A stretch of 63,865 nt of DNA from a virus (taxonomy: Duplodnaviria; Caudoviricetes). The first letter of the stretch is position 1; every line of letters begins with the position of its first letter. The position numbers and the translations under genes were made by a program. This document shows, piece by piece, positions 1-63,865 of the stretch. Below the pieces are notes generated by a model. It had not been told where the DNA came from. It searched no databases and saw nothing but the letters and a program-made list of their open reading frames with translations. Location: positions 1 through 63,865 of IMG/VR virus record IMGVR_UViG_3300031857_000159, one strand, 5' to 3'.

Positions 1-246
1 CTGTACTGTAAAAAATTTATTTTTCAATCCTATTTTATTAGATCAGTTACAAATTTAGTAAGCTATTAAAACGGCTGGCAGGTAGTCAGTAAAAATATAA
101 GCCCCCCAGTAAGGCAGAGCCACCCCCGTAAAATTTTAAAGGGGTATATAGCATCCCCCAAACATTGACGCATATAACAAAAAAATGGATTTGTGTATAT
201 CATAAATAAAAAAAGCCTGCCTCAAGTATTCATATAGACGGTATTA

Positions 247-441
247 CTATTTTGATTTAAGGAATATTTCTTTTATTTGTTGCATTGAGTATACTTTACC
301 GTTTAGTGTATATCTAAGTTGGTAGTTTGGTGATAGTTTTTTTAGGTTGAAGCATCTGTGGTTTCTTTCGTATGGGAGGCGGTAAACATCTTCGCCGACT
401 ATTTTGTAGGGTATGTTTCCTACTATGAATGTTTGTTCCAT
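247..441 (-). CDS. hypothetical protein
   Basis: 64-aa ORF, last gene of a tightly packed leftward operon (1250->247). Confidence 0.65.
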   Translation of the reverse strand: MEQTFIVGNIPYKIVGEDVYRLPYERNHRCFNLKKLSPNYQLRYTLNGKVYSMQQIKEIFLKSK

Positions 442-444
442 TGA

Positions 445-681
445 TTAGTTAATATATTGTTTTATGATATTTATTAGTGATACATTTTGTTTTGTTATTT
501 GGAATTTTTTGATGTTGAAGTCGAATTTGGCTATTTTGCCGTGTTGGTTTATGAATCTTTTGGTGGTGCATAGCCTACATTCTACGCAGCGATTCAGGTC
601 TGATTTTAGCTGGTACTTCATTCTGTTTTTCTTGAACAGAAATAAAGGTTTTTTGCGCTTGCAGGTAAAACATCTTTTCAT
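445..681 (-). CDS. small basic protein with two CxxC motifs (putative Zn finger)
   Basis: CFTC and CVEC motifs; overlaps upstream stop (ATGA); AACTATC-ATG leader. Confidence 0.65.
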   Translation of the reverse strand: MKRCFTCKRKKPLFLFKKNRMKYQLKSDLNRCVECRLCTTKRFINQHGKIAKFDFNIKKFQITKQNVSLINIIKQYIN

Positions 682-1250
682 GATAGTTTATTTTTACATT
701 TAAAGTTTATGTATGTTTCCTCAATAACGTAACTATTAATATCTTCTATGTTTATAAATATAGAAGATAAGCAGTCTATTATTGCTCCTACTCTATGTTT
801 ATCGTCTTCAAGTATATATTTTATATTTATCCAATCATTTATATCATTAGAATGGAATGAGGTAAATCCGTCCCGCGAAGTATAATTGTCTAAAAAATAC
901 TTTTCAGCTTCGTTATTATTTTCTTTAATTAAATCTATTAATTTATTCAAGTCAACTTCTACGGATATGTTTATTGAATCGTTGGTGAAGTTATAATATT
1001 TTGGAGATTGAATATTTTGATATGTTATTTTTATTGGAAAATACATATTAAGTTCTGATTCTATTTCGCTGACAAATCTTTTTGCTATTCTTTCTCTGTA
1101 ATCAGAATAATCCCATTCAAAATCGTCATAATTAAGATTGGTATTGTTTTCTTCGTTGTACGATTCAATATCAAAATCTTCGTTATTGTATTCGTAAATT
1201 GTTCCATAAAATCCTGCGAATAATGGGGCATAAGTTTCAAATGTTTCCAT
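678..1250 (-). CDS. acidic hypothetical protein (early gene)
   Basis: 190-aa ORF with TATATTTG promoter element upstream (- strand, 1273-1280) and AACTATC-ATG leader. Confidence 0.75.
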   Translation of the reverse strand: METFETYAPLFAGFYGTIYEYNNEDFDIESYNEENNTNLNYDDFEWDYSDYRERIAKRFVSEIESELNMYFPIKITYQNIQSPKYYNFTNDSINISVEVDLNKLIDLIKENNNEAEKYFLDNYTSRDGFTSFHSNDINDWINIKYILEDDKHRVGAIIDCLSSIFINIEDINSYVIEETYINFKCKNKLS

Positions 1251-1287
1251 GATAGTTAGTTTTTAGTTTCTGCAAATATAACAAATA

Positions 1288-1307
1288 ATTTGTAATAAAA
1301 TACAAAT
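1288..1307. promoter_or_regulatory. palindromic operator ATTTGTA-N6-TACAAAT between divergent promoters
   Basis: perfect inverted repeat; the same motif recurs at 23391, 49236, 55040, 55085 and 58893. Confidence 0.65.
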
Positions 1308-1388
1308 AATAAAAAAATAATTTATTTGATTATTAAAAATTTATTTTGTAATTTTGTATAATTAAAAATAAAAGAATATATTTGTGAT

Positions 1389-1556
1389 ATGGACATTGAG
1401 AGAATCCAATGGTGGATAGAAGCTGAATCAATAAAGAAGAAGATACGCGCGGATAGGGAAAGGGCGGAGAAAGAAAAATTATTTTGCGAAGAAACTAAAA
1501 CAAAAACAAATGATAAAGACGACAAAACAGATCACGAAGATCAGGCTAAAGGATGA
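1389..1556 (+). CDS. small 55-aa protein (MDIERIQWWIE...), probably leaderless; not in ORF track
   Basis: ATG 4 nt after TATATTTG (1377-1384); overlaps next gene. Confidence 0.5.
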   Translation: MDIERIQWWIEAESIKKKIRADRERAEKEKLFCEETKTKTNDKDDKTDHEDQAKG

Positions 1557-2286
1557 TGGCTTGAAGGGCTTGGAGGTTACTTATATGTATCCGCAAGAGA
1601 AGGACAATTTGATATGGAACAATGAGCATATCGAAAAGAGGAGGCATCCTATACACACGGGATTGGAGAACTCTATTAATGACTTGAGGAATTTCCTGTT
1701 GGAGTTGTGTGGATATTATAACGAAACGATTTCTGTTATGCACAAGGATTATCTTATTGAGGAAACTAAGATAACGGAGATTGTTGTTAATGGGACTACA
1801 TCGTTTAAGATTTCTGGGGAGATGAGAACATTGGGCGACAAGTTCATTAAAGTATCTACTCCTGATGTTGAGGCTGCTGATGGTTACGAACACTTTGAAA
1901 CTGTTTTGAAGGTAATTAATACGGTAGTTGAGGAAACTCATGAGTACATGGCAGGAAAGAAGAAATTGGATGAGGCAGAGTTCTTAAAGAAATTTGCTAA
2001 GTTAAAGAATGACGATGTACTTATTAAGGAGTTCAAGGATATGAGTAATAAGGAGAAGAGAGATAAATGTACGGAGATATTGGAGAAGATGGGAGCTGTT
2101 GTATTGATTAACGACGAATTGGAAATTGACGATGTTAATGTTCAGATTGAGAATGTTCAGTTAGAGATAATTGAACCTGTTGTGTTGGATAGCAATAACG
2201 AAGTTGTGGTTCCCGAAACAGAAACAAACAATGAGCCATTGATTATACCAGTAACTCCTACTGCATTTAAAGCCCCTGCTTTCTGA
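1510..2286 (+). CDS. hypothetical protein
   Basis: 258-aa ORF, coupled to next gene (TGATG). Confidence 0.8.
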   Translation: MIKTTKQITKIRLKDDGLKGLEVTYMYPQEKDNLIWNNEHIEKRRHPIHTGLENSINDLRNFLLELCGYYNETISVMHKDYLIEETKITEIVVNGTTSFKISGEMRTLGDKFIKVSTPDVEAADGYEHFETVLKVINTVVEETHEYMAGKKKLDEAEFLKKFAKLKNDDVLIKEFKDMSNKEKRDKCTEILEKMGAVVLINDELEIDDVNVQIENVQLEIIEPVVLDSNNEVVVPETETNNEPLIIPVTPTAFKAPAF

Positions 2287-3029
2287 TGAAGTTATTTGAA
2301 CCAAAAGTACAATTAGAACCGATAGAGCACAAGTATTACAACTTGGTTACGGGCGATGAATATACAAGTGTCAGTAAACTGTTGGGTGGCTTGGGAACTA
2401 AGTTTGATTCCGAAAAGGTATCAGCTATGGTTGCTAAAAAGAGAGGTGTCAGTCAGGCGGAAGTTCTGCAAGAATGGAAAGATATAGCAACTAAATCTAC
2501 TGATCACGGAACAAGAATACATAACGCTTTAGAAAGGTATAAAAAGACAGCCATTATATTACCTGAAGACGAAGATTTGAGGGATATGATAATTGATGTA
2601 TGTTCTTATTATAAGGACTACTATCAAGTTTACGATGAATTGACTTTGTATCACGACGAAACGAGAATTGCCGGGACGAGTGATATGATATGTATGATTA
2701 GCAAAACAAAGGGAAGTAAGTTTGATGTAGAGGACTATAAGACGAATATGCGTAATGGAATAGAAACTTTCAATAAGTACGGAACAAGATTAAATCCTCC
2801 ATTTGATTATTTGGAGGATTGTAACTTTGTTAAATACTCTTTGCAGTTAAGTATTTACGCGTATATGTTTGAACAATTAACAGGTAAGCAATGCAGGAAG
2901 TTAGGAATTAGATTTATTCCGCCTGATAACTACATGAATCATGTATATATGCCTGTTATGTATTTGAAGCCAGAGGTTGAGCACATTTTAAGAATAAGAA
3001 AAAAACAATTAACAAATGGAAAACTGTAA
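2286..3029 (+). CDS. PD-(D/E)XK (Cas4/RecB-like) exonuclease
   Basis: HKY..YTSVS, GTRIH, IAGTSD, VEDYKT and YSLQLSIY motifs. Confidence 0.85.
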   Translation: MKLFEPKVQLEPIEHKYYNLVTGDEYTSVSKLLGGLGTKFDSEKVSAMVAKKRGVSQAEVLQEWKDIATKSTDHGTRIHNALERYKKTAIILPEDEDLRDMIIDVCSYYKDYYQVYDELTLYHDETRIAGTSDMICMISKTKGSKFDVEDYKTNMRNGIETFNKYGTRLNPPFDYLEDCNFVKYSLQLSIYAYMFEQLTGKQCRKLGIRFIPPDNYMNHVYMPVMYLKPEVEHILRIRKKQLTNGKL

Positions 3030-3213
3030 AGAAACAATCAAGTTTTATAATGGATTATTTTTATTATTGGCGGTAGGATTTTTATTTATGTTCTGTATGT
3101 ATGTAAAAGAATACAGTAAACATCACGAAAAAGATTCCTATTGGTCAAGAAAATACGATTCATTATTGAATGAAAATAAAGTAGATGTTAGCGACACTAT
3201 AAGATTACAATAA
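3016..3213 (+). CDS. small membrane protein
   Basis: single hydrophobic helix GLFLLLAVGFLFMFCMYV. Confidence 0.6.
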   Translation: MENCKETIKFYNGLFLLLAVGFLFMFCMYVKEYSKHHEKDSYWSRKYDSLLNENKVDVSDTIRLQ

Positions 3214-3214
3214 T

Positions 3215-3745
3215 ATGCTTTTTTATTTAGACGAAAAGAACGTAGCATTATTGCACCCGGACGCTGTTAAGTTATGTCCTGAATTGACTGTATTGGACGA
3301 AAAAGAAACATTGGCTATTATATTAGCTTATGACTATAAATCACCTTACAGACAATTTACTGACGCTGACAGACGAAGAAAAGCGTTGATTCACGCTTAC
3401 GGAAACGATGATAAGAATATCTTTGATAAAGACAAAATAAAGCAAGCTGCGGAAGCCTATATCAGTTTACAATACAATCCCAAAGTAGAATTAGCGCGAA
3501 CCTATCAATCAAAGATAGACCAATTGCAAGACGAAATGGTATTGGCTTCTGATGAAAAAGAAATTGCAAGGATTATTAAATCTATAAACGCTATCAGAGA
3601 ATCTATTAGGGACTTAGAAACCGAAGTTTATGACGAAGTGGCTAAGGAAGGTAAAGTTGTAGGCGGAGGTAATTTATCGTTTTTAGAGAAGTTTCAAAGG
3701 AATAGAGAAAGATATATGTCGTTATTAAGGAAAAAGAAAAAATGA
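3215..3745 (+). CDS. putative terminase small subunit
   Basis: immediately upstream of and overlapping TerL; helical coiled-coil; YDYKSPY motif. Confidence 0.55.
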   Translation: MLFYLDEKNVALLHPDAVKLCPELTVLDEKETLAIILAYDYKSPYRQFTDADRRRKALIHAYGNDDKNIFDKDKIKQAAEAYISLQYNPKVELARTYQSKIDQLQDEMVLASDEKEIARIIKSINAIRESIRDLETEVYDEVAKEGKVVGGGNLSFLEKFQRNRERYMSLLRKKKK

Positions 3746-5715
3746 GTTTACCTAAGAGCCCCTATAAAAAAGGGAAAGGATTTTGTCCGAATCCAATTGC
3801 TAAGAATGGTATTCCTAAATACGCAGATAGCAAGTACAATAAGAATGTAATAGGAACTCCTGATTGGGAAAAGTTTTGGGAAGAACAACTTTATTACATT
3901 ATACATGGCTATCAAACGGGAGGAATGTTTATACCGGGCAGGTATTACTACTATGCTAACTTTAAGATATTTGATACCGTATTAGGACCGCGTAACGCAG
4001 ATATTTGTGACTTACATTTAGAATTAGCTTACGCTATTGAGCACTGCAAAAAGAACGGATTAAACTTTATAGGACCGAAGAAACGTAGAGGAGGTTTATC
4101 GGAGGCTTTTAATAACATGGTTATTGATTATGGTTATCGTTTTATACCCGGTTACAATGCAGGTGTAGCAGCAGGACTTTCTACATATACCGAAGAGTTT
4201 ATGAAAAAGTGGGCTGTTCACGATAACATATTGGTTCCTGAATTTAGACTAAGGAGCAAAGGCACGGACGAAATAATATCATGTTACGATGTTATTGATG
4301 AGAACGGCAAACGTGAAGAAGGTACCTTTAACAAGATACACGTAGCTACCATGTTTCAAAACGCTAACTTATTTAAGGGATTGTTCTTGAACGATGTAGT
4401 TGCAGAAGAAGGTGTAGAGTTTAAAAAACTGAAAGCTTTTTATAATGCTACTAAAGCTTGTTTGATGTATGGTTCAGTTCAGAAAGGTAACTTTTGGACT
4501 TGGGCAACAGGAGGTAACAAAAGTTCGGCAGGAGAAGACTTTGAGGAAATGTGGCACAATTACGAATCTTACAATATGTATAGATTCTTTATTAAGGGAA
4601 CAAGGTTTTACCATCCATTCTTTGCAGGAGCTACTAATGACTTAGGTGAGAATGTAGAAGAGGTTCCTAATTTAAAGTTGAAGTATCAACCTTACGAGAT
4701 GTTAGGTGTTGAGGACGAAGAAGCTGCCGAAGAAAATATTAAAAAAGTAAGACAACATTTATTAGATACAGGAGATATAGAAGGCTGGATTGAGGAATGT
4801 CAAAACAATCCATTGACAATAGAAGAAGTATTCAAAAGAGTGTCAAGTAACAAGTTTGATATTGAATTACTCAATAAAGTAGGTTTTGATTTGTCGTCAA
4901 ATCCTAAAAAGTACGCTAAATACAAATTAGAATTTGTAAAAAATGACAAAGGAGAAAGAGTAGTTCCTTTTAAGGTTGAAGCTGTTCCTGCGAAAGATAC
5001 TGATTTGGAAAAAGACTGCGTATTAATTTCAATTGACGGGCACCCTATTACAACTGTAAATAATCTTTATTCAGCAGGAATAGATAGTTATGATCAAGAC
5101 CAATCTAAAACGTCTAAGTCTTTGGGAGCTATGCTAGTAATGATACGTGACCATAAATTACCTAACCAACCAAAAATGAAGCCTGTTTGTGTTGTAAGAA
5201 ATAGACCTGACAGAAAAGAAAAGTTTTATGAGATGTGTTTAAAAGTTGCTATTTATTACAATTTAACATCTTCTGTACTGGTGGACGTAGCGAAGCCAAT
5301 GGTTATTGAATATTTCAAAAGCAATGGGGGGACAAGGTATTTGGCTCGCAGACCGAAGAAATTTGAATCAGTAAATAGTGAGCAATTGCACGAATATGGT
5401 GTATCTTTGAATAAATGGTCAAGACCTGCAATGGTTTCTGTTATGCAAAGTTACATATTAGATCACGGAGAAAAGATAGTGTTTCCAACATTGATAGACG
5501 AATTAAAGGCATACGATGAATACACTAATGATTCCGATAATGACTTAGCAGATACGTTAGGTATTGCTTTGATGCAAGATATGTCAAACGCTTTAAATCC
5601 GCGTGACGAAGCAGAAAAAGATAAACTAAATAAGTATTTGTTAAACGATGATTTTAGTTTTAATTCTCCAAAATTAAAAACGATAGAACAAGATCACGAT
5701 TTATTCGGTAAATAA
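3742..5715 (+). CDS. terL: terminase large subunit
   Basis: crAss-type N-terminus (FWEEQ..GY..G.YYYY.NF), Walker A KKRRGGLS, nuclease GIDSYDQD..KSLGA and DxxD motifs. Confidence 0.9.
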   Translation: MSLPKSPYKKGKGFCPNPIAKNGIPKYADSKYNKNVIGTPDWEKFWEEQLYYIIHGYQTGGMFIPGRYYYYANFKIFDTVLGPRNADICDLHLELAYAIEHCKKNGLNFIGPKKRRGGLSEAFNNMVIDYGYRFIPGYNAGVAAGLSTYTEEFMKKWAVHDNILVPEFRLRSKGTDEIISCYDVIDENGKREEGTFNKIHVATMFQNANLFKGLFLNDVVAEEGVEFKKLKAFYNATKACLMYGSVQKGNFWTWATGGNKSSAGEDFEEMWHNYESYNMYRFFIKGTRFYHPFFAGATNDLGENVEEVPNLKLKYQPYEMLGVEDEEAAEENIKKVRQHLLDTGDIEGWIEECQNNPLTIEEVFKRVSSNKFDIELLNKVGFDLSSNPKKYAKYKLEFVKNDKGERVVPFKVEAVPAKDTDLEKDCVLISIDGHPITTVNNLYSAGIDSYDQDQSKTSKSLGAMLVMIRDHKLPNQPKMKPVCVVRNRPDRKEKFYEMCLKVAIYYNLTSSVLVDVAKPMVIEYFKSNGGTRYLARRPKKFESVNSEQLHEYGVSLNKWSRPAMVSVMQSYILDHGEKIVFPTLIDELKAYDEYTNDSDNDLADTLGIALMQDMSNALNPRDEAEKDKLNKYLLNDDFSFNSPKLKTIEQDHDLFGK

Positions 5716-5717
5716 TT

Positions 5718-6350
5718 ATGGCTATATTAAATGAAAACATTCAGTCTTTTAAATGCTATGTAAGGTTATCTCATTTTACTAAAAATAAAAAAGACAACAA
5801 TAAATATCATAACGCTTATGCTTTTGGTATTCAATCAGTTACAGGAAAAATATTAACATTTCATGTTATGACTGATTATGGTATGTTAAGGTCAAGAGTT
5901 CCTTTATCAGAAATATTTATAGAGAAACCTAAAAAAGATATACCATTTCACTTTAAACAATTATGGGATTGTTTTTCGGAGAATGTTACTGTAACTAAAT
6001 ATGAATATTTGTCTGAAAAAAGATGTGAAATTGTACTAAAAGACAAATCAAAAGTATGGGCAAAATATTTAATGACTATTGATTGGTATGATAACGCTTA
6101 TTCTAATGAGCCGTCTGATTACAAGTGCGGTCATATTTTAATTTCGGACGATGGCTATTTACTTTGCCAACCAAACAATAGAATATTTTGGAAAGATTCT
6201 AATTGGATAACGAATAAATTTCCTGTTGATGTAAAAAACATAAAAGTTGACAATGAGTTATTTTCCGTTGAAGCCGTTTCGGATAGGTGGATAGCAGACA
6301 ACAATGATTGTTTTTATTACAATATGAATAATGCAAACCATAAAAAATAA
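5718..6350 (+). CDS. conserved phage hypothetical protein (Trp-rich)
   Basis: QLWDCFS, YLMTIDW, KCGH and QPNNR.FW motifs, a pattern I associate with aquatic phages. Confidence 0.7.
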   Translation: MAILNENIQSFKCYVRLSHFTKNKKDNNKYHNAYAFGIQSVTGKILTFHVMTDYGMLRSRVPLSEIFIEKPKKDIPFHFKQLWDCFSENVTVTKYEYLSEKRCEIVLKDKSKVWAKYLMTIDWYDNAYSNEPSDYKCGHILISDDGYLLCQPNNRIFWKDSNWITNKFPVDVKNIKVDNELFSVEAVSDRWIADNNDCFYYNMNNANHKK

Positions 6351-6451
6351 ATATGTTAATAAATAACAATGAGAAAAAATCATTATTATTTGTATTTTTA
6401 GGCAAAATTTACCAACGGGGTAAATAGGTTAAATAACGAAATTTAATTATA

Positions 6452-8692
6452 ATGATCTTTCCAAAACAGGATATTCCAGACAAGGATAAGACGTTAGCAT
6501 GGGTGAAACTTCACTTAAACTACGCAGAAACTATCCTTAACAGAAGAAACAATATCTATTCAATAATGAGTAGATTGTATAATACTTATAATGGTATTAA
6601 AAATGCTGACGCTTTACGATTCATAGGTAAAACGTATGGAAGAGAAAATAAATCTAAATTTATATCATACCGATTAGGCAGAAACAAGTTAGAATTACTT
6701 AAAGGTGAATACCTTAATCAAGCGCTTAAACCAACAGTTACCACAATAAATTCAGATGCTAAGACTAAGAAACTTGACGAGGCTGATTTAGTTCGCGGAG
6801 CATTAATTGCTCGTAAAGAATTATCTAAGTTAAAAGAAGTTGGGGTTGATGTATTGGAAGGAATGGAATTACCGGAGGGCGATCCAGATGAGGTATGGAA
6901 CCAAATGACTTTCAAGGATAAGAATGAGCACGTTATGCAATTGATATTGGAAAACGGTATCTCTGAATTAGACATGAAGAATAAGCTTTCTAAGAATTTT
7001 CTTGACCTTGAAATTACATCAATGTGTTATGGTAAGATTGATATTGATTTAGAAGGTAACGTTAATTACATTAAGATTGACCCTCGTGATGCTATTTTTG
7101 ACGAAATAGAAGGTGACGACTTTATTGAAAGAGCGCCATTAAAAGGAGCAAGATACAGAATGACTATTTCCGAAATATTAAGGAAATACGATTTGACAAA
7201 AGAACAAAAAGAAATGTTGAAAGGTCTTGAGAATACCGGTAACCAAAATGCAGGTACAAGAAGAGCAACAACATATCAGATAAACGGTGACTTATGTATG
7301 GACGTAGTGCATATAGAATGGATTTCTTATGTTCCGACTTATTATAAGCTATCTCCAAAAACACAAAAACAATTAGAGTTAGATCCAAGTTCTGAATACT
7401 ACACAATTCAAATGGACGCTGCCGAGTATGAGAACAATAGAGAATATTACGATAAGCTTGTAGAAAAAGGCAAGTTACTAGCAATAGAAACTAAATGGGC
7501 AGAAGATATTAGAGAGGCTGTTAGAATTGGCGGTATTATAAGTGTTGACTTAGGACGTAAAAAATTTCAGCCTAGAAGAGTTGATAACCCTAATAGGGTA
7601 GTTGATATGTCTTATGTTGGATACTTATTTAATACGGTAGACGGAATAAGAGTATCATTACAGCAAATTGTAGAGAATTTTGATTCAGCTTTTGATATTT
7701 GTATGTATCAAATTCTTAAAGAATTGAACATTGCAAAAGGAAAAGTTATAGGTTATAACAGAGCAGCTTTACCGCAAAAAAGAACAATGAAAGAAATTAT
7801 TTACGACGTAGTAAATGATGGTTTTGTTGACTTCGATACTTCTGCGGATGGTAACGAATCTGGTAGAGAATTGAATTTAAGAGATTTGATTCAAGTATTA
7901 GATATAGGTTTATCTAGTTCATTCCAACAATTAATCATGTTAAAGAATGATATACGTCAAACTTTAGATTTAATTACAGGGATTAACGAAAACAGACAGG
8001 GTGATATTGCGGCAAGTTCTACCGTTACGAACGCTCAAATAGCAATTACAGCATCTAAAAACATTACTACTCCATTGTTCTACGGAATGAATAAGTTTAC
8101 CGAAAGAGTATTAATGAAAATGTGTGAGTATTATAAATTGTCTTATGGTTTCTTTAAAGTAGAAAAAGGTAAGCAGATTTTAGGCGATACACAACAAAGA
8201 TTTTTGGTAGTTGAAAAAGAAATAGGTTATCAGGATTATGGTGTTGCAATTCAAGACGGCGGAAGATACGCTGAAATGAAAAATAAGATTATGGCTTTGG
8301 CTCAAGTATCATTAAACGCAAAAGAAATAAGATTAGAAGATTTGATGCAATTAGAAACTGCTGAATCATATACTGAAGCTAAAAACATATTAAAGAATGC
8401 GTGGAAGTCTATACAACAAGTGGCTGCTGAACAGCAACAAAGACAGATAGAAGCACAACAGCAAATGCAACAACAACAATTGCAAATGCAACAACAAATG
8501 GCTTTAGAGAATAGAGAAGATATGCAAGCTTCAAGAATTGATGAGATTAATGCTAAAACAGAAGGTCAAATAAGAATTGACGATAACAAAATGGGTAAAC
8601 AAATGATTGTTGATACAAATAATATAGAACAAAAATCTGTTTATAGCGATAAAAATATGGGAGGCACACAGCCCCCAATTCCTCCGATGTAG
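6452..8692 (+). CDS. portal protein
   Basis: follows TerL; 746 aa; FPKQ N-terminus, TGINENRQG motif and Q-rich C-terminal barrel typical of crAss/P22-like portals. Confidence 0.85.
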   Translation: MIFPKQDIPDKDKTLAWVKLHLNYAETILNRRNNIYSIMSRLYNTYNGIKNADALRFIGKTYGRENKSKFISYRLGRNKLELLKGEYLNQALKPTVTTINSDAKTKKLDEADLVRGALIARKELSKLKEVGVDVLEGMELPEGDPDEVWNQMTFKDKNEHVMQLILENGISELDMKNKLSKNFLDLEITSMCYGKIDIDLEGNVNYIKIDPRDAIFDEIEGDDFIERAPLKGARYRMTISEILRKYDLTKEQKEMLKGLENTGNQNAGTRRATTYQINGDLCMDVVHIEWISYVPTYYKLSPKTQKQLELDPSSEYYTIQMDAAEYENNREYYDKLVEKGKLLAIETKWAEDIREAVRIGGIISVDLGRKKFQPRRVDNPNRVVDMSYVGYLFNTVDGIRVSLQQIVENFDSAFDICMYQILKELNIAKGKVIGYNRAALPQKRTMKEIIYDVVNDGFVDFDTSADGNESGRELNLRDLIQVLDIGLSSSFQQLIMLKNDIRQTLDLITGINENRQGDIAASSTVTNAQIAITASKNITTPLFYGMNKFTERVLMKMCEYYKLSYGFFKVEKGKQILGDTQQRFLVVEKEIGYQDYGVAIQDGGRYAEMKNKIMALAQVSLNAKEIRLEDLMQLETAESYTEAKNILKNAWKSIQQVAAEQQQRQIEAQQQMQQQQLQMQQQMALENREDMQASRIDEINAKTEGQIRIDDNKMGKQMIVDTNNIEQKSVYSDKNMGGTQPPIPPM

Positions 8693-8714
8693 TTTAGTTT
8701 TACTTTGACAAAAG

Positions 8715-8744
8715 AGAGCTCTGATTAACGTCAGGGCTTTTTTT
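8715..8744 (+). terminator. intrinsic terminator after portal
   Basis: AGCTCTGA-loop-TCAGGGCT followed by a T run. Confidence 0.75.
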
Positions 8745-8788
8745 GTATATATTTATAAATGTTTATTACTTTTCAACAAGTTATCCTT

Positions 8789-8824
8789 ATTTAGACTAAT
8801 TAAAAACAAAATTATTTATATTTG
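8789..8824 (+). promoter_or_regulatory. scaffold/capsid promoter (TATATTTG 8817-8824) overlapped by Fur-box-like 19-mer (8789-8807)
   Basis: Bacteroidota -7 element; ATTTAGACTAATTAAAAAC. Confidence 0.55.
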
Positions 8825-8839
8825 TTTAAAATTCATTAA

Positions 8840-10006
8840 ATGCAAAAGAAATATTACAGCCCCGATGAAGCCACTGGAGGTGGTGAGGCAACGGCGACAG
8901 CGCCCAATTTCGAGCTTTTGACCGAAGATTTATTTGAACCAAATTACAATGCAACTGCGGTAAAAGAGGAAAAAAAGATTGAGGAAAAGTTAGAACAAGA
9001 AACAAAAGAACAAGTTCCTGTGGATTTAAACTTACAGGAAGAAATTAAAGAAACAAAAAAGGAAGAGGTAAAAAATGAAGAAAAGAATACTGAAACCAAG
9101 CAAGAAGCATCAGCCGAAACTACATCAAATGATTTCGAATTAAAGTTAGACGACACTAACATTAATGGAGATGAAGAAAGTAGTGTTTGGGTTGAAACTG
9201 CTAAAGAATTGTTTGGACTTGAGGTTCAAGAAAACTCTTACGAGGCATTTGTGGAAGCCGCTAAAGTTGCGGTAGAGCAAGCTGAATTAAGAGGAATGGA
9301 AACAACTCTTCAAAAAGAAGTAGCCGAACTACCAATAGAAGCTCAAGTTGATTTCTTGTTATTACGTGAAGGTTATACAAGAGAACAAATAAATGAGCCA
9401 ACAAAAGAAATTGATACATTATTAAATTATAGCAATATAGACCTTGTAAAAAAAGATTTAGAATTACAGGGAATGAGTGAAAGTTTAATAGAAAAAGAAA
9501 TTGAATTATTAACCGAAAAAGGATTAATAGATCACGAAGCCGAAAAACTTAAATTAGTTTTGCATAATGCAAGAGAATCGGTTTTAACAGAAAGACAGCA
9601 ATTAGCGGAACAAGTTGCAACAAATTATCACGCAAGATTGCAGACTGAAAGACAAGCCCAAGCTGAACTCATGTCAAACGCCTTTAACACAGTTAAGGAT
9701 TTCATGGGACAACCAATTAACGAGAATGCTCGTAAACAATTGGCTAACAGATATGCAGAGGGTGCGTACGACAGTATTTTCAATGATCCTGTTAAAAAAG
9801 CCGAGTTCATCATGTATCATCACTTTGGCGAGCAAGCTGCAAAGAACATACGCAACAAGGCGTTAGAAGAAGGCAGGGAGAAAGTAACTAAACATCTTTC
9901 AAACGTCCCTCCTGTTCCGCAGCAAAACAACGCTAAACCTATTGCAAAACAAAATGCTAAGACAACTTCAGGCTTTGAATCTTTAAGTTCTATGTTTGGT
10001 GATTAA
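8840..10006 (+). CDS. capsid scaffolding protein
   Basis: acidic, coiled-coil protein between portal and major capsid genes. Confidence 0.7.
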   Translation: MQKKYYSPDEATGGGEATATAPNFELLTEDLFEPNYNATAVKEEKKIEEKLEQETKEQVPVDLNLQEEIKETKKEEVKNEEKNTETKQEASAETTSNDFELKLDDTNINGDEESSVWVETAKELFGLEVQENSYEAFVEAAKVAVEQAELRGMETTLQKEVAELPIEAQVDFLLLREGYTREQINEPTKEIDTLLNYSNIDLVKKDLELQGMSESLIEKEIELLTEKGLIDHEAEKLKLVLHNARESVLTERQQLAEQVATNYHARLQTERQAQAELMSNAFNTVKDFMGQPINENARKQLANRYAEGAYDSIFNDPVKKAEFIMYHHFGEQAAKNIRNKALEEGREKVTKHLSNVPPVPQQNNAKPIAKQNAKTTSGFESLSSMFGD

Positions 10007-10054
10007 ATCAAATAACCCAAAATAAACAATAAATAAAAAACAAAAACAAAAGCC

Positions 10055-11524
10055 ATGAATATTAATATTAACAGAGGCACATGGTCAGGCGATTGCACTG
10101 ACGAAAACGATTTGATGTTAAATCAAATTAAATATCCAGCAATTAGAAAAATGTTGGAATACAAAGATCAACGTATGGTTTCTACATTACTAGTAAACGG
10201 AGCGGTTGGTCCTTACGGAGTAAAAGACGTACCTAGTTCATATCTTCCTTCATTAGAAGAAGGTAAAATGGTAGCTGATAATGCTTACCGTTTTAACATT
10301 ATGGGTCGTATCCAAAAAGCTTCTAACATTTTATCACAAGTTGGAGCTACATCTTCTGATGGAACTTTCCAATTAGTATTATCTGATAACTATTTAGTAC
10401 CGGGAATGAACGCTGTATTTTATGGTGGTCGTTTTACTGCTCGCGTAATGGGATACCCTGTTGGAACTTCAGGAAACTATACTTACACTTTCCAATCTCC
10501 AAACGGTGAATTATTTAACTACGCTACTCATGTTGCTGCACAACCGGGCGTTAAAACTTGTTTTGGAAGTTATTCTTCTTACGGAGAGGCTTCTTTACGC
10601 GGTTACGGACGTTCACATTTCCCTGATACTTATATCAACCACACTACTATCCAACGTAAAACTGTTTCTATCACTGGTACAGCTTTATCTGATGTATTAT
10701 GGTATGAAGTTGAATCGGAAAATGGACCAATAAAAGGATGGATGTATGAGCAATTACAACAAGCTCGTGCGCAATTCTTAATGGAGCGTGAATACCAAAG
10801 ATGGTTCGGTATCTCTACAATGAAAGATGCTAACGGTGCTTTATTACCTATATCGCGTTTAATTGACCCTGAAACAGGAAAAGGAATTATTGCAGGTGAT
10901 GGTTTAGAAGAGCAAATCAAAGGTGGTAACGAAATTTACGGTTCAGGTGTAAACGGAGAAGCTACTGAAGATGATTTCTCTGATATGATGAAAGCTATCC
11001 GTAAAAAATCGGATATGATTTCAGGTTTAACTTACGTGTTTGTAACAGGTGAAGATGGTTTCTCTAATGCACAGAAGAAAATGGCTGCATTAAACGTTAA
11101 TCAAAACATTCAGTTATTCCGTAACGTTGCTGATGTAAACAAAGCAGGTGGCGACCAACCACAAGCGGGTGTTACTTTCTCAAACTTCAACATTGATGGT
11201 GATACTGTATGGTTCATCAAGCATCCAATGTTTGACGATGAAGAGCGTTTCCCTGAAAGAGGTAATGACGGTAAATTATTAATGTCTTCTAACTACTACT
11301 GTTTAACAGTTGGTCAAGGTGCATCTAAAAACATGGATGTATTTGCTAAAGGTGGTAAGAATGGTGTTAATCGTTCATTCGTTAATCAAGAGTTCAATGG
11401 TATGACTGGTTCTCAAGGAGCTATCATGTCTGAAGAAGATGCAAAAAAATATGCAATGTTAACTGAAGACTTACTTGTTATCTACAATACTAACAAGTGT
11501 GGTATCATTTACAAATCTGCATAA
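10055..11524 (+). CDS. major capsid protein (crAss-like)
   Basis: position, 489 aa, strong codon bias, GDGLEEQI and F.TG..G motifs, F.KHPMFDD; terminator follows. Confidence 0.85.
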   Translation: MNININRGTWSGDCTDENDLMLNQIKYPAIRKMLEYKDQRMVSTLLVNGAVGPYGVKDVPSSYLPSLEEGKMVADNAYRFNIMGRIQKASNILSQVGATSSDGTFQLVLSDNYLVPGMNAVFYGGRFTARVMGYPVGTSGNYTYTFQSPNGELFNYATHVAAQPGVKTCFGSYSSYGEASLRGYGRSHFPDTYINHTTIQRKTVSITGTALSDVLWYEVESENGPIKGWMYEQLQQARAQFLMEREYQRWFGISTMKDANGALLPISRLIDPETGKGIIAGDGLEEQIKGGNEIYGSGVNGEATEDDFSDMMKAIRKKSDMISGLTYVFVTGEDGFSNAQKKMAALNVNQNIQLFRNVADVNKAGGDQPQAGVTFSNFNIDGDTVWFIKHPMFDDEERFPERGNDGKLLMSSNYYCLTVGQGASKNMDVFAKGGKNGVNRSFVNQEFNGMTGSQGAIMSEEDAKKYAMLTEDLLVIYNTNKCGIIYKSA

Positions 11525-11543
11525 TTAGTTCTTTAAAATAATA

Positions 11544-11575
11544 AAGTCCCCCTTTGAAATATAAGGGGGATTTTT
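11544..11575 (+). terminator. intrinsic terminator after major capsid gene
   Basis: TCCCCCTT-loop-AAGGGGGA followed by T5. Confidence 0.8.
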
Positions 11576-11597
11576 AATAAACAAAATAATAAAAAAA

Positions 11598-12695
11598 ATG
11601 AATACACTTCAATTATCTGACAGTGGAGCTGTCATGGAAGAAAATGCGCCGATGTTTAAAGTTATTAAAGACGGACACGGCTTTGAATTAAAAGTTGCAA
11701 ACTTAGACAATCCAACATGGTGCCCTAATACAGGGATTGTAAAAATAGAAGCAACAAAGATAAGTTCAAGAAATAATAAAAATGTAATTATTAAGACTGT
11801 TAACGATAAGCAAACTGGAGCGATATTCGGTATTGATATTGGAGTTGATAGAGTTACAAAAGATATTATTTGGGAACGAATCAATTTAAAAGAATTTGAG
11901 TTCTTTGATTTATCAAACAGAAAAGAAAGAGCAAGGTACATCGTATTAAGTCGTCATTACACAATGGAGGGAAGTCCTAATCAATTCGGTAAACCTAATT
12001 GGAGAGTAATTGACCAACAAAGAAAAGCAAGCACTTATCTTGAAGAAAGAGGAGAAAGAAAGAGAGCTGCTGAAGTTGCCGAGAACTTAACGTACGAACA
12101 AATGGTAGATTTAGCACCTGCATTTGGTATTCGTCCTGAAGCTCATTCACAAACTATGCTAACGGCTGAAATTTACAAAATAGCTGATACTGACCACAAG
12201 AAGTTCTTGACAATTTGGGACAACCCTGACAAACAAGGAATGGTTGTATTCAAAAGAGCGTTGAAAAACGGATTAATATCTTTTGACCAAACTTACGGAT
12301 ATACTTACGAGGGTCAAGTATTGGGTAAAACAGAACCGCAAGCATTCTCTTATTTAACTAGAAACATACAATTACTTTCTGCTATTGATATGTTATCAAA
12401 AGAAAAAGAAACTAATTCAAGCCATTCTTACAGCCCGGTAGTTCCTAAACAGGTTAATCCTATGGAAGAACTTAAAAAGCAATTAGAGGCAAAAGAAAAA
12501 GAATTAGAAGAATTAAAAAAGAAAGTAGTTATAACAAATACAACGGTTAACACTGTAACTGCCGAAACAAATCCTGAAAAAGAAGAGCTTGTAAAAGAAG
12601 CTAAAAATTTAGGAATAAAAGGTAGTCATTTATTTGGTTTGCAAAAACTAAAAGATGAAATAGAGAAAGCCAAAAAAGAACAAGAAACAAAATAA
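11598..12695 (+). CDS. conserved post-capsid protein with C-terminal Rho-N-like helical motif
   Basis: synteny with crAss-like capsid module; EELVKEAKNLGIKG...KLKDEI motif. Confidence 0.55.
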   Translation: MNTLQLSDSGAVMEENAPMFKVIKDGHGFELKVANLDNPTWCPNTGIVKIEATKISSRNNKNVIIKTVNDKQTGAIFGIDIGVDRVTKDIIWERINLKEFEFFDLSNRKERARYIVLSRHYTMEGSPNQFGKPNWRVIDQQRKASTYLEERGERKRAAEVAENLTYEQMVDLAPAFGIRPEAHSQTMLTAEIYKIADTDHKKFLTIWDNPDKQGMVVFKRALKNGLISFDQTYGYTYEGQVLGKTEPQAFSYLTRNIQLLSAIDMLSKEKETNSSHSYSPVVPKQVNPMEELKKQLEAKEKELEELKKKVVITNTTVNTVTAETNPEKEELVKEAKNLGIKGSHLFGLQKLKDEIEKAKKEQETK

Positions 12696-12700
12696 ATAAA

Positions 12701-12722
12701 GGCGGCTATATGCCGCTTTTTT
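12701..12722 (+). terminator. intrinsic terminator
   Basis: GCGGC-TATAT-GCCGC followed by T6. Confidence 0.7.
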
Positions 12723-12735
12723 AAATTTTATAAGC

Positions 12736-13518
12736 ATGAATATTATTCAAATGATGGAAAGAATTGACTTTTACAATGATAGGTATAAGTCAGCGCGTTT
12801 TGCGGATTCAAATTACATGGACGCTATAAACGCATCTGTAAACTCTTTATTTAAAGACAAAACAGACAACAAAAAGTTGTTTAGAAGATATTCTTTTCAG
12901 AGTAATGAACAAGTAAGGCGTGAATTATACACGTTAATTAAAACTTCAACAATAGTTCCAACAGCAAACAAGAATGTAGTTTACCCTGCTGATTTTTATT
13001 ATTTTGGAAATATGTACACGACTGTTGATGGAAATGTAATTTATTGTAAGCCTACTAATTTAAACGAAATAGGACCAATACAATTTGATCCTTTCCGTAA
13101 ACCAACTCCTAAAAAAACATATTACATTGAGAATGATTTAGGATTGGACGTTTATTTCGGTAATGGTTCGTTTACGAGCGCAACTATGACTTATTTAAAA
13201 ACTCCTGATACCGTATCAATAGGTACAGAAAGTGATAAAAAATATCCAGCTTCAACATTAACTTCAGGCGTACAATACATAGTATATGAGGATTGCGTTT
13301 TTAATGGTGTAACTTATTACGTAGGAAGTATTTTTACGGCAAGCGTAACGGCTGCATTAACGTCGGGTGTTGTTATTCCAAATTCAGTAATTGTTAATTG
13401 CGATATGCCAGAAAACATTCATGACGAAATATGCAAAATGGCTTCTGAAATAATGAATGGAACTATTGAAGATTACAATAAATCCGTGTTCTTACAAAAG
13501 GAAATTGAAAAACAATAA
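12736..13518 (+). CDS. head-tail adaptor / ring protein
   Basis: TYLKTP and CDMPENIHDEIC.MA motifs typical of crAss ring proteins. Confidence 0.65.
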   Translation: MNIIQMMERIDFYNDRYKSARFADSNYMDAINASVNSLFKDKTDNKKLFRRYSFQSNEQVRRELYTLIKTSTIVPTANKNVVYPADFYYFGNMYTTVDGNVIYCKPTNLNEIGPIQFDPFRKPTPKKTYYIENDLGLDVYFGNGSFTSATMTYLKTPDTVSIGTESDKKYPASTLTSGVQYIVYEDCVFNGVTYYVGSIFTASVTAALTSGVVIPNSVIVNCDMPENIHDEICKMASEIMNGTIEDYNKSVFLQKEIEKQ

Positions 13519-13547
13519 TTTGTTGAAAAGTAACAAACCTTATTTAG

Positions 13548-13576
13548 ATTTAGATTAATTATAAATAATATATTTG
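13548..13576 (+). promoter_or_regulatory. promoter (TATATTTG 13569-13576) with adjacent Fur-box-like 19-mer (13548-13566)
   Basis: ATTTAGATTAATTATAAAT directly upstream of the -7 element. Confidence 0.55.
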
Positions 13577-13608
13577 TAATATTATAAACCAATTAAAAAC
13601 AAGAAAAC

Positions 13609-15228
13609 ATGAGTTTAAAACCAGCACTTCAGTCTATCTTGTTGAAGACATCTTCAGCAGCAGACTTAAAGTACAGTGGTAGAGAGTTAACTATCACAGG
13701 GGCTAACCGTGCAATTAATGTTGATAGAATCGTTTCTATTAAACAAGAAAAGTACAGAGCCGAAGTAGTACAAGTTGTAGAAGCAGGATTAGGATCTTAT
13801 ACTCCTACTGCATCAACTAAGTACACAATTTTATTAGGGGATGTTAATCGTGTAATTCAAGGTGGTCACGAAGTATTGTTGCCATACTCTTACACAACTC
13901 CTTCAGATTTAACATTAATCGGATTAAGTGCTGCTACGCAACGTGAGTACATTCACGGCAGAATCATTGACGCTATTAATGCAAATCTAAACAATTACGT
14001 AACTGCCGCTACTTTAACAGGTGGTGCAGGATTTACAATCACTGACGAATCAGGTTACTATCCTGTTCACGGACAAAACCAATCAAATCGTTTAGGAGCA
14101 ACGACAGTTATTCCTGCAATGAACAATGATGGTTCAGGTTTCGGTTCGGCTTCTGTGGCTGTAACTACTGCTGCTGTTTATTCATTCGGTGTAGGTGAAG
14201 AATTGTTAGCTCAAAAACCTGTAATGTATAACATGGCAGGAAACCTTGCAACTGGTGTATTTACTGCTCCAAGAACTGCAAATGGTCAATACGCTGTAAG
14301 TGGACAAAATTACGATGGTTTCCGTATCGAAACATTGGAATTACAATCTGCTCATAACGTAACAGGTCAGTGGGCTTTAGTTCCTTACGAAACAATCGTT
14401 TACGTTGATAATGGTACAGGTGGAAACCCTACTAACCTTGCAGGATTTGAAGCTTTTGAAAGAGCTTTCCATGCTTTGGTTATTAAATATTTTAGTGCAA
14501 GTCCTTCAACTTTCGCAACTTTATTTAGTTCACCTGCTGCATTTTCAAGTGTAAAAGTTGCTTTAACAGGTGTTCCTACCGTGAACGGAGTTCCTTCAGG
14601 CGCAACAGGTGATATTAACGCTATCCAAAATGACGAAGCGACATTATCTTATTCAATTCTTGGTGCGGGTCAAACTAAAATTGTACCTACTTTCACTAAT
14701 ACAGGATTGCAGTTAGATTTAGACGCTGCTAATAACGAAGGCGCTGAATACTCTGCTCCTTTAGAAACAAATTGTCCAAAAGAGTTTGTTGTAGGAAAAC
14801 AAGCATTTTCATTAGTTACTAAATTGAGCATTGCTGACGTGTCAAGCACAGATGATTGCGCATTTGGTTTCCGTAAAAAAGAAGCTTATCAAGCGAATAT
14901 TGATGATTATAACGATATGGCTTGTTTAAATGTTATTTCAGGTGATATTAAAATTGAAACAATTTTAAATAACGCTGCAACAACCACGACTGACACAACT
15001 GAAAACTGGGCAGATACAGAAACTCATACTCTTGAAGTTTATGTAGATGTTAATGGTGCAGTAACTTACAAAATTGATGGTTACGCTCCTGCTACAACCG
15101 CTGCATTTAGCTTTACAGCAGATACGGTTTTAGTTCCTTTTGGTTACGTTTTAAATGCTGCTGCTTCAGCGCCGACAGTTGTTGTTAGCGAGTTTGCTGC
15201 ATTACCTTCTAACGATTGGAGAATCTAA
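13609..15228 (+). CDS. highly expressed virion protein (auxiliary capsid/decoration) with C-terminal lectin-like beta domain
   Basis: own promoter and terminator, capsid-like codon bias, Thr/Ala/Gly-rich; HTLEVYVD..G.V.YKIDG ConA-like motif. Confidence 0.55.
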   Translation: MSLKPALQSILLKTSSAADLKYSGRELTITGANRAINVDRIVSIKQEKYRAEVVQVVEAGLGSYTPTASTKYTILLGDVNRVIQGGHEVLLPYSYTTPSDLTLIGLSAATQREYIHGRIIDAINANLNNYVTAATLTGGAGFTITDESGYYPVHGQNQSNRLGATTVIPAMNNDGSGFGSASVAVTTAAVYSFGVGEELLAQKPVMYNMAGNLATGVFTAPRTANGQYAVSGQNYDGFRIETLELQSAHNVTGQWALVPYETIVYVDNGTGGNPTNLAGFEAFERAFHALVIKYFSASPSTFATLFSSPAAFSSVKVALTGVPTVNGVPSGATGDINAIQNDEATLSYSILGAGQTKIVPTFTNTGLQLDLDAANNEGAEYSAPLETNCPKEFVVGKQAFSLVTKLSIADVSSTDDCAFGFRKKEAYQANIDDYNDMACLNVISGDIKIETILNNAATTTTDTTENWADTETHTLEVYVDVNGAVTYKIDGYAPATTAAFSFTADTVLVPFGYVLNAAASAPTVVVSEFAALPSNDWRI

Positions 15229-15246
15229 TCAACCCAATAAATAATA

Positions 15247-15277
15247 AGGGGTGATGTAAAAGTCCCCCTTTTTTTTT
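15247..15277 (+). terminator. intrinsic terminator
   Basis: AAGGGG...CCCCTT followed by a long T run. Confidence 0.75.
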
Positions 15278-15289
15278 AAAAAATAAAAA

Positions 15290-15745
15290 ATGGCAAACAT
15301 TGTTGAAATAATAAAAACATTTAATGTTCAATTGGCATTAAAAAACATCTATTCTAAAATAGATGAAATTATCAGAAAATTAAACGATAGTGAACCTAAG
15401 TATAAAGTATATACTGCCTTATTAACTCAAACAGGAATAGACGCTCCTGTTGCTACTGTATTAGAAAATACTTTAGGTTATAATATAACTTGGGAATATG
15501 TAAACATTGGTGTATATAAATCATTAGGTATTGTCGGTACTTTTAAAGATGGTAAATTTGGACTTATTCAAGGAGCAGGAAATTCAAGCAGTTTGGTTTC
15601 TTTATGGGGTTATAATAGTTCAATGGACTTTTCAGAAATGTTATTAGAGTGTTATGACTTAGGAAATGTAAATTCACCTGGTGGATTGCAGTTAAAAGAT
15701 GATATCCTAGTGAATCAGTTTATAGAAATAAGAGTATATAACTAA
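15290..15745 (+). CDS. virion fibre/spike protein
   Basis: YKVYTALLTQTG..AP..LENTLG...IEIRVY fibre tip motif; N-terminus shared with 16101. Confidence 0.6.
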   Translation: MANIVEIIKTFNVQLALKNIYSKIDEIIRKLNDSEPKYKVYTALLTQTGIDAPVATVLENTLGYNITWEYVNIGVYKSLGIVGTFKDGKFGLIQGAGNSSSLVSLWGYNSSMDFSEMLLECYDLGNVNSPGGLQLKDDILVNQFIEIRVYN

Positions 15746-15759
15746 TTAAAATATAAAAA

Positions 15760-16098
15760 ATGAATACTCAAGATAAAAACACATTATATAGATTATTAGC
15801 GGGTAAAGATTTGATAGCTTGCGGATATGAAAAATTATCATTATCGGCAGGCGCAGAAGCTTTAACTATTCCTACGGGAGCAACTTACGCCGAATTAAGA
15901 TTAGAAAGTGATGTAACTACTCAAGTTGCAGCAAGATATTTAATGTTAGGAACTACAACATTACCTACATCTTCGGTAGGCATGGCGTTAAACAATTTAG
16001 ATTTTTTCGACATTAATAACGGAACCAACTTAGTTAATTTTAGAATCATACAAGCTGTTGCAGGAACTCACGTATTGCATATCCAATACTACAAATAA
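15760..16098 (+). CDS. small beta-rich virion protein
   Basis: within fibre module. Confidence 0.6.
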   Translation: MNTQDKNTLYRLLAGKDLIACGYEKLSLSAGAEALTIPTGATYAELRLESDVTTQVAARYLMLGTTTLPTSSVGMALNNLDFFDINNGTNLVNFRIIQAVAGTHVLHIQYYK

Positions 16099-16100
16099 CA

Positions 16101-17003
16101 ATGGCAAATATCGTAGAAATAATAAAGAATTATAACGTTCAATTAGCGTTAAAAAATATATTTTCTAAGATTGATGAAATTATTAGGTATATTAACAGTA
16201 ATCCAAGTGGAGGAGGTTCGGTAACAAGCGTAACAGCAAGTTCACCATTAACGTCTTCCGGAGGTGATAATCCTAATATTAGCATTTCTTATACGCCTGA
16301 AAATTTAGCAAATAAAGGGGTAGCAAACGGATATGCTCCACTAAGTAGCGATGCAAAAGTAGATGCTGCTTATTTACCTGCTTATGTAGATGAGGTTTTA
16401 GAATACGCAAACTTAGCAGCGTTTCCAGTAACAGGAGCAAGTGATAAAATTTATATCGCATTAGACACGAATAAGGTTTATAGATGGTCAGGTAGTGTTT
16501 ATATTGAAGTAGCTGCAAATAGTGGAGTTTGGGGTGCAATAACAGGAACATTAAGCAACCAAACGGATTTACAGGCTGTTTTAGATTCTAAAAAAGGTTA
16601 TGCTTTACAAATAAGGACTGTTAATGTTTTTAATCCAGCGGATGCAACTAATTATTTTTTAGGCAATGAATCTACACCATTTACATCAAATTCTTGTTTA
16701 GCTGTTTTTCCACCTATTAATGGAACGATAAAAAACATAGTGATAACATCAAGAAATGGGGCAGGAGCTTCAAGTCAAGCGTCTACATTTTCACTTAATA
16801 AATTTGGAGGTGGAGGAGCTGATGTTTTAGTACAGACATTAACGACTACTTACACTTTTAGTTCGGCACAAAACAATCAAAACATAAGTACTAGCATAGC
16901 AGTAACCACATCGGATGCTTTATATATAAAATGGGTTACACCAACATGGACGCCAACTAATCCAACACAAGTTAGATTTAATATTATTTTATACATAGAA
17001 TAA
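16101..17003 (+). CDS. tail fibre protein
   Basis: VTSVTA, NKGVANGYAPL, LPAYVDEV..FPVTG..YRWSGS and WGAITGTLSNQTDL fibre repeats. Confidence 0.75.
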   Translation: MANIVEIIKNYNVQLALKNIFSKIDEIIRYINSNPSGGGSVTSVTASSPLTSSGGDNPNISISYTPENLANKGVANGYAPLSSDAKVDAAYLPAYVDEVLEYANLAAFPVTGASDKIYIALDTNKVYRWSGSVYIEVAANSGVWGAITGTLSNQTDLQAVLDSKKGYALQIRTVNVFNPADATNYFLGNESTPFTSNSCLAVFPPINGTIKNIVITSRNGAGASSQASTFSLNKFGGGGADVLVQTLTTTYTFSSAQNNQNISTSIAVTTSDALYIKWVTPTWTPTNPTQVRFNIILYIE

Positions 17004-17149
17004 TGAATGAATATGAAATAAAATTTGAAAACGAAAAGTATAATATTTATTATTATACGGATGGGAATTTAGAAACAATAGAATTTTATGGTTATTCTTT
17101 AGATGAACCGCAATTAATAATTAGATACGGTTACAAACAAAAACAATAA
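17003..17149 (+). CDS. small 48-aa protein (MNEYEIKFENEK...), possible fibre chaperone; not in ORF track
   Basis: TAATG coupling; fills the gap between fibre genes. Confidence 0.6.
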   Translation: MNEYEIKFENEKYNIYYYTDGNLETIEFYGYSLDEPQLIIRYGYKQKQ

Positions 17150-17152
17150 AAA

Positions 17153-18355
17153 ATGATTTCAGCAATAAAAGATAGCAAGAGAATATTCTCTCAAAACGGA
17201 GGGGGAAGCGGAGGGTCATCAGGTGGTGGCATAACTAATTTTATAGCTTCAGGAACAGATACTTATACGGGTACTGTTACAGGAGTTACAGCCTATAACG
17301 ATGGAGATGCTTATATTGTTAGATTCACTAATGGTAATACAACTTCTGCCACATTAAACATTAATAGCTTAGGTGCTGTTTCATTATATAGAAATAATAA
17401 CGGACCATTAATTGGTGGCGATATTGTTGACGGAGGAGAAATGATTTGTATCTACAATTTAGTTTTAAATGGATTTCAAGTTATCGGAACCGCTCCAAAC
17501 ACTTTACTCTCTTATGTTACAAACGATGATTCTGTAACTTTAACAAAGGGTATGCCTGTATATGCTTTTAGTGGAACAGGAGATAGAATGACTGTAAAAA
17601 GAGCAAATAATACATCTGACGCTACTTCTGCTCAAACTGTTGGACTTGTGTTATCAGCATCTATTGCCGCAGGTCAAAAAGGATTAATAATGATGCAGGG
17701 TTTATTGGACGGATTGTCTATATTGCCTACTGCAACATTTACGGATGGTGACGCTGTATATTTAGGAGCAACAGCGGGAAGTATTACAAATATTAAACCT
17801 TCTGCACCAAACCATTTAGTGTATTTGGGAGTTGTTACAACAGCGAGCAATGGTAGTTCGGGCAGAATGTATGTACGTGTTCAAAACGGGTACGAATTAC
17901 AGGAGCTTCATAACGTTAGCATTAACGCTGGAACATTAGCCAACAATCAAGTTTTAACATACGAATTAGCAACTCAATTATGGAAAAACAAGGGGTCTTT
18001 AATAGAGATACAAGTTGCGGCATCTGATGAAACAACTGCCTTAACAACAGGAACCGCAAAAGTAACATTTAGAACTCCATGTGCAATTACCGTAACGGCA
18101 GTAAGAGCTTCTTTGACAACCGCACAAACAAGTGGAAGTATATTTACGGTTGATATTAATGAGGGAGGGACATCAATATTAAGTACAAAATTAACTATTG
18201 ACAATACTGAAAAAACATCAACAACAGCAGCGACTCCTCCCGTTATAAGTGACACTGCTTTGGCGGATGATGCTGAAATGACTATTGATATAGACCAAAT
18301 AGGTGATGGTACAGCAAAAGGTTTAAAAGTAACTATTATTGGAACAAGAGCATGA
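17153..18355 (+). CDS. tail fibre/spike protein
   Basis: Thr/Gly-rich; ATLNINSLGA, VQNGYELQELHNV and GLKVTIIG fibre modules. Confidence 0.75.
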   Translation: MISAIKDSKRIFSQNGGGSGGSSGGGITNFIASGTDTYTGTVTGVTAYNDGDAYIVRFTNGNTTSATLNINSLGAVSLYRNNNGPLIGGDIVDGGEMICIYNLVLNGFQVIGTAPNTLLSYVTNDDSVTLTKGMPVYAFSGTGDRMTVKRANNTSDATSAQTVGLVLSASIAAGQKGLIMMQGLLDGLSILPTATFTDGDAVYLGATAGSITNIKPSAPNHLVYLGVVTTASNGSSGRMYVRVQNGYELQELHNVSINAGTLANNQVLTYELATQLWKNKGSLIEIQVAASDETTALTTGTAKVTFRTPCAITVTAVRASLTTAQTSGSIFTVDINEGGTSILSTKLTIDNTEKTSTTAATPPVISDTALADDAEMTIDIDQIGDGTAKGLKVTIIGTRA

Positions 18356-19122
18356 TAATAAATCCTTACGTATTTGCAGGACCAACTTATGATACCGATG
18401 CACAGGCTTACTTTACTGCTAACACAGCAATAACAAGTTCAGCAGATAAAAACGCAATTAACAGCTTTTATTTAGGTCTTAAAACTGATGGTGTTTATAC
18501 AAAGATAAATGCAATGTATTTACCATTGTGGAGTTCGGCAACAGCTAACAAATGGAATTTAAAAAATCCATTAGATACAACTGGAGCTTATAGATTAACA
18601 TTCTCAACAGGATGGACACACGCAAGTAGTGGAATGACACCTACAAACGCATACGCTGACACATTTATTTCGGGTACTACTTTTTCAACTACTGTTCATT
18701 TATCTTTTTATTGCGGAACACAAACAGCTTCAGCAGCAGCTGAAATGGGTTCTGTAAGTGCAAGTTCTAATTTATCAATTAGAGTTGGTTCATTGGCTGC
18801 ATTAGGCGGTACAACAACAGTAAGTTACACAACAACAGCAGATAAAAGGGGATGGTGGTTAGCATCAAAACGCAGTAATTCGGACAGAGAATTATACAGA
18901 AATGGAGTAAGTGAGGCAACATTAGCCACATTAATAACAAATGCTTTTGCATCAGGTAATATTTGGATTGGTGCAAATAATAATGGTGGTGCAATTCAGT
19001 TTGCATCTACAAAACAGTGTAGATTTGCATCTATTGGTTTAGGCTTAACAGATACAGAAGCAAGTAATTTTAGCAACAGAGTAAATACATTAATGACTTA
19101 TTTCGGTTTAAATACTTATTAA
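18352..19122 (+). CDS. putative receptor-binding protein, lectin/ConA-like (one domain)
   Basis: MIINPYVF start; LYRNG and ASIGLGLTDTEA motifs. Confidence 0.6.
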   Translation: MIINPYVFAGPTYDTDAQAYFTANTAITSSADKNAINSFYLGLKTDGVYTKINAMYLPLWSSATANKWNLKNPLDTTGAYRLTFSTGWTHASSGMTPTNAYADTFISGTTFSTTVHLSFYCGTQTASAAAEMGSVSASSNLSIRVGSLAALGGTTTVSYTTTADKRGWWLASKRSNSDRELYRNGVSEATLATLITNAFASGNIWIGANNNGGAIQFASTKQCRFASIGLGLTDTEASNFSNRVNTLMTYFGLNTY

Positions 19123-19335
19123 ATGCAATACGGAAGAATAGTAACCAACGAACAAGCAGAACAATTACAGGGAGTATTCTTTGATAGTGATACTTTTTTT
19201 AATTTCGTTCAGGATATAAATGGAGTTTATTTTTTATTTTTAAGTGAACAGGATGAAATTGATATTTTGCCAACTGAATACGCGTATTTATTAGAAATTC
19301 CTTTAAGTCCATACACACCACCAATAGATTATTAA
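19123..19335 (+). CDS. small partner protein (copy 1)
   Basis: near-identical to 20899-21120. Confidence 0.75.
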   Translation: MQYGRIVTNEQAEQLQGVFFDSDTFFNFVQDINGVYFLFLSEQDEIDILPTEYAYLLEIPLSPYTPPIDY

Positions 19336-19337
19336 TT

Positions 19338-20888
19338 ATGATAATAAATCCTTACGTATTTGCAGGACCAACTTACGACCCCGATGCACAGGCTTACTTT
19401 ACTGCTAACACGGCAATAACAAGTGATGCAGATAAAACAGCTATTAATACCTTTTATTTAGGTCTTAAAAGTGATGGTGTTTATACTAAGATAAAAGCAA
19501 TGTACTTGCCATTGTGGAGTTCAGCAAGTTCAAATAAATGGAATTTAAAAGACCCAAGAGATTTAGATGCGGCTTTTAGACTTACTTTTTCAACAGGATG
19601 GACACATTCAAGCGGTGGAATGACACCAAATGGGACAAGTGCCTATGCAAATACTTTTATTCCTGGCAACACTTTTTCTTCAAATGTTCATTTATCTTTT
19701 TATTCAGGCACTCAAACTGTAGGTGGGGCTTTTGAAATGGGAAGTTCGGATGGTACCACTACAACATTAAGTAATAGACCTGCTGTGAATTGTGGATTGG
19801 GTGGACTAACAACAATTAATTTTACAACAACAACGGATGCTCGTGGTTTTTGGATAGGTTCAAAACGTAGCAATACGGACAGAGAGGTATACAGAAATGG
19901 AGCAAGCCAAAATACAGTAACAACATCTATTACTAATGCTTTTGCATCCATGAATATATGGATAGGTGGTGTTAATAGTAATAATTCTTTAGGTTTTCCA
20001 TCATCCAAACAATCAAGATTTGTTTCTATTGGTTTAGGCTTAACAGATACAGAAGCAAGTAATTTAAGCAGTAGAGTTAATACATTAATGGCTTACTTTG
20101 GTATTAATACTTACCCTGTTGTTTCAGATGCAGATGCGCAAGCTTATATAAATGCTAACGAGGCAATAACAAGTCAGTCAGATGCTAATGCAATAAATAC
20201 ATTCTTTACAGGATTAAAAACTGACGGAATTTATACTAAGATAAAAGCAATGTATCTTCCAATTTGGGGCAGTGCTGCATCTTCAAAATGGAATTTAATA
20301 AATAATAGAACTTTTGATTTAACTTTTACAACTGGGTGGACTTTTTCAAGTGGAGGTGCTTTGCCAAATGGAACAAGTGCATATGCTAATACCTTTTTAA
20401 CTCCATCTTCACATTTATCGTTAAATTCTGCACATTTATCTTTTTATTCACGCACTAATTCAACAGGAAATTTTGCTGACATGGGGGTTGCTAATAATAG
20501 TACAAATTTATCAGCAATACTAATAATGTCTAAATGGAGCGATAATAAATTTTATGGTCAAGTTAATGATTATGATTTTACTGATAACAGTGTTGCTGAT
20601 AGTTTAGGTTTTTTCTGTGGTTCAAGAACAGCAAGTAATGTGCAAAAAACATTTAAAAATGCAACTATTGTAACAAGTAAATCAGCAGCATCAACCGTAT
20701 TAGTGGGTTATCAAATCCCAATTGGAGCAAGATATATTCAAAATGTATCTGGTAGTCCAGGTTACACAAGTTATTCAAATCGACAATGTTCTTTCGCATC
20801 AATTGGTGATGGATTAACAGATGCAGAAGCAAGTAATTTTTACACAAGAGTAAATACATTAATGACTTATTTTGGAATAAACGTTTAA
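19338..20888 (+). CDS. putative receptor-binding protein (two tandem copies of the 18352 domain)
   Basis: internal repeat DADAQAY...KIKAMYLP.W...RVNTLM.YFG.N. Confidence 0.65.
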   Translation: MIINPYVFAGPTYDPDAQAYFTANTAITSDADKTAINTFYLGLKSDGVYTKIKAMYLPLWSSASSNKWNLKDPRDLDAAFRLTFSTGWTHSSGGMTPNGTSAYANTFIPGNTFSSNVHLSFYSGTQTVGGAFEMGSSDGTTTTLSNRPAVNCGLGGLTTINFTTTTDARGFWIGSKRSNTDREVYRNGASQNTVTTSITNAFASMNIWIGGVNSNNSLGFPSSKQSRFVSIGLGLTDTEASNLSSRVNTLMAYFGINTYPVVSDADAQAYINANEAITSQSDANAINTFFTGLKTDGIYTKIKAMYLPIWGSAASSKWNLINNRTFDLTFTTGWTFSSGGALPNGTSAYANTFLTPSSHLSLNSAHLSFYSRTNSTGNFADMGVANNSTNLSAILIMSKWSDNKFYGQVNDYDFTDNSVADSLGFFCGSRTASNVQKTFKNATIVTSKSAASTVLVGYQIPIGARYIQNVSGSPGYTSYSNRQCSFASIGDGLTDAEASNFYTRVNTLMTYFGINV

Positions 20889-20898
20889 TAAATAAATT

Positions 20899-21120
20899 AT
20901 GGAAGGCAGAATAGTAACAAACGAACAGGCAGAACAATTACAGGGAGTGTTTATTGATGCCGACACATTTTTTAATTTCGTTCAAGATATAAACGGAGTA
21001 TATTTTTTATTTTTAAGTGAACAAGACGAAGCGGATATTGCACAAACAGAATACGCATCTTTATTGCAAATACCTTTAAGTCCTTACACACCACCACCAA
21101 CACCACCAATAGATTATTAA
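20899..21120 (+). CDS. small partner protein (copy 2)
   Basis: GRIVTNEQAEQLQGVF...PPIDY as in 19123. Confidence 0.75.
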   Translation: MEGRIVTNEQAEQLQGVFIDADTFFNFVQDINGVYFLFLSEQDEADIAQTEYASLLQIPLSPYTPPPTPPIDY

Positions 21121-21122
21121 TT

Positions 21123-21437
21123 ATGAAAGAATTTATTGAGCAGTTAGGAATAAATATAGCAATATCAATTGCTGGATTATTTGGCTCGTTATTAATGATA
21201 GGAAAAAACGCTGCTCAAACTTGGAAGACAACTATATTTTCTATGCTTTCAGGCGTAGCTTGCGCCAACTATATAACTCCTATAATTTTAGATATGACAA
21301 GAATGGATGTTAAGTATCAGGTATCTGTTGGTTTTGTATTAGGCTTTTTAGGGTTACGCTCTGTTGAAATGGTAAGTAAAAAATTAATTAAAGAAGAAAA
21401 AAATGGAAACAAATCAAGTAATAAATCTGATAGCTAA
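21123..21437 (+). CDS. putative holin
   Basis: three hydrophobic helices, basic C-terminus, in lysis cassette. Confidence 0.6.
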   Translation: MKEFIEQLGINIAISIAGLFGSLLMIGKNAAQTWKTTIFSMLSGVACANYITPIILDMTRMDVKYQVSVGFVLGFLGLRSVEMVSKKLIKEEKNGNKSSNKSDS

Positions 21438-21687
21438 TATACTTTTAACAATAGGTATTACATTATTTATGGTGTTTATTTATGGTCGTTCTACTATGAT
21501 TGACAAACTTCCTTTTTTAGAAAGAATAATAATAAAAATTGCATTAGCTATGAGTGCTTGTGGAGCCTTTTTTAATGTTCTAACAATTACAGCATCTCAT
21601 AATTCGGAGATACTTTTTAATTCAGGATTAGCTGTTGTGTTTATTTGGGCAGCATGGTTCCATTTTAAGTATTTTGTTAAAAAGTAA
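21403..21687 (+). CDS. membrane protein (holin/antiholin-like)
   Basis: three TM helices. Confidence 0.55.
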   Translation: METNQVINLIANILLTIGITLFMVFIYGRSTMIDKLPFLERIIIKIALAMSACGAFFNVLTITASHNSEILFNSGLAVVFIWAAWFHFKYFVKK

Positions 21688-21717
21688 AATAATATTAAAA
21701 GATAAAATAAATTAAAT

Positions 21718-21939
21718 TTGAAAAAAATGGAAATGGATCAGACAATATACAGATTGTTACTTTGGGCGATACCTATTTTGCTTGGAATATTGGGATTTAT
21801 AGGTTCTTTAGCGGTAAAAGCATTAATGAAATTATCTGAAGATGTTAACGAGATTAAACTTGATATTAGAGAAGTTGCTGTTAAACATGAAGATTTAGAA
21901 GACAGAATTGTTAGAATAGAAAACAAGGTTTTTACATGA
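21718..21939 (+). CDS. single-TM coiled-coil membrane protein
   Basis: TM helix followed by coiled coil; overlaps endolysin start. Confidence 0.55.
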   Translation: MKKMEMDQTIYRLLLWAIPILLGILGFIGSLAVKALMKLSEDVNEIKLDIREVAVKHEDLEDRIVRIENKVFT

Positions 21940-22595
21940 AATTAACTCAAACTACTTTTTCTGCAAATCAATATATCGCGGAAGAGCATCCAAAAAAACA
22001 AATTTATTTACATCATACGGCAGGGTCAGCAGACCCTTTTGCAGTTTTTAAGATGTGGGAAAATAATCCAGAAAAGATTGCGACTTGCGTAACTGTTGGC
22101 GGTAAGCCAACTAAAACAGCAAAGTGGATTGACGGCGAAGTAGTTCAAGGATTTAGTAGTAAACATTGGGCATATCATTTAGGGTTAAAAGAATCTACAT
22201 TCCAAAAATTCAAATTACCTTACAAATCATTAGATAAAATATCGTTAGGGATTGAAGTTTGTAACTTTGGCGGATTGACTTATAAAGAAGGAAAGTATTA
22301 TACTTACGTTAATTCTGTGATACCGCAAGAAGATGTTATAACGCTACCAAAAGAATACAAAGGCTATAAGTATGTTCACGCTTATACCGATGCTCAAATA
22401 CAAGCAATAAAAGAATTGTTGTTGTTATGGAAAGAAAAATATAATATTCCATTAACTTATAACGAAGATATTTGGGACGTTACCGCAAGGGCGTTAAAAG
22501 GCGATGCTGGAGTTTATACTCATAATTCTGTACGTTACGATAAAATTGACGTAACTCCGCAGCCTAAACTAATAGAAATGCTTAAATCGCTATGA
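21936..22595 (+). CDS. endolysin, N-acetylmuramoyl-L-alanine amidase (Amidase_2)
   Basis: YLHHTAG, WAYHLG, SLGIEV, YTDAQI and THNSVR.DK.D motifs. Confidence 0.9.
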   Translation: MKLTQTTFSANQYIAEEHPKKQIYLHHTAGSADPFAVFKMWENNPEKIATCVTVGGKPTKTAKWIDGEVVQGFSSKHWAYHLGLKESTFQKFKLPYKSLDKISLGIEVCNFGGLTYKEGKYYTYVNSVIPQEDVITLPKEYKGYKYVHAYTDAQIQAIKELLLLWKEKYNIPLTYNEDIWDVTARALKGDAGVYTHNSVRYDKIDVTPQPKLIEMLKSL

Positions 22596-22879
22596 AAGAA
22601 TTATACGCTAAACTTATAGGTTCTTTTGATACTGTAACTAAAAATTCTTTTTCTGCAAGAAAATTAACAGCGTTTACCATTGTAATAATGGTTGTTGTAG
22701 CTCATGTTATTTGGATTAAGAATAGTCATTTAAAATCAGATTTTAGTTTGTTACCCGAAATACTACTTATTGATTACGGAATGATTTCGGTATGCTTAGG
22801 ATTAACAACGTTTGAAAATATAAAACTGAAAAATGAAAAAAAATCTACTGATAATAATACTGCTACTAACACTCCTTAA
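22592..22879 (+). CDS. holin-like membrane protein
   Basis: FSARKL followed by two TM helices, LGLTTFE motif. Confidence 0.55.
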   Translation: MKELYAKLIGSFDTVTKNSFSARKLTAFTIVIMVVVAHVIWIKNSHLKSDFSLLPEILLIDYGMISVCLGLTTFENIKLKNEKKSTDNNTATNTP

Positions 22880-23345
22880 TGGTTGTGTGTCCGAAAAGAA
22901 AAGACAGCAAATTTGCCAAAAGTGTCCCGTTAAAATAGAAAAAGAAGTACACGATTCTATTATTGAAAAATTAAGAGATACTACAATTTACATTACCCAA
23001 CAAGGACCAACACAATTTTTAGAAAATCCATGTAAAAATCTTTGCGATAGTTTAGGAAATTTAAAGCCTGTAAAAATAGAAACTAAAAAGAATGGCATTA
23101 AATCAACTATTAAATCACAAGGCAACTCTTTAATCTTTGAGTGCGAAACAGACAGCTTAAAAGCCGTTATAAATGGCTTAAAAGAAACTATAAGAATCAC
23201 TAAGGAAAAGGAAGTTAAAGAGGTTCCTGTTTGTCATTTAGATCACAAAACAAAATTTGATGGTTTTACTTTTTGGTGGTTTTGGATTACGGCTTGCGCT
23301 ATTGCAATTAAGTTTGTAGTAAATAAAATTCAAAGTAAAATATAA
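22833..23345 (+). CDS. probable unimolecular spanin
   Basis: lipoprotein signal ending LNGC plus C-terminal TM (GFTFWWFWITACAIAIKFVV); last gene of the lysis cassette. Confidence 0.65.
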   Translation: MKKNLLIIILLLTLLNGCVSEKKRQQICQKCPVKIEKEVHDSIIEKLRDTTIYITQQGPTQFLENPCKNLCDSLGNLKPVKIETKKNGIKSTIKSQGNSLIFECETDSLKAVINGLKETIRITKEKEVKEVPVCHLDHKTKFDGFTFWWFWITACAIAIKFVVNKIQSKI

Positions 23346-23390
23346 AATAATTATACTGACTATCAGTTAATTACAAAATAATGTTTTTAA

Positions 23391-23439
23391 ATTTGTAACT
23401 TTATACAAATATTTGCGTTAAACATTATAAAAACTATCA
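23391..23439 (+). promoter_or_regulatory. ECF-sigma-like promoter TGTAAC-N16-CGTTA with overlapping palindrome and AACTATCA leader
   Basis: same architecture at 49205-49255 and 55012-55059. Confidence 0.65.
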
Positions 23440-23442
23440 AAC

Positions 23443-23772
23443 ATGAAAACAACAATCAAAAATCAAGACTACTTTAATGGGTTAATTCAAGGCGTTGTCG
23501 CTATGTATAAATTAGGCGAATGTATAAGTGACGACTTAAATCTTGAGTGGAGAATCGAATTTGTAGACAGTAAAAAAGCAAATGTTTATTGCGATTATTC
23601 ATCTTATTCTTGTTATGTATTAGCAAATCCCGGTGATGAGGATTTTGCGCCAGAGTACGAACATATTAATGTTAGAGATACAATGGTTACTCAAATAGAT
23701 AACATTGAAGATGTTGATCATATAATAGACAGAATTACAATAGGAATATTAGCAGAATTACCAAACGTTTAA
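23443..23772 (+). CDS. acidic hypothetical protein (moron-like)
   Basis: has its own promoter within the late region. Confidence 0.7.
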   Translation: MKTTIKNQDYFNGLIQGVVAMYKLGECISDDLNLEWRIEFVDSKKANVYCDYSSYSCYVLANPGDEDFAPEYEHINVRDTMVTQIDNIEDVDHIIDRITIGILAELPNV

Positions 23773-23784
23773 AAATTAATAATT

Positions 23785-23985
23785 ATGAATATTTTATTTG
23801 AATTTTACGGACAAACAGTTACAGTTGATTGTTATGTTGATAATTATAATCAAGTTGATTATGAGTATGAAGAAACTTTATTTACTGACGAGCAAGTAAT
23901 CGAAATAGATAAAAAGTTGAATAGTTTAAATTCTGAAATAAGAGAAACTATTAAAAAGCGTAATATGTTAGGGATTGATTGTTAA
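23785..23985 (+). CDS. small acidic hypothetical protein
   Basis: co-transcribed with 23443. Confidence 0.6.
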   Translation: MNILFEFYGQTVTVDCYVDNYNQVDYEYEETLFTDEQVIEIDKKLNSLNSEIRETIKKRNMLGIDC

Positions 23986-24031
23986 TAAATAACAATTCAA
24001 TAAGTATTGAAAATTCTTTATATTTGTTTCC

Positions 24032-24874
24032 ATGACTGGAAACGAAATTACATATTCAATCATTAATATACTAACAAGATTTGGTTTCACAGACGACAGC
24101 AGGTTGGATGCCGATCAGATTGCTTTTTTTCGTGACAATGTACGTTCACAATTAATTCACGCAGAATATAATCAGACAAAGGTTGTAGACAATTCTTGGA
24201 TGCAAGATTTAGGTTTCGTGAGTACAACTCCTGTTAATTTTAATGACGACAGTAGCATTCCTTTTTGCGAATGTATTGTTTCAAAAGTTACATTACCCGA
24301 TAACATTAGTTTATACAATCCTCAATCATCTTCTGATTCAGGGCTTAAATTAATTTCATCGTGCGGAACAAGACAATTTTACTATTACCCAATAGAGCTA
24401 TTAGCTCAAATACCAAAAGAACACGTTAGAAACAAGTTCTACTATTATTATAAGATTGGCAACGCTTATTACATCAATAAGCAAATGGACAAAGTAAGAG
24501 CTATAATGGTTCTTAATCGTCCTAAAGATACTTCTGTTATAAATACAGAATTTGTATCTTCAGGTAATTTAGTAGTTGGCACAAGCTATACGGTTTACGA
24601 AGCGCAGGTTGTTCATAACAGTTTAGGTTATAATCCCGGACAAACATTCACTGCTGTAAATGCAAATTATACAGGATTAGGGAAAGTTAAAACAACAAGT
24701 AGAACATCTGCATACACAGAAGATAGTCCATATCCTGTTCAAGGAGATATGGCAAGACAAATAATTTTAGAAGTATTGTCAAAAGAATTTGGAATTGAAG
24801 AAACGAAAATTGTAGACGTTAAGAATAATTCGGAGGACGATGAGCAAGAACGTAAAAAAGCAGTTACTCCTTAA
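24032..24874 (+). CDS. tail ring protein (crAss-like); apparently leaderless
   Basis: synteny (ring-IHF-tube-muzzle), DSPYP motif; ATG 5 nt after TATATTTG (24019-24026). Confidence 0.6.
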   Translation: MTGNEITYSIINILTRFGFTDDSRLDADQIAFFRDNVRSQLIHAEYNQTKVVDNSWMQDLGFVSTTPVNFNDDSSIPFCECIVSKVTLPDNISLYNPQSSSDSGLKLISSCGTRQFYYYPIELLAQIPKEHVRNKFYYYYKIGNAYYINKQMDKVRAIMVLNRPKDTSVINTEFVSSGNLVVGTSYTVYEAQVVHNSLGYNPGQTFTAVNANYTGLGKVKTTSRTSAYTEDSPYPVQGDMARQIILEVLSKEFGIEETKIVDVKNNSEDDEQERKKAVTP

Positions 24875-25292
24875 CAGAAAGTCTGCCAATAGAGGCAGGA
24901 AAATGATAAGGAAAGTAACGAAAAAAAGCGTAAAGCGTTCTGAAGTATATAAGGTTTGGGAATCATATTTAGATTTGTTCTATGAAAATTTGTTGACGGG
25001 TAAAGAGGTAAAAGGAATGGCTAACGTAGGAACTTTTGTTGTAGAAAAAAGCAAAGTTTCTGAATCTACTAAAAAGTTAAGAGCAAAAGGATTAGTTGCT
25101 AAAAAAGGAAAATTAATGCCTTTAAAAGTATTGAATCTTAACAATTTAGATTATGCCTTTAAGGTTAATTACTATAAAGGAAAATCAATAGTAGACGGAG
25201 TTAAGTTTTACCCTTGTCAGAAATTAAGGAAAAAAATATTTGAAACAGTAAGTAAAGGAAAAGATTTTAGAGAATGTCAATTAACAGATTAA
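24840..25292 (+). CDS. IHF/HU-like basic DNA-binding protein
   Basis: G.EV...NVGTF.VEK motif; position matches the IHF-like gene in crAss tail modules. Confidence 0.6.
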   Translation: MSKNVKKQLLLNRKSANRGRKMIRKVTKKSVKRSEVYKVWESYLDLFYENLLTGKEVKGMANVGTFVVEKSKVSESTKKLRAKGLVAKKGKLMPLKVLNLNNLDYAFKVNYYKGKSIVDGVKFYPCQKLRKKIFETVSKGKDFRECQLTD

Positions 25293-26023
25293 TATCAATA
25301 AGGAATCCAATTATAGACGCTATGGATATGGTTGGCGCAGACAGGTCTGTTGATATGCCTGTATTTACCAATTGGGCGGTACAGGCAGAAAAAGAAATAG
25401 CTAGTAGATTTGCAATGGTAGTTAGTAAAAAAGTATTAACTATTCATGGATGCGCTGCTGAATTACCATGCTGTGCGGTAATATTGCAAAGAGCAATTAT
25501 GGGAGATCATGGTTGTGATTGTGATAGTTTGTTTAGCACTTGTTTTCAAGGAGCTGGTAATTATTTCATCAACAATACAAATCAATATAGTTCGGGATTT
25601 TTAATAGTGGATTACGACCCTAATTCTGTAAACTACTTTAATGGATTTATTGACTATCAAGTTCAAAACAATCAGTTGCTTTTTAGAAGAAACTTAGATG
25701 GAAAAAAAGTAACCATTGAATATGTAGGTTATCAAGAAGACGAGAACGGATTCATAATGATTTCAGAAAATCATACAAGAGCGATTACAGAATTTATTTT
25801 GTGGAAGTACGGCGTAAGAAGTGAGTATTCTGCAAGACCATTATCTCCTGCGATGACAATAGAGCATAAAAGGGAATGGTTTAGATTATGCAAACACTCA
25901 AGAGCTCAAGACAACATATTGACTGAATCAGACAGAGAAGAAATAGCACAAGTTATAAATAATCCTTACAAAGGAAGAGGATTGTGGGTAGGAATGTATC
26001 CAACAGGTTATAGTTATTACTAA
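25274..26023 (+). CDS. tail tubular/ring protein
   Basis: AELPC, V.IEY.G..DENGF..I and W..LC motifs; upstream of muzzle gene. Confidence 0.7.
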   Translation: MSINRLISIRNPIIDAMDMVGADRSVDMPVFTNWAVQAEKEIASRFAMVVSKKVLTIHGCAAELPCCAVILQRAIMGDHGCDCDSLFSTCFQGAGNYFINNTNQYSSGFLIVDYDPNSVNYFNGFIDYQVQNNQLLFRRNLDGKKVTIEYVGYQEDENGFIMISENHTRAITEFILWKYGVRSEYSARPLSPAMTIEHKREWFRLCKHSRAQDNILTESDREEIAQVINNPYKGRGLWVGMYPTGYSYY

Positions 26024-29000
26024 TGGAAATTACAAATACGTTTGAAGGTGGTTTAACCAAAGATAGCAATATATTATTGCAACCTAGAGGAACTTACAGG
26101 GACATGAATAATGGAATGTTGGTTTCTTATGATGGCAATGATTATGTTATTGAGTTACCAAAAGGCACAAAAGTAACGTTTACTATTCCGCCGATATATA
26201 ATGCAGTCTATACTTCTAAACAAGCATTACCTTCTGTAATAGGATATATATCATTTATTGATACGCTAGTAGTATTTTCTACAAACGTAGACAGTGGTGG
26301 TTATGGCGAAATAGGTCAAGTAACATTTGATAAAGACGGAATTGGGACTTACGTTCCTTTGTACGGTCATGCAGAATTAAATTTTGGCAGAGAAAATCAA
26401 ATAACAGGATTTACGTTTGAAGAAAACGACAGAATAAAAAGGGTTTATTGGACTGATAATTATAATCAACCGAGAGTATTAAACGTTAAAGACCCTGCTT
26501 TTATTGAAGTAAATTCGGGCGATTTAGATAACGGAGAACAATACATGGTTGTTGGTGGCGCTATTAGCTATAATGATGGTTCAGGTTTAAAAAATTATGG
26601 ACCGGGATTAACAGATACAAACATATTTACAGCAGGAGCAACAACTACTTATACTGTTATTGATGGTAGTCCAAAAGTTTATCAATACATAGATTATAAA
26701 GCTTTAAGTTGGTACCCTGACAGAATAAATCCTGAAATAGATTTTAATAAATATGTACCGGGAACTCTTTATGGAGGTTCTAAATCTTATTTTGTAAGAT
26801 TAAGTATAGAAAGTCAAGGACTTAAAACATCATGGAGTTACGGTTCGTTTCCTATAAATGTTTATAGCATCAATTCTTTTGGTAGCTATAACTTAGTTCA
26901 AGGGACTGGCGCAGGAGGTGTATTAACGGCTACTACGGTAGGTGTAGAATTAAAAATTTCAGGATTAGACACGTCTTATTTTGACACTATTGAAGTTGCT
27001 GTTGCTGAATACGATCAAGCATATAACGTTTTAAGGTCAGCTAATATATTTGCTACTGAAAAAATAACAAGCGACACGATGTATATTCAACATATCCGAG
27101 AGGGTGGTACTGAATTATCGTTAAATGAATTGACATTATTTCCTGCAAGTATATTAAGAGCAAAAGATATTACTACTAATAAAAACTTTAATGTAATTGG
27201 AAACATTACTGAAAGAGGAGAGTTGGAAAAGTTTGATAAAGCATCTGTAACAATAAACGATTTAAGCTATTTAGTTCCTGCTGATTATTGGTGGGATGTT
27301 ACTGTTGCGCCTCCAACTTCTCCTATGAACGCAGGTTTACCTGCGCAACCTTCTACTGGAGTAGCGTCAGGTCTTCTTTTTATTGATGGTCACTATTTAG
27401 TTACGGGAGGCGTAGTGAATTATGGCGGTACAAATTATGGCGATTCACAGCCTCAAAACACTTTTCAAACAACAACCGCGTTAGGTGTAGCTTATACTAT
27501 TGTTTCAGGAACTCCATCAGTAAGGGCTTGTATAAGAACTAAAAGATATAAAACGTTTGCGGGTGTTGACAAATGGAAATCCATACCCTTAAACGATGAT
27601 TATTTTGATTATCGGGGAATGGCATCTACTCAATATTTAAGACAATATTGGAGTAATGAAACGTATAGATTTGCAGTAGTCCCTTACGATAAAAAAGGCG
27701 ACCCAATGTACGCAAGATGGTTAGGGGATTGGCAAGTTCAATCTTTAGCTGACAAAGGTGGTCCTATGAAGTATAACGCATATCAAAATCACTCTTTAAG
27801 AATCAATGGAATTAGGATAAGCGGATTAACATTTGCTCCTGAAGACATTGACAAGATGAGTGGATTTAGTATAATGAGAGCTCCAAGAGATAAACAATAT
27901 CAAGCGCAAGGTATTTTATTTCAAACTTGCGGAACATCAATTTCTCCAAATGGAACTATACAGCAATTACCGTTAGCTACATTAGAATCTTCTGCTGAAT
28001 ACATGGCAAATCCTTCGGGCTACATATATAAGAATGTAATGAATTGGCATAGTCCTGATGCTGTTTTTGATTATTACGCTTTATCCTCTGGAAAGTTTTT
28101 ACAGGGCGATTGTTTTGTAAAAATACCGAATAACGCAACAGTAGCTTCTTTGTATAGTCAAAATGGGGTTGATGAATATAATTCTAAGTGGTACGAATAT
28201 CAAGGAGCAACACTTCAGCAATTTACTATAAACAAAATACAAGGAGTAAATCCGGGAGGTAGCATAAATAGCTTTTATGTAGGAACTACTTTTGATAATA
28301 ATTTAACCGAAATAAATGGGGCATATCCTGTTTCTAATGGAGAAAAGTCCGTTGGCTGTAAGACGTTTGTATTAGAACTCAATGGAAATCCAAATTTTCC
28401 AAACGGAAACTTAATGGGTGATTATGCTGAAAAGAGTGAAACAGCTAAACCGTTAATGAATTTTTATACTCCAAAAACAAATTTATACGGCGGAACATCG
28501 CCAAGCGCTCTTGCTAACACTATTTATATCCCAACAGGACACTATCAAAAAATAGATAGTTCTGTTAAGGCTGATACGTTTAATGGAACTAATTATGTGT
28601 TTAATGAGATAGATGTTTTTGGAGGGGATTCGTTTTTAGGAATTTTTAGTATAGGTAAGTCTTTGTATGATAATGTTCAATATCCTAAGGCACTTATTCC
28701 TCCTCCATTTGGTACTTTTTCTTATGGTATATTTTTTCCAATAGAATCTAATGTAAATCATTATTTAAGACAAGGATTAAATATTCAGCAATTCGGAATG
28801 CACAATAATCCTTCAGGAGTTTATTATAACAATAGTGGAAGTACAAATCCAGAACAATTTTTAGTAAACGGTGGTTATACTTCAGATGGCGTTGTTGCGT
28901 ATCCTGCGTTACCCGTGACCCCGTTAACAGATAAATTTCCTTATAGAGTAAGATGGGCAGGACCAAAAGTATTAGGGGAAACAATAGATACATTTAGAAC

Positions 29001-30198
29001 GTTTCCGCAAAATCAATTTAGAGATTTAGATGGAAACAAAGGACAAATAAATAACGTTCGTAATAGGGACGGTAAAGTGTTTTTTTGGCAAGACAATTCG
29101 GTAGGTTATTTGCCTATGCTTGAAAGACAATTAATAGGTGGTAGTGTAGGGGAAGCTACTCAATTAGGCGTAAGTGGAGTTATTGATAGATTTGATAACT
29201 TTAATACGTTTTTTGGAAATCAGCACAAGTTTGGATTAATAGAAACTGAATACGGATTTGCGTGGTTTGATTTTAGAAGAAAAGCGTTTTTAGTAATGAC
29301 TGTTGGCGGAGGAATACAAGAAGTATCTTTTGTGAAAGGATTAAGAACATTCTTTAATAATCCGCAATTGTTTTATGCAAGCCAACTAAATAATACTTAC
29401 GAATTAAAGAATAATGATACGCCGTTAATGGGTATAGGTATTTCGGGTGTATATGATCCGAATTACAAAATGACCTATATGAATTTCAAATGGGCTGAAG
29501 GAGAGGATGAAGAGCCTAAATATTGGAAAAACTTAACAATAGGTTATCATCACTCAAGAAATGTATTTGTAGGTTTCTTTGATATAAAAGGAGCTGTATG
29601 GCAGAATCACAATAATTTAGTTGTAGCTAATAAAGATATACAATCTGATTTAATAGTTGCGGATACACAGTATTTAATAGGTAGCAATGTTACTAAAAAC
29701 AATATAGAATATGTTTGTATAAAAGACTTTACTACGAGTATTCCTGTTGCCGCAAATCAACAACCTGATTATGTTGGAAGTATTTATTGGGCTAAAACAA
29801 CTCAATCAAACGAAACTCATTTGTTATTTTCAACAACTAACTTTGCTAAGTTTTTTGGACAAGTTTACAATCACGATATAGAATTGATTGTTAATCCAAA
29901 AACAGGTAAACCATTTACTGTTGATAACTTTCGTCAAAAAACAAATGAGTACAATTACGATATAATAGAATGTACTACTGACGATGACAATGTTGCGGAA
30001 TTAACTGATAATAAATGGTACAGATATATTGATAAAAGTTGGAACAGTAGTGCGCCTTTGGGTAGCAAGGGAAGGTTAGTAGATTTTTATTTAAAAGTAA
30101 AATTAACGTTTAAAAATTATACAAATAATCCAACAAATAGTCGTAACTTGCAAAAGGTGTTTGAATATATAACTTCAGTATTTAGAGTAAAAAAATAA
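26023..30198 (+). CDS. tail stabilisation/muzzle protein (P22 gp10-like)
   Basis: NTFEGGL.KD, VYWTD..N.PR.LN, ETYRFAVV.YD..G and GE.ID.FR.F motifs; 1391 aa. Confidence 0.8.
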   Translation: MEITNTFEGGLTKDSNILLQPRGTYRDMNNGMLVSYDGNDYVIELPKGTKVTFTIPPIYNAVYTSKQALPSVIGYISFIDTLVVFSTNVDSGGYGEIGQVTFDKDGIGTYVPLYGHAELNFGRENQITGFTFEENDRIKRVYWTDNYNQPRVLNVKDPAFIEVNSGDLDNGEQYMVVGGAISYNDGSGLKNYGPGLTDTNIFTAGATTTYTVIDGSPKVYQYIDYKALSWYPDRINPEIDFNKYVPGTLYGGSKSYFVRLSIESQGLKTSWSYGSFPINVYSINSFGSYNLVQGTGAGGVLTATTVGVELKISGLDTSYFDTIEVAVAEYDQAYNVLRSANIFATEKITSDTMYIQHIREGGTELSLNELTLFPASILRAKDITTNKNFNVIGNITERGELEKFDKASVTINDLSYLVPADYWWDVTVAPPTSPMNAGLPAQPSTGVASGLLFIDGHYLVTGGVVNYGGTNYGDSQPQNTFQTTTALGVAYTIVSGTPSVRACIRTKRYKTFAGVDKWKSIPLNDDYFDYRGMASTQYLRQYWSNETYRFAVVPYDKKGDPMYARWLGDWQVQSLADKGGPMKYNAYQNHSLRINGIRISGLTFAPEDIDKMSGFSIMRAPRDKQYQAQGILFQTCGTSISPNGTIQQLPLATLESSAEYMANPSGYIYKNVMNWHSPDAVFDYYALSSGKFLQGDCFVKIPNNATVASLYSQNGVDEYNSKWYEYQGATLQQFTINKIQGVNPGGSINSFYVGTTFDNNLTEINGAYPVSNGEKSVGCKTFVLELNGNPNFPNGNLMGDYAEKSETAKPLMNFYTPKTNLYGGTSPSALANTIYIPTGHYQKIDSSVKADTFNGTNYVFNEIDVFGGDSFLGIFSIGKSLYDNVQYPKALIPPPFGTFSYGIFFPIESNVNHYLRQGLNIQQFGMHNNPSGVYYNNSGSTNPEQFLVNGGYTSDGVVAYPALPVTPLTDKFPYRVRWAGPKVLGETIDTFRTFPQNQFRDLDGNKGQINNVRNRDGKVFFWQDNSVGYLPMLERQLIGGSVGEATQLGVSGVIDRFDNFNTFFGNQHKFGLIETEYGFAWFDFRRKAFLVMTVGGGIQEVSFVKGLRTFFNNPQLFYASQLNNTYELKNNDTPLMGIGISGVYDPNYKMTYMNFKWAEGEDEEPKYWKNLTIGYHHSRNVFVGFFDIKGAVWQNHNNLVVANKDIQSDLIVADTQYLIGSNVTKNNIEYVCIKDFTTSIPVAANQQPDYVGSIYWAKTTQSNETHLLFSTTNFAKFFGQVYNHDIELIVNPKTGKPFTVDNFRQKTNEYNYDIIECTTDDDNVAELTDNKWYRYIDKSWNSSAPLGSKGRLVDFYLKVKLTFKNYTNNPTNSRNLQKVFEYITSVFRVKK

Positions 30199-30202
30199 TA
30201 AT

Positions 30203-32854
30203 ATGAAATCAGAATTATTAAGAAGAGCGTTAATGTCTAAAATGGCAAATGGCGGTAATGTAGGTGGGGATAATCCTAATGCCGATGTAAATTTTTTTAC
30301 GCAACAGAAAATGACGCCTCAACAATGGGTTGATTATGCGAAAAAACAAGGATGGGAATTGTTTGAATCTAAACTTAGCGCCCCAATGGAAGAACAAATT
30401 AAAAGAGGTAAATATTTTGAATATGTTAATCCAAAAGAATATACAAGAATGCCTGATGGTCGACTTGTTAAAATTTCAGATGTCGGAAAAACTACTGTTG
30501 ATTACAAAGGTGATTCAACTTATAAACCTATTATATCTTACGGCTATAAAGATACAGATATAAAAGATAAAACAATTGAGAGTAAGCCTAAAGGTTCGGC
30601 AGTTGTACTGTCAAAAAAGCCCGATATATATTTTTCTGAAAAAAATCCAAATGTTACAACTTTTGTAAAAAAAGGAGATTTTGGTCAAATGGATACAAAA
30701 ATTTATAAAGACAATAAAACTGGAAAAGAAATAGATGTGTATAAATCATATTCAGAAGGTGGAAAATACAATCCTGTTTTTATTGAAGAACAACAACCTA
30801 CTGTTCAGTCTAAAATGGCTATTGGTGGCAATGTAGGAATGGAAGGTAATTTAGGTGGTGATGATAAAGACAAACCAAGAACAAGAAAAATTGGTCAATC
30901 AGGAGTTGATTTAACTGCTGATATTATCATTAATAAAGACCCAAGCCAAATACCAAAAGATGTTAATTATGGAGGGTGGAATGCTTTTCAAAGTTTTGTA
31001 AAAAAACAAACATTAGATGGTGAACCATTTGTAGGGAATCCAAGACTAAATACAACTGAAGGCAAGCAGTTAGGTCAAAACATGATTGATACTTTTAATA
31101 GTTCTGATTATGTTAAAAAATTTCCTCAAAACAAAATAACTCCAGAACAAGTTCAAGCTGTTCAGCAATATCATAAATTAGCTGATCCAAACGTTCAGAC
31201 AGAGGGGTGGTTTGGTAGCCAAACATCAAGAATGAGGTATCCTCAAGCTACTGTATATTATATGGAAGATAAGGATAAAAATATTATAAGCAAAGAAGGT
31301 TATGTTCCTGTTACGTGGGGAAATAAACAATATGTTACGCCTGCGTCTTCAACTGGAAATGTTCAAGCTTATGAACTTTACGACCCAAAGAAACACGCTA
31401 ATTTATTGCAAAAACCTATTGGGTCAGCATATCAGTCATACGCCAATGTTTATAACCAATTTGTTCCTAAACAAAACGCTTCTGTTCAACCTAAAAATAA
31501 AGGTGGGGTAATTAATAAATATCAAAACGGTACAACTAAAGACGGTGTAGGTGAAAGCAAACCTGATTTAGCAGGAATATCGTCATTAGGGGGTGAACTA
31601 ATTGGTACAGGTATTGATGCTTATGATAGAAGAGAAGGAAGAAGTTCTATTGCGGGTCAATCTGCTTCAGGTTTTTATAAAGGAGCTGGAAAAGGTGCGG
31701 CTTTTGGTATGAAATTAGGTGGACCAAAAGGGGCAGCTATTGGTGCTGCCGTTGGGGGATTATATGGCGGAATAAGTGGTGCCATGTCAGGCAAAAAAGA
31801 AAAAGAAGAGCGTTTAGGTGCTGTAAAACAAGAAGCTTACGCGAAAGCAACAGGGGCTCAAGAATCAATGAATCCAAATAGAGGTCCTGTTAAATTAGAA
31901 TCATATAATGAACAAGATACTAAAACCGGATTAGCTGGATTATTCGCAAAAGGCGGAACCATTAAAGGCGAAGGCACAGGAACTTCTGATAGCATAGTTA
32001 CTGATATAAACAAAAGAGGTATTCCTGAAGGTAGTTTTATTACTCCTGCTAAGAATAATGAAATGGCAAAAGGAATTAGAAGAATAATATTAGGACAAAA
32101 TCCTGATAAAGTTGCTGAATTTAAAAAAGGAGGTACTACTAACTCTGATAAAGTTGCTGTAAGTAATGGCGAACATTTGTTTACTCCTGCTGAAAAAGAA
32201 AAAATCATTAAGTATTTAGGAAAAGAAATATTAGAAAAGTTAGCTCCTGAAGCCGAAGAAAATGAAATGGAAAAGAAAAAAGGTGGCATGATTAAACGCG
32301 CCGATGGTTCCTATTCAAAAAGAGGATTATGGGATAACATTAGAGCAAATACAGGTAGTGGTAAAAAACCAACTGCTGAAATGCTTAAACAAGAAAGAAA
32401 AATTGTTGCTGAAAAAGCAAAAGGTGGTTACGTAGTAAAAAGGTCAAGTGAAAGAAAAGGTAAAACTCACGTAGTAACTGGACCTGACGGAACTAAAAAA
32501 TACTTTGGAGATTCTAATTTAGGACAACATCCTAATGACCCTGCAAGAAAAAAAGCTTTTTATGCAAGACACGAAAAGAATTTGAAAAAAAATCCGTACT
32601 TTAGAGCATTCGCAAGAGAAACATGGGCAGAAGGCGGAACGGTAGGAAGTAAGATGAATAAAGCAAAAGGTGGCGAATTAACGAAGTCAAAAGCAAAAGA
32701 AATATTACACGATAAATCTGTTCACGGAAAGCCACTGACTGACAAGCAAAGAAAGTACATGGGCTATGTAGCAGGAGGCAAAAAGAACATGGGCGGTATT
32801 GTAGGAAAATACGCTATGGGAGGAAATGTAAACAGAGATTGGGATTGGGGTTAA
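30203..32854 (+). CDS. internal virion/cargo protein segmented by repeated xxxGG motifs
   Basis: follows muzzle gene; glycine-zipper membrane segment; 11 motifs ending in GG. Confidence 0.65.
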   Translation: MKSELLRRALMSKMANGGNVGGDNPNADVNFFTQQKMTPQQWVDYAKKQGWELFESKLSAPMEEQIKRGKYFEYVNPKEYTRMPDGRLVKISDVGKTTVDYKGDSTYKPIISYGYKDTDIKDKTIESKPKGSAVVLSKKPDIYFSEKNPNVTTFVKKGDFGQMDTKIYKDNKTGKEIDVYKSYSEGGKYNPVFIEEQQPTVQSKMAIGGNVGMEGNLGGDDKDKPRTRKIGQSGVDLTADIIINKDPSQIPKDVNYGGWNAFQSFVKKQTLDGEPFVGNPRLNTTEGKQLGQNMIDTFNSSDYVKKFPQNKITPEQVQAVQQYHKLADPNVQTEGWFGSQTSRMRYPQATVYYMEDKDKNIISKEGYVPVTWGNKQYVTPASSTGNVQAYELYDPKKHANLLQKPIGSAYQSYANVYNQFVPKQNASVQPKNKGGVINKYQNGTTKDGVGESKPDLAGISSLGGELIGTGIDAYDRREGRSSIAGQSASGFYKGAGKGAAFGMKLGGPKGAAIGAAVGGLYGGISGAMSGKKEKEERLGAVKQEAYAKATGAQESMNPNRGPVKLESYNEQDTKTGLAGLFAKGGTIKGEGTGTSDSIVTDINKRGIPEGSFITPAKNNEMAKGIRRIILGQNPDKVAEFKKGGTTNSDKVAVSNGEHLFTPAEKEKIIKYLGKEILEKLAPEAEENEMEKKKGGMIKRADGSYSKRGLWDNIRANTGSGKKPTAEMLKQERKIVAEKAKGGYVVKRSSERKGKTHVVTGPDGTKKYFGDSNLGQHPNDPARKKAFYARHEKNLKKNPYFRAFARETWAEGGTVGSKMNKAKGGELTKSKAKEILHDKSVHGKPLTDKQRKYMGYVAGGKKNMGGIVGKYAMGGNVNRDWDWG

Positions 32855-32871
32855 TATAAAAACATTATACC

Positions 32872-33783
32872 ATGAAAGAGAAAAGAAGAATAACATCGGA
32901 CGGTTACTTTGAAGTAAGTAAAGATGGCGGTAAGAGTTATGAAAAAACAACAATGAAGCCTACGCGTCAAGAAGTTTCAGAATGGAGTAATATGCAAAGC
33001 TTTAAAGACGGAGGAACTCCTAAGTCTAAAAAAGGAGGCGTAAGAGAAAAATATTATTTCGATAATATGATACCAAAAGAAGTTACTTTGCCTGTTGGGG
33101 GTACAGATTTTTCAAAAATGTTTGAAAAAACTTCTAAGCCAAATAATCTTGAAGACATGGATGTTAAAGACACTGAACTACCAAGTTTAACTTCTTTATA
33201 TCCTAAAAAACCTGTTGCGGAAAGAAAATACGGATCAGGATTAGAAACCTTATTAGGTGCAGCGCAAGCAGGTTATGGCTTACAGCAATTAATGAAAGAT
33301 AAACGACCTGTTGGTGAAATTGACCCTACGTTTAGCAGATTAACGGATGAGGCTGTTGCTGCTTCAAGATACGGATTTACTCCTGAACAAAGAGCAGCAT
33401 TAAATCAAGATATAGTAAACGCAAGAATAGCTCAACAGGCTCAAATTAATCAATTAGCAGGTGGTAGCGCAGGTGTTGGATTAGCAAATGTAAGAGCAGC
33501 ATTGAACGAAGAATTAATGAATAAATACAAGCTTGCGTCGGAAGACGAACAAAGACGTATGCAAAAAGCACAACAAGCGGCAGGATTATCGGCGTATAAG
33601 GCACAAATGAGTAGAGGGTTATTTCATGACAAAATGAATGAATTTATGCAGAAACAACAAGCTGGTGCCGAGTTATTAGGCGCAGGTATTCAAAATGTTG
33701 TTGGAGCAAGAAGATACCAACGTGAAAGAGAAGCACAGGATCAGATAAATAAAATGATGTACGGAAATTCATATTTAGGATAA
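32872..33783 (+). CDS. cargo/ejection protein (Ala/Gln-rich helical)
   Basis: composition and position typical of ejection proteins. Confidence 0.6.
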   Translation: MKEKRRITSDGYFEVSKDGGKSYEKTTMKPTRQEVSEWSNMQSFKDGGTPKSKKGGVREKYYFDNMIPKEVTLPVGGTDFSKMFEKTSKPNNLEDMDVKDTELPSLTSLYPKKPVAERKYGSGLETLLGAAQAGYGLQQLMKDKRPVGEIDPTFSRLTDEAVAASRYGFTPEQRAALNQDIVNARIAQQAQINQLAGGSAGVGLANVRAALNEELMNKYKLASEDEQRRMQKAQQAAGLSAYKAQMSRGLFHDKMNEFMQKQQAGAELLGAGIQNVVGARRYQREREAQDQINKMMYGNSYLG

Positions 33784-33787
33784 TATT

Positions 33788-34636
33788 ATGGCAGAATTTG
33801 GAATCAGACGGGGCTTGGTTATAGACGAATCTATTGAGGATTTTCTTAATATTTCTTGTATTTATAAAATTATTAATCCTTCAAACAAAATATATATTGG
33901 TCAAACTATAAATCTTAAAAAAAGAATAGATAAATATAATAGATTAAATTGCAAATGTCAATCAAGATTGTATAATTCATTTAAAAAATATGGATTAGAA
34001 AATCATAAAATATACTTAGTGACAAAATGTGATATTGACAAAATGAATGAAACGGAAAGATATTATCAAGAATTTTATGATGTAATTGGGAAAAGCGGAT
34101 TGAATTGTAAATTAACATCTACAAAAGATAAAAAATTAATTCATAGCGAAGAAACAAGAAAAAAAATGTCTGAAAAGTCAAAAGGAAGAAAAGACGCAAA
34201 AGAAGAAATAGAAAGAAAAAGATTATTTCAAACAGGGAGAAAAATGCCAAGAGAAGGGGTATTAAAAAGCGTAGAAAAAAGAAAAGGATTTAAGCATTCA
34301 GAAAAAACAAAACAAAAGTTAAGAGAAATATCTTTGAGGGATAGAGATAAAATATCTAATAGGATGAAAGGTAAAAAACTTTCTGAAGAAACAAAATTAA
34401 AAATATCTATTTCTCAAAAAGGTAAAAAAAGAAATTATTCATTTTATAAAGATAAAAATATTTTGCGTAAAAGAGTTTTATCTAATCCGCAAACAAAATT
34501 AGTTGTAAATTTAGAAAGTGGAATTTTTTATGATTGCACAAGAGATTCTTCTATTGCTTATGGAGTTAATTATAGCTATTTAATTCAGCAATTAAATGGA
34601 AGTAAAAAAAATAAAACATCATTAATGTATATATAA
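33788..34636 (+). mobile_element. free-standing GIY-YIG homing endonuclease with NUMOD3 repeats
   Basis: CIYKI...IYIGQT..L.KR; HSEETRKKMS, HSEKTKQKL and LSEETKLKIS repeats; lower GC than flanks. Confidence 0.9.
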
Positions 34637-34637
34637 T

Positions 34638-36107
34638 ATGGCAGAATATGGAACCCGGCGCGGATTAGCCCAATCATTCGGTTTTGACCAAGCGACGGCA
34701 GATTTAGCAAGACAGCAAGACCAAATGCGTCAAGCTAAGATTTATGCTGAAAATAAGGCTAAAATGTTGGCAGAAGATTTTGATTATAACAGCGCTATAA
34801 ACGCGTGGGATAATACTGCTATTAAAGAATACGCTCAAGGCAAAATAAAAGAGTTAGGGGCTTTTGTAAGAGAGAATCCTGACTACTTATATAATGTAGA
34901 TAAAAGAATCGCTTACAATAACATTAAAAGAGAATTAAAAGATAGTAAACCTTTAATGGAAGGCTTACAGGTTGATGCTAACGTTAAGGAAATGGAAAAA
35001 TGGAAAAATGATCCTAAGAACGCTCCCTTGTTAGATACGCCTGAATTTCAAAAAACATTACAAGACTATCAAAATTACGTTAAGACAGGTAGTACGGACG
35101 GAAATACTGCTAACAGAAAATTGTTCACATTCTATCCTCCTGAAGAAAGGATGGATACATGGGGAGAATTAAATAAAATTGCAAAAGCAACACAATTAAA
35201 GGGAGAAAGCGCTTCTTATTTAAGAGGAACAAAAACAACTAAAAAATTTGTTACCGAAGCCGATAAGTTAGATCAAGCAAGGTTAGCATTATCAAACTTA
35301 AATTTAAGAAGAGGATTAGAGCATGAGTATAATAAGTATTTAGAAAGTGGCGTTCCTGAAGGTCAGAAGCCATTGACGTTAGAAAGATATGTTTACGCTA
35401 ATATGAAAAACTTATTCCCTAACGATGAATATCGTGATACTCATTTCCAAGTAAAAGAAGAAAGAGAGCCAAGAACGACAGGTGATGGAACCAAAAAAGC
35501 GGATAATTTAGGGCTTTATACTAATATTGTAGATGTAGCAACATTAAATCCGGGTAAACCTGTTCAAGCAAATCCTAAAGGCGCAAGAGGTATAATTGCT
35601 GGCGCAGATCAATCAATTGATATAGGAAATGGATTTTTCAAAACTCCTGATGGTAAATATATTCCTATGAATAATTTATCTACTTCTAATTTTAGAACAA
35701 ATAAATCGGAAATTATTTACGACCCTGCAAGAAAACAACACTATATATCAGCTGATGTTACGCTAAATGAAAATGATGCCGAAAACGCGTTTCAAGAAAT
35801 TAAACCTGTTGACACTCCTTTTGTTCATTGGTTTTGGTTAGATGAAACTAATATAGATCCTGAATATCAAGACAATATATCTTTACAAGGAACAGATGTA
35901 AATTTTAAAGTTTACTTCCCTATTCAAAAAGAAAATACAAGTTTAGCCGCAGCATATAATCACGAAGCTGGTCAAACATTGGAAAAGTCTGATACTAATC
36001 AGCCAAGTCAAGTGTATAGTAGAAGTCAATTAAAATCACAAGGGTACACGGACGCTCAAATAGATGATTTTAAAAAGAATTATAATGCTAATGTAACTGA
36101 AGATTGA
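34638..36107 (+). CDS. cargo/ejection protein
   Basis: in cargo block; N-terminus duplicated in the upstream endonuclease. Confidence 0.6.
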   Translation: MAEYGTRRGLAQSFGFDQATADLARQQDQMRQAKIYAENKAKMLAEDFDYNSAINAWDNTAIKEYAQGKIKELGAFVRENPDYLYNVDKRIAYNNIKRELKDSKPLMEGLQVDANVKEMEKWKNDPKNAPLLDTPEFQKTLQDYQNYVKTGSTDGNTANRKLFTFYPPEERMDTWGELNKIAKATQLKGESASYLRGTKTTKKFVTEADKLDQARLALSNLNLRRGLEHEYNKYLESGVPEGQKPLTLERYVYANMKNLFPNDEYRDTHFQVKEEREPRTTGDGTKKADNLGLYTNIVDVATLNPGKPVQANPKGARGIIAGADQSIDIGNGFFKTPDGKYIPMNNLSTSNFRTNKSEIIYDPARKQHYISADVTLNENDAENAFQEIKPVDTPFVHWFWLDETNIDPEYQDNISLQGTDVNFKVYFPIQKENTSLAAAYNHEAGQTLEKSDTNQPSQVYSRSQLKSQGYTDAQIDDFKKNYNANVTED

Positions 36108-39100
36108 TTATGGGAAAAAAAGACGTATTAAATCCGATAGCCCTTCAGTATGGCGTAACTCCAAAAGAAGAAAATGGAGAAGAAGAAAATCCAATAGCAA
36201 GGGACATTAGGTTAGGCATAATTGGGGGATCAAGACCTACTAAAATTGAAGAATTATCACTTGAAGAATTAAAACAAAAAAACATAGAGGATTTTAGGCA
36301 AGCCGAAGTTCAAGAAGAAGCTTTAAGAAAAGATTTAGATCAATACGTAGGATTAAATGAACAAGAAAAAAAATATTTAATAGATAAAAATCTTAAAGGT
36401 GAATTAAAGGGAGCAGATTTTTCTCAAACTTTATTTACTATGGCGGGATTGATGCCTGAACAACAAAAGGTATTAACTAAAGACGCAAAAGGAAATAAAA
36501 TATATGCGGACGAGAAAGATATGTTTGACATAATTGAAGAGCAAAAAAAAGATTTTAATTACGACAAATTAGTTTCTGATTTAACTTCAAAAACACAAAC
36601 ATCAAGTAAGAACAGTTATTACATGAAAGACAAGGGTGACGGGACACTGATTGCCGTTCCTTTGGCTATAAACGAAAAACCTGAAGCGAAAGACGTTAAA
36701 GACGCTCAGGTATTTTCAAGTTTAGATGATGATGCTATTGGCGACAGTAGACTTGCTGACATTGCTAAAAAAGCATATAACATAATACCTTCCGTAGCGC
36801 AAGGATTTATTTCAATTCCTGAAACAGTTCAAGGGTTAGTTACGGGTAAAACAGGAGGAACTTATAAATTATTAAAAAGCATATTAGAAGAAAGTAAATT
36901 TAAAACCACACAAGAATATCAAAAAGGAATTTTAGACACTGAAAAAATAGATGAATTTTCAGATTTTTTATCTAAGGACGTTTATGATTTGTCAGGTGAT
37001 AAGATTTTAAATACGGTAGTAAACGTAGCATCTTCGTTAGCCGAATTTGGATTAACGAGAAAAATGGTTCCTATTAAAGGAAAAGCTGGAATTTTTGCGG
37101 CAGGCATTGCTATGAATATAAAGGAGCCTTTACAGGCGGCAGAAGATGCGGGAGTAGAAGGTAGAGGGAAATATGCTGTTGCGGCTACTTACGCTTTGGC
37201 AGCAAGTGGATTAGAAACTTTTTTAGGTATCGAAGGTAAATTATTTGACGATGCTGCTACTACTGCTAAAAAAGAAATGATTAATAAAATCATTAAAGAC
37301 AATGTAGAAGTAGTGGGAGGTAAGTTAACAAAAGAATCAGTAGAAAATCTTTATAAAGAAACTTTAAAAGAAATTCCAAGTTTTTACGCTAAGTATGCAA
37401 AAAATACTGTTGGTGATGTTACCGATGAGGTTGTGCAAAACATGATGCAAAATGCTACGCAGGAAATTCATGATATTGTAATGAGAGATGAGCCTGAAGC
37501 CGCAAAATTCAATACAAAGTTTTGGTCGCCTAAAGCATTAGGAGAATATATAAATTCTGCGGCAGGTGGACTTATAGGCGGTATGGGAGGTTCGTTGTTT
37601 ATAAAAAACAAACAATCACAAACTGCTTACGATGCTATTAAAGACGGAAAAGAAAATGAATTAAAAGTTCAATTAACTTCGGGTTTAAAAGAAGGTAGAT
37701 TAACTCAAGAAGATTATGATAGGGCTATATTTAAAATTGATTCCTATAAAAGTTATTACGAAGCTACTAAGGACAGAAATGTTACAGACGAAGAAAAAAG
37801 AAAGATATTTGATTTAACATACGAAAAAGAAAATACTAAGTCGGGAGTAGAAAGATTAAAACAAAATAATCCCGGCGGAATTAACGATGGATTAATTGCT
37901 GCAAAAGAACAAGAAGTTAGGGATTACACGCAACAAATAAATGATATTTGGTCAACTGCCGAAGCTAGAACATCTGAATCACCTGTTGAAGAAGCGAAAG
38001 TAGAAGTTCCTCAATGGAGGACTGCTATGGACGATTTTTCTAAAGAAATTGGGAACAAAGACAAACGACAATCAATAAACAATTCAACAAGAGATCAGAT
38101 ACAAACAGTTGTTGGGGCTTCTCCAGAATTAAATAAATTAGCAGAGCCATTTAGCGTTGACTTTACCTCTCCACATTTGCCTGAAGAATCAACGATACAA
38201 ATTAGAAATGGTATTTTATATGAACCATATTTAGTAAAACAAGAAGGCAAAGAGGATGTTATTGAAACAAGGCAATTACCTGTTTATGCTATGGAAGATA
38301 AAGATGGTGGAACGTGGTTATTTGCAGTAGGGCAAAAAACGGAAACAGGCGCAGAAGACGTAACTTATTTAATTAAGTTAGACGAAGAGGGTAAATATGA
38401 AGGTCATCAAGAATTTAAGTATCGTACAGCTAAAAAGAACGAATTAACTTTTGATGATATTAAACCTGCATTTGATAAATTAGGTATTCAAGCCGCATCT
38501 TTAACAAGTGAAATAAAAGGAATAGAAAATATTCCTCAAGCTGAATTTGAAGAAGTAGAAGAGTTTGAAGAAATTCCTGAAGAAAAAGGCATTGTTGAAT
38601 CCGAACAATTTAAAAATGTTTACGAAAAAGTAAAGGCGGGTGTAAGTAAAGCAAAATTAAAATTACTACCAAACAATACTGTCGGAGTAACCATTGACGG
38701 AGAAGATGTTCCTTTTGCTTCACAAAGATATTTAAACAAAGAAGAATTGCCTTCGGGTGACGTAGAAGTTAATGTAAGAGTAGTAGAAAACATAGATGGT
38801 AAATACGGACGTGGCGTATTGATTGAAACTCAAGAAGGAGTTCCTTTGGGATACATTAGACGTGCAGGAAAAGAAACAGGAAGAGTTGCTGCTGAAAAAA
38901 TATCACCAACAGAAGATGTTGATATTGATGTTCCTGTTGAGTTAAGTGATGTTGCAAAAGAAAGATTACAGCAAATAGAAAAAGACCAAGAGAATTACGA
39001 ATTAGTAGAGGACGAATTAAGTCGCAGATATGTAAATAAAAAAACAGGCGAATCTTATACTTCTGTAAGTACATTTGTAAGTGGTAAATCTGGTGGCGAT

Positions 39101-41416
39101 TTTGAAGGAAAAAATCAATTAAGAGAAACAGCATTTAAGGTAGGTAATATCATTAATGGAATAGTAAGAGATTTCTTTAACGGCACTATTAAGTCATATT
39201 CTAATTACGCGGAAAATATGTCCCGTGACGATTACGATGATATTATTAGGCAATTACAAGACGTAATTCAATATGCAAAAGACAAAGGATATTCTATTGT
39301 TACTAAGCCATTGATTATTGCAGACGATGTAAATAAAATTGCAGGTCAGCCAAACTTATTAATGGTTGATGAAAATGGTAAATTTTATGTTTACGATGTG
39401 GCTACATTAAGAAATACAAAAGGATTAGAAACAAAAGAGTTACTGAATAGAAGATACAAAGACAGACCAACAAACGCCGAAAGAATATCTGCTCAAGTAA
39501 ACATATTGGCTGATATTTTAAATAACAAATACGGATTAGAAGTAGGTAGAGTTGGGGTAATTCCTTTTGATGTAGATTATGAAGTTTTATCAAAAGATAA
39601 ACCTGTTCAAATTACTCATGCGGTAAGAACTAAAAGAGTTGACTTTAAGCGTAAACAAATATTGAAACCAACAGGCAAAACATCTACTGCGGAAGTAAAA
39701 GAAAAAGTAGAAGAAGTAAAACCTATTGAAAAGAAAGCAGAAGAAAAACCAAAAGAAGCTAAGCCTGCCGAGAAAGAAGTTGTTAAGGAAAAAGTAAAAA
39801 CGGAAGAGGAAGAAGCGAAAGAGCAGTTAAAAGAAACCGAAAATTTATTATCAGGCGATGCTGAAAAAAATAGAAAAGCAGGCAAATTTGTAAAGAACGG
39901 AATTGAATTTGTAAGAAACAAAAAAGGCGAGGGAGAAAAAGGAAGTCAAGGTCAAGTTAGGTTTACTAATGAGGCAGGAGGAGCAGGAGTTGTTGTTCCG
40001 TTTAGGTATAAAATTATAGAAGCCGAAACGTTACAACCTTCTCATGAAGGAGGAATTAGAAACCCATTACACTTTATTCCTGAAGCACAACCTAAAAACA
40101 GAAACGATGCGGGAAGTTTGCAAGCAGAAGATAGTTTTGCTGAAAATCCAAGATTTAATGAATTAGGCGAAAACACAAATGCTTACAGTGGAGCTCCAAT
40201 AGTTAATGAAAGAAACGAAGTTATTCAAGGAAACAATCGTTCGGCAGGATTAAGAAAAGGTTATAAGCAAGGAAATGAAAAGTATAAAAACGATTTAGTT
40301 GATAATGCTGAAAAATTTGGATTTACTAAAGAGCAAGTATCTAAATTTAAAGAACCTATTCTTGTAAGAGAAACTGCTGTTACAGATGAATTTTCAATAG
40401 AGTTAGGAAACTACGATGCAAAAGATTTGGAAACAGGAGGTAAAAGAAGAATTGATTCTATTGCTGTTGTAAGAAGAATGCCTTTTGATGTAAAAGGTAA
40501 AATAGCAAACATATTATTTAGAGAAGAAGATAAAACATTAAATCAGGCTATTAGAGATAATATTAAGGATTTTATTAATTTAATTAATCCTTATTTGAAT
40601 CAGGCGCAAAGAAACACTATATTCAAAGATGGTGAATTAACTGAAGCTGGAGCAAAAGATTTAGAAAGTGTAGTTCAACAATTTTTGTATGACGGCGGAG
40701 ATGTTGCGTTACCTGAATTGTTTGAATCATTGTCTTATAATCAAAAGGAGGGAATTAAAAAATCGTTGCCAAATATATTTTCTGTTGGTTACGAAAAATC
40801 AATAATTCCTGAAATACAAGAAGCTATAATAGCTTTAAGTAGCTTTAATGCAAGTGGAGTTGATAAGATCAACAATTGGTTAACTCAACAAGACATGTTC
40901 GCTGAAGGTAAAACTCCAAAAGAAATATATACTCCCGTTGCAATAGAGTTAGCTAAATCATTAAATTCTGCTACATCACAAAAACAAATACAAAAGATTT
41001 TTGCTGAATACGCAAGTTTAGTAAAGGATAAGCCTGCCGATATGTTTGATGAAGCAAAAAAGGGATTAACAAAAAAAGAAGGTATAAAACAAATATTTAA
41101 CGTAGAATATGAAGAATCAAAAAAAATTAGTGAGAGAGGCGGTATTGAGATTGATAAAAAGCCGTCAGCCGAAGGAGGCGAAGATGTTGCCCAGCAAAAA
41201 GCAAAATCAGTCAAATCAATCTTTGATGAAGCCGTAAAGTTATTCTATAAGATACGCGGAACAGAAGGAGCTGCTAAAAAAAGAAATTTAACACAAGAAC
41301 GTAAAGAACTTTTAAAAGAAAATCCTACTGTAAGGTTTATAGATAACAATATAAGTTCTATCTTTGAACAATTAGAAAATAAAAACATTATTAAACGTAA
41401 GGGTAACTGCCCATAA
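36104..41416 (+). CDS. giant polyvalent virion protein with degenerate PD-(D/E)XK domain and DdrB-like ParB domain
   Basis: YTSVS..IAGQPNLL..YVYDVAT (~39020-39600); RYKIIEA..LQPSH..QPKNR..GAPIV...GNNR (~40000-40450). Confidence 0.7.
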   Translation: MIMGKKDVLNPIALQYGVTPKEENGEEENPIARDIRLGIIGGSRPTKIEELSLEELKQKNIEDFRQAEVQEEALRKDLDQYVGLNEQEKKYLIDKNLKGELKGADFSQTLFTMAGLMPEQQKVLTKDAKGNKIYADEKDMFDIIEEQKKDFNYDKLVSDLTSKTQTSSKNSYYMKDKGDGTLIAVPLAINEKPEAKDVKDAQVFSSLDDDAIGDSRLADIAKKAYNIIPSVAQGFISIPETVQGLVTGKTGGTYKLLKSILEESKFKTTQEYQKGILDTEKIDEFSDFLSKDVYDLSGDKILNTVVNVASSLAEFGLTRKMVPIKGKAGIFAAGIAMNIKEPLQAAEDAGVEGRGKYAVAATYALAASGLETFLGIEGKLFDDAATTAKKEMINKIIKDNVEVVGGKLTKESVENLYKETLKEIPSFYAKYAKNTVGDVTDEVVQNMMQNATQEIHDIVMRDEPEAAKFNTKFWSPKALGEYINSAAGGLIGGMGGSLFIKNKQSQTAYDAIKDGKENELKVQLTSGLKEGRLTQEDYDRAIFKIDSYKSYYEATKDRNVTDEEKRKIFDLTYEKENTKSGVERLKQNNPGGINDGLIAAKEQEVRDYTQQINDIWSTAEARTSESPVEEAKVEVPQWRTAMDDFSKEIGNKDKRQSINNSTRDQIQTVVGASPELNKLAEPFSVDFTSPHLPEESTIQIRNGILYEPYLVKQEGKEDVIETRQLPVYAMEDKDGGTWLFAVGQKTETGAEDVTYLIKLDEEGKYEGHQEFKYRTAKKNELTFDDIKPAFDKLGIQAASLTSEIKGIENIPQAEFEEVEEFEEIPEEKGIVESEQFKNVYEKVKAGVSKAKLKLLPNNTVGVTIDGEDVPFASQRYLNKEELPSGDVEVNVRVVENIDGKYGRGVLIETQEGVPLGYIRRAGKETGRVAAEKISPTEDVDIDVPVELSDVAKERLQQIEKDQENYELVEDELSRRYVNKKTGESYTSVSTFVSGKSGGDFEGKNQLRETAFKVGNIINGIVRDFFNGTIKSYSNYAENMSRDDYDDIIRQLQDVIQYAKDKGYSIVTKPLIIADDVNKIAGQPNLLMVDENGKFYVYDVATLRNTKGLETKELLNRRYKDRPTNAERISAQVNILADILNNKYGLEVGRVGVIPFDVDYEVLSKDKPVQITHAVRTKRVDFKRKQILKPTGKTSTAEVKEKVEEVKPIEKKAEEKPKEAKPAEKEVVKEKVKTEEEEAKEQLKETENLLSGDAEKNRKAGKFVKNGIEFVRNKKGEGEKGSQGQVRFTNEAGGAGVVVPFRYKIIEAETLQPSHEGGIRNPLHFIPEAQPKNRNDAGSLQAEDSFAENPRFNELGENTNAYSGAPIVNERNEVIQGNNRSAGLRKGYKQGNEKYKNDLVDNAEKFGFTKEQVSKFKEPILVRETAVTDEFSIELGNYDAKDLETGGKRRIDSIAVVRRMPFDVKGKIANILFREEDKTLNQAIRDNIKDFINLINPYLNQAQRNTIFKDGELTEAGAKDLESVVQQFLYDGGDVALPELFESLSYNQKEGIKKSLPNIFSVGYEKSIIPEIQEAIIALSSFNASGVDKINNWLTQQDMFAEGKTPKEIYTPVAIELAKSLNSATSQKQIQKIFAEYASLVKDKPADMFDEAKKGLTKKEGIKQIFNVEYEESKKISERGGIEIDKKPSAEGGEDVAQQKAKSVKSIFDEAVKLFYKIRGTEGAAKKRNLTQERKELLKENPTVRFIDNNISSIFEQLENKNIIKRKGNCP

Positions 41417-41427
41417 AATAAAACAAA

Positions 41428-41931
41428 ATGAAAAAACCTAAAAAATTACCACAAGAAATTGTAGATTTATTACTGCCAAGATTAAAGGACGAGTTTACTG
41501 CTTATTATCATTATAGGGCGCTTTCTAACTATTGTCAAGGTGTAGGGTTTATGAAGGCTGCAAAGTTCTTTCAGGGAGAATCTGATAACGAATTAGGACA
41601 TGCTAAAAAGATTGAAAACTATTTAGTTGATTGGAATGTAAATCCACAATTACCAAAAATTGATGAACCTAAGATTGAGTTCAAAGGATTGTTAGAAGGT
41701 ATTGAAATGTCTTATAGTATTGAATACGCTTTGTACGAAGATTACGAAGATACATCAATGAAAATTTTCAAAGAGGGTGATGTTTGTACTTTTGACTTTT
41801 TACAATTTTTCAGAACCGAACAAACTGCTGCTGTTGCAGAATACTCTGATATGTTAAATATGTTAGAAGGAACTGATACTGCAAGTAAATTTGAATTATT
41901 AATGCTTGAAGAAAAATTATTTGGAGAATAA
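41428..41931 (+). CDS. ftnA: ferritin (non-heme, FtnA-like)
   Basis: 167 aa; E..AYY.Y, G..AAKFF..ES.NE..HA.K, E..L, D..T.DFLQ.F..EQ ferroxidase pattern. Confidence 0.85.
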   Translation: MKKPKKLPQEIVDLLLPRLKDEFTAYYHYRALSNYCQGVGFMKAAKFFQGESDNELGHAKKIENYLVDWNVNPQLPKIDEPKIEFKGLLEGIEMSYSIEYALYEDYEDTSMKIFKEGDVCTFDFLQFFRTEQTAAVAEYSDMLNMLEGTDTASKFELLMLEEKLFGE

Positions 41932-44900
41932 TGGCTAATTGTATTATTGTATATAATGGCAAAGAATATGACTACGCTGCGTTCGCAACAATGTTGCACG
42001 ATGGCTTATTGCAGAAATTTGTATCCGATAAAGCCGTAAATAAAAACGAGCTTAAAGGCGACAAAACTTTCTTAAAAGAAGCTGTTAAACGTAGAGAGCA
42101 AGTTCGTGAGAAAATCAACAAAGTGGTTGATGCTCTTAAAAAAGCAAATCCTAATTTAGTAATAGAGGAGGACGAAACTATTGTTGATAAAGATGGTCAA
42201 CCATTGGCGGGTATCGTTATGAAAGACAAAGACGGTAAAGTAGTAGTTAAGATTAATCCTAATTACGCCGGATTAGATACTCCTATTCACGAGGTAGGTC
42301 ATATATTCATTGATGCCATTGGTTACGATAATAAAGTAATACAAGCTGCTATTAACCAACTAAAAGATACTAAACTTTGGAATGATACAAAGAAAAGGTA
42401 TCCTGAATTAAGTGAAAAGAATTTAGGCAAAGAGGTGTTGGCTGAAGCTATTGGTAGAGAAGGTGCTGACATATTTGAAAAAGACGAGCAAAAGAGTAAG
42501 TTCAAACAATTTTTGGATTACATCTTTGACAGGGTTAAGAGTTTATTTGGTATTCAAAAGAATCTTGCAAAAGAATTAGCTAAACAAGTATTGGCAGGTA
42601 AGTTTGAAGTTGCTGAATTAGAAGAAGAATCATACGAGCAAAGGACTGGTAAAACTCCTAAATTGACGCGTTCTGAATTTTTCAGTAAGGCTTACGGAAG
42701 AGTAGGTATGCAGTTAGAAACATTTGAAACAGAAATTGCAAGACTTGAAAACAAATTAAGACAGACGCTTACTGTATCTGAAAGAAAAGAAACTCAAAAG
42801 AAATACGATATTGCTAAATCAAGATTAGAAGATTTTGAAAAGGCTTTTAAAAAATATTCATTTGATTACAATAAGATAAACCGATTAAGGTTGTCGGAGG
42901 GTGATTTAGATAATAAGAGTTTAGACGAACTAACCGATTTATATAACTTAACGGTAGAGTTTGATCCTAATTCTGACAATGCCTTTTTAGCAGAGGTAAA
43001 ATACAGAATAGCTTATTTAGTTTCTGAAAAACAAAGAGAGTTTTTAGAAAACAAAGGTGCGGATGTTTCTCGTGCTAAATTTGAAGATTTAAAAGGTAAG
43101 GACGTTATCATGAAGGCTTTAGGTCACATGAGTGAAGCTTTCCCTGAATTGCAGTCGTTAAGCAAAATGTACGACAAGCAGGTTAATGATATGCAGACCG
43201 AAAGGAATGAGAAAAAACAAAAGTTACAAGAACTTGCGAAAGATGTTATTGCAGAAGAAAGTAAAAACATAGGCGTTAAGGTTAAAGACTTTACAGTAGG
43301 TAACGCTCACAAATTCTTTGCGTGGATGGATGCGGGTAACGGAGAATATATTTCTATTGCAAAGGCAAGAAGTATGAGTGAGGCAAAAGGTAAGTTCTTA
43401 GAGTATATGTTAAAGCTCAAAGAAGATTACAAAGACTTACAAGAAAAAACTCCTGCTGGATATAGTCCTTTGGAGGTAATTATGACTGACCCTAGTGTTG
43501 TAGAGAAATTTGAATCAAGCGGAATAGTAGGCGCTGCGCAACAATATTTAGGTACAAACGAAAGATTACGTCAAGTTAAAATAAAATACACTGATAGTAA
43601 TGGTAAAACATCTTTAAAGACTTTTGGAGAAATAGAACAAGAGTTACAAAAAGATTCTAAGGCAGGTAAAATATCAAAAGCTATTGCAGTATCAAAATCA
43701 CTTTATTACAACCGTAAAGCAAAGGCTTTATTGAAAAAAGGTGTAGATGAAAGTGGCGAAGAAATAAACGCTTTACGTGCCGATTATATGCTTAATAAGC
43801 AAGGTAAGTTAGTCAATAAGTTTGGATTAAAAAGACCTGTTGATTTTGATTACTCACGTAATTTTTATGCTGCTGCGGTGCAGTATATTGATGATATGAC
43901 TTGGAATAAGTATATTCAACCAATAGTTCCTGTTGTAGAATCAATAGAGCATTTTAACAACACTACTGGTATTGATAGAGCGCCAAAACCAAACATTGTA
44001 AAATGGTTACAGATTTGGAAAAAGATGCACGTTTATCAAGAAAGACAAGACACTTTATTGCCTCCTGAAGTAAACTACTTAATGAGAACATTAAGACACA
44101 TGACTTCATTAATACGATTAGGGTTTAACGCAAAAGCATCTTTAGTCAACTTAATAGCAGGTCAACAGAATAACTTCCGTGAATTAGGCGGTAAGGCATT
44201 GGTTAAAGGTCAATTAAGAATGTTAACGCCGACAAAAGGTGGAGCAATGAAATACTCTACTAAGGCATTTAATATGGTTAAAAAATATAATGTTGTTTCT
44301 ACTGATTACGATGAAAAAGCAACGGTATCTGCAACAGGTATTTTCAATACATTAGCTCAAGGATTAACGGTATTAGCCGAACATAATATTCAGGGAGCAA
44401 TGTTCTTAGGGCAATTTTCTACTGCTGAATGGAATGATTTTGATAGTCAAGGAAATTACAAAGGTAGTGATCCTAATATGGCTCAAAAGATTGAAGAATA
44501 TAAGAAAAGAACTTCTGATACTCATGGTAAGTACGCTGCGAAAGATAGAAGAAACTTTGAGTATTTTGAATTAGGTAAATTTATCGGGCAGTTTAAAACA
44601 TGGGTTCCTGATTGGTGGAAGCAAAGATTTGGTAGCCGATATATTGACAGGGACGGAAAAGAACATTACGGAAGCTGGAGAGTTATTCAGTATGAGGGAT
44701 TAAAGCAAATAAGAAAAGATATAGTTGACCCTGATTTTTGGAGGTCTGATAAGGCTTCAGCGGTTGCAATGAGAAAAAATTTAAGGTCTGCATTAATGAT
44801 GGGAGCTTTATTAGCTGTATCATTAGGTGGCGATGACGATGAAAGAAAACGTAAAAAAGGCGATGTGCTTTCTCAATCAATAAACAACTTAACTTTTATA

Positions 44901-45119
44901 TTCAATCCTGAACAAGCTAAATTTATGATTAAACAATCTGCGGCAGGTACAGGATTATTATATGACTTTATAGATGCTTTAGATAGCGGAATAAAAGCTG
45001 AAAGATATAAGTCAAAAACAAGTAAACACGACAAAGGTGACTTAGTAGCGTTTGATAAGGCTACAAGGTTAATACCGGGAACGAAAGTTATTAACGATAT
45101 AACAGAAGAAAAAAAATAA
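41931..45119 (+). CDS. large polyvalent virion protein with zincin (MPTase-like) metallopeptidase domain
   Basis: DTPIHEVGH and EVLAEAIG motifs; C-terminal QFKTW helical region typical of ejection proteins. Confidence 0.7.
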   Translation: MANCIIVYNGKEYDYAAFATMLHDGLLQKFVSDKAVNKNELKGDKTFLKEAVKRREQVREKINKVVDALKKANPNLVIEEDETIVDKDGQPLAGIVMKDKDGKVVVKINPNYAGLDTPIHEVGHIFIDAIGYDNKVIQAAINQLKDTKLWNDTKKRYPELSEKNLGKEVLAEAIGREGADIFEKDEQKSKFKQFLDYIFDRVKSLFGIQKNLAKELAKQVLAGKFEVAELEEESYEQRTGKTPKLTRSEFFSKAYGRVGMQLETFETEIARLENKLRQTLTVSERKETQKKYDIAKSRLEDFEKAFKKYSFDYNKINRLRLSEGDLDNKSLDELTDLYNLTVEFDPNSDNAFLAEVKYRIAYLVSEKQREFLENKGADVSRAKFEDLKGKDVIMKALGHMSEAFPELQSLSKMYDKQVNDMQTERNEKKQKLQELAKDVIAEESKNIGVKVKDFTVGNAHKFFAWMDAGNGEYISIAKARSMSEAKGKFLEYMLKLKEDYKDLQEKTPAGYSPLEVIMTDPSVVEKFESSGIVGAAQQYLGTNERLRQVKIKYTDSNGKTSLKTFGEIEQELQKDSKAGKISKAIAVSKSLYYNRKAKALLKKGVDESGEEINALRADYMLNKQGKLVNKFGLKRPVDFDYSRNFYAAAVQYIDDMTWNKYIQPIVPVVESIEHFNNTTGIDRAPKPNIVKWLQIWKKMHVYQERQDTLLPPEVNYLMRTLRHMTSLIRLGFNAKASLVNLIAGQQNNFRELGGKALVKGQLRMLTPTKGGAMKYSTKAFNMVKKYNVVSTDYDEKATVSATGIFNTLAQGLTVLAEHNIQGAMFLGQFSTAEWNDFDSQGNYKGSDPNMAQKIEEYKKRTSDTHGKYAAKDRRNFEYFELGKFIGQFKTWVPDWWKQRFGSRYIDRDGKEHYGSWRVIQYEGLKQIRKDIVDPDFWRSDKASAVAMRKNLRSALMMGALLAVSLGGDDDERKRKKGDVLSQSINNLTFIFNPEQAKFMIKQSAAGTGLLYDFIDALDSGIKAERYKSKTSKHDKGDLVAFDKATRLIPGTKVINDITEEKK

Positions 45120-45135
45120 TTAATAAATTTGAAAC

Positions 45136-45798
45136 ATGGCATTAGTATTAAAATCAACTGTAACAGTAATAGATGGTTGTTACGGTTTTAACTTTATAGA
45201 TAGTACAGGAGATTACTCCGAAGAAAATCCCGGAGGATACGGAGGCGATAATCCTAAAATAGACAGCGTTCTTAATTGCACGATAAAAGTTTATCCTCCA
45301 AACTCTACAATTCCTTATGTATTTTATTTTGAATGGGATAAATTTACATACAATTATACACTAGCTACATTAACAAAGCCTGATGGAACTGTTGTAGATA
45401 TTTTAGCGGATGTATCAAGTTTGTATTTTCCTTTTTCGGTAGATAACGAATTTGAAATAAAAGAAACATATTTAGACTACGAAGACAATACATCAATAAT
45501 TGATGGCGCGTGGACTATAAATTATGAAATTATAGTTGAAGAAGGAGAAGATGTTGAAATTACTTATTCTACTAACAGCTATCAATTAACAACTTGCGGT
45601 GCTTGCTGCTGTATTCAGAAATTATTCATTAATTTACCTGATTGCGGTTGTGACGATGGTTATTTTAGAACTGCTCAATTGGCGGACGCTTATTTGAACT
45701 CGGCTATTTATTCAGCTAACATGGGTTACATGGAAAGAGCTCAAAAGAATATAGATAAAGCAAATGAAATTTGTAGTGGTAATTGTAAAACGTGTTAA
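45136..45798 (+). CDS. virion protein with Cys-rich C-terminus
   Basis: DSTG.Y...NPGGYG motif; CGACCC, CGC and C..NCKTC clusters. Confidence 0.6.
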   Translation: MALVLKSTVTVIDGCYGFNFIDSTGDYSEENPGGYGGDNPKIDSVLNCTIKVYPPNSTIPYVFYFEWDKFTYNYTLATLTKPDGTVVDILADVSSLYFPFSVDNEFEIKETYLDYEDNTSIIDGAWTINYEIIVEEGEDVEITYSTNSYQLTTCGACCCIQKLFINLPDCGCDDGYFRTAQLADAYLNSAIYSANMGYMERAQKNIDKANEICSGNCKTC

Positions 45799-45815
45799 TT
45801 TAAAAAATAAAAGAA

Positions 45816-46694
45816 ATGAGTTGTAGTTGTAATATTAGCTGTAATTGTAATACGGTAATTCAAAAAGGAGATATAGGACCTCAAGGTCCAATTGGTCCAC
45901 AAGGACCGCAAGGGGTACAAGGTGAACAGGGCGAACCGGGTGAAAATGGAAATACAATATTGAACGGAACTACTGATCCTTTGTTTCAAGGAGAAATTGG
46001 TGATTTTTATATAAACACAGCTACCAATGAATTGTATGGTCCTAAAACAGAATCAGGATGGGGGAGCCCAACAAGTTTAATTGGTCCACAAGGTCCTCCG
46101 GGTCCAAGTGGAAATTGTTGTTTTGAATATGAAATAGGGGAATATGTAAGTGCTGAAGGCGGAGTAGTGTTTCATAGATGGTTATCAACTACTTCTTACG
46201 GTATTCCTGAAAACGGAACAGTTCAAAATTACTTAATTGTATCATTAGAAGACGTTTCTACAACAATGGAATGGATAAACGTAGCTTTAGATACTACATA
46301 TATATCAGGAGCAACAAGTAATTGGAACGGTGAATCAAACACGAACGCTATTATGACCGCAGGGGCAACAAGTGGAGCTGCTTATGATTGCTCTAACTTT
46401 ACAGGCGGAGGAAAATCTGATTGGTATTTACCTGCAATAGATGAAATGTGGAAATTATACAATAATAGATGGGAAGTTAATCGCGGATTAGCAAGTGTAT
46501 CTCCAACAGCTTACGATTTAATAGGGTATAAAGTTAGTTATTGGACAAGTAATAATGATAGTAACGATGCTACAACCGCTTATCTATTTTATACAGGACC
46601 AAGTTCTTCTCCGGGTAATCCTACTTTTCAGCAATTATTAAAGTCTGATTTATATGATGTAAGAGCAGTTAGAAAATTTACATTTACGCCTTAA
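45816..46694 (+). CDS. collagen-repeat fibre with C-terminal DUF1566/Lcl-like domain
   Basis: GXY repeats; G.SNT.AI, DWYLPAIDE, YWTS and VRAVRKF motifs. Confidence 0.75.
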   Translation: MSCSCNISCNCNTVIQKGDIGPQGPIGPQGPQGVQGEQGEPGENGNTILNGTTDPLFQGEIGDFYINTATNELYGPKTESGWGSPTSLIGPQGPPGPSGNCCFEYEIGEYVSAEGGVVFHRWLSTTSYGIPENGTVQNYLIVSLEDVSTTMEWINVALDTTYISGATSNWNGESNTNAIMTAGATSGAAYDCSNFTGGGKSDWYLPAIDEMWKLYNNRWEVNRGLASVSPTAYDLIGYKVSYWTSNNDSNDATTAYLFYTGPSSSPGNPTFQQLLKSDLYDVRAVRKFTFTP

Positions 46695-46705
46695 TATAAA
46701 TTAAT

Positions 46706-47020
46706 ATGTTTGAATACGTAAATCCTCAATTGCAAACAAGTACGGTAAATACTGTATTGATTCTTAAATCATGGTTAGCAAATAAGTCTGTTGAAACAAT
46801 AACAAAAGAGCAGATGGGTGAAGATATTTGTGAGTGTTGTAATGGTAAATTAGTATTAGCTACTAAATACATTCAATATATGCAATGTTATCAATTTTCT
46901 TATTATGAAATAAATGAAGAAAAAGAATTGGTAATTGTAAATCCTTATAATTGTTTAACTGAAAAAGAGTTGAAAACTTTGTTAGAAAAATCTAATATAC
47001 TTACTACACAGAAATGCTAA
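46706..47020 (+). CDS. hypothetical Cys-containing virion protein
   Basis: last gene of late operon; NCLTE motif. Confidence 0.6.
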   Translation: MFEYVNPQLQTSTVNTVLILKSWLANKSVETITKEQMGEDICECCNGKLVLATKYIQYMQCYQFSYYEINEEKELVIVNPYNCLTEKELKTLLEKSNILTTQKC

Positions 47021-47039
47021 AAAGTATTATCTTTGTAAA

Positions 47040-47108
47040 GATTTCTTCATAGTTGTTTTAATTAGATTGATTAATTAGTTCTTAAAGCGGGGTTTATTCT
47101 CCGCTTTT
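47040..47108 (+). ncRNA. candidate sRNA 1 (promoter TATCTTTG 47028-47035; ends in hairpin terminator 47084-47108)
   Basis: no ORF between promoter and terminator; body is antisense to an A-rich AUG context. Confidence 0.5.
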
Positions 47109-47513
47109 TGATTTATAATACTCTTCTTTAAGCATTTGAGCAATTTCTCTTTTTAAAGCGAATTTAGGATGGTTTCTGTCGCCAAACTCCCACTCTGAAT
47201 GACAAGTGGCGCAAACTATAAACACGTTTCTTTTATCTAAACGGTAGGACGGATATGCACCTTTAGATAGAATATGGCTAAAATTAATTGGAGATAAATT
47301 AAATATTGGAACTTTACAACATTGACAAACTGAATTTGTTTTTTTTGCTATTTCTTTAAATAAATCAATTTCGCCTGTTTTCTTTTTAAACTTTATTTTA
47401 GGTTTAGATTTGCCTTTTTTTAGCTCATTACATCGCTTACAATAACCTTTCTTAACAACAATCATTCTTTGTTGTTTACATTCAATACAAGTGCTGTAAT
47501 TAGGTTTAAACAT
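47094..47513 (-). CDS. HNH/NinG-like Zn-binding nuclease
   Basis: CQCC..FSHILSKG...N...CATCH motifs. Confidence 0.7.
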   Translation of the reverse strand: MFKPNYSTCIECKQQRMIVVKKGYCKRCNELKKGKSKPKIKFKKKTGEIDLFKEIAKKTNSVCQCCKVPIFNLSPINFSHILSKGAYPSYRLDKRNVFIVCATCHSEWEFGDRNHPKFALKREIAQMLKEEYYKSKSGE

Positions 47514-48112
47514 TATTTGCCTTCTATTTCAATTATTACGCATCCTCCTGTTCCAAAAAACTTTCTTACGTTATCTTCGCCCCAAATTATACTATCGTCT
47601 GAATAAACTAACTCGCTCATTGAATCTAACACTAATTTTTTGAGGTTGTCGCATACGTCTGGACGAGTTGTCTTTGGAAACAATTTACCTTCTCTTATTT
47701 CCTCCATTCGTCCTTTTATTTTATGGAAAGCTTTTAATGGAGCATAAATGAAATGAAGTTTAGTGATACGCGCTTCTTCAGTAAACATTTGAAAATCTTT
47801 CGGGAGCTGATTTGTTATTTGTCTGCGATAATCTTTTTCCCGATCAATATACTTTTTAGGCTGAAAGAAATGACCTGACTTAGTGGCTCTGACTGATTGT
47901 TTAGCCATTGGTTCACCGAACAAAGTAAAAGAAACTTTTCTTAACTCATTACTTGCAACAGGAATTATTTTTTCTCTAGGTTGCTGAACTGTTTTCGCTT
48001 TTGAGTAACTCCCATCGCTATTGCGAACAAGTCCCATTTGCAATAAAGTTTCTTCTGATATAGATTGTTTTTTAGCCATGTTTTTTAAATAAGTCGCTAT
48101 AAAGTAACGCAA
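47513..48112 (-). CDS. rusA: RusA-like Holliday junction resolvase (start probably ATG ~48079)
   Basis: GEP.AKQSVR and RPD.CDNL.K...D...YSDD motifs. Confidence 0.85.
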   Translation of the reverse strand: MRYFIATYLKNMAKKQSISEETLLQMGLVRNSDGSYSKAKTVQQPREKIIPVASNELRKVSFTLFGEPMAKQSVRATKSGHFFQPKKYIDREKDYRRQITNQLPKDFQMFTEEARITKLHFIYAPLKAFHKIKGRMEEIREGKLFPKTTRPDVCDNLKKLVLDSMSELVYSDDSIIWGEDNVRKFFGTGGCVIIEIEGK

Positions 48113-48121
48113 AGATGTAAG

Positions 48122-48496
48122 TTATAAGTAGTTGTCATAAAATATCTTTACAACCTTTAAAGTTTCTGTTTCAGCAAAAGTAATCATTTCTTCTTCTTTG
48201 TTAATCCAATCGTCATTAAATATTATTCCTGAAAGGTGCATCATTTCGTGAAAAACAGTAGATGTTGTTGTTATCGTATCGGTACATCTGTTTAAATTAA
48301 TAAATACAAACGGACTATTATTAATTGGAGAAAGATTGCACCATCCTGCTATATAAGATTGTTCTTTATTGTTAATATGCTTTTTGCAATCTTCAGCGTT
48401 TAATCCGTGCATTTCTTTAGTGTTATAATATTCAAATATTTCACACGGATTAAAGCTTAATAAAAGAATGTAATTATCATTAATTATTGTTATCAT
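48122..48496 (-). CDS. small zincin-like metallopeptidase
   Basis: FHEMMH..EEE motif. Confidence 0.6.
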   Translation of the reverse strand: MITIINDNYILLLSFNPCEIFEYYNTKEMHGLNAEDCKKHINNKEQSYIAGWCNLSPINNSPFVFINLNRCTDTITTTSTVFHEMMHLSGIIFNDDWINKEEEMITFAETETLKVVKIFYDNYL

Positions 48497-48524
48497 ATAA
48501 AGAATAATCTTATAGTTATTTCAA

Positions 48525-48665
48525 TTATGGTAATTTATTAGGGTTTTCGTTTAGTTTAGCTTTTATAATTTTAATGTAAAGATTGTAGTTAAATTGTTGA
48601 CGTACTGAATTTTCAGTCTTTTCGCTCCAAAATTGGAGGCAACTCATAAGATTAAATTGTTTCAT
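48525..48665 (-). CDS. small 46-aa protein (MKQFNLMSCLQFW...); not in ORF track
   Basis: fills gap in the - strand operon, A-rich leader. Confidence 0.5.
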   Translation of the reverse strand: MKQFNLMSCLQFWSEKTENSVRQQFNYNLYIKIIKAKLNENPNKLP

Positions 48666-48676
48666 ATTTATTTGTT

Positions 48677-49201
48677 TTATTTAGTCCAATCAAATTTTAA
48701 ATAATTAAAAGATAACAAATGGTATTGAAAAAATTTTTCGTGATGTTTGTCTGGTATATAAGTTTTGTGTCTAAGCTTAATTGATTTTATAGGAACAACA
48801 AACTCTTCAGGCTTTAAATTTTCTTCCGTAGTCAAATACCATGTAAAGTCTAAGGGATTTAATAATTCTTTACTTAATTTAAAGTTTACAGTTTTATCTG
48901 CAAGCTCAAACTGAATAACTCTTAAATCATCATAATCATAATTGTTTATGGTTTGAAATCCTAACGCAATTACTTTTACGTTATAGTCTACATCATACTT
49001 AACAACTAACCAAACGAACAATGTATCTTCTATATCGTTCTGATTAATGAATCCACTTAACATTTTTGATGTAAAATAAACTCCATCTTCGTAAACAGAA
49101 TCAATAGTTTCAAATTTTTCGTACAAATCTGTAATTGGACCCTCTTGAGCGCTAATTGTAAGCCCTGCAAACAATAAAGCTGTTGTGATTAATTTTTTCA
49201 T
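48677..49201 (-). CDS. exported protein with Sec signal peptide
   Basis: MKKLITTALLFAGLTISA/Q (Bacteroidota-type Q after cleavage site); ECF-type promoter upstream. Confidence 0.75.
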   Translation of the reverse strand: MKKLITTALLFAGLTISAQEGPITDLYEKFETIDSVYEDGVYFTSKMLSGFINQNDIEDTLFVWLVVKYDVDYNVKVIALGFQTINNYDYDDLRVIQFELADKTVNFKLSKELLNPLDFTWYLTTEENLKPEEFVVPIKSIKLRHKTYIPDKHHEKFFQYHLLSFNYLKFDWTK

Positions 49202-49204
49202 GAT

Positions 49205-49255
49205 TGATAGTTTTTATATAACCTTTAACGTAGTAATTTGTATAAAGTTACAAAT
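49205..49255 (-). promoter_or_regulatory. ECF-sigma-like promoter TGTAAC-N16-CGTTA with palindrome and AACTATCA leader
   Basis: copy 2 of the motif set. Confidence 0.65.
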
Positions 49256-49276
49256 AATTTTATAAAAAAATAATTT

Positions 49277-50614
49277 TTATTTGTAATAATTCATATAAGG
49301 TTGATAATCAGTAAATTTAGTTTTTTCATGCTCAAACGTTAACATTACATCTGCCAGTGGTCCGTTACGATGTTTGGCGATAATAAACATTGCCATTCCT
49401 GAAGTAGAGTTTCCTTTTTCGTCTTGCATTATACCATAATATTCAGGGCGATATAAAAACGAAACAACGTCTGCATCCATTTCTATACTGCCACTTTCGC
49501 GCAAATCAGAAAGCATAGGTCTTTTATCTTGTCTTGATTCAACGGCTCTACTTAATTGTGATAGCGCTATAACAGGCACTTTTAATTCTTTTGCAATATT
49601 TTTTAAAGACCTTGAAATTATACCTATTTCTTGTTCTCTATTACCTTTGTGATCAGGAACAGTTATTAATTGCAAATAATCAACTACAATTAGCCCTAAA
49701 TTCTTTTCTCTTTTAAGTTTACGGCATTTATTTTTTAAATCAAATATTGATATTCCTGCTGTATCATCAATGAATATAGGGGCTCCAATAAGTCCTGCGC
49801 AATTATTAGTCAATTGGGTCATTTCATATTCATTTAATCCTGTTCTTAAAATTTTCTCAACAGGAATACCGCTTTGCTGTGATTGCATTCGTGCATAAAA
49901 TTGTGATGTTGACATTTCAAGAGTGAATAAAGCAACTGATTTTCCTTGAGTAATCGCAGGATTTGTAACAAGTTGTGCCGCTAATGAAGATTTTCCCATT
50001 CCCGGACGTGCAGCAAGTATAACCAAATCAGGCTCCTGCCACCCTGCTGTAATTTTATCAATACCATTAAATCCAGAAGTAACTCCTAATTTTCCACCAT
50101 TCTCCAATATTAACTTGTTTCTCTCAATCATATTTGCATAAATTTCACGAGAAGACGCTATATTGTTTCCTGTTAAGTTAGTAGTTATTTCTGTTAAATT
50201 CTTTTCGTATTTATCAATTAAGTCAGCTATTTTACATTGAGGATTATAGGCTTCAGTAAGTGTAGAGGATGCTATATTTATAACGTCACGCAACATCTTT
50301 TTTTCAACTAATATATCGCAATGTTTTTCAATATTGTCGTGTGATAATACGTTGTCTGTTAGTTTTGTTATAAAATACGCTCCGCCAATGGAATCTAAAT
50401 ACTTGTTATCTTTTAGCGCTTGAATAACAGTAACGTATTCAATAGGCTTTTTTGTATCGTATAACCACTTACAGCATTTGAATATAATGGCGTGTGAAGG
50501 GTGATAAAAATGTTCGTGAGTAAGCCTATTAACTACTTCGTCTATTGCTTTCGGAAAGTAAAGTATTTGCCCTAAAACTATGGCTTCTATATCTGTTGCT
50601 TGAGGTATGTTCAT
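49277..50614 (-). CDS. dnaB: replicative DNA helicase
   Basis: AARPGMGKS, FTLEMS, VDYLQL, LSQLSR, DLRESGSIE.DAD and AKHRNG motifs. Confidence 0.95.
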   Translation of the reverse strand: MNIPQATDIEAIVLGQILYFPKAIDEVVNRLTHEHFYHPSHAIIFKCCKWLYDTKKPIEYVTVIQALKDNKYLDSIGGAYFITKLTDNVLSHDNIEKHCDILVEKKMLRDVINIASSTLTEAYNPQCKIADLIDKYEKNLTEITTNLTGNNIASSREIYANMIERNKLILENGGKLGVTSGFNGIDKITAGWQEPDLVILAARPGMGKSSLAAQLVTNPAITQGKSVALFTLEMSTSQFYARMQSQQSGIPVEKILRTGLNEYEMTQLTNNCAGLIGAPIFIDDTAGISIFDLKNKCRKLKREKNLGLIVVDYLQLITVPDHKGNREQEIGIISRSLKNIAKELKVPVIALSQLSRAVESRQDKRPMLSDLRESGSIEMDADVVSFLYRPEYYGIMQDEKGNSTSGMAMFIIAKHRNGPLADVMLTFEHEKTKFTDYQPYMNYYK

Positions 50615-51129
50615 CGTTTGTATATTTTAGGCTCAAATGATATTCCTGTTGATTGATTAACTATTTTATGTTCTTCTTTCATCCAATTAGCAATCATTTT
50701 TTGTTTCCAATTAATAACTTTATCGCCGTTACGATCTTTCCAATCAGCCACCGAATAATACTCAAACGCTTTTTTGGCTTGAATATCTGAATACCCTTTT
50801 TCCTTGAAATATGAAACGACTTGTTCCTGCGTTGGCGGTATAAATTCATTTTTACTTTTTTTACGTTTAGGTTTCTTAAAAAAGTTTAACCATTTGTCAG
50901 TAGGTTGATTTTCAATTAATAGTCCTTTTTCTCTTAACAAAGATATGTAAGGAACTATCTTATCAAATTCAATAGCAATATATTCAATAGATTTATCTGC
51001 TGGATTCTCATTTTTTTCAAAACATAAATTCATAAAATCCATTACAACGTATTGCTGAAGAGATAAATCTAAATCAACTCTTACTGAATGATTAATCGTT
51101 GTTACTCCCGTTATCTTTATCATTATCAA
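50611..51129 (-). CDS. replication initiator-like protein
   Basis: FIPPT..V..YF..YY...WK...NWK motif; coupled to dnaB. Confidence 0.65.
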   Translation of the reverse strand: MIMIKITGVTTINHSVRVDLDLSLQQYVVMDFMNLCFEKNENPADKSIEYIAIEFDKIVPYISLLREKGLLIENQPTDKWLNFFKKPKRKKSKNEFIPPTQEQVVSYFKEKGYSDIQAKKAFEYYSVADWKDRNGDKVINWKQKMIANWMKEEHKIVNQSTGISFEPKIYKR

Positions 51130-51253
51130 ATACGCTTACAAATATTACAAAAAACCACATGAATAACCACATTGAACTCCCTGTCATTATTGATACAACA
51201 ACAGGTAGATAAAGTGTTGTGAGTAGAAAAAATGCTTTAATTATATTAATCAT
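51092..51253 (-). CDS. 53-aa two-TM membrane protein; not in ORF track
   Basis: MINIIKAFFLLTTLYLPVVVSIMTGSSMWLFMWFFVIFVSVF...; ATGA overlap with 51250 stop. Confidence 0.55.
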   Translation of the reverse strand: MINIIKAFFLLTTLYLPVVVSIMTGSSMWLFMWFFVIFVSVFDNDKDNGSNND

Positions 51254-51624
51254 GGCTTTATTAAATTAAGTTTTTTAACATCATCCTTAGTAGCTAATTT
51301 GATTTTCTTTTTCTTGGTGTAGTCTTCTTGATTTTTATTAGCTAAAAGATATTGAGCTACTTCTGCCATGCAATTAACTACTTCAAGTTTTAACTTACGC
51401 ATTTTTTCTATTCTGTCGCGTTTTTCTTTTTTCTGTTTTTCGTTATAAACATTAGAAAGTTTAATGGCTTCCATGTTATCGTTTAATACTTGATCTACAA
51501 TCATGAATGCAGCCAAATTGTGCTCGTTTGTTTGGTCGTATGATATTTCATAGCCTTGCAATGTTAAAGTCATTTTAAATCCAATTTGACTTTCAATTTT
51601 GAGTGATTTTTCTTCTTGTTTCAT
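51250..51624 (-). CDS. hypothetical protein
   Basis: coupled operon ORF. Confidence 0.7.
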   Translation of the reverse strand: MKQEEKSLKIESQIGFKMTLTLQGYEISYDQTNEHNLAAFMIVDQVLNDNMEAIKLSNVYNEKQKKEKRDRIEKMRKLKLEVVNCMAEVAQYLLANKNQEDYTKKKKIKLATKDDVKKLNLIKP

Positions 51625-51971
51625 TTTGTTCCGGGAAATAATAATTTTAATTTTTTTAAACTTTGTTCTTCGTTAAATTCTTTTACAGCAAATTTTATTT
51701 TACCGTTCTCGTCAATTTCAGGACTACCAATTGTTAAGTTGATAAACACTCCGTAACGAGTTGCAAGCCAAATAATCTGATCTTCTCTTAATGAGCCTTT
51801 CATATCGCCGTGCTTTAAATATCTGCTAATCATATCAACAGGTAATTTATACCCTCTTAAAGCTGCATCGTTTATAACGTCTTGTTGCGTTAATTTAAGT
51901 ATATTAATCCTATCAATTATCGCCTGTCTTATTTTTTGGTTAGTCTTAATAACCGAATATTTTCTACCCAT
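51621..51971 (-). CDS. putative XRE-like HTH protein
   Basis: LKLTQQDVI...ISRYLKHG motif. Confidence 0.5.
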   Translation of the reverse strand: MGRKYSVIKTNQKIRQAIIDRINILKLTQQDVINDAALRGYKLPVDMISRYLKHGDMKGSLREDQIIWLATRYGVFINLTIGSPEIDENGKIKFAVKEFNEEQSLKKLKLLFPGTK

Positions 51972-52254
51972 TTTCTCGTTCCTCCAAAATTTTATCTATG
52001 TTATCAATCATGTAGTTAAATTGCTTATCAACTTGTTCTGAAGTTAATGGCGATGTAAATAGCAAGGAAAATATAATTTCTCCCCTTACTGCGTGTTCTA
52101 TTGATGCAAAAGAATAAACATCGCCGAACGATTTTGTTTTTGCGACTGAATCGGAATAACACATTACCTTAGCAATATATTCTTCTCCGTCTTTATCTTT
52201 TACTCTTTGGATTTTTGCCATTTCAGGCTCTTTCCCTTCAATGTTTAGTTTCAT
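51964..52254 (-). CDS. hypothetical protein
   Basis: coupled operon ORF. Confidence 0.65.
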   Translation of the reverse strand: MKLNIEGKEPEMAKIQRVKDKDGEEYIAKVMCYSDSVAKTKSFGDVYSFASIEHAVRGEIIFSLLFTSPLTSEQVDKQFNYMIDNIDKILEERENG

Positions 52255-52451
52255 AATTTATTCACTAAGTTTGTTAATTTTACAAATTCACTTCTTTCTA
52301 CTTCAAACTGACTAATTACTTTTTCGTCTTTATCTAATCCGCTTATTACAACGCTTTTTTCGTTAAGATAAAAACATATTTCTTCTATTCTTTCATCGTA
52401 TAATATAGCGTATTCAGTAGCCTTTAATCTTAATTCAACTTCCATTTTCAC
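52251..52451 (-). CDS. hypothetical protein
   Basis: coupled operon ORF. Confidence 0.6.
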   Translation of the reverse strand: MKMEVELRLKATEYAILYDERIEEICFYLNEKSVVISGLDKDEKVISQFEVERSEFVKLTNLVNKL

Positions 52452-52890
52452 TTAATTTTAAATAATAATCTTCTGGCGACAATACTTCTATTCCAAATTC
52501 AACAGCTAACCATGCCAATACTTTTTCTATGAATTTACTCATATCTTCCTTAGATAAAGATGAAGTACTCGTAACCTCTAATTTGTCCCAACGTATATTT
52601 TTCAGTCTAATAGGTTTAATGTAAGATAAAAACATTGGAGCTATAACATCTTCATGAATATCATCCGCTTTATTAAAATGGCTAAACGATTCGTGCTGAT
52701 GAGCTGTTTGCAATATAGCTCCCCTGTAATATGCGTGTTGGTCAGTAGAAACTTTCTTATATCTTTTTTTAATAATCTCTTCAAACTCTTGACCTTCTAA
52801 TGATTCAAGTTGTTTCTTATACAATTCGGTATTGTAGTAAATCTTTTTACCATTCTGTATCTTTCCATAATGTCTTACTATTAAACTCAT
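52435..52890 (-). CDS. NinB/Orf-like recombination protein
   Basis: S.DQHAYY.G and STSSLSKEDMSKFIEKV motifs. Confidence 0.65.
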   Translation of the reverse strand: MSLIVRHYGKIQNGKKIYYNTELYKKQLESLEGQEFEEIIKKRYKKVSTDQHAYYRGAILQTAHQHESFSHFNKADDIHEDVIAPMFLSYIKPIRLKNIRWDKLEVTSTSSLSKEDMSKFIEKVLAWLAVEFGIEVLSPEDYYLKLSENGS

Positions 52891-53294
52891 ACGTATATTT
52901 CTGATGTTATGTAAGTATAATTCTTTCCTGCTGGCTTGTAGTTTACTATTTTCATAGTGTATTCACCCGTTTCCTTGTTGATAATCTTTTGTATGAATAT
53001 ACAAACCTTTTTACCTATCACATCGTTTCTGCTAAAAGCAATATCTTTTTTAAGAACTCCCAATATAGCAAGTAACTTTTTAAAAGTTTTATATTCAAAC
53101 TGATCCCCAATACGGAATGCTTTTTCAAAAATATTACCGTTACAATTAAAAGAAAAAACTACACAAGGCGAAGCAAGGTATGTTATTAAATCTCCGTTTG
53201 CATCTTTTAAAGCATAAACATTGTCAATAACACATTCGTGAACTCCGTGCGGAATTTCTTCTTTCAATTGCGGTATAGTAACAGATAGTCCCAT
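52887..53294 (-). CDS. OB-fold/DUF669-like ssDNA-binding protein (putative)
   Basis: IPHGVHECVIDNV and VIGKKV motifs. Confidence 0.4.
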   Translation of the reverse strand: MGLSVTIPQLKEEIPHGVHECVIDNVYALKDANGDLITYLASPCVVFSFNCNGNIFEKAFRIGDQFEYKTFKKLLAILGVLKKDIAFSRNDVIGKKVCIFIQKIINKETGEYTMKIVNYKPAGKNYTYITSEIYV

Positions 53295-53296
53295 GT

Positions 53297-54091
53297 TTAG
53301 AACGGCGCACCTTGATTATCGTCAATAAAAATACCTGTCTGTGGAGCGTTCATTTGAGGAGGAGCCTGTTGCTGAAATACATTATTTTGTTGGAAAGGTA
53401 CCTGTTGTTGAACAGGAGCTTGCTGTTGTACTGGTTGCGTAAAAACAGGTTGTTGATATTGTGGAGGCTGAAACGTTTGAACAGGCTGTTGAGGCATTGC
53501 TTGACCAACTTGTGGTTCAGGACCAAACTTAGTAATAATGTTTTGCCAATCTTGTGATTCTCTGATTTTCTTCTGAACGTATTGCCATAAAGAATGAAAT
53601 TGTTGCCATGAAAACTTATCTAAATCGAATAAGAACGGCGCGTTTTTAGGTTGACCATAATTACTTGTCGGAGGCATAATCATTGTTCCTGATGCAGCTA
53701 TGTTAGCGTAGGTAATATCGTCCTTTTGAGTGTGAACAACCATTACTTGACATGACTGCCCTAAGTATGCAGGTAAGTCTTTTGCTAAATCAATTTTAGC
53801 TACCCCTCTCCATTGTTTAAGCATCTTGCAAAGGTTAGCCTTTTCATCTGAATAGAAATTGTAATCTTGCATAATAGATAATCTTTGAGGTCCTCTTGTT
53901 TCGTCAAATACCTGTTCAGGTAATGTTGGAAACTCGAAGCAGAACTTTACTTTAGGCTTACTGCTTACGTTGCCTTTGAAATTTTCTTGATGCGTACCCA
54001 TATCAATTATTGCATAGCAAATTGCTGGGTGTAATCCTGCTGGAGGAATTGGCTTTTGGGTTCTTTGACCCTGTGGTGTTGATAGTCCCAT
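53297..54091 (-). CDS. single-stranded DNA-binding/replication protein
   Basis: PAG.HPA.C..IIDMGT motif; Q/P-rich linker; acidic DD..APF tail. Confidence 0.7.
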   Translation of the reverse strand: MGLSTPQGQRTQKPIPPAGLHPAICYAIIDMGTHQENFKGNVSSKPKVKFCFEFPTLPEQVFDETRGPQRLSIMQDYNFYSDEKANLCKMLKQWRGVAKIDLAKDLPAYLGQSCQVMVVHTQKDDITYANIAASGTMIMPPTSNYGQPKNAPFLFDLDKFSWQQFHSLWQYVQKKIRESQDWQNIITKFGPEPQVGQAMPQQPVQTFQPPQYQQPVFTQPVQQQAPVQQQVPFQQNNVFQQQAPPQMNAPQTGIFIDDNQGAPF

Positions 54092-54115
54092 CTTGTTTTT
54101 GTTTTTGTTTGTTTA

Positions 54116-54409
54116 TTAATAAATTAATTTATCCGTCTTTAACTCTTGTTTCCTTTTGTAATTAGTTAGTTTCTTAGTAATTCTCTTTCTCAATAACGTT
54201 GCTGACTTTCTCATCTTAGCATTGCTTTTAAATTCAAATCTGCCTAAACCTTTAACTGTTATTGATACTGCTGAAACATCTGACTTTTTCCTTTTAAACC
54301 TATCAGATATTCCCGTCCAAAAAGGATACAGCATAAAATATAATTCTTTGCGTGTGTATTGCGGAAACATACTGATAAGTTTGTCGGGAACTTGTTTGTC
54401 TTTTGCCAT
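54116..54409 (-). CDS. HU/IHF-like basic protein
   Basis: SITVKGLGRFEFK motif. Confidence 0.5.
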   Translation of the reverse strand: MAKDKQVPDKLISMFPQYTRKELYFMLYPFWTGISDRFKRKKSDVSAVSITVKGLGRFEFKSNAKMRKSATLLRKRITKKLTNYKRKQELKTDKLIY

Positions 54410-55008
54410 TACTTAGTAACTACTGATACTTCTTTGTAAAACTTAATACCTGCAATAATATCACCATCGTTAAGTGATTCTTTGTTAGCCTTAATCCATT
54501 CACGAACTTTTGCCTCGTCAACCATTAAGAATTGAACAGGAACTCTGCTAAGGTCAACAACATCAAATTTCCAATTGTGTCTGATGTTAGATGCTTTTTG
54601 TGATTCTAACATAGCTAACTCATGGTTAATGCTGTCTTCAAATAAACTGTTAGCTGGAGCTTGCTGTTTAAGTTCTTGCTCTCTTCTTAGTAATTCTAAG
54701 TTCCATTCCTTAATTTGATTTTTAAGGTACTGAATAGAATTGTTAAGAGGTTCAGATAAATCTTTAGCAACTGCATCAACTTTTTTACCTGCATCAAGGT
54801 AAGGCTTTTTAAGTTCTGTCCTTTTCTCTTCAATCAGTTTTAAGTGATTGTTTACTGCGGATAACTTTTGATTTGCAATAGCTAAAGATACATCGTCTGT
54901 AACTTTAATTTGTAACGCTTCTTCAGATAACTGAATGAATACGTCTTTTGTAGATTGTAGTTTACTCCATTCTAAATCTACTCTGTCGGTTGTTGTGATT
55001 GTGTTCAT
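54409..55008 (-). CDS. coiled-coil protein (Gp157/Gam-like)
   Basis: EEKR..LKKPYLD and WKFDVVD.SRVP..FL.VDE..V...I.GI.FY motifs. Confidence 0.55.
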   Translation of the reverse strand: MNTITTTDRVDLEWSKLQSTKDVFIQLSEEALQIKVTDDVSLAIANQKLSAVNNHLKLIEEKRTELKKPYLDAGKKVDAVAKDLSEPLNNSIQYLKNQIKEWNLELLRREQELKQQAPANSLFEDSINHELAMLESQKASNIRHNWKFDVVDLSRVPVQFLMVDEAKVREWIKANKESLNDGDIIAGIKFYKEVSVVTK

Positions 55009-55011
55009 GAC

Positions 55012-55059
55012 TGATAGTTTTTATATGTATAACGTAAAAATTTGTACAATGTTACAAAA
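55012..55059 (-). promoter_or_regulatory. ECF-sigma-like promoter TGTAAC-N16-CGTTA with palindrome and AACTATCA leader
   Basis: copy 3; an extra TTGTA-N6-TACAA lies at 55085-55100. Confidence 0.65.
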
Positions 55060-55100
55060 TTAATAATCAATTTGCAAATTATTTTTGTAAAATCTTACAA

Positions 55101-55559
55101 TTATTTTTTCTTACTAAACTTTTTCTTTGCTTCCGACTTAACTTTATCAAGACTGTTTAGTTCTCTTTTGTAGTTCTCGTTCAGTCTTTTTTGTTCGTTC
55201 TGTAACTTTGCTTCGCGGTCTTTAACACGTTTGCTGATGGTTTCAGGCATCAATATAGCTTCGTCAGGCAATACACAGAATAAAGCTACTTCGTGCATAA
55301 TAAAGTAATAGTTACCTTCAAAACGAATAGTTCTGTTTTCAAGGATGTTAAACATTACTTTGCTTCCTACTTTGATACGAGGATCACAATTATCAGCAAC
55401 AGCCATTACTCTACCAATATTATTTTCTTCGGCGCTTTCTGTTAAGATAATTTTTGATACTTCTTTTTCTTCTTTGATTTTTTCTAAAATCACTGACTTG
55501 TTTAGTGGAATCGGAAATCCTGCCGGAACATCGAATCCTTTTTTTGTTGTTTTACTCAT
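55101..55559 (-). CDS. groES: co-chaperonin GroES-like protein with basic C-terminal extension
   Basis: PLNKSVIL..IIL..A....GRVMAV....IKVG.KV.F motif. Confidence 0.75.
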   Translation of the reverse strand: MSKTTKKGFDVPAGFPIPLNKSVILEKIKEEKEVSKIILTESAEENNIGRVMAVADNCDPRIKVGSKVMFNILENRTIRFEGNYYFIMHEVALFCVLPDEAILMPETISKRVKDREAKLQNEQKRLNENYKRELNSLDKVKSEAKKKFSKKK

Positions 55560-55824
55560 GTTTATTTGTTTTATATGTTTTCCATTCTCCCATTATTGTG
55601 TCTGCTATTGTATATGCTACAATTTCTTTTTCTTTGTTATAAAAATTAATCCTGTATGACCCGTAGTTATCAGAAGTAAATAATCCCATTTCAACATCAA
55701 GTTTTAAATCATTTCCAAATTCAAGAATAATGTAATTTTCAATAATTTCTTTTAATGTTTTTACAAAATCTTTTTGTCTATTTTTCCAGTAATTATCTAA
55801 CGTAGTAGTTGTTGTGTAGTTCAT
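55552..55824 (-). CDS. hypothetical protein
   Basis: coupled operon ORF. Confidence 0.6.
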   Translation of the reverse strand: MNYTTTTTLDNYWKNRQKDFVKTLKEIIENYIILEFGNDLKLDVEMGLFTSDNYGSYRINFYNKEKEIVAYTIADTIMGEWKTYKTNKHE

Positions 55825-56027
55825 TTTCTTAAATCTATAAAGTAATTAGTTCTAACATTCATTAATTCATTTTTTACTCCGTGCCAATAAGGAACTTTGT
55901 TTTGTTTACAATTTTCCATTATTTTTTCTACTGATAAAATAGAACATTCTTTTGCTAGTTCTAATGTTTTGCAAACTTTTAAATACTGATTAAGTATGTA
56001 ATTTGCTTCGTTTTCTACTGTTTTCAT
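55821..56027 (-). CDS. hypothetical protein (AK.C...V..I...YW..VK.E family)
   Basis: similar to 61412 and 61645. Confidence 0.6.
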   Translation of the reverse strand: MKTVENEANYILNQYLKVCKTLELAKECSILSVEKIMENCKQNKVPYWHGVKNELMNVRTNYFIDLRK

Positions 56028-56184
56028 GCTCTTTGATTATTAAGTTAACAATATTTTCAGCATCCTTTTTTACATTTACCCAATGTTTATTTGTTTGACT
56101 TGGGTCATGCCACCTATTATCTAATTTTAAATCGTAACATAAATAGTTGTAAACCATTTCAATTAATTTTTGTTTTGTTTTCAT
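55990..56184 (-). CDS. hypothetical protein
   Basis: coupled operon ORF. Confidence 0.55.
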   Translation of the reverse strand: MKTKQKLIEMVYNYLCYDLKLDNRWHDPSQTNKHWVNVKKDAENIVNLIIKEHENSRKRSKLHT

Positions 56185-56185
56185 G

Positions 56186-56398
56186 TTATTTGTTTTTAGT
56201 TGTGTTCATGTTAAACGTGTGATTAAAGCATAGCTTAATATCATTACTGTTGTAATGCTTAATTACGCCAGTATTCTCAAGAGCTACTGCCCAAATAGTA
56301 TTTTCGTGTGGACCATAATCAATAATGAATAAAGCCATTCCGTCCCCGTGAGGCGTTGATACCCACAATATTTGTTTGAACTCATGTATTGTTGTCAT
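56186..56398 (-). CDS. conserved small phage protein
   Basis: V.TP.GDG.A..IIDYG...N..W motif. Confidence 0.65.
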   Translation of the reverse strand: MTTIHEFKQILWVSTPHGDGMALFIIDYGPHENTIWAVALENTGVIKHYNSNDIKLCFNHTFNMNTTKNK

Positions 56399-56697
56399 TT
56401 CTTTTCGCTTAATATCATATCTAACAATACTGCGTAGTTAGCTAAGTCCAATACGCTATCTCTTATGCTCTCATTATTAGGTTCACCTTTATTGTTCAGT
56501 AAAACTCCCAATCTTGCAACCTTAGTAGCTATCAACGATAAACAATTAATTTCAGGGGAAACTCCTACTATTGCTCCTGCTGTTTTAAAGTTACTCAAAC
56601 GGTCTGCGTTGGCATAATCGTTTCCTTTGCTCATCATTACTTCCGCCATTCTGTTAATCATTCTTTCGAAGTGGCGATGCTGTTGTTCTGTTGTCAT
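56395..56697 (-). CDS. nucleotide-modification-associated domain (Nmad1/DUF1599-like)
   Basis: KGNDYA..LSNF..K.ARL..ESI.DS..DLANYA motif. Confidence 0.75.
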   Translation of the reverse strand: MTTEQQHRHFERMINRMAEVMMSKGNDYANADRLSNFKTAGAIVGVSPEINCLSLIATKVARLGVLLNNKGEPNNESIRDSVLDLANYAVLLDMILSEKK

Positions 56698-56831
56698 TTT
56701 GTATTTAGAAATTTATCGTCAATTAATTTTATAATTTTATCAGACTTCTTTTTAGCAAATATTGATGTCTTTGATATTGACTTTGCAATTTTCTTTATTT
56801 GCTCTAATTCTTGATGAGTTATTTTAAACAT
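56694..56831 (-). CDS. small 45-aa basic protein; not in ORF track
   Basis: fills gap, ATGA overlap with next gene. Confidence 0.5.
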   Translation of the reverse strand: MFKITHQELEQIKKIAKSISKTSIFAKKKSDKIIKLIDDKFLNTK

Positions 56832-56833
56832 GA

Positions 56834-58438
56834 TTAAAAGAATGGATTACCATTATTGTTAGGTGTGTATTTATTTACTACTTCTTTATTTTCTCTTTTT
56901 TCTATTTCGTTAAGCGCCATTTTAAATTCAGATATTGTTACTCCATTACTAACGTCGTAACCTTTCCATTTTAATAAACCAATTTGTTTTTCTGTTGCTG
57001 GTTGTGCGCTGATAATTTCACTACACATTTTCTTTGTGTATTCTACATTAACTGTATCATATCCTAAACGAGCTATCCATGCTAATTGTTTTTCGGTAGC
57101 AGGCTCTTCCATCTTAATAGAGTTACTAATATAAACTTTTGGTAACGCGAATAAATCAACTTTAACGTCTTTTTTAGATGTAGCTACTACATAGGCTATC
57201 TTTCTTTCTCTTTCATCAATTAAGGCTTTCTTTTTAGCCTTAGTCATGAATACTTTCTCTTCCGTTGCTTTGCCTGAATCTAAGCTCCAAGCGTTAATTA
57301 GCTTGTGCCTTGTTGTACTATCAACAAAATCAAGTATGACACAATTCTGCCCGTATTTAGCAATAAAGTTCTCATCTTTTAAACGGGTGCCTCTGCCGAT
57401 ACATTGCAAATATTTAGATAACGACTTAGTCGGAGCGCAATTACCTATAACTCCCGTGTTTCTGTGATCGAATCCAGTAGTTAAAATACCTACATTAGTT
57501 AATACTTGTATTTTACCCGCTTTAAAATCTTTAATGGTTTGTGACCTATCTCCTGTTGATTCTTCATCAGACGAAACAGCATTACAAATAATTCCTTGTG
57601 ATTTAAACTCTTCTGCTAAATGTAAGCTATGTTTAATATCAACACAAAAGAAAATACCCTGTCTTCCTTCTGCGTATGTTTTGTACGAATCTACAATTAG
57701 TTTATTCCTTTGAGGTATATCTACTTCGTTTGATAAATCTTTAGCGTTAAATTCACCGCCTGTTGTTCTGACGTTATCAAGTGATAAATCAGTTTTAATT
57801 CTTACAGCATCTAACTCGCACAAGTAACCGTCTTTAACTCCGTCCGCAATATCGTAACTATAAACTATTTTATCAAACATATTACCTAACTGCATACCAT
57901 CTAAACGCGTAGGCGTTGCCGTTAATCCCAATAATAGTTTAGGTTCAAAGTATTTTAAAGGATCGGAGAATGTACGACTAAGGAATAGGTGAGCTTCGTC
58001 ACAGATAATAGCATCAAAATGGTCTTTTGGTAATTTATCTAATCTTCTGTATAGCGTTTGAGCAGAAGCCATTACTACGCTTCCATCAGGATAAAAAGCA
58101 TCTGCCTTTATTAATCCCATTCTGAATTTAATACCTCTACATCCGAACATTCCCGAACCATTATGGACCCAATTAATGAATCCTATATCTTCAACAGCAT
58201 CAGTAAGCTCCTTATCAAACTTTTCGGATAAAAAGGCTAAGGCTGATTGTTGTACTAATTCTTCGGTATGGGTAATCCACAATACACGCTGAAAGTTAAA
58301 TTGTTCTATGGCTTTAACGGCGGTAAAGGTTTTGCCTGTGCCGGTTGCCATTACTAATAACTGTTTCTTAACGCCATTGTCAAGTTCTTTCTTAACAGCA
58401 TCAATAGCTTTGATTTGATAATCTCTTAATGGTTTCAT
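56834..58438 (-). CDS. SF2 DEAH helicase (Irc3/YejH-like)
   Basis: LRDYQ, ATGTGKT, DEAH, GLTATP and QCIGRGTR motifs; ATEKQ repeats. Confidence 0.92.
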   Translation of the reverse strand: MKPLRDYQIKAIDAVKKELDNGVKKQLLVMATGTGKTFTAVKAIEQFNFQRVLWITHTEELVQQSALAFLSEKFDKELTDAVEDIGFINWVHNGSGMFGCRGIKFRMGLIKADAFYPDGSVVMASAQTLYRRLDKLPKDHFDAIICDEAHLFLSRTFSDPLKYFEPKLLLGLTATPTRLDGMQLGNMFDKIVYSYDIADGVKDGYLCELDAVRIKTDLSLDNVRTTGGEFNAKDLSNEVDIPQRNKLIVDSYKTYAEGRQGIFFCVDIKHSLHLAEEFKSQGIICNAVSSDEESTGDRSQTIKDFKAGKIQVLTNVGILTTGFDHRNTGVIGNCAPTKSLSKYLQCIGRGTRLKDENFIAKYGQNCVILDFVDSTTRHKLINAWSLDSGKATEEKVFMTKAKKKALIDERERKIAYVVATSKKDVKVDLFALPKVYISNSIKMEEPATEKQLAWIARLGYDTVNVEYTKKMCSEIISAQPATEKQIGLLKWKGYDVSNGVTISEFKMALNEIEKRENKEVVNKYTPNNNGNPFF

Positions 58439-58449
58439 TTATTACCTGA

Positions 58450-58880
58450 TAGTTTAATGTTCTAAAAGCGGTTTTAAATAGCCGTAGACCGCTACTACGC
58501 TAACTTACGATTTAGTTTCTTAGTGGTTGGTTGTGAATGCTATTCACATTAACCAAACTTGAAAGCTTACGTTCTCTGCGCGCATCAGAGATTTTGTAGC
58601 CAAGACAGGTACTGCCCCTGTTTCTTAGTATTTTGCTTTTTATCGCGCAACTATGAGTTACTTTTACTCTACCTGACTATGTAATCGCGCTTCAAGTTAT
58701 TTGTTTCTTACGATACGTGTAGCACCTATATTATTACATTAATGCTATTCTACGCTATGTAATAAGCCTCAACCATCAATCACAAACCTGCATAAAACAG
58801 GACTTACTTGAAACGCAACAATTTCGCAGGGGCTATGATTTTCTTACGGGAATAGAGCATAACAATTACCCTGCAATGCT
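58450..58880 (-). ncRNA. cluster of structured non-coding RNA elements in the helicase leader
   Basis: no ORF of 60 aa or more; promoter TAATTTTG (58907-58900); at least 5 stems plus a tRNA-like fold. Confidence 0.6.
58597..58678 (-). ncRNA. tRNA-like element with non-canonical anticodon arm
   Basis: acceptor AGUCAGG/CUUGGCU, U8A9, D arm GAGU-AAAAGUA-ACUC, T arm ACAGG-GGCAGUA-CCUGU; no encoded CCA. Confidence 0.7.
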
Positions 58881-58892
58881 TTTAAAGAACTA

Positions 58893-59204
58893 ATTTGTGC
58901 AAAATTACAAATAAAATCATTACTTTCCAAATAAATTTTTACAAAAGAATAATGATTGTTGAAAACATTATTTAATTACCTGTATTTATAAGCTATTTTA
59001 ATACCTCCTCAGAACTATCGGTATGTTACAAATTAATTTAGAATAAATCTAAACAAGTATCAATTTATCAGATAGTTAAGTATTAAATTGTAAAAACTTT
59101 ACAATTACATAAAAATAATCAGCTTAATTATCAGACAGTTACAACTTATGTTAATGTAAAATTGTAATATGTATTGATTTTAAGCGTTTTATATTTTACA
59201 TTTG
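58893..59204. promoter_or_regulatory. divergent control region
   Basis: TAATTTTG (-) and TACATTTG (+, 59197) promoters, palindromes, Fur-like box 59036-59054, IHF-like WATCAR-N4-TTR boxes. Confidence 0.6.
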
Positions 59205-59214
59205 CGTATAAATT

Positions 59215-59814
59215 TTGAATATTTTCAGAATTTATATAAATAATATAAAAACTATCAAAGTGGGAATCAACAGACAGGGAAACAATCGCAGGGTTCAAAA
59301 GACTGAAATTGAAACTTTATTGGATTTTAGAGAACTATCAATTCATAAATCCAATAGAGTTATTACTAAAAACTTTACAGCGTATATAACAGGATCCGAA
59401 ACAAATCTTGCAAGACTACTGACGTTTTTAATATTTGAAGCAAAGAGAAATAACGTATTAGAATTTAATACTCACTTGTTAGTTAAGTACGGGCAATATT
59501 TAGAAGCTGTTCAAAATAAGTTTGGTAATGAAGTTAAGACGCGTAAAACGGTAATGTTTAACAGAAATGATTTTCAGCAGTTAGTAAGGTTAGGAATTAT
59601 CATCCCAATTGTACCTAAAGAGAAATTGTTTTTAATAAACCCGGCGTTAACATACCATGAAGGTTACTACAATGAACAAGCAACTTACATGAAAGCTTAC
59701 GAGAACATCTATGCGCTGTATGTTTTTGGAGGATACGATAAAAAGGTATTACATTCTTTAATAGTAACGGCGGCAAAAGAGTTTTATAATAATTGTTTAA
59801 ATAAAAATATATGA
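59215..59814 (+). CDS. winged-helix (RepL-like) protein; likely start GTG 59260
   Basis: LV.LGII......FLINP motif; AACTATCA precedes the GTG. Confidence 0.55.
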   Translation: MNIFRIYINNIKTIKVGINRQGNNRRVQKTEIETLLDFRELSIHKSNRVITKNFTAYITGSETNLARLLTFLIFEAKRNNVLEFNTHLLVKYGQYLEAVQNKFGNEVKTRKTVMFNRNDFQQLVRLGIIIPIVPKEKLFLINPALTYHEGYYNEQATYMKAYENIYALYVFGGYDKKVLHSLIVTAAKEFYNNCLNKNI

Positions 59815-60119
59815 TAAATTGGAAAAAAGGAACTAAACTGGTTTGCATCAAATCATTTAGAGGAATTAACAAGATGGGACAAAAGTTGTCCTTTATACCT
59901 CCGCAAAAAGACGTAATCTATACGTTTGATAGAGTAAAAGGTTATGACGATACATTTTCTTGTTGGTACATAATGCTTGAAGAGTTTCCGGGAACAGGCG
60001 GATACAATCATTCTCATTTCAAGCCACTGAAAGACGTATTAGATTCTCAAAGTGAAGAGTTGGTAAAAGAATTAGAGGAAGAAATTAACCAAGAACAAAT
60101 GATTGAACATGAAAGATAA
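59811..60119 (+). CDS. hypothetical protein
   Basis: coupled ORF; K.GTKLVCI motif. Confidence 0.65.
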   Translation: MINWKKGTKLVCIKSFRGINKMGQKLSFIPPQKDVIYTFDRVKGYDDTFSCWYIMLEEFPGTGGYNHSHFKPLKDVLDSQSEELVKELEEEINQEQMIEHER

Positions 60120-60459
60120 TATGTGGTCCACAGCTATAAGTGTTTGCGTTGACATATTGGAGCGCAGAAACTTTGAGAAGAAATTACCTGCTACTCATGG
60201 AGGAATATTCTATGACTATGTAGTTACTAAGTTTCCTATTGAGTTTTCAATGGAAGAGAAAGGTAAGATATGGTCTGATGTAATTAAGGAGTATAAACAA
60301 AAGAACGGATCTTATTCAGAACTATTTAAAACAGACTTAAAAGAAAACAGGACTTGTTTAAATATTTACAAGGGTGAGTTAGTAAGATTGTTTTTTAAGA
60401 ACAACAAAGAGTTATTAAACGAATTTAAACCAAATCAAGATGTTAACAAAACTGATTGA
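60103..60459 (+). CDS. hypothetical protein
   Basis: coupled ORF. Confidence 0.65.
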   Translation: MNMKDNMWSTAISVCVDILERRNFEKKLPATHGGIFYDYVVTKFPIEFSMEEKGKIWSDVIKEYKQKNGSYSELFKTDLKENRTCLNIYKGELVRLFFKNNKELLNEFKPNQDVNKTD

Positions 60460-60769
60460 AATACCCGCCGAAACAAATAATGAAAAGATAGACTTTTTAT
60501 GCAGATTAATATCAATAACTGCTGATCCTGAAATCTTTGTCATCAAGACGTTGTTTAATATCAATAATGGTAAGCAATGCTTAATGGATACATACGCAAA
60601 GAATGTAGCCTGCATAAATGGTGATGTAAACATAAACACGTTTAATGTATCTTTGTCGCGGTTAATGAAAAAGAATGTAGTTGCTAAAATAGGTAAACTT
60701 TATTCGTTACATCCGATATTTTTAGGTATTAATGAATCAGAATCAATAACAATAAAATGGAAAAATTAA
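60440..60769 (+). CDS. putative winged-helix DNA-binding protein
   Basis: NTFNVSLSRLMKKNVV.K.GK.YSLHP motif. Confidence 0.55.
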   Translation: MLTKLIEIPAETNNEKIDFLCRLISITADPEIFVIKTLFNINNGKQCLMDTYAKNVACINGDVNINTFNVSLSRLMKKNVVAKIGKLYSLHPIFLGINESESITIKWKN

Positions 60770-61224
60770 TAAATAAATTTTTAGACTTATCAAAGTCAAT
60801 AGAGTATCACTATCAGTTAGGCTTGAAAGATAAAATGGAACTATATAACTATTGCGACTACATAGGTAAGATAGATTTATATATTTTTTTCCTAAACGAG
60901 AAAATAACTTTAAATAAATTAATGTATGGTTTAACAAAAGAAAATTCTGGTAAAGGCAGGAGCGTTCCTACAAAGAAATATTTAAAAGACGGTAAACAAA
61001 TAAATACATTTACTTATAAAAGTATGAGTAAGCATCAATATCATATTGAGCGTAAAAAGACTTATAAGCTAATAGATAATATTAAGTATTTACACTCATA
61101 TAAAAAGAATCTGAATGTTTACTTTCTAGACAATAACCTGTATTCTAATAATGAAAGTTTAATAAAGAGAATAGTTGCTGAATTAAATAATATTGATGAA
61201 TTTATAAGAAAAAACAAACCATGA
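60757..61224 (+). CDS. hypothetical protein
   Basis: coupled ORF. Confidence 0.6.
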   Translation: MEKLINKFLDLSKSIEYHYQLGLKDKMELYNYCDYIGKIDLYIFFLNEKITLNKLMYGLTKENSGKGRSVPTKKYLKDGKQINTFTYKSMSKHQYHIERKKTYKLIDNIKYLHSYKKNLNVYFLDNNLYSNNESLIKRIVAELNNIDEFIRKNKP

Positions 61225-61433
61225 GCAAAGCAGAAGAAATCCGTAAAAAGTTCGGAGTTAAAAGTGAGCAAACTACCGAAGTAAAACAAATCTATGACGA
61301 AATAGAAAGAATAGCCGATAAGTGTAAGTCTTTAATTTGGCACGATCAGATAAGCCATAATGCTATGAAGGAGTTGAAGAAACAAGGTTTCTCGGTAGGA
61401 TATGAAAATAATTGTTACATAATAACTTGGTAA
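61221..61433 (+). CDS. hypothetical protein
   Basis: EL...GFSV......I.W motif; coupled ORF. Confidence 0.6.
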   Translation: MSKAEEIRKKFGVKSEQTTEVKQIYDEIERIADKCKSLIWHDQISHNAMKELKKQGFSVGYENNCYIITW

Positions 61434-61648
61434 TTATGAAGCCTGAAGAAAAAGCGAAAGAACTTTATTTAAAATATTATATTCCTGATTATTGTTTTGC
61501 TAAAGCCGGCATGAGTTCAGATTGGAGACAAACAGCATCTAAAAAATACGCAACAATGGTAGTTGATGAAATAATTGACAACGGGATAAAGTGGATGCCT
61601 GAAGTTGACTGGTGGATTGAAGTAAAAAAACAAATACAATTAATATGA
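61412..61648 (+). CDS. hypothetical protein (P.EKA.EL..VDEI..W..VK family)
   Basis: paralog of 61645. Confidence 0.6.
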   Translation: MLHNNLVIMKPEEKAKELYLKYYIPDYCFAKAGMSSDWRQTASKKYATMVVDEIIDNGIKWMPEVDWWIEVKKQIQLI

Positions 61649-61827
61649 TACCTAAAAAGAAAGCAGAGAACTTAAAAGAAAAGTTCGGTAAAGAAACAGC
61701 GTTTAAAGTAGTAGATGAGATACTTGATGCTATTAAGGAATATCAGTACAGTGCTTTAATACATAAGCAGGTATTTGATTATTGGATAGATGTAAAAGGC
61801 GAAATAAAAAAGTTGCCTGCAACATAA
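61645..61827 (+). CDS. hypothetical protein (paralog of 61412)
   Basis: PKKKAENL..VVDEIL..YWIDVK motif. Confidence 0.6.
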   Translation: MIPKKKAENLKEKFGKETAFKVVDEILDAIKEYQYSALIHKQVFDYWIDVKGEIKKLPAT

Positions 61828-61879
61828 AAATTTAACACTTTTTATTTGGAAATTAAATAATCATTTCCTAAATTTGCAT

Positions 61880-61938
61880 TCATACACTTTTTTAAAGTAG
61901 AGCGGGGAAGTTTACCTGATAGTTCTTCTCCGCTTTTT
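61880..61938 (+). ncRNA. candidate sRNA 2 or attenuator hairpin
   Basis: TAAATTTG promoter 61869-61876; stem AGCGGGGAAG/CTTCTCCGCT followed by T run; loop TTTACCTGATAGTT. Confidence 0.55.
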
Positions 61939-62002
61939 AAAGTTAAAAACATTCAGGGACGAAAGTTAACAGAGTATCGTTTTTTTAAACGCAACAACAA
62001 AA

Positions 62003-62860
62003 GTGAAAGACATTGTTTACACACATACAGAAATTAGCTCTGCCGTAAAAGATGGTCAAAAACCATTGCGTAAAGTTGTTGTTACGCCGGAGGGCTTTCG
62101 TCATTTAAGAATAAATCCGCAAGTAGTTAAGGTTATATCCGATGAGGGTAATTTAAAGTTACTTGCGGTATTTTTAAGACTAAAATCTGTTTACAGTAAT
62201 TCTTGCATATACAATGTAACTGACAGTAAATTGGCGGCGATATTAAAAGTATCACGTCAGACAGCAAACAGGTTAAGAAACCGTTTAGAGCGTTTAGGCT
62301 GGGTAAAGTATCACGGTAACAACTTAATGTTATTAAAGGTAACAGAAATAAGCCATGAGTATATTCAGAAAGACGTTGAAGGTTTCAGCAGAAAGGCTAA
62401 TGTATATTTAGAAGTAAAGAGTAAACAATTAAAAGACATTGAAACCTATTTAAGGTATTTAATAATAAAGCAGAAGGAGATAAACAAGAACTACTTATTG
62501 GAGTTACGTCAAGACCTATCTAATCCGAAGAGTGTTAAGCAATTTAAAAAGTTAGCAGAGCGCTGTAAGAAATTAGGCATAACAGCCTTAAACGGTGAAA
62601 TTGACTATCAGCTTCAAATAAGTTATAAAGGACTTGCAAAGCTTCTAAACTGTTCAGTAGGATCCGCCTACAATTACCTCCGTAACCTCGCGCGGAAAGA
62701 AGTTCTCAAAGTACACACCAAAAGAGAAGTAATAAAGAAGAACATACAAGAACATATATGGAACGACTTCCTGTCCTACCAAGATGTATATAAGAACTGC
62801 TTCTACTCCTACGGATACATAATAAAGAACCACTGCAATAAATATAACCTATTAGCATAA
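62003..62860 (+). CDS. putative replication initiator with tandem HTH/winged-helix motifs
   Basis: KLAAILKVSRQTANRL..LERLGWV and SYKGLAKLLNCSVGSA..YL..L motifs; adjacent to a non-coding skewed region. Confidence 0.55.
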   Translation: MKDIVYTHTEISSAVKDGQKPLRKVVVTPEGFRHLRINPQVVKVISDEGNLKLLAVFLRLKSVYSNSCIYNVTDSKLAAILKVSRQTANRLRNRLERLGWVKYHGNNLMLLKVTEISHEYIQKDVEGFSRKANVYLEVKSKQLKDIETYLRYLIIKQKEINKNYLLELRQDLSNPKSVKQFKKLAERCKKLGITALNGEIDYQLQISYKGLAKLLNCSVGSAYNYLRNLARKEVLKVHTKREVIKKNIQEHIWNDFLSYQDVYKNCFYSYGYIIKNHCNKYNLLA

Positions 62861-63246
62861 TGCTCATATTTTGAATATAATATATCCGAAGAATTCATTC
62901 CGCAAGGAATACCCTAATGTATTTTAAAAAGTATTTAAGAATCTAAAAGGATAATAAGTACCAATAAGCAATATCCTACAAGCATAACAAACCTGCCTAC
63001 CCAATCTTAAATACACCCCATAATGTCTAAATAATAGCTAAATAATGTCTAACCATACCCATCAACACCCAGTAGACATTTTATACCCCTGATTAGTATT
63101 ATATCACCTTTGGGGGAGGGATATAAAACCTACCTACCTATCTATCCTCCCTATTTACCCATTTTTCTGCCTTTTAAGAACACTTTTCCATCATTACCTT
63201 GCCTACCTACCATTAAATACATTTAAGTGGCTTAAATCGGCTAAAA

Positions 63247-63492
63247 TCAATTATTGCAGTAATGACTGGACTGTAATCTTTCACCGTATAATTTATTTCT
63301 CAAGCCTTTTAGCTTGGCTGTTATTTGATTCTGATATATTTGAATAATCTTTTCCAGCTCATCAGGATTTAATATCTCTAGTAGTATTTTTTGGTTACTG
63401 TCTATGCCATTTTTGTACTTTTCAGGGTTTAAAATCTGTAATTGCAGTATGATAGTATGGATTAATACTGCTTTTAATTCATCTTTACTCAT
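63247..63492 (-). CDS. hypothetical protein
   Basis: 81-aa ORF. Confidence 0.5.
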   Translation of the reverse strand: MSKDELKAVLIHTIILQLQILNPEKYKNGIDSNQKILLEILNPDELEKIIQIYQNQITAKLKGLRNKLYGERLQSSHYCNN

Positions 63493-63657
63493 AACGTTAA
63501 ATTTTTGGTTAAAAATACACTAAAAAATTGGAAAAAAGGCATTTTTGTAACTGCTTAATTTATAAATAGTTAGTCTACTTTGTCCACCGAGCGAAGACAA
63601 AAATTTCAGCACCTAAAAATACCTTAAAAAATGGGTGCCTTTCCTACCTTATTTTAA

Positions 63658-63861
63658 CTATAAAACCATATTTAAAGACTTTAAAGTATCTGAAAAGTCT
63701 GCTACGGTACCGTTAAAATTAAATAATATATGACGCCCGGCGGAGCCATCGGCAGAACATTGCCGGCAGAAATACTCATTTTTAGCCTCATAAAACGTTA
63801 AATGATGTTTTATTGATTCTTCACCACAACATGAGCATGATTTTTCATTAGCGTCAATCAT
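63658..63861 (-). CDS. small Zn-finger-like protein (possibly 5'-truncated at window edge)
   Basis: CSCC and CRQC motifs. Confidence 0.45.
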   Translation of the reverse strand: MIDANEKSCSCCGEESIKHHLTFYEAKNEYFCRQCSADGSAGRHILFNFNGTVADFSDTLKSLNMVL

Positions 63862-63865
63862 TGGA

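Follow-up and report, generated by a model that had tools for sequence, protein, structure and literature searches.

A conserved RNA fold, predicted upstream of a phage helicase gene and led by an rRNA-type boxA

The gene-free stretch 5' of a helicase gene in a 63.9-kb virus record is predicted, from the comparison of related sequences, to encode a conserved folded RNA which is led by a boxA of the rRNA type; only its 5' half is conserved. In this element an uncultured freshwater phage with Bacteroidota-type signals joins what appears to be a boxA of its host to a well-supported fold that is absent from the catalogues. Throughout, the window is the whole stretch of 63,865 nt that was analysed, and positions count from its first letter.

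Results

The gene-free gap and its neighbourhood

The record has an estimated completeness of 84% and a GC content of 0.328 over the whole window. Its genes are organized into a structural module on the + strand and a replication module (SF2 helicase, DnaB-like helicase, RusA, HNH) on the - strand. A divergent gap of 776 nt (58439-59214) separates the helicase gene (58438-56834, -) on one side from a + strand ORF starting at 59215 on the other. It is longer than every other gap between ORFs of at least 80 aa in the window, so that its designation as the largest ORF-free stretch in the first-pass annotation holds. The same annotation had called the stretch GC-enriched. This is the case with regard to the adjacent spacer only: GC is 0.35-0.39 over 58400-58900, compared with 0.20-0.24 in the spacer and 0.328 window-wide. 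Two elements border the RNA:

56834..58438, - strand: Superfamily-2 DNA helicase gene, first gene of the replication module (PHROG phrog_16, E 6.7e-87; Pfam ResIII and Helicase_C)
58908..59214, no strand assigned: AT-rich divergent control region, GC 0.20-0.24

Within the control region, a 14-nt direct repeat, TTATCAGA[T/C]AGTTA, occurs at 59065-59078 and 59128-59141. The two copies are 63 nt apart and flank a palindrome (59081-59111). The whole region 58908-59214 is a candidate operator or origin, and the cumulative GC skew has its minimum at the gap.

An SD-like motif is found in only 6 of 62 genes, and the leaders consist of A to 50%. Scarce SD motifs, A-rich leaders and the promoter motif described below point to a phage host of the Bacteroidota type, a phylum in which transcription and translation signals differ from those of model bacteria. 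On the - strand no intrinsic-terminator-like site was found in the 12-kb replication operon. Where the + strand structural and the - strand replication modules converge, a strong 9-bp GC-rich hairpin with T runs is situated at 47084-47107, likely a bidirectional terminator. Elsewhere in the window, a ferredoxin-family gene (5718-6350; phrog_3704, E 1.8e-38) adjoins the terminase, and a gene for a GroES-like co-chaperonin (55101-55559; phrog_3188, E 5e-11) lies within the replication module.

Promoter and boxA

Two signals head the RNA:

58900..58931, - strand: Bacteroidota-type promoter, with TTTG at 58931-58928, a 20-nt spacer and TAATTTTG at 58907-58900
58880..58890, - strand: boxA-like element GUUCUUUAAAA, an exact match a few nt from the inferred transcript start

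Both had been proposed before and both were recovered here: TAATTTTG with TTTG 20 nt upstream, and GTTCTTTAAAA at 58890-58880, a few nt after the promoter and matching the motif in Bacteroidota 16S leaders. The promoter corresponds to the Bacteroidota bipartite motif as defined in PMC7366714. In the whole window, both strands included, the pattern TTTG-N18-22-TAnnTTTG has only 7 matches, one of which is 58931-58900; several of the others also precede ORF starts.

The boxA-like element is identical and at the same position in two relatives, L001 and L236 (see below). A third one, L232, has unrelated flanks and carries GTTCTTTGAAAAC behind a TAACTTTG promoter of its own (its boxA form is also given as GUUCUUUGAAAAC), while the fourth, L004, has a poor match only. 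The placement is that of the rrn type, just 3' of the promoter and ahead of approximately 450 nt of untranslated RNA up to the helicase AUG. This arrangement of promoter, boxA and untranslated RNA is the same in L236 and L232; in L001 an ORF comes before it. Among 12 sampled Bacteroidota genomes, nine have GTTCTTT[G/A]A 88-220 nt 5' of the 16S start, and the element in the window appears to be the same motif as in these rRNA leaders of the host phylum. Their location and the boxA consensus of Firmicutes and E. coli suggest that these Bacteroidota rrn motifs are functional boxA elements. PMC10250234 describes boxA as both required and sufficient for the rrn antitermination complex to form, and this complex as resistant to Rho.

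The motif is not enriched in the window: allowing one mismatch at most, there are 13 matches against 12.3 expected. The sole other exact GTTCTTTAAAA is located at 11528-11538 (+), in an intergenic gap of 73 nt, where it follows the gene for the major head protein at a distance of 4 nt.

Hairpin P0 and a five-helix domain

Following the boxA, the conserved part of the RNA consists of these elements:

58824..58876, - strand: hairpin P0, with an 8-bp outer stem, an irregular middle, an apical 3-bp stem and the conserved loop CCGUAA
58689..58814, - strand: conserved core domain of 126 nt, P1-P5 around an invariant junction
58814-58806 with 58697-58689, - strand: P1, closing the domain in all five sequences
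58801-58787, - strand: P2, a side hairpin missing in L004
58786-58782 with 58704-58700, - strand: P3 (alignment A3)
58776-58772 with 58714-58710, - strand: P4 (alignment A3)
58747-58741 with 58726-58720, - strand: P5, with a variable loop
58771-58765 (UGAGGCU), then 58756-58738 (AGCGUAGAAUAGCAUUAAU), then GGUGCUACA, - strand: invariant junction (alignment A3)

The helices P1-P5 were derived from an unfitted MAFFT alignment, A3, to which six records contribute five distinct sequences: the window, L001, L236 (= L233), L232 and L004, three of which belong to one phage lineage. In A3, 91.2% of the 148 pair cells are paired, compared with 31-42% when the partners are slid by 1-3 columns, and 14 of 30 pairs changed on both sides (0-4 when slid). 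Not one of 500 shuffles equalled the alignment in pairing, in double changes or in covariation score, whereas 22 of the 500 had as many further pair types. In these counts P1 of L004, which MAFFT misaligned, is scored as unpaired, and the 7 pairs of P5 are invariant across the sequences and hence uninformative either way. RNAalifold independently gives P1-P5, plus a 3-bp GCU/AGC helix in the core. With the covariance model R1 the window scores 143 bits over 58823-58680. Two other alignments were left out of the evidence: the model-fitted alignment A4, whose pair count includes two spurious rows from the window (E 0.39 and 3.4), and an anchored global alignment, which is biased by its chosen identical ends.

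Of the paired cells in A3, 25 are G-U or U-G and would be A-C mismatches on the opposite strand; therefore, the fold belongs to the helicase-sense RNA. Variant contigs from lake metagenomes also keep P1 and P4 paired through changes at 58690, 58697, 58775 and 58712, which by our own mapping onto the window are U-G to U-A, U-A to U-G, U-G to C-G and G-C to G-U. Approximately 70 nt of the domain junction hardly vary at all, also where two phages have no other similarity in the vicinity.

P0 could be compared in three sequences. Its outer stem is formed by UUGCAGGG (58876-58869) and CCCUGCGA (58831-58824). Of 33 cells 97% are paired, against 29-50% when slid, and 3 of 11 pairs changed on both sides; this was matched by 37 of 500 shuffles, a weak statistic as only two lineages are represented.

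All stems named in the first-pass annotation are present on the - strand, among them its long-range stem, UGCGUUUCAAGU (58817-58806) with ACUUGAAGCGCG (58697-58686), enclosing 108 nt. Its two 5' stems had been regarded as a real structured ncRNA in helicase sense, and the compensatory changes in the relatives bear this out; the covariation it had asked for was found for the 5' half (the 14 of 30 pairs above). Small peptides had been named as another possible explanation of the region. For the 5' half, no sense-strand ORF of at least 20 aa is common to the window and L001. For 58439-58900 the folding z-score is -1.9 on either strand; taken separately, the 5' half has -2.5 and the 3' half -1.8. 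Thermodynamics alone gives weak support for structure, and strong comparative evidence is confined to the 5' half.

In all five sequences the 5' strand of P3 (58786-58782) can alternatively pair with the invariant GUAGA at 58753-58749. This pairing is perfect Watson-Crick in L004, its evidence being one-sided changes only, and it could be a pseudoknot or a switch.

Relatives and distribution

A single close relative of the helicase protein turned up in the viral collection, that of L001 (87% identity). L001 and the window have only the 5' approximately 215 nt of the RNA in common, and from the end of the RNA in L001 it is 38 nt to the helicase ATG. The same distance of 38 nt between domain and helicase start is found in L236, where the order of promoter, boxA, P0, domain and helicase is as in the window. 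The domain is directly 5' of the helicase in these three phages, and their flanks are mosaic. Between the window and L001, helicase DNA is 79% identical (protein 87%) and the RNA 75-81%, with a different ORF in the upstream region. Between the window and L236, identity reaches 91% in the control region and divergent ORF, 76-84% in the RNA and 66% in helicase DNA (protein 49%); here the homology breaks at the 3' strand of P1.

An invariant 19-mer and an 18-mer from the core pulled L004 from the viral collection. Searching metagenomes with the 18-mer gave 7 stretches, of which L232 and L233/L236 are real and the other 4 are without flanking similarity; L233 and L236 are identical over the compared stretch. 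Altogether, the 18-mer with flanking similarity is found in 3 records of the viral collection, that of the window included, and in 3 metagenome contigs. None of 5 stretches with the exact 18-mer in genome_contigs has flanking similarity.

The context is a different one in L004 and L232. In L004 the domain is situated inside an ORF-free stretch of approximately 800 nt, with an unknown ORF 380 nt downstream; in L232 it is inside a stretch of more than 1 kb without an ORF over 49 aa, with a tRNA 480 nt downstream. In both, approximately 200 nt or more lie between the domain and a boxA-like motif. These two have only the 70-nt core in common, at 96% identity. The L004 phage shares with the window only distant terminase, portal and capsid proteins (21-25% identity). 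Therefore, no phage protein co-occurs with the RNA, and if it has a partner, this would more probably be a small molecule or a component of the host.

Some neighbours of the RNA are worth recording. The tRNA of L232 (1057-1161; Rfam, 52 bits) has an insertion of approximately 38 nt in the anticodon-loop region and was missed by ARAGORN. Directly 5' of the RNA in L001, a 111-aa ORF (2399-2734) matches phrog_2428, of unknown function, and shows a sub-threshold similarity (E 0.0015, 19 bits, cut-off 27) to the Pfam Acb2/Tad1 hairpin domain of anti-defence sponges. Two genes 5' of the L004 copy of the RNA is a GIY-YIG homing-endonuclease-like ORF (L297 in G002, 6967-7491; Pfam, E 1e-05), which may bear on the movement of the 70-nt core between phages.

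Wider searches added no further members. Two gapped patterns gave 108 and at least 118 stretches in the viral collection, the flanks being examined for 80 loci per pattern; nhmmer on 231 loci matched no record beyond the three already known. With a tighter pattern there were 14 stretches, 12 of them new, with a best model score of 15.7 bits (E 0.033) for a sequence without P5, judged to be noise. Upstream of 16 distant helicase homologues (24-41% identity), model R1 found nothing better than E = 2. On 151 sampled Bacteroidota genomes it gave no match, in a run without positive control which for this reason shows little. In GenBank phages, blastn in distant mode with the whole region, the insert or the 5' half returned only chance or helicase-coding matches.

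The 3' half looks like a recent insertion

The elements of the 3' half are:

58463..58688, - strand: lineage-specific insertion of approximately 226 nt, boundaries good to a few nt
58690-58645, - strand: the 'tRNA-like unit' of the first-pass annotation
58621-58605, - strand: insert hairpin
58591-58573, - strand: hairpin UCUCUG/CAGAGA, in the sequence as named
58556-58527, - strand: hairpin UUGGUU-AUGUGAAU/AUUCACA-ACCAA, in the sequence as named
58493-58467, - strand: hairpin AGCGGU/ACCGCU, followed by UUUU

The region had been interpreted as one multi-domain unit of 430 nt, laid out like a processed ncRNA polycistron. For the processing no support was found: no sequencing run recorded as RNA contains the stretch, and a single run labelled RNA is probably DNA. 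As a conserved unit this does not stand, since the 3' approximately 226 nt are absent from the two closest relatives. L001 and L236 lack 58688-58463; the sequence resumes at a common GAACAUUAAACU and the RNA runs straight to the helicase start. The tRNA-like unit and the three 3' hairpins of the supposed polycistron are missing with it, so that the insert hairpins find no comparative support in these two relatives. Nor is the tRNA-like unit recognizable as a tRNA: ARAGORN reports 0 genes in the window, and Rfam has no tRNA match at E up to 10 over 58300-59300. Against 401 Bacteroidota genomes the 101-nt 'tRNA-like' part gave a single match, in a coding region, judged to be chance.

The insert has 11 8-mers in common with P0 and the domain, compared with 1.25 in dinucleotide shuffles (reached by 0 of 500), the P1 5' strand and parts of the invariant core being among them. 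It looks like a scrambled re-use or a duplication of motifs of the domain. In the variant contig X12, all 20 substitutions and 4 indels fall outside 58407-58689, 14 of the substitutions and the 4 indels being within 58690-58868; the insert has 0 differences. An insert that is identical to the letter in a background diverged by approximately 10% suggests recent spread by recombination or else extreme constraint. We take the 3' approximately 226 nt to be, by all appearance, a recent insertion outside the conserved device, and the first reading is corrected to this extent: half of the proposed polycistron is probably an insertion that spread recently. In the viral collection, a stem-anchored pattern of the insert gave 0 stretches. 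A search of the insert for terminal inverted repeats gave none.

In lake metagenomes, short contigs of higher depth from other organisms match 58593-58680 at 80-90% and run into a tRNA 5' half or a boxA-like GTTCTTTGAAAA. These matches point to a wider family of tRNA-adjacent elements. Two complementarities are specific to the window: 58556-58563 in the insert with 58691-58698 in the P1 3' strand (8 nt, 100%), which results from the re-used motifs, and 58649-58660 in the insert with 58443-58454 in the translation-initiation region of the helicase (12 nt, 83%).

Known RNA families

At gathering scores, Rfam 15 has 0 matches in the window, and the comparison of 58300-59300 with Rfam, a check suggested beforehand, returned only four chance matches of 13-18 bits at E up to 10. 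On L001, L004, L232 and L236 Rfam gave only a chance miRNA match and the tRNA of L232; with ARAGORN, neither the window nor L001, L004, L232 or L270 yielded a tRNA. Complementarity of the core to Bacteroidota 16S loci is restricted to scattered 9-13-mers. Of 45 ORFs scanned, none matches a PHROG family annotated as N or Q antiterminator, leaving room for small unannotated ORFs.

Two specific candidates were rejected. The sequence CUGAG...AGCGUAG resembles the TPP riboswitch, but even at E up to 10 Rfam returned no TPP match. A nut boxB of the lambda type does not agree with P0, which is 53 nt long with a 6-nt loop, nor is there an N-type antiterminator among the 45 scanned ORFs.

Discussion

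Possible functions

The reading that we prefer, although we rate it somewhat below an even chance, is a boxA-protected untranslated leader of the replication operon, the portable domain of which would bind RNA polymerase or a factor of the host. Transcription of the replication module on the - strand would begin at the promoter 58931-58900, and the transcript would present GUUCUUUAAAA within a few nt. Host NusB and S10 would bind this boxA, and RNA polymerase would become an antitermination complex of the rrn type, which would shield the long untranslated RNA from Rho and carry transcription into the helicase operon. That boxA gives such Rho-resistant transcription of a long untranslated RNA is strongly suggested. 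The approximately 190 nt after boxA would then fold into P0 and the P1-P5 domain, a fold which itself is observed by covariation. In the weakest step, the domain would be the working partner of boxA: it would attach in cis to a conserved host component, which may be a Nus factor, RNA polymerase or some other protein, and so bound it would set the expression of the replication genes, as do nut boxB, HK022 put and the Bacillus EAR RNAs. As no - strand terminator-like site was found in the 12-kb operon, boxA alone could suffice, and this counts against a role of the domain in overriding terminators. Against the leader counts that the layout in L232 and L004 fits a stand-alone RNA at least as well, that the boxA of L004 is poor, that there are five sequences and that the domain is absent upstream of 16 distant helicase homologues. 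Doubtful, in our estimate, is the more specific proposal that the domain is either a portable put- or EAR-like device acting on the Bacteroidota transcription machinery, which would load beside boxA, remain on the elongation complex and reprogram it, or a new class of riboswitch gating replication genes.

The contexts of L232 and L004 make another explanation nearly as likely as the leader: a stable trans-acting ncRNA, transcribed in a unit resembling an rRNA or tRNA operon, that binds or decoys a conserved host component, whose synthesis and folding are secured by boxA and for which the helicase is merely what lies downstream. This is a serious possibility, if on the unlikely side. The stretch of more than 1 kb ending in a tRNA in L232, the 800-nt ORF-free stretch in L004 and a 70-nt core 96% identical in these otherwise unrelated contexts would all suit such an RNA, as would a domain that is self-contained and closed by P1 in all five sequences. 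However, the window, L001 and L236 have neither a terminator nor an evident processing site between domain and helicase start, and the domain was not found in the 151 sampled Bacteroidota genomes. We consider it rather improbable that the RNA is a riboswitch-like sensor, in which a small molecule or ion would bind the junction, stabilize P1 and alter transcription or translation of the replication genes. Its architecture does resemble an aptamer, with covarying helices around invariant, possibly pseudoknotted junction nucleotides and with P1 beside the downstream gene in 3 phages; alternative partners are at hand for the P3 5' strand (the invariant GUAGA) and, in the window, for the P1 3' strand (the perfect 8-nt match downstream). 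But these alternative pairings show one-sided changes only, Rfam has no riboswitch match, and a terminator or an element masking the start site that would be common to the members was not found: L001 and L236 lack a conserved expression platform, having no terminator and an A-rich open leader. Furthermore, what follows the domain belongs to no common pathway (helicase in three sequences, elsewhere an unknown ORF at a distance of 380 nt or a tRNA at 480 nt), and in 2 of the 5 sequences the next gene is 380-480 nt away.

The AT-rich region next to the promoter raises the question of a replication origin, which transcription from the promoter would activate or prime, with the RNA as primer or activator. 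In favour of it, the RNA heads replication genes at the cumulative GC-skew minimum and adjoins a divergent region of GC 0.20-0.24 with a 14-nt direct repeat and palindromes, which is 91% kept in L236 although the neighbouring helicase DNA is at 66%. However, transcription is directed away from this region, the switch of the gene strand explains the skew minimum equally well, the sequence upstream in L001 is an unrelated ORF, the contexts of L004 and L232 differ, and the strand-specific G-U pairs argue for an RNA fold and not a DNA site. We hold a part in an origin to be improbable. Only a very slight chance is left to a spacer without function apart from boxA, the helices being kept by shared ancestry or by chance. 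It would accord with a rare family (3 viral-collection records and 3 metagenome contigs) of few sequences, three of them from one lineage, and with modest z-scores of -1.8 to -2.5; but 14 of 30 pairs have double-sided compensatory changes against 0-4 when slid, the 70-nt core is 96% identical between contexts without other similarity, and the population variants keep the pairing.

Post-transcriptional control in Bacteroidota is poorly known. A domain that acts on the transcription complex, or one that senses a ligand, would open an RNA-based control of phage replication genes and would provide a compact, portable part for engineering Bacteroidota. As a put- or EAR-like device or a riboswitch it would be, among the phages of Bacteroidota, the first RNA controller described as acting in cis; a trans-acting RNA would join the small set of enigmatic phage RNAs near tRNAs.

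Comparison with known systems

Examples of untranslated RNAs led by a boxA are found in rRNA operons, in CRISPR leaders and at the nut sites of lambda. With the rrn leader and its antitermination complex (NusB, NusE/S10, NusA, NusG, SuhB, S4), the RNA described here has in common the motif, which is found in 9 of 12 Bacteroidota 16S leaders, its position just past a promoter of the host type, and the long, highly folded untranslated RNA that follows it and is closed by a long-range helix. Unlike the rrn leader, it is phage-borne and leads to protein-coding replication genes, its fold has no similarity to rRNA leaders, and there is no boxB or boxC that could be named.

Processive antitermination in cis is exerted by the HK022 put RNA, the Bacillus EAR RNA and, together with protein N, the boxA and boxB of lambda nut. 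Like these, our RNA is portable and is promoter-proximal or intercistronic in an early or replication operon of a phage; as in lambda nut, boxA is directly followed by a hairpin (P0) with a conserved loop. It differs from all three in being far larger (P0 plus a five-helix domain of 126 nt) and in lacking sequence or Rfam similarity, an N-type antiterminator among the 45 scanned ORFs, and downstream intrinsic terminators to override. A third group comprises stable RNAs encoded by phages. Two stable RNAs of T4 that have no known function are transcribed together with its tRNAs. To these species 1 and 2 RNAs, as well as to GOLLD and ROOL, our RNA is similar in its elaborate, phage-encoded fold and, in L232, in its ORF-free unit with a tRNA. 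Compared with GOLLD and ROOL it is much smaller and has no Rfam match (provided that both are in the library), and in three phages it forms the 5' leader of an mRNA.

Follow-up and report, generated by a model that had tools for sequence, protein, structure and literature searches.

The question raised by this locus is whether a small hairpin in the non-coding DNA of an uncultured Bacteroidota-type phage, with a loop complementary to a sequence that stands at the starts of several of the phage's own genes, serves as an RNA regulator of their translation. The hairpin is part of a stretch of viral DNA of 63,865 nucleotides, all of which was analyzed and is referred to here as the window. The first-pass annotation had described a Bacteroidota promoter, a GC-rich stem with a U tail, and a 14-nt loop of which 13 nt are perfectly complementary to the leader of the helicase gene, and all of these are confirmed (Table 1). 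The Bacteroidota promoter consensus is TTTG-N17-23-TAnnTTTG, and full matches to it occur at eight sites in the window, compared with 4.1 in shuffled sequences; the promoter of the hairpin is among the eight. Transcription from it would begin near 61883, there are no start codons between that position and 62002, and the hairpin (61899-61936) lies 23 nt downstream of the promoter. Its predicted fold of -17.7 kcal/mol (z -3.4) is matched by none of 200 shuffles, and that of its 46-nt core (-16.9 kcal/mol, z -2.9) by two of 200; the loop is unpaired in both the MFE and the centroid folds. Two of the 12 stem pairs are G-U pairs that can form only in RNA of the + strand, and the T run 3' of the hairpin is likewise a feature of the + strand only, both in the window and in a close relative, G001.

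Table 1. Positions of the hairpin, its promoter, the motif-led gene starts and the downstream gene in the window.
Feature	Position	Strand	Details
Host-type (Bacteroidota) promoter	61845-61876	+	-33 TTTG 61845-61848; 20-nt spacer; -7 TAAATTTG 61869-61876
Hairpin with U tail	61899-61938	+	12-bp stem, 14-nt loop, T5 run 61934-61938
Hairpin 5' arm	61899-61910	+	AGAGCGGGGAAG
Hairpin loop	61911-61924	+	TTTACCTGATAGTT, 14 nt
Hairpin 3' arm	61925-61936	+	CTTCTCCGCTTT
Anti-motif in loop	61912-61924	+	TTACCTGATAGTT, exact complement of helicase leader 13-mer
Anti-motif core	61917-61924	+	TGATAGTT
Helicase leader motif AACTATCAGGTAA	58442-58454	-	ends 3 nt before ATG 58438; helicase gene 56834-58438 (-)
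Motif AACTATCA	55012-55019	-	3 nt before ATG of gene 54409-55008 (-), exonuclease-like
Motif AACTATCA	49205-49212	-	3 nt before ATG of gene 48677-49201 (-)
Motif AACTATCA	23432-23439	+	3 nt before ATG of gene 23443-23772 (+)
Motif AACTATCA	1250-1257	-	overlaps ATG of gene 678-1250 (-); 15 nt downstream of perfect -7 box TATATTTG
Motif AACTATCA	681-688	-	overlaps ATG of gene 445-681 (-); intercistronic junction with ATGA overlap
Motif AACTATCA	59250-59257	+	2 nt before GTG of gene 59260-59814 (+); 8-nt insertion relative to G001
Non-coding leader, hairpin to rep-like gene	61939-62002	+	T7 run 61981-61987; no start codon, no room for a promoter
Rep-like / DnaD-like winged-HTH protein gene	62003-62860	+	GTG start; ATG in G001

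G001, about 72% identical in DNA sequence, is the one close relative recovered, and comparisons within the lineage are between these two genomes. Sequence of the phage itself is present in 20 DNA datasets from 15 studies of lake, freshwater, soil and other samples, and in no RNA run among those listed. The phages collection contained no near DNA match (its helicase matches were below 30% identity and crAss-like terminases about 24%), and a distant DNA search gave noise only. Among viral contigs, the single rep-like protein as query gave no match, the rep-like alignment recovered G001 alone, and the helicase query recovered G001 together with remote matches only; metagenome contigs contained no relatives detectable with the rep-like or helicase alignments, and genome contigs yielded only remote helicases. 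A pattern search with a conserved block returned G001 and three unrelated matches only.

The counterpart of the loop is an octamer, AACTATCA, with 13 copies in the window against 3.58 +/- 1.74 in shuffled sequences, where 0 of 100 shuffles reach 13. As the first-pass annotation had noted, it stands at the start of the helicase gene and six others: seven of the 13 precede a start codon by 0-8 nt, always in the sense of the gene, and start-codon windows make up about 1% of positions. A similar arrangement is seen in G001, where seven of 12 copies are just before the starts of seven of its own genes and again in gene sense. In both genomes the octamer is the top non-A-rich 8-mer of start regions, and it is all-or-none, with one-mismatch variants at starts numbering 0/125 in the window and 0/89 in G001. 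Some copies are at intercistronic junctions (681 in the window; 14830, 63674 and 64040 in G001), others 15-35 nt downstream of host-type -7 boxes and hence inside 5' UTRs, and those at 331, 13689, 20597 and 25522 fall inside ORFs. Intergenic copies antisense to local transcription number exactly one in the window and one in G001, and in each case this is the hairpin loop. The helicase leaders of the two phages carry the motif at different positions, and at gene 59260 an 8-nt insertion, missing from the G001 ortholog, introduced it; by this comparison, the motif is maintained by turnover. A copy at 59333 within a 10-bp hairpin is coding sequence that is not conserved in G001 and was treated as chance. 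A role of the motif as promoter spacer or start site was rejected, since several copies lack a -10/-7-like box and others are well downstream of perfect -7 boxes.

Nor does the motif behave as a host signal in the genomes searched. Bacteroidota ribosomes are not known to rely on Shine-Dalgarno pairing, and pairing of this kind with 16S rRNA was rejected here, as TGATAGTT is present in 0 of 15 Bacteroidota 16S genes and a G-U-tolerant complement in 0 of 15 when each 16S gene was taken with up to 1.5 kb on each side. A host-wide start signal was similarly rejected: the pattern AAACTATCA-N0-5-ATG occurs 0-21 times per genome of 1.8-5.4 Mb among 61 Bacteroidota genomes, of the order of the control, compared with seven motif-led starts in the 64 kb of the window. 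Judged from these counts, the motif is phage-specific and not host-wide. The possibility that the loop mimics a host RNA was also set aside, TTYNSTGATAGTT being about as frequent as the control in the 61 genomes and found at no constant locus.

The closest partner of the loop is the helicase leader AACTATCAGGTAA, to which 13 of its bases (61912-61924) are exactly complementary, in a duplex of -17.9 kcal/mol that is the best among 82 start regions. Only two exact copies of the 13-mer exist in the window, 58442-58454 (-) and 61912-61924 (-). Exact direct repeats of at least 13 nt are common in this AT-rich stretch (five families in 5.5 kb), so the 13-mer carries weight only through the location of both copies, and its extension beyond the core could be luck, with an estimated chance of roughly 1% given the core. 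The six non-helicase leaders would pair over 8-9 bp, and 8-bp duplexes between loop and motif are weak (-8 to -11 kcal/mol). Start regions reaching -8 kcal/mol or below are not above those for shuffled loops, with six against 4.3 +/- 3.0 in the window, 12 against 11.4 +/- 4.5 in G001, and eight against 7.1 +/- 4.2 in G002, one of the unrelated phages described below. Five of the seven motif-led starts in the window, including that of the 13-bp helicase partner, and all seven in G001, are on the strand opposite to the hairpin, and pairing with these copies would therefore be in trans. The hairpin and several motif-led genes have one host-type promoter class, and thus no difference in timing is visible that would bear out the early-to-late switch proposed in the first-pass annotation.

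The target counts, and the local frequency of exact 13-mers, are in line with a simpler account in which the hairpin is an ordinary intrinsic terminator of the upstream operon, its loop matching the leaders by chance in an AT-rich genome. A GC-rich stem is followed directly by a U run in both phages (12 bp and U5 in the window, 8 bp and U5 in G001). However, the short, unconstrained loop of a terminator is absent here: the loop is 14 nt long (18 nt in G001) and conserved, whereas another terminator in the window with a matching stem, at 47084-47107, has a loop of only 6 nt, and the other terminator-like hairpins among those listed for the window and G001 have nominal loops of 3-15 nt, mostly 3-8 nt. 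Moreover, G001 keeps the loop core CCTGATAGTT within a different stem, its hairpin consisting of the 8-bp stem GGAGGGGA/UCCCCUCU around GAUUUCCUGAUAGUUUGA and then a U run; 12 of 14 loop positions are identical between the two phages, compared with four of 12 in the 3' arm. This comparison supports the view that the hairpin is a conserved structure in which the loop, not the stem, is under selection. No compensatory change between loop and motif was seen, and the loop core and motif are invariant in all contigs examined. The loops of both phages contain CUGA, which we take to fit the YUNR U-turn of antisense RNA loops, and this was counted in favour of the pairing reading. With the hairpin block associated with the downstream rather than the upstream gene, and with the loop recurring in unrelated phages, in non-coding hairpins of genomes that carry motif-led genes too, a terminator with a fortuitous loop match is disfavoured and seems very improbable.

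The association with the downstream gene can be seen on both sides of the hairpin. The block 61828-61878 is identical to G001 at 42 of 51 positions despite unrelated upstream genes, with an imperfect -7 box in G001 (TAATTTAG, 7/8), and the leader 61939-62002 is identical at 45 of 56 with eight gap columns. RNAalifold drew a second hairpin at 61940-61995, but this was not retained, as the sequence is conserved and the fold is unsupported; the predicted fold of the whole leader is weak, at -5 kcal/mol (z -0.2). The gene that follows encodes a protein with 68% amino-acid identity to its G001 counterpart and matches to Pfam HTH_Crp_2 (1.4e-8), to a PHROG of replication initiation proteins (1.9e-5), and to a DnaD-like loader (1e-3). 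The hairpin block and this rep-like gene move together as one unit between the window and G001, so that a role of the hairpin in the leader of the gene is plausible. The alternative offered in the first-pass annotation, an attenuator of this gene read by the helicase leader RNA, is unlikely in that form, because a leader RNA that paired only with the loop would leave the 12-bp GC-rich stem closed.

The same elements are found in phages unrelated to the window and G001. The motif octamer is common to phage lineages that share no DNA and have essentially no protein similarity, and the loop core TGATAGTT recurs in L107, G002 and L330 with unrelated stems. G002 and L107 share an island of 32 nt, 100% identical and containing UUUCGUGAUAGUU, between non-homologous genes and flanked by motif-led starts; a search with the G002 neighbour protein as query found only itself. 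L330, which is unrelated by blastn, has GUAGGAU-[UAUUUCGUGAUAGUUUUU]-AUCCUAC in non-coding DNA and two motif-led starts on the same strand, and in G003 the motif, anti-motif and a start-region motif are all within one leader. The 13-mer of the G002, L107 and L330 anti-motif occurs in 206 contexts, 13 of which have a flanking stem of at least 7 bp; of seven of these 13 inspected, five are in long ORFs with no motif-led starts and two are non-coding with two such starts each. The hairpins of G002, L107 and L330 have no U tail, their loops have GUGA in place of CUGA and do not fit YUNR, and in the best fold of G002 and L107 the anti-motif is not displayed in a large loop but partly taken up by a 7-bp stem capped by a tetraloop. 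Fold z-scores of the G002, L107 and G003 elements are not significant. Rfam scans around the G002 and L330 elements gave noise only, and a group I intron considered in L330 was unsupported by the scan.

The arrangement in these phages is suggestive of pairing in cis, in which the hairpin, as part of a polycistronic mRNA, would tie up the motif at the start of an adjacent gene and so couple or gate the translation of that gene, as in the long-distance pairing of the MS2 coat and replicase genes and the fold-back inhibition of hok. The G002, L107 and L330 hairpins are 3-5 nt after a stop codon or overlap one, and share a strand with motif-led genes whose starts are at a distance of 140-250 nt in G002 and L107 and of about 2-3 kb in L330. 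In G003 one leader contains the anti-motif and two motif copies, and two of these three elements pair in its best fold. Both partners could thus be on one RNA in G002, L107, L330 and G003, although the G002, L107 and G003 folds are not significant by z-score. In the window, cis pairing could occur only within long transcripts; the motif at 59250 is on the strand of the hairpin and may share its operon, yet the gene it leads, 59260, is the one whose G001 ortholog lacks the motif. Since the motif-led starts are mostly on the opposite strand and the 59260 ortholog is without a motif, pairing in cis cannot explain the conservation of the loop in the lineage of the window and G001, and as a general explanation we consider it unlikely.

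That the octamer is fixed across lineages is itself informative, because two RNAs that pair only with each other could change together, and this suggests that there is either a third reader, protein or host-derived, or a cassette that spreads horizontally. On the second of these, promoters or leaders with a stem-loop would be mobile regulatory cassettes acting as recombination joints around variable genes, with the complementarity incidental or a by-product of common descent. Conserved islands beside non-homologous genes (G002 and L107; the window and G001 upstream of the hairpin block), the discrete 8-nt indel at gene 59260, a promoter/leader cassette of about 50 nt present three times in the window, variant strains without gene 61436-61644 (among the differences listed when four DNA runs were compared), and the presence of the same elements in lineages with no detectable sequence similarity all fit such mobility. 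It nevertheless leaves unexplained why an exact loop complement of the leader motif stands in four independent stems, why the loop is kept while stems are replaced, and why it is the sole intergenic antisense copy in both the window and G001; furthermore, recombination joints need no fixed distance to an ATG. Mobility with incidental complementarity seems to us improbable, to the same degree as pairing in cis.

A protein reader is slightly less probable still. It could be a phage protein regulating translation in the manner of T4 RegA, or some other RNA- or DNA-binding factor; the loop would then be a distinct binding site for a protein (nut/boxB-like) or a competitor that only modulates control by the protein. 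A motif exact at every start and identical across unrelated lineages fits the fixed specificity of a protein better than co-evolution of two RNAs, and conservation of the loop also extends 5' of the anti-motif (UUUC C/G), beyond the pairing reach of most leaders. However, the window and G001 share no protein family with G002 and G003 at E <= 1e-3 except for one marginal 25-residue match, a scan of neighbouring genes turned up no RNA-binding domain, and a protein binding AACUAUCA would not bind its complement, leaving the loop unexplained.

The presence of the motif together with a hairpin that displays its complement in a loop points to an RNA controlling the translation of seven phage genes. 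We tentatively prefer, at somewhat less than an even chance, the reading that the loop pairs with the 5' leaders of these genes and blocks ribosome binding, most strongly on the helicase mRNA, acting either as a terminated RNA of about 55 nt or as the leader of the rep-like mRNA. The region 61845-61938 (+) would then be a small RNA unit, with a host-type promoter and a transcript ending in the 12-bp hairpin and U5, and read-through would place the hairpin in the 5' leader of the rep-like mRNA. The 14-nt loop would be the working part, base-pairing with AACUAUCA in leaders 0-8 nt upstream of the seven starts; most of these targets would function in replication or recombination and stand first in their transcription units. 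Pairing would cover the ribosome landing site and reduce translation, most strongly for the helicase (13 bp, about -18 kcal/mol) and less so for the other six genes (8-9 bp). We infer the production of the RNA, its pairing in the cell, the repressive sign and any timing from sequence. The regulatory-RNA reading of the first-pass annotation thus gains from the conserved loop, the phage-specific sense-strand leader motif, recurrence in unrelated phages and the opposite-strand copies, while its attenuator alternative is unlikely. A broader version is that AACUAUCA may be a private Shine-Dalgarno-like translation signal of several unrelated Bacteroidota phages, in hosts not relying on such pairing, and the loop UUUC(C/G)UGAUAGUU its dedicated RNA reader, the two forming a horizontally exchanged module that would bring a chosen set of genes into an RNA-controlled translational regulon. 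In the window and G001 this module would work in trans, in G002, L107, L330 and G003 in cis, and it might activate as well as repress; we regard this as a long shot, on a par with the protein reader.

Scans for known RNAs do not place the hairpin in a described family. Rfam 15 gave no matches at the gathering score in the whole window, and the matches near the hairpin, with E up to 10, were all sub-threshold noise at E of about 2 or above and included no c4-like model; the window has no tRNA or tmRNA. A literature search found no description of a phage-encoded regulatory RNA of Flavobacterium or related phages, and little is known about post-transcriptional control in Bacteroidota phages. If the pairing is real, an exact 8-base leader tag on replication and recombination genes, governed by one hairpin RNA, would be a compact and experimentally tractable case that could also be of use in engineering the control of Bacteroidota genes; the recurrence of tag and anti-tag where phages have no genes in common would mark a mobile regulatory module. 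If it is not real, a conserved large-loop hairpin and a phage-specific start-codon motif still need explaining.

Several well-studied systems share parts of this design. The operators of T4 RegA are short start-adjacent sequences in many early and middle genes that mediate post-transcriptional shut-off; RegA, however, is a protein, whereas here no RegA-like protein was found and there is an RNA complement instead. In CopA/CopT, RNAI/RNAII and Sok/hok, a stable stem presents a single-stranded loop that nucleates pairing through a YUNR U-turn, and the stem-presented loop and its CUGA in the window and G001 are similar, the GUGA loops of G002, L107 and L330 being different. Those antisense RNAs are cis-encoded and have one fully complementary target, whereas the RNA here would be trans-encoded, with matches of 8-13 nt to many leaders. 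A short exact seed recurring at the translation initiation regions of a regulon is a property of host small RNAs of the RybB/OmrA type, which depend on Hfq; to our knowledge, Bacteroidota lack Hfq. The loops of sRNA terminators can also act in regulation, as with SdsR, RseX and ArrS on fepA, 'likely without base-pairing' in the excerpt of PMC11979758, and the terminator hairpin loop as the active part is the point of likeness to that account. RybB and OmrA, like SdsR, RseX and ArrS, are host sRNAs, whereas here the seed would be within the terminator loop and the regulon would be the phage's own.

Among phage elements, the PeSLs of T4-type phages are conserved promoter/stem-loop sequences found on either side of variable small genes, at places where genes are exchanged, according to the excerpt of PMC4122927, and conserved hairpin and leader sequence around non-homologous genes (G002 and L107; the window and G001) is reminiscent of them; complementarity of loop to leader is not described for PeSLs in that excerpt, and they belong to another phage group and another host phylum. 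In the c4 antisense RNA of P1 and P7, encoded in the immI operon, base-pairing with phage mRNA blocks expression of the downstream ant/icd genes, as given in the excerpt of PMC8198154, citing Citron and Schuster 1990. The sites of c4 described there are in its own operon, as opposed to about seven targets here, mostly on other transcripts, and the host here is Bacteroidota-type, with no c4-like Rfam match in the window or near the hairpin. Nevertheless, as far as that account goes, c4 resembles the candidate RNA described here in being an RNA-only regulator encoded in a phage regulatory region.

Bacteroidota promoters take the form TTTG, 17-23 nt, TAnnTTTG, and this form occurs at eight sites in the window, several of them at operon starts, against 4.1 in shuffled sequences. 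The leaders before window start codons are A-rich and lack Shine-Dalgarno sequences, and these two features together make a Bacteroidota host likely. The record is a linear virus sequence of 63,865 bases (33% G+C, completeness estimate 84%) whose gene products include a portal, a major head protein, a DnaB-like helicase and an SF2 helicase; its terminase is distantly related (about 24%) to those of crAss-like phages. We note that in four of four metagenome runs, from four studies, a strain with about 97-98% identity yields contigs that omit 209 bases, joining 61435 to 61645, so that the 70-aa gene at 61436-61648 (PHROG 21441) is present in some strains and absent from others.

The first-pass annotation described a promoter followed by a GC-rich stem and a U tail just upstream of the rep-like gene (62003-62860, + strand), and all of these components are present, with a -7 box TAAATTTG and an upstream TTTG box preceding a stem that encloses the 14-nt loop TTTACCTGATAGTT. 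The hairpin folds at -17.7 kcal/mol (z -3.4; core alone -16.9, z -2.9) and matches no Rfam family; its G-U pairs and U run exist on the + strand only, and the folding RNA is therefore that strand. Its stem (AGCGGGG.../...CTCCGCTTT) resembles, down to the same G-U pair, that of a terminator at 47084-47107 between convergent gene blocks, where a near-identical stem (AAGCGGGG/CTCCGCTTT, compared with 61901-61936) carries a loop of 6 nt; the other terminator-like hairpins listed for the window and for G001, its one close relative, have nominal loops of 3-15 nt, mostly 3-8. The stem thus has the look of an interchangeable scaffold, the special feature being the large loop, as though a functional loop had been set into a terminator of the 47084-47107 type. 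An imperfect direct repeat, CTTTTTTAAAGTA / CTTTTTAAAGTTA, borders the hairpin at 61887-61899 and 61933-61945, is absent from G001, and may be a trace of stem replacement. The promoter spacer GGAAATTAAATAATCATTTC (61848-61867) has a 20-nt, 85% inverted match at 58961-58980 in the divergent regulatory region, which may point to a shared operator or be fortuitous in such AT-rich sequence.

Thirteen loop bases have as their complement AACTATCAGGTAA, which is found at one other site in the window: 58442-58454 of the - strand, with 3 nt between its end and the helicase ATG. This bears out exactly the 13-nt complementarity claimed earlier. Because exact direct repeats of at least 13 nt are frequent in this AT-rich region (five families in 5.5 kb), the 13-mer is notable only through the placement of its two copies. 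The octamer core AACTATCA is present 13 times (3.58 +/- 1.74 expected; 13 reached in 0 of 100 shuffles), and seven copies lie 0-8 nt before a start codon, all in gene sense (start windows account for roughly 1% of all positions); six genes besides the helicase thus carry it, as had been proposed. Five of these motif-led genes belong to the automatic gene set and two were read by eye. The remaining copies comprise the loop, four within ORFs (331, 13689, 20597 and 25522) and one at 59333 that is coding and not conserved. A-rich words aside, the motif is the top start-region 8-mer, and no other word is as specific to those regions.

Coordinates of the hairpin unit, motif-led genes and promoter/leader cassettes (window positions unless another sequence is named)
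Feature	Position	Strand	Source or remark
TTTG promoter box	61845-61848	+	sequence
-7 promoter box	61869-61876	+	sequence
Hairpin 5' arm	61899-61910	+	sequence
14-nt loop	61911-61924	+	sequence
Hairpin 3' arm	61925-61936	+	sequence
Five T's	61934-61938	+	sequence
Motif-led gene	445-681		by eye; motif overlaps ATGA stop/start junction
Motif-led gene	678-1250		automatic gene set
Motif-led gene	start 23443		automatic gene set
Motif-led gene	48677-49201		automatic gene set
Motif-led gene	54409-55008		automatic gene set
Motif-led gene (helicase)	56834-58438	-	automatic gene set
Motif-led gene	GTG at 59260		by eye
Cassette copy	23393-23442	+	
Cassette copy	49202-49251	-	
Cassette copy	55009-55058	-	
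Cassette copy	L017 14253-14302		stretch of G001

Some motif copies occupy intercistronic junctions too tight for a promoter, and others, lying 15-35 nt 3' of host-type -7 boxes, fall within 5' UTRs; on this placement the evidence says that the motif is an RNA signal. Three window copies and one in G001 are embedded in a promoter/leader cassette of about 50 nt, TTTGTAAC(T/A)TT(G/A)TACAAAT....CGTTA.A...TATAAAAACTATCA-NNN-ATG, containing a -7-like box TAACTTT(G/A) and a palindrome TTGTA-N6-TACAA that could be an operator. The 820 bp (58439-59259) that separate the helicase operon from the divergent + strand operon lack a long ORF; they hold several GC-rich hairpins, blocks in common with G001 (e.g. 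GTTTCTTACGATAYGTGTAGCACCTA...TTAATGCTATTCTACGC) and a full promoter consensus facing the helicase, whose -7 box ends at 58900 and implies a leader of about 455 nt. The region may be either an origin or an extended, structured leader; its G001 equivalent contains a 111-aa ORF.

G001, a contig of 68,601 bases, is the sole close relative found (helicase protein 87% identical, DNA about 72-77%); G004, a fragment of 12.7 kb with about 90% identity to G001, stops short of the hairpin. G001 has a hairpin at the same location, 5' of the rep-like gene, with its own 8-bp stem, GGAGGGGA/UCCCCUCU, an 18-nt loop GAUUUCCUGAUAGUUUGA and then a U run. Identity with the window is 12/14 in the loop, 4/12 in the 3' arm and 7/9 with three gaps in the 5' arm, such that the conserved part is, by alignment, the loop. 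The non-coding block begins directly after the upstream gene's stop codon and is 42/51 and 45/56 identical on either side of the hairpin, beside upstream genes that are unrelated (E = 1.5); the rep-like gene therefore moves together with its promoter, hairpin and leader as a unit. The motif itself is kept by turnover and not simple inheritance: it stands at different positions in the two helicase leaders, where G001 has a decayed copy beside a fresh one, and before gene 59260 (GTG start in the window, ATG in G001) it is an 8-nt insertion, AAACTATC, absent from G001 (59242-59262 compared with the G001 stretch L002 around 3959). G001 has seven motif-led genes, all on the strand opposite its hairpin; among intergenic copies in G001, the one in the loop alone is antisense.

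Searching IMG/VR with the start-region pattern returned 112 loci, mostly chance, among which G003, G002 and G004 (L132) stood out. G003 (L121, 11 kb) has the motif before four genes, each also preceded by repeated ACACCT/AGGTGT terminator-like hairpins and a conserved TAATCACAAT box. Three elements follow one another in its first leader (205-311): a long sense copy GAAACUAUCACGAAA, an anti-motif GUGAUAGU and a start-region copy. The best fold, not significant by z-score, pairs the long copy with the anti-motif; the leader could be a cis switch. G002 (54.7 kb, complete, 39% G+C) has CCGUG-UUUCGUGAUAGUU-CACGG between its two motif-led genes, 3 nt past a stop codon. Scanning for this loop (119 stretches, 118 matches) yielded L107, a relative of G002, in which the 32-nt hairpin block is 100% identical, the genes on both sides are replaced and the motif-led leaders are 87-88% conserved. 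A second loop scan (119 matches) yielded L330 (27% G+C), with no blastn similarity to any other contig here, where the hairpin GUAGGAU-[UAUUUCGUGAUAGUUUUU]-AUCCUAC (-12.7 kcal/mol, z -2.2) overlaps the stop codon of an HNH-like gene on the strand of two motif-led genes. Beyond that gene and hairpin, L330 5380-5830 (-) includes about 370 nt of GC-richer non-coding sequence, intron-like in appearance yet matching no Rfam family, so that a group I intron is not supported; 140-250 nt of non-coding sequence also lie 3' of the G002 and L107 hairpins. As a control, flanking stems of at least 7 bp occurred in 13 of 206 distinct 13-mer contexts, near chance expectation; of seven inspected, five were in long ORFs with no motif-led starts and two, in L107 and L330, were non-coding with two such starts each. 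Because no similarity in DNA or protein could be detected between the window/G001 lineage and either G002 or G003, one marginal 25-residue match excepted, the same loop is displayed on four different stems in three lineages, each genome using the same start-codon tag.

Outside the window lineage the hairpins lack a U tail, and termination is thus not the common function. That the window hairpin is a plain terminator matching the leaders by chance, as its stem and U run might suggest, is very improbable given the loop's conservation. The other hairpins adjoin a stop codon on the same strand as their motif-led neighbors, an arrangement compatible both with long-range pairing in cis, as in translational coupling, and with trans pairing; with all G001 motif-led genes on the opposite strand, we consider a purely cis reading unlikely.

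The motif is rejected as a host signal: among 61 Bacteroidota genomes the motif-start pattern occurs 0-21 times per 1.8-5.4 Mb, about the level of its control. Its complement is found in 0 of 15 16S rRNAs, either exactly or with G-U tolerated, and the loop sequence has no constant locus in the 61 genomes, so that the reader of the motif should be phage-encoded. In the window and G001 alike, the sole intergenic complement is the loop. We tentatively favor, as possible but short of probable, an RNA that would be transcribed from its own host-type promoter and end at the U run after about 55 nt, or, if read through, serve as leader to the rep-like mRNA. The loop of this RNA would pair with AACUAUCA in 5' leaders, masking the place immediately 5' of the start codon where ribosomes land and lowering translation of replication and recombination genes, the helicase above all. 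Because the hairpin and several targets share a promoter class, we see no basis for the early-to-late switch proposed by the first-pass annotation, and a dosage or feedback loop tied to rep-like gene expression is as likely.

Several observations sit poorly with a simple small RNA. Of the seven duplexes, just the one with the helicase leader is strong (-17.9 kcal/mol), the remainder lying at -8 to -11, and in none of three genomes does the number of start regions at or below -8 kcal/mol exceed that obtained with shuffled loops. The most stable folds of the G002 and L107 elements form a 7-bp stem capped by a tetraloop, and part of the anti-motif is buried in that stem. The loop is also conserved 5' of the anti-motif (UUUC C/G), past the reach of most leaders, a part matched by the window helicase leader and the G003 long copy. 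An exclusive RNA-RNA pair would be expected to drift and co-vary, whereas the motif is exact everywhere and identical in unrelated lineages (one-mismatch variants at starts, 0/125 and 0/89), which implies either another reader of one sequence or horizontal spread of a module. Such a reader could be a protein of the RegA kind, which we think unlikely, as it would leave the loop, the motif's only intergenic complement, unexplained. Spread as mobile regulatory cassettes like the PeSLs described in PMC4122927, with incidental complementarity, would suit the intact block between replaced genes in L107 and is improbable for the same loop on different stems.

No published phage-encoded regulatory RNAs of Flavobacterium or related phages were found in the literature searched; a preprint on the crAss-like phage phi14:2 describes middle promoters of host type and plentiful non-coding RNAs whose function is unknown. 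Terminator loops active in regulation have a recent precedent in what PMC11979758 describes. The favored hairpin RNA also resembles seed-type multi-target sRNAs, and its closest likeness in working is the c4 antisense RNA of P1/P7, as described in PMC8198154.
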